Assembly (NCBI RefSeq): GCF_006345805.1
Contig: NW_021835569.1
Span: 1 to 33,120 of the forward strand
Direction: 5' to 3'
DNA from: Octopus sinensis
Lineage: Eukaryota
DNA: 33,120 nt
The position numbers and the translations under genes were made by a program. Below are positions 1 to 33,120 of the stretch, one piece after another. The stretch's first letter is position 1. Every line of letters starts with the position of its first letter. The notes beneath the pieces are model-generated. The model searched no databases. It had not been told where the DNA came from and saw nothing but the letters and a program-made list of their open reading frames with translations.

Positions 1-23820: not shown

Positions 23821-23975
23821 CCGTCACTTAGCGGTTCGGCAAAAGAGACCGATAGAATAAGTACTGGGCTTACACAGAATAAGTCCCGCGGTCGATTTGC
23901 TCGACTAAAGGCGGTGCTCCAGTATGGCCGCAGTCAAATGACTGAAACAAGTAAAAGAGTAAAGAGTAAAGAGTA
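23821..23975 (+). mobile_element. SINE family A 3' part (plus strand), inverted relative to 23325..23480
   Basis: ccgtcacttagcggttcggc...gactgaaacaagtaaaag. Confidence 0.9.
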
Positions 23976-24180
23976 ATATATACATAAAAGCTTGTATTCT
24001 CATGCTGGCCACTTGATATGATCGGTTTTTTAAATAACGATCTTATCTTTATTTATATAAATTTATATATTTACTTCGTCATTATATTCACTGCGGTGGT
24101 ATTTTGGCCATATCGCACGAGAAGTTTAGACGGACAATCATATATGTGTGTATACGTGCGTATATGTAAATATTCGCATG

Positions 24181-24218
<38 letters not shown>

Positions 24219-24365
24219 CATCCTAGAATCTTCTACATTCAACCATTTTTGACGCCACTGCTTATAATGGAATATTTTAAAGAAACACTCATTATCGCTA
24301 TGGGCTCCGTGTGGGCAGTCATCTAAAAGTTTTTGTGCATCTTGATGCTGACATAAGTTCCTTAC

Positions 24366-24448
24366 TTTTCCTGATGAGAAGGCGCCATAATGCACCCCTT
24401 ATTCCTTCGAAATTAGTAATATGCAGCCTTCGAAACATATGTCGAAAA
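24366..24448 (+). ncRNA. Type I hammerhead ribozyme with fully canonical core
   Basis: UUUUC CUGAUGA GAAGGC (42-nt loop) GCCUUC GAAA CAUAUG UC GAAAA: helix I 5 bp, helix II 6 bp, palindromic helix III, GUC cleavage triplet (predicted cut after 24443). Confidence 0.7.
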
Positions 24449-24501
24449 TAAAATAAAGGAATTTTGTTGATTTGTCGTTCAACTCCATTCTTTCATTTAT
24501 T

Positions 24502-24582
<81 letters not shown>

Positions 24583-24854
24583 TGTAATTATGTGCTATCT
24601 GTGTATATCCCACTGAAGAGGTGGAGTATATTCTTATGCAAAGACAGAAATCTAGATCAGGGATTATCCAATAATTTTTGGCTAGTTTATTTCTCCCTTT
24701 GTCTTTTCTTCTGGTGCTGGATGAATACATAAAGTGGTTTTAGAGTCAAGTTTTGACTGCTATCTCTAGCATGGTGGTATCTTTTAGATTCCTTTAATTA
24801 TAATTTTAATAATAATTATTACCAACATGGTTTTTATTCCCATGCTGGCCACTT

Positions 24855-24886
24855 GATAAGATCGATATTTAAATATCGATCTTATC
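24855..24886. repeat. Perfect 32-bp palindrome gataagatcgatattt|aaatatcgatcttatc
   Basis: Direct reading; a degenerate copy lies near 24015..24047. Confidence 0.9.
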
Positions 24887-24910
24887 CCTATTTATATAAA
24901 TTTATACATA

Positions 24911-24958
<48 letters not shown>

Positions 24959-24990
24959 TTTTTTTTTTTTTTTTCATGTTTTTCTTTTTT

Positions 24991-25667
24991 ATTCCCTTCG
25001 AAATTTTATCCCTATTAATGATTTGGAATTTAACTGTTCTCTTTAGCGTGCAAGGAGTCCTGTGATGGATGCCTCTTATTTGTTTAAATGTACACTGTAT
25101 TTATATGAATAATATATAGTCTATTGACTAAACTTTTACACGCTAGGCTACTGGTAATGGAAATTTCTAACATTTCTGATTACCCTCTGATATCATTAAT
25201 TATTGATAATATTTTCTAGATAATTTTTGAATTGAAAAGCCGGCATTTTATTTACAACCGACAAGGAGCTGTGCTTGCGCAGTAGATTTGAAAAAATTAG
25301 AATGTATAAGCACGGGGCATATACTAGATTGTCTCCTGTATATATATTTAATCTAAGGTGTACCTGCTGAAGAATACTTCGCCTAGCAAATTATTTTATT
25401 TGCTAAGAGAAGTCTGAAACCATTGGCCCAGAACTTAGATGGTAAATGTTTTTACTTTTCATTCCCTTCGAAATTTTATCCCTACTCTTGGTTTGGAATT
25501 TAACTGTTCTCTCTGGCGTGCAAAGAGCCCTATGATGGATGCCTCTTATGTGTTTAAATGTACACTGTATTTATATGAATAATATATATTCTATTTACTA
25601 AATTCTTACACACTAGGCTACTGGTAATAGAAATTTCTAACATTTCTCATTACCCTTGATATCATTA
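24991..25667 (+). repeat. About 208-bp direct repeats (24991..25198 and 25461..25667) around a degenerate hammerhead (pLTR-like partial tandem)
   Basis: attcccttcgaaattttatcccta anchors are 470 bp apart. Confidence 0.85.
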
Positions 25668-25686
25668 TTATATATATATATATATA

Positions 25687-26926
25687 CAGGGTTTGGACAA
25701 AATAAAGGAAACACCTAGCATTATAGCATCATAATTTTGAAATATCTATAAAACCGTTAAAAGCTTGTTTATTTTTGCTTTTTGATTTATTATTAGTATT
25801 GCTAAACTTACAGTTTTTTTTTCAGATATCATCAGAAAAAGGTAATAAAGTTCATTAAAATCACGGCTGTATCGGACTTTCAAAGAGATCAAATTGTTGG
25901 TGCTCGTATGGCAGTCGCTAGCGTGACGAAAACAGCTGAAATGTTTGGTGTATCAAGAAGTACTGTTTCGAAAGTAATGACAGCCTTTGGGAAAGAGGGA
26001 CAAACCTTCTCGTCGAAACAAAACTCTAGAAGAAAACCAAAACTTTTAGATAGGAACTGTCAGATCTTACTCGAATTGTTAGAAAGGATCACAAAAGTGC
26101 AGCTCCCAAAATTACTGCAGAATTTAATGACCACCTCGAGAACCGAGTTTCCACACAAAATTGTTCGCCGGGAGCTGCACAAAGCCGGATTTCTTAGGAG
26201 GGCTGCAACCAGAAAGCCACTACTTTCAAAATCAAACGTTGCAAAGCTTTTAGAGTGGAGTAAAAACCTACAGAATTGGTCCCTAGAGCAGTGGAAGAAT
26301 GTTATTCTCTCGGACGAGTCATCCTTTACCTTTTTCCGGCCACCGGCCGAGTATACATGTGGAGACAGCCAAATGAAGCATTTGACCCAGACTGCCTTCT
26401 TCCCACTGTTAAACATGGAGTAGGATCTGTAATGATCAGGGGTGTGCTATATCTTGGAAATCCGCCGGCCCAATGGTTTCCCTTCGTGGTAGAATTAATA
26501 GTCAAGGCTATTTAAGCATTTTATCTGATCAAATTCATCCTATGTTTGCGGAACTGTTTCCGGAGGGAAACGTTATCTTTCAGGATGATAATGCATCAAT
26601 TCACACAGCTGAATGGCACGAAGAACATTCTTGTGAAGTTGACCATCTTATCTGGCCACCACAGTCCCCAGATCTCAATATTTTTGAACATTTACGGTGC
26701 ACGTTAGAAAAACAAGTAAGGAGTCGATACCCTCCACCATCATCACTACAAGAACAGGAGGCTGTTTTAGCTGAAGAATGGACAAAAATCCTTTGGAAAC
26801 AATTCAAACTTTGTACGAGTCCATATCTCGTAGAATTTAAGCTGTAATTACTGCCAAATGTGGTCCTACCTCATATTAAAATAAATTTGAAATTTAAAAT
26901 ATTTCCATTATTTTGTCCAACCCCTC
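25687..26926 (+). mobile_element. Full-length (1240 bp) Tc1/mariner DNA transposon with frameshifted transposase pseudogene (about 25860..26880)
   Basis: TA flanks; 25-bp TIRs cagggtttggacaaaataaaggaaa / tttccattattttgtccaacccctc (22/25). HTH region, GRKP-like RRKPKL, SDES, PTVKHG, QDDN and SPDLNIFE. Confidence 0.92.
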
Positions 26927-27476
26927 TATATATAATTGAACAACGCAATCAATACATCAGTTTAACTACAGCGCTATCTTCAGCTACACAAAATATGGAA
27001 TTTCAACAGGTAAGATGCATTAAAATAATTTTTCTGAACTATTCTAACAGAACAAGAAGATGAAATAAATTCATATTCTCAGTATTGTAGCAAGAATGGC
27101 TAAGAAAACAGACTACAGTTTCTTAGAATAGCATGGAACATAGTGGGGTCATAGGGGTTGTAATTCATATCCAGTTTTATTTCTCTTTTTATCATCTACT
27201 CAAATCTGAGACCAGAAGACTGTATATTAAGAATAAAGAGCAAAAATGAGTTGACAGTTTATGGCTAATAATTGGTCATAAATATTGTCATGGGTATCCC
27301 GTTACCCAGAAAAAAGGAACCAAAACTTTAGGTAACTTTAGAAAGGGTCAATTAGGTAGAAGTAACTGTCTATAAAAAAGAGGCAGGGTAGGTTGACATT
27401 AATTCATGATGTTATTACCGGTAAAAGGAGCAAAACGCTATGAAACTGAATTCGCTGTAATGAAATTAGGAAATAT

Positions 27477-27558
<82 letters not shown>

Positions 27559-27890
27559 CGAAGAACAACGCAAAAAAGCAACAAGGCGAGGACGTGGTAC
27601 ATCTAAAATATTAGCAGGTGTTCAGAGAAGGAAAGAAAGATGGTTTAATACGTTTCGAGCAGAGGAAATTCCAAACAGAGGAAGTCCGAAACACAGGGAA
27701 AAGTCCAATAGAAAAGGAAGACGGAGGGAAAAAAATTATATATATATATATATATATATTTAAGAAGGTGAATGAATTATCCTAGTATGGATAATTCGGT
27801 TAACCGATACCTGGGTAGCAAATTCACGTCAGAAAACACATTTTGTTAAAATCGCGTCGTTCCATTCTTTCATTCTATTACATTTATATT

Positions 27891-27939
<49 letters not shown>

Positions 27940-28025
27940 TTTGCGAAGGTGTCATTAATTCTATTACTATCCAATATAACTATTTTAAAAATGATAACAG
28001 AGTCAATGACACAGGCGATAGCAGG

Positions 28026-28074
<49 letters not shown>

Positions 28075-28077
<3 letters not shown>

Positions 28078-28260
28078 TAATCCAAACGGGAAAACAGAAA
28101 AAACAACAACACGTGGAACAATTACAGTATTATTATTATTAGGCGCTCAGGAAAATGGAAGAAGGAGGGTATGACGTTTCGAGCGGAGCTCTTCGTCGGA
28201 AACATAAGAGAAAGAAAGAAAGATCCCGAGACGGGAGGACAGAGGAAAAAAAATTGCAGG
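28075..28260 (-). repeat. Penelope pLTR-like repeat with hammerhead-like motif (28169..28205); related partial copy at 27560..27735
   Basis: Minus strand CCGACGA A GAGC ucc GCUC GAAA CG UC (U4 changed to C); helix I is weak. Confidence 0.5.
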
Positions 28261-28374
28261 TCGTCTTCACGAGGTCACATACTGAAAAGACGGAAGTAGT
28301 AAAAAAGGAGGAAAATGTTTTTTAAAAACAGGAGAGCTGAATCAATGAGGGAATGGTAAAAAAGGTGTTGCGAG

Positions 28375-30180
28375 ATGACGGTGTGTGTGTGTGAGTGTGC
28401 GTGTGTGTGTATGTGTGTGTGTGTGTATGGTGGACAATGGCTAGTAGCAAGCAGTAGTAGAATTAAAGGAGTGGTGTGGGGGTACCCTAGCAAGTCAGAA
28501 AGGCAGGTCAGAAGCAGGGAGGTATGTGTGTGTGCGTGTTTATGTATGTGTGAGTGTGTGCGTGCGTGTATGTGTGTGTATGGTGGACAATGGCTAGTAG
28601 CGGGCAGTAGTAGAATTAGAGGAGTGGTGTGGGGGTACCCTAGCAAGTCGGAAAGGCAGAACAGAAACAGGGAGGTATGTGTGTGTGCGTGTGTATGTAT
28701 GTGTGAGTGTGTGCGTGTGCGTGTGTGTATGTGTGTGTGAGGCGTGATAAAAAAACAGAAAATATGTATATGTTAGTGCGTGCGGGGCGGGAAAGGGTGG
28801 GGGCGTATGTAACGTGGAGTAGTAGTGTGTGTATATGTCCAGCGTGCGTAGTTGTGTGTGTGGCAAGTAAATTTGAAGTGTGTGTAAGTGTAATGTGTAT
28901 ATATATGCAAATGTGTGTGTGTGAGTGGGTGTGGGTATGTGTGTGCGTGTGTATACAAAAGGGGGGGTTAAGGGAAAAAGAAAAAGAACTGCAGCGAAGG
29001 GGGGGAGAGGAGGGGGAAGATGGAAGAGTGGTCCCGCGGCGACAGGCGTGGGAGAACCCAAAGACAACGCGCCGGCCCCAGATGCGGACAGGAGATCCGG
29101 TCGGTCAACCATGAGCGTGGTGCAAGCGTGCGTGTAGGCGTGTGTGAGTATGTATGTGTGTGGATGTGTGTGTGTATAGATGTATGTCCTTGTGTGTTGT
29201 GTGTGTGTGTATGAGTGGTATGTATGTACGTGTGTGTGTGTGGAAGTGTGTGTATGTGCATGTGTGTGCGAGTACATGCAGGGTGTGAGTGAGTGTGTTG
29301 TGTGTATGTGTGTGTGAGTGTGTAATGTCTGTGTGTAGGATGCATGTGTGTGTATGGGTGTATGTATGTGTTGTGTTGTATGTTTTGTGTACGTGCGTGT
29401 GTGTGTGTAGTGCATGTATGCGTATGCGTGTAGGTGTGTGCGCGTTGTGCGTGCATGCATGCGTGTGCGTATGTGTGTGTGTTGTGTGTGCATGTGTGTA
29501 GGTATATATGTATGTGCGTATATGTGTGTGTATGTGCGTACAGTGTGTTTGTGTATGCATGTGTGTGTATGTAGGTGTGTAGGCGTTTGTGTGTGTATAG
29601 TGTATGTATGTAAGTATGTATGGGTGTGTTCGTGTTGTATGGTGTGTATGCATGTGTGTGTATGTAGGTGTGTAGGCGTGTGTGGTGTGTGTGTGTACGT
29701 GTATGGTGCGTGTGGTGTATGTTGGTTGTGTGTGTGTGTGATTGTGAGTGTATGGGTGTTTGTCATGCATGTGTGTGCGCGTGCAGGCGAGTGTGTGTGT
29801 AAGTATGTGTGTGTGTATGTATGTGTGAGTGTGTATGTGTGTGTATGTCTGTGTGTATGTATGTACGTATAGGAGTATGTAAGGATGTGTGTGTTGTATG
29901 TGTGTGGGTGTATGTATGTATGTGTTGTGTTGTGGTGTGTGTGTGTTGTTGTAGTATATGTTTGTGTGCGTATGTATGTGTATGTGTGTGTGTGTGTGTT
30001 TATGTATGTGTTTATGTATGTGTGTAGGCGTATGTGTATAGGTGTATGCATGTATGGGTGTGTGTCTGTGAGTGTTTGTGTGTGTGTGTATGTATGTGTG
30101 TATGTATGAGTGAAGGTATGGCTGTGTAGGTGTGTGTGTGTGTATGAATGTAAGTGTGTGTGATATATATATATATATAT
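28375..30180. repeat. Long degenerate (TG)n-rich low-complexity tract containing a 153-bp tandem duplication (anchors 28426 and 28579)
   Basis: Direct reading. Confidence 0.9.
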
Positions 30181-30200
30181 AGGCGATATATATATATATA

Positions 30201-30609
30201 TAGGCGCAGGAGTGGCTGTGTGATAAGTAGCTTGCTAACCAACCACATGGTTCCGGGTTCAGTCCCACTGCGTGGCATCTTGGGCAAGTGTCTTCTGCTA
30301 TAGCCCCGGGCCGACCAATGCCTTGTGAGTGGATTGGTTAGACGGAAACTGAAAGAAGCCTGTCGTATATATGTGTATATATATGTATGTGTGTTTGTTT
30401 GTGTGTGTCTGTGTTTGTCCCCCTAGCATTGCTTGACAACCGATGCTGGTGTGTTTATGTCCCCGTTACTTAGCGGTTCGGCAAAAGAGACCGATAGCAT
30501 AAGTACTGGGCTTACAAAAAAAGAATAAGTCCCGGGGTCGAGTCGCTCGACTAAAGGCGGTGCTCCAGCATGGCCGGAGTCAAAGGACTGAAACAAGTAA
30601 AAGAGAGAG
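30201..30609 (+). mobile_element. SINE family A, full length
   Basis: Complete head, linker and tail. Confidence 0.9.
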
Positions 30610-30786
30610 TATATACATATTAGAAGAAATGAGGTACTCAGAAAATCGGATGGTTTATATTTACAGATATTTATTTGTATATTACATGTTTTTATATATC
30701 ATATAACTTAGATCATGTATTAGCGCTTTCTCCCATCTAGTGGGGTTTTCGAATCAAACTAAGTTTGATATATATATATATATATA

Positions 30787-32368
30787 AACCAACTTGCACC
30801 CCCTCTAGCCAATCTGTGGCGGAACTCATTGGATGCTGGATATATACCAGAAGACCTTCTATCCCAGTCTGTTGTCCCAGTTTTCAAAAAAGGAAACAAA
30901 TCGCTTGCCGTGAATTACCGTCCAATCTCACTCACCTCTCATATCATCAAGGTATTTGAGAGGGTGCTGAGATCGCGTATGACTCACTTCCTTGAGAGTC
31001 ATAATATGCTGAACCCCAACCAGCATGGATTCCGTAATGGGAGAGATTGCCTGACGCAGCTACTGCATCATTTTGATGACATTTTGAGAGCCTTGGGAGA
31101 GGGTTCCAACACTGATGTCATCTACCTTGATTTCAGCAAGGCCTTTGACAGGGTTGATCATAAGATCCTTCTGAGAAAGCTGTCCAATATTTGTGTGTGT
31201 CACTGGAAAGCTGCTGCAATGGATCAAGTGCTTCCTCTCTAACAGAACCCAACATGTTGTAGTCGAAGGAGTCAAATCCAGCCCAGCCAAAGTCAGCAGT
31301 GGTGCCCACAAGGCACTGTGTTGGGCCCACTTCTCTTCATCATCTACATAAATGATATTACTGACACCATCAAACACAGCAACATCAGAACCTTCGCTGA
31401 TGATTCCAAGCTCCAGAAGGTCATCAATGGCGTGGATGACCGAATAAACCTTCAGTCAGACCTACTGGCTGTTGTCCATGGGCGGAAAAGAATAACATGT
31501 TGCTAAATGAAGACAAATTCGAACTGATCCACTTTGGAAGGGAGGACGCTCTGAAACTCCCATACTCTCTTCCTTCTGGAGAAATTCTCATGGCATCCAC
31601 AACATCAGAGACCTGCGGCAGTGAGTGAGTAACAGTGGACAACAACATAAGCTGGGCTACACATTAGCAGCCAAAGTTGACATGGCCCGCAGAATGTGTT
31701 CCTGGATTCTCAGAACCTTCCAGTCGAGAGATTCCCACGCTATTATCCTTCTCTTCTCCACTTTTGCCCGACCCACCTTGAATACTGCTGTCCACTGTGG
31801 TCTCCCTACACAAAACAAAATATTATGAGAATTGAAGCTCCCCAAAGGTCAATCACAAAAAAGATAGATGGCATGTCAGACCTTGACTACTGGGGTAGAC
31901 TAGAGAAGCTGAAATTGTATTCACCCAACGACGCCGTGAACGCTACATTATCTGTATGATGTGGAAAATATTCCATCAGCACTGTCCGAATGATGTTGGC
32001 ATCACCTTCAAAATGCATCCAAGGCTTGGACCACGTGCCATCCGTCCACAACAAAAATCTAAATCGCATCACATAACGACAATATGGCACAACTATTTCA
32101 CCTCAATTGGACCCGCTCTCTTCAACATTACACCAGGACCACGTCAAAAAAGAAACTGACTACACAAAATTCAAGAAGTCTTTGGACAAATTCCTTCAAA
32201 CAGTACCGGACAAACCACCCACACCCGGATATGTCTCCGCAACAATAACTCTCTGCTCGAATGGGCCTTGGTGCCCAAATCCTGAACTGAAAGACTTCGC
32301 CAGGTGGTGCTATTAAGTTAGACATGGCCGGGCCAATACTGGCCAAAACCTTTCTAAGTTATTCTAAG

Positions 32369-32370
<2 letters not shown>
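30787..32370 (+). mobile_element. 5'-truncated CR1/L2-clade LINE with frameshifted reverse transcriptase
   Basis: YRPISLTS, NQHGFR, IYLDFSKAFDRVDH, (P)QGTVLGPLLFIIYIND and FADDSK motifs; tail with stem-loop and (ttctaagtta)n. Confidence 0.93.
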
Positions 32371-32415
<45 letters not shown>

Positions 32416-32643
32416 ATATAATATAATGATATATTTATGTATATGTATGTATGTATGTAGATGTTATGTATGTATGTATGTATGTGTCTAAATTTAGATG
32501 TATTGGAGTGGAGGAGTTGAGCTTCCATTGAAATGCTTCTAATGAAATTAAAAACAGGTGTCACGTGATTATCACACTAACCATGAAATTCCTTTGTTAG
32601 TTGCCTCACCTGCAACAGCTTCACTTGCACAACCACTGTGATC

Positions 32644-32650
32644 TATATAA
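32644..32650 (+). promoter_or_regulatory. Possible TATA box (TATATAA) upstream of paralogue exon 1
   Basis: Lies about 130 nt upstream of ATG 32780 in otherwise unique sequence; motif match only. Confidence 0.2.
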
Positions 32651-32779
32651 CCTGTCTGTCTGTCTGGTACCTGTTCATAGCTGCTAATAAATTAACTCCG
32701 TTACACCACGAATAATATAGTTAGACCCGAAGAACTCCTGCAAAGGTCTCTAACATTTATATTTTATTCCCGATCGAAT

Positions 32780-32900
32780 ATGATGTCTCGTGGTTACGTT
32801 GTTCTCGGTGAGCTGACATGGCGTTCTTCCCGTCTGCCTAGCCAACTGCTGATGTCGATGATGGTGATGACAGTGATGATGTTCTCTGGCACTTCGGCCG
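32780..32900 (+). CDS. Exon 1 of a second paralogue: MMSRGYVVLGELTWRSSRLPSQLLMSMMVMTVMMFSGTSA (signal peptide); gene continues beyond the window
   Basis: 40 codons + 1 nt, donor CCG|GTAAGT (phase 1). Start context gatcgaatATGATGTCTCGTGGTTAC versus gatcaaatATGTCACGTGGTTAC at 891-913. Ungapped alignment to exon 1 of gene 1 shares MSRGY, RS and LP. Confidence 0.65.
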
Positions 32901-32988
32901 GTAAGTAAAAAGACAAGAAATTTATTTTCTCAGGTCTTACCTTTCTTCCTCTCCTCCCGCTCTCCCATTCGCTATCTCTTCCTGCCCA

Positions 32989-32989
<1 letters not shown>

Positions 32990-33047
<58 letters not shown>

Positions 33048-33048
33048 T

Positions 33049-33115
<67 letters not shown>

Positions 33116-33120
33116 TCTCT
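32990..33120. repeat. (TC)n microsatellite
   Basis: Direct reading. Confidence 0.95.

What the first reader, a model, noticed from the sequence alone, without database searches (positions are those of the whole stretch)
32771..32906. Start of a second paralogue: evidence for a tandem Ig-receptor cluster
Seen: an exon homologous to exon 1 of gene 1, same strand, about 18.4 kb after its stop, with the same intron phase but substantial divergence. Established: cephalopods have tandemly expanded recognition families such as protocadherins. Inference: an array of diversified small two-Ig surface proteins could form an undescribed neural or immune recognition code. Only one exon of the paralogue is visible, so its architecture is assumed.
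Basis: partly seen in the sequence, partly recalled or inferred. Interest (0 to 1): 0.75.

Follow-up and report, generated by a model that had tools for sequence, protein, structure and literature searches.

The report
First exon of neighbouring two-Ig gene
The short stretch is the real first exon of a second, intact gene for a small two-Ig-domain, probably lipid-anchored surface protein, one member of a fast-evolving tandem gene family seen so far almost only in octopuses and whose function is still unknown.

Summary
Confirmed. The window is Octopus sinensis unplaced scaffold VCDQ01003523.1. Gene 1 (LOC118761863, 301 aa) has four exons, with every intron in phase 1.

At 32780-32900 lies a 40-codon ATG-to-GT exon, also phase 1. 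It is homologous to exon 1 of gene 1, and the homology extends about 90 nt upstream and about 35 nt into the intron (z = 15-20 against shuffles).

The scaffold ends 220 nt later. The sister species O. vulgaris is collinear there, and the same exon (0 of 121 nt different) is followed by three more:
- an Ig-1 exon
- an Ig-2 exon
- a hydrophobic C-terminal exon that looks like a GPI-anchor signal

O. sinensis carries these three exons intact on chromosome CM016876.1, just right of a 100-N gap. The composite is an open 288-aa frame that NCBI did not annotate.

With a 25-sequence alignment, AlphaFold gives two confident beta-sandwich domains. Foldseek matches them to butyrophilin ectodomains and Fab chains. 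Pfam Ig models stay below their cut-offs.

A profile search finds 40 representative proteins. All those looked up except one bivalve multi-Ig protein are from Octopus or Argonauta, and most lie on one chromosome. Orthologue dN/dS is 0.5-1.5.

The tandem two-Ig cluster is therefore real. A role as a "recognition code" is untested. This is a new, uncharacterised member of a known kind, of moderate interest.

The parts
32780..32900 (+). Coding part of exon 1 of the second paralogue (called D here). It encodes MMSRGYVVLGELTWRSSRLPSQLLMSMMVMTVMMFSGTSA plus one base, that is a conserved N-terminal leader followed by a Met-rich signal-peptide core. The intron is phase 1.
   Evidence: Searches give the sequence, donor and phase. 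It equals residues 1-40 of O. vulgaris CAI9737148.1. It shows 0 of 121 nt differences from O. vulgaris.
32690..32779 (+). 5' leader or proximal promoter region homologous to the stretch upstream of exon 1 in the other copies. The transcription start was not determined.
   Evidence: alignment A2 and local alignment.
32901..32960 (+). GTAAGT splice donor and the conserved beginning of intron 1.
   Evidence: blastn matched window 32847-32956 to O. bimaculoides copy B exon 1/intron 1 (72%, E = 2e-8).
32989..33120 (.). (TC)n microsatellite in which the scaffold ends. It is the probable cause of the assembly break inside intron 1 of D.
   Evidence: The O. vulgaris sequence continues through this point.
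899..1052 (+). Gene 1 (copy C, LOC118761863) exon 1: leader plus a poly-Thr/poly-Met signal peptide, phase 1.
6695..7027 (+). Gene 1 exon 2: Ig-like domain 1 (V-like, nine predicted strands).
12706..13029 (+). Gene 1 exon 3: Ig-like domain 2 (C-like, seven predicted strands).
14308..14402 (+). Gene 1 exon 4: short stalk, C-terminal hydrophobic tail (GPI-signal-like) and the stop codon.
   Evidence: The tail is predicted as a helix that runs to the last residue.

Best explanation
Window 32780-32900 is the first coding exon of a second, intact gene, D, in a head-to-tail array of small Ig-superfamily genes in Octopus sinensis. D has the same four-exon plan as gene 1:
- exon 1: N-terminal leader plus Met-rich signal peptide
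- exon 2: V-like Ig domain
- exon 3: C-like Ig domain
- exon 4: short stalk plus a hydrophobic tail that ends at the C-terminus

Every intron is in phase 1, so exons can be duplicated or shuffled without breaking the frame.

The scaffold breaks in a (TC)n repeat inside intron 1. The other three exons lie on chromosome CM016876.1, just right of a 100-N gap into which this scaffold fits.

The predicted product is 288 aa with four N-glycosylation motifs. It would enter the secretory pathway, lose its signal peptide, and most likely have its C-terminal tail exchanged for a GPI anchor. That would display two Ig domains on the outer face of the cell membrane.

What is shown: the exon structure, intact reading frames, synteny, Ig fold, family size and fast protein evolution. 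What is inferred: signal-peptide cleavage, GPI anchoring, cell-surface location, and any role in binding or recognition.
For: Identity of the exon. A profile search returned O. vulgaris CAI9737148.1, whose first 40 residues equal the window exon exactly.

Synteny. Window 21185-33119 is collinear with O. vulgaris locus L006 at 95-98% identity.

Downstream exons in O. vulgaris (L006).
- e2 14689-15018, e3 18626-18946 and e4 19595-19689, all with AG/GT boundaries in phase 1.
- e4 encodes DFNSAPSGILYSKWILAVNLILLLLAAAISC followed by a stop.

The same exons in O. sinensis.
- L008 53541-53870 (e2, 1 nt different), L007 487-807 (e3) and L007 about 1456-1550 (e4).
- The 100-N gap at L008 50988-51087 is followed directly by sequence matching D intron 1.
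- The composite reading frame is open for 288 aa.

Constraint. e1 plus e2 differ at 1 of 451 nt between the two species, against about 2.1% in flanking non-coding DNA (Poisson P = 8e-4).

Fold.
- AlphaFold2 on the 25-sequence alignment gave mean pLDDT 81, with both domains above 90 and all-beta.
- The listed Foldseek PDB hits (top 50, probability 1.00) are butyrophilin IgV-IgC ectodomains and antibody Fab chains.
- The 60 listed matches of a profile search against PDB sequences are all Ig proteins, best E = 8e-4.
- The profile also reaches a bivalve protein that passes the Pfam V-set, I-set, Ig_3, ig and C2-set_2 cut-offs.

Tree. D groups with O. vulgaris D (support 99) and then with the next gene E, LOC118766833 (support 100). 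Gene 1 sits in a separate A/B/C clade.
Against: - No transcript or protein evidence was available, so expression and the e1-to-e2 splice of D in O. sinensis are unproven.
- The four D exons lie on two different assembly records. Their linkage in O. sinensis rests on synteny with O. vulgaris.
- The only database model containing this exon, O. vulgaris P0008 (403 aa), does not use D's own exon 4. It runs on into the next gene.
- Pfam Ig models do not reach their curated cut-offs on any octopus member.
- No GPI or signal-peptide predictor could be run. The 20-30 residue conserved leader ahead of the hydrophobic core is unusual for a signal peptide.
- O. sinensis exon 3 has an odd cluster of 16 nonsynonymous differences from O. 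vulgaris. This could be an assembly error or the start of decay.
Confidence: 0.85

Rival explanations
1. The exon is one variable 5' cassette of a larger cluster-type transcription unit. Alternative first exons or cassettes would be spliced to shared downstream exons of a neighbouring copy, as in clustered protocadherins or UGT1A. Under this reading D is not a self-contained gene.
For: - O. vulgaris model P0008 joins D e1-e3 through a 24-nt mini-exon to E e3-e4.
- O. bimaculoides isoform X2 joins copy A e1-e3 to copy B e4.
- O. sinensis LOC118766832 X1 uses an exon 1 located 26 kb upstream of its other exons.
- All exons are phase 1-1, so such joins stay in frame.
- The D and E domain-2 exons are nearly identical (dS 0.06-0.08) while their domain-1 exons are old (dS about 1.0).
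Against: - D has its own intact exon 4, with a good acceptor and a stop codon, in both species.
- In O. bimaculoides, the own exon 4 of copy A is expected exactly inside an N gap (L003 13648-14425). The X2 join is therefore probably forced by the gap.
- Gene 1, A, B and E each have their own exon 4.
- The cross-copy models are automatic predictions, and I saw no read support for them.
Confidence: 0.1
2. The exon is an orphan relic: a partial duplicate or decaying pseudogene that no longer makes a protein.
For: - Only one exon is visible in the window.
- A 40-codon open frame has about a 15% chance of being open by accident.
- NCBI did not annotate a gene here.
- O. sinensis exon 3 carries a dense patch of amino-acid changes.
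Against: - All four exons are open, with canonical splice sites, in two species.
- e1 plus e2 are far more conserved between the species than the flanking DNA (1 of 451 nt against about 2.1%, P = 8e-4).
- The framework cysteines, the D-x-x-x-Y-x-C motif and the hydrophobic tail are all retained.
- The missing annotation is explained by the assembly gap.
Confidence: 0.04
3. The similarity is a chance match between low-complexity, ATG-rich sequences in repeat-rich DNA.
For: Both exons contain ATG-rich runs, and the scaffold is full of microsatellites.
Against: - The similarity persists with the repeat part removed (z = 16, with 0 of 824 background windows reaching it).
- The exon is identical to an annotated orthologous exon in O. 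vulgaris.
Confidence: 0.01

Closest known systems
Octopus paralogues of the same family: LOC118766831, LOC118766832 and LOC118766833 (O. sinensis), LOC106878948-LOC106878954 (O. bimaculoides), CAI9737148 and CAI9737157 (O. vulgaris)
   Same: They share the four-exon plan, the M(M)SRGY leader, a Met-rich signal peptide, two Ig-like domains with the same cysteine pattern and a hydrophobic C-terminal tail. They lie in the same chromosomal array.
   Different: D belongs to the 'MMSRGY' D/E subfamily. It is 94% identical to its O. vulgaris orthologue, 62% to E, and only about 30% to gene 1 across the Ig exons. In O. sinensis it is unannotated.
Butyrophilin / B7-type IgV-IgC ectodomains and antibody V-C chains
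   Same: These are the best structural matches to the AlphaFold model: an N-terminal V-like domain followed by a C-like domain. Profile-to-PDB sequence hits are to light chains and Fc-gamma receptor II.
   Different: Sequence identity is only 9-18%. There is no transmembrane segment plus B30.2 domain in the cluster members and no somatic rearrangement. Domain 1 carries three extra conserved cysteines (C119, C133, C140) and domain 2 one (C231).
Vertebrate CD2/SLAM family (for example CD48 and CD58), from general knowledge
   Same: Small V-plus-C2 two-Ig surface proteins, some of them GPI-anchored, encoded in a tandem cluster and evolving quickly.
   Different: No specific sequence relationship was found and none was tested directly. 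The resemblance is in architecture only, and the lineage is different.
Drosophila Dpr proteins (two-Ig, about 21 paralogues, partners of DIPs), from general knowledge; reviewed in PMC10084454
   Same: A multi-member family of small two-Ig surface proteins, many of them lipid-anchored.
   Different: Dprs are two I/V-set domains conserved across insects under purifying selection. No homology beyond superfamily level is shown here. No partner family, expression or binding is known for the octopus genes.
Octopus clustered protocadherins (Albertin et al. 2015, as cited in PMC10084454)
   Same: A lineage-specific tandem expansion of cell-surface adhesion-type genes in octopus.
   Different: The fold is different (cadherin repeats). 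Protocadherins are transmembrane proteins whose whole ectodomain is encoded in one large exon. The variable/constant organisation is not supported here.
Squid brain glycoprotein Sgp1 (Thy-1-like, GPI-anchored), from memory of Williams et al. 1988; the paper is cited in PMC2189447 and others
   Same: A small lipid-anchored cephalopod surface glycoprotein said to be Ig-related.
   Different: I could not retrieve its sequence, so no comparison was made. It remains only a lead.

Membership tests
Immunoglobulin superfamily (two-domain, V-like + C-like) | Two-sheet beta-sandwich fold in each domain | tested here: met
   The AlphaFold2 model of gene 1 with a 25-sequence alignment gave both domains pLDDT above 90, with nine and seven strands. 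The listed Foldseek PDB hits (top 50) are Ig proteins at probability 1.00. The structure of D was not predicted separately; D aligns throughout.
Immunoglobulin superfamily (two-domain, V-like + C-like) | Conserved B-strand and F-strand cysteines and the F-strand motif D-x-G/A-x-Y-x-C | tested here: met
   Domain 1 has C77...D142-x-x-x-Y146-x-C148, with D142 and Y146 invariant and C148 nearly invariant in the 25-sequence alignment. Domain 2 has C187...C254. D has NITC...DATSYRC and FNCTA...VISCTV.
Immunoglobulin superfamily (two-domain, V-like + C-like) | Significant match to curated Ig sequence models (Pfam ig, V-set, I-set, C2-set) | tested here: not met
   No octopus member reaches a Pfam gathering score. 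The best hit is 'ig' at E = 2.5e-4 in one member. There is indirect sequence support: the 60 listed PDB profile hits are all Ig (best E = 8e-4), and there is a transitive link through bivalve P0042, which passes five Pfam Ig models.
GPI-anchored surface proteins | N-terminal signal peptide, plus a C-terminal signal made of small omega-site residues, a short spacer and a hydrophobic stretch running to the C-terminus with no cytoplasmic tail | tested here: inconclusive
   By eye, D ends NSAPSG-ILYSK-WILAVNLILLLLAAAISC and gene 1 ends RSGSPISALPDTAWFSVSK-ISLLFLALASYS. The tail is a predicted helix ending at the last residue. Other family members instead have a transmembrane segment plus a basic cytoplasmic tail (P0011, P0023). 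No GPI predictor and no experiment were available.
Tandem gene array | Several homologous, same-strand, complete gene copies adjacent on one chromosome | tested here: met
   O. bimaculoides has copies A, B and C within 22 kb. O. sinensis has A, A', B, a further exon 1, then the gap, then D e2-e4 and E, with C and D e1 on the window. O. vulgaris has D and E. The locus numbers are consecutive.
Cluster with variable cassettes and shared constant exons (protocadherin/UGT1A type) | Copies lack their own 3' exons and splice to a common set | tested here: not met
   D, E, gene 1, and copies A and B of O. sinensis each have their own terminal exon. The one apparent exception lies in an assembly gap.
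Molluscan FREPs (Ig + fibrinogen immune lectins) | C-terminal fibrinogen-related domain | tested here: not met
   No fibrinogen domain appeared in any Pfam scan. The proteins end 30-40 residues after Ig domain 2.
Dpr/DIP-type neuronal recognition families | Neuron-subtype-specific expression and specific pairwise binding | not testable with these tools
   No expression or interaction data could be reached. No paper mentions these loci.

The most novel reading that the evidence does not exclude
The array, together with the second cluster on the same chromosome, may be an octopod-restricted, rapidly diversifying set of lipid-anchored two-Ig labels. Cells would express them combinatorially for neuronal wiring, self-recognition of arms and skin, or innate immune recognition. 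It would be an Ig-based counterpart to the octopus protocadherin expansion. Under this reading, the conserved signal and anchor exons flanking fast-evolving Ig exons reflect selection for diversity.
Probability: 0.15. Interest if true: 0.75.

Novelty: new member of a known kind. Interest (0 to 1): 0.4.

Why it matters
For annotation: O. sinensis has an intact gene that the reference annotation misses, because an assembly gap splits it. This 33-kb unplaced scaffold can now be placed on chromosome CM016876.1.

For biology: the work defines an uncharacterised family seen so far almost only in octopods. It has at least 40 clusters at 50% identity, and the members looked up lie mostly on one chromosome.
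- Members are small V-plus-C Ig-like surface proteins.
- The signal and anchor exons are better conserved than the Ig exons.
- Orthologue dN/dS is 0.5-1.5.
- This is the pattern seen in immune, reproductive and recognition gene families.

If expression proves to be cell-type-specific, the family would be a tractable Ig-based candidate for cell recognition in cephalopods, alongside the protocadherins. If expression is broad or restricted to the gut or skin, an immune or mucosal role becomes more likely. Either way the present result is a lead and does not demonstrate function.

Tried and rejected
- Walking downstream of the orthologous copy C in O. bimaculoides (L004, 9.6 kb beyond its exon 4) found no D-like exon, only short synteny up to window 16092. 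The O. bimaculoides counterpart of D was therefore not located. LOC106878948 is its nearest relative.
- The first AlphaFold run used only five close paralogues and was poor (pLDDT 49.7). I did not use it.
- I first read the 24-nt mini-exon of the O. vulgaris model (L006 21152-21175) as a decayed exon 4 of D. I rejected this because the stretch is homologous to DNA about 600 nt downstream of E's exon 4, and the true, intact D exon 4 lies at L006 19595-19689.
- I considered 'shared constant exons' and downgraded the idea to a rival explanation.
- Pfam scans gave no hit at curated cut-offs.
- Exact look-ups of isoforms P0005 and P0009 are not on record. I used the longer isoforms P0052 and P0045 instead.
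- Word-indexed homology searches with D and with the 25-sequence profile returned only 5 and 10 proteins. They are not a census; the exhaustive profile search is the better count.
- Literature searches by locus number and by topic found no description of the family.
- I could not decide whether the chromosome's exon 1 just left of the gap (L008 48918-49064) is an allele of gene 1's exon 1 or a further copy.

Full report
**What the window is.** Splicing four open stretches gives exons 899-1052, 6695-7027, 12706-13029 and 14308-14402. All have AG/GT boundaries and every intron is in phase 1. The result is a 301-aa protein. It is 100% identical to NCBI's 'uncharacterized protein LOC118761863 [Octopus sinensis]', whose only contig is 33,120 nt long. 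An exact look-up names the record as VCDQ01003523.1 of assembly GCA_006345805.1 and shows that this is the only gene called on it.

**The observation.** From ATG at 32780 to 32900 there are 40 codons plus one base, followed by GTAAGT, so the intron is phase 1. The peptide is MMSRGYVVLGELTWRSSRLPSQLLMSMMVMTVMMFSGTSA. It resembles gene 1's exon 1, MSRGYNAFVRGSRRSFSLPTN...MMMMMMMMIISVMILPCSSL.

The DNA similarity is far beyond chance:
- z = 20 for the exon with flanks.
- z = 16 after removing the ATG/ACG-rich part.
- None of 824 control windows from the same scaffold reaches the score.
- In a six-way alignment with exon-1 regions of other copies, the shared blocks include about 90 nt of leader, the start codon context, the exon end, the donor and the first ~35 nt of the intron.

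The stop of gene 1 (14400-14402) lies 18,378 nt upstream.

**What follows the exon.** The scaffold ends 220 nt later inside a (TC)n array. A profile of five close paralogues was searched against 1.84 billion representative proteins and returned 40 hits. One of them is O. vulgaris CAI9737148.1 (P0008). It begins with exactly the 40 residues of the window's exon and continues into two domains of the same family.

Its locus is L006, on OX597833.1. It is collinear with window 21185-33119 at 95-98% identity, apart from a 5-kb insertion in O. sinensis at 27243-32370. In L006 the exon is followed by:
- e2 at 14689-15018
- e3 at 18626-18946
- e4 at 19595-19689, encoding DFNSAPSGILYSKWILAVNLILLLLAAAISC and a stop

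All have canonical phase-1 boundaries.

The database model P0008 itself skips this exon 4. It uses a 24-nt mini-exon and then runs into exons 3-4 of the next gene, giving a 403-aa three-domain product. I regard that as a probable mis-merge, but I keep it as a rival explanation.

**The same gene in O. sinensis.** Three loci cover CM016876.1 from 6,389,322 to 6,504,266 almost continuously (L001, L008, L007). L008 has a 100-N gap at 50988-51087.
- The sequence immediately right of the gap matches O. vulgaris D intron 1 (L006 12292-12870, 96.9%).
- It is followed by D exon 2 (L008 53541-53870, 1 nt different from O. vulgaris), D exon 3 (L007 487-807) and D exon 4 (L007 about 1456-1550, inside a 181-nt stretch that is 99.4% identical).
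- Joined to the window's exon 1, they give an uninterrupted 288-aa frame with four N-x-S/T motifs.

The window therefore belongs in that gap, and the paralogue is intact but split by the assembly. That explains why NCBI has no model for it. The best O. sinensis protein match to the composite is the next gene, LOC118766833, at 62%.

Exons 1 and 2 together differ from O. vulgaris at 1 of 451 nt. Neighbouring non-coding DNA differs by about 2.1% (Poisson P = 8e-4). This argues against a decaying relic.

**The array.** In O. bimaculoides, three copies (A, B, C) lie within 22 kb, just downstream of a soluble guanylate cyclase gene. Copy C is unannotated and is the orthologue of gene 1.

In O. sinensis the order is:
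1. guanylate cyclase
2. A (LOC118766831)
3. an extra unannotated copy A'
4. B (LOC118766832)
5. a further exon 1
6. the gap, holding the window with C and D exon 1
7. D exons 2-4
8. E (LOC118766833)

A maximum-likelihood tree puts gene 1 in an A/B/C clade (support 100). It puts D with O. vulgaris D (99), then with E (100), then with O. bimaculoides LOC106878948, LOC106878952 and LOC106870302.

Other clades hold members with a transmembrane segment and a cytoplasmic tail (O. vulgaris, Argonauta hians). They also hold a second large cluster (LOC1068807xx and LOC1282502xx; CAI9737727-CAI9737738). The members whose contigs were looked up lie mostly on one chromosome in each of the three Octopus species.

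Every representative I looked up is from Octopus or Argonauta, except one unnamed Logan sequence and one bivalve multi-Ig protein (E = 4e-5). No squid, cuttlefish or Nautilus protein appeared. Annotated proteomes for those groups are sparse, however, so restriction to octopods is provisional.

**Are the domains Ig?** Pfam does not say so at its curated thresholds. Structure prediction does.
- With 25 diverse members, AlphaFold2 gives mean pLDDT 81 and above 90 across both domains. Domain 1 has nine strands and domain 2 has seven.
- Foldseek against the PDB returns butyrophilin BTN3A1/BTN2A1 ectodomains and Fab heavy and light chains at probability 1.00. The low whole-chain TM-scores are as expected when the inter-domain angle differs.
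- A sequence profile against PDB chains lists only Ig proteins among its 60 shown matches: light chains, Fc-gamma receptor II and CD22 (best E = 8e-4).
- The bivalve hit passes five Pfam Ig models.
- The canonical B- and F-strand cysteines and the D-x-x-x-Y-x-C motif are conserved. Domain 1 has three further conserved cysteines and domain 2 has one.

I conclude that this is a divergent V-like plus C-like pair.

**How it probably works.**
- Exon 1 supplies a Met-rich hydrophobic core preceded by a conserved, basic 20-25-residue leader.
- Exon 4 supplies small residues, a short spacer and a hydrophobic stretch that ends at the C-terminus with no cytoplasmic residues. That is the usual form of a GPI-attachment signal.
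- The product would therefore be a glycosylated, lipid-anchored two-Ig protein on the outer membrane leaflet.

This step is inferred from sequence form alone.

**Evolution.** Between O. sinensis and O. bimaculoides orthologues, Nei-Gojobori dN/dS per domain is 0.46-1.53 at dS of about 0.08-0.22. This is very high for proteins that keep open frames and framework residues.

Within the A/B/C group, some parts are well conserved: the leader, strands A, C, C', F and G of domain 1, strands B and F of domain 2, and the C-terminal tail. Others change most: the C'-C''-D-E region and the A-B loop of domain 1, and strands D, E and G of domain 2.

Conserved targeting exons flanking fast-changing mature exons is a pattern known from immune, venom and recognition families. 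It is compatible with diversifying selection, and also with relaxed constraint. The counts are small and gene conversion is evident: D and E share near-identical domain-2 exons (dS 0.06-0.08) while their domain-1 exons are old (dS about 1.0). I therefore make no claim of positive selection.

**Comparison with the known.**
- In architecture, the closest vertebrate analogues are V-C two-Ig surface proteins such as the CD2/SLAM group and butyrophilin/B7 ectodomains.
- The octopus protocadherin clusters are the local precedent for tandem expansion of surface proteins.
- Membership of the Ig superfamily is met by fold and motifs, but not by Pfam scores.
- GPI anchoring is inconclusive.
- A protocadherin-like variable/constant arrangement is not met.
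- FREP membership is not met.
- Dpr-like function cannot be tested here.
- I found no paper on these loci.

**Verdict.** The finding is correct as an observation, and its structural interpretation holds. The gene it points to is an unannotated but intact member of an already catalogued yet uncharacterised octopus Ig-like family. The functional speculation remains open. Interest is moderate, at 0.4.

Noticed in passing
window 962-1015 (gene 1 exon 1); same position in L001, L003 and L008 copies: The hydrophobic core of the signal peptide is a poly-Thr then poly-Met run (TTTTTTTTMMMMMMMM) encoded by an (ACG)n(ATG)n trinucleotide repeat. Its length differs between copies and between the window and the chromosome copy. 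Poly-Met tracts are rare in proteins.
   Followed up: partly
window 899-961 and 32780-32850: A conserved, basic 20-25-residue leader, M(M)SRGY...S..LP, precedes the signal-peptide core in two subfamilies. It is among the best-conserved parts of the proteins. Other family members start directly with a short signal peptide. Its role is unexplained.
   Followed up: partly
window 13465-14098 (intron 3 of gene 1); L003 30596-31135: A degenerate 12-nt-period repeat (CACATCAAACAT) fills intron 3 and is retained in O. bimaculoides. There a gene caller turned it into a 179-aa His/Lys/Ile-rich 'protein', almost certainly a false gene.
   Followed up: partly
L007 487-807 versus L006 18626-18946 (exon 3 of the paralogue): O. 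sinensis and O. vulgaris differ at 17 nt in this exon. Sixteen of these are nonsynonymous, packed into codons 165-209, while exons 1 and 2 differ at 1 of 451 nt. This could be gene conversion from an unseen donor, strong selection or a local assembly error. No donor was found in the loci held.
   Followed up: partly
L006 18626-18946 versus 35719-36039; L006 14689-15018 versus 32931-33317: The domain-2 exons of neighbouring genes D and E are nearly identical (dS 0.06-0.08), whereas their domain-1 exons are anciently diverged (dS about 1.0). This indicates exon-level homogenisation or recent exon copying inside the array.
   Followed up: partly
L008 48746-49097: A further A/B/C-type exon 1 lies on the chromosome 1.9 kb left of the 100-N gap. 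Its coding sequence is almost identical to the window's gene 1 exon 1 (one 6-nt indel and one substitution), but the intron start and upstream region differ. It may be an allele or an additional copy; this is unresolved.
   Followed up: partly
L008 10001-19558: An extra complete-looking copy (A'), with exon-1-, exon-2-, exon-3- and exon-4-like pieces, lies between LOC118766831 and LOC118766832. It has no model of its own. NCBI's LOC118766832 X1 borrows its exon 1, which makes a 36-kb gene model.
   Followed up: no
L006 21152-21175: The O. vulgaris model CAI9737148.1 uses a 24-nt mini-exon to fuse gene D to exons 3-4 of gene E, giving 403 aa and three domains. Several other O. vulgaris models of the family (726 and 1202 aa) look like similar concatenations of tandem copies.
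   Followed up: partly
window 25908-26847: Remnant of a Tc1/mariner-type transposase, with matches to the HTH_Tnp_Tc3_2 and DDE_3 models, split over two frames.
   Followed up: yes
window 27243-32370: A stretch of about 5 kb is present in O. sinensis but absent from the collinear O. vulgaris sequence. It consists of a long impure (GT)n array (29140-30162) and a non-LTR retrotransposon fragment with a reverse-transcriptase match (30829-31242), and it ends about 400 nt upstream of the paralogue's start codon.
   Followed up: partly
window 128-505, 2168-2575, 5293-5576, 9698-10119, 19855-20276, 23322-23740, 30188-30609: Seven copies, in both orientations, of a ~400-nt interspersed repeat that also occurs many times in the related loci. 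A separate 184-nt unit is repeated four times in tandem at 3529-4258.
   Followed up: no
L001 1-20282; L003 1-4336: The array begins right after a soluble guanylate cyclase gene (HNOB, HNOBA and Guanylate_cyc domains). In the O. sinensis annotation, copy A lies inside that gene's span.
   Followed up: no
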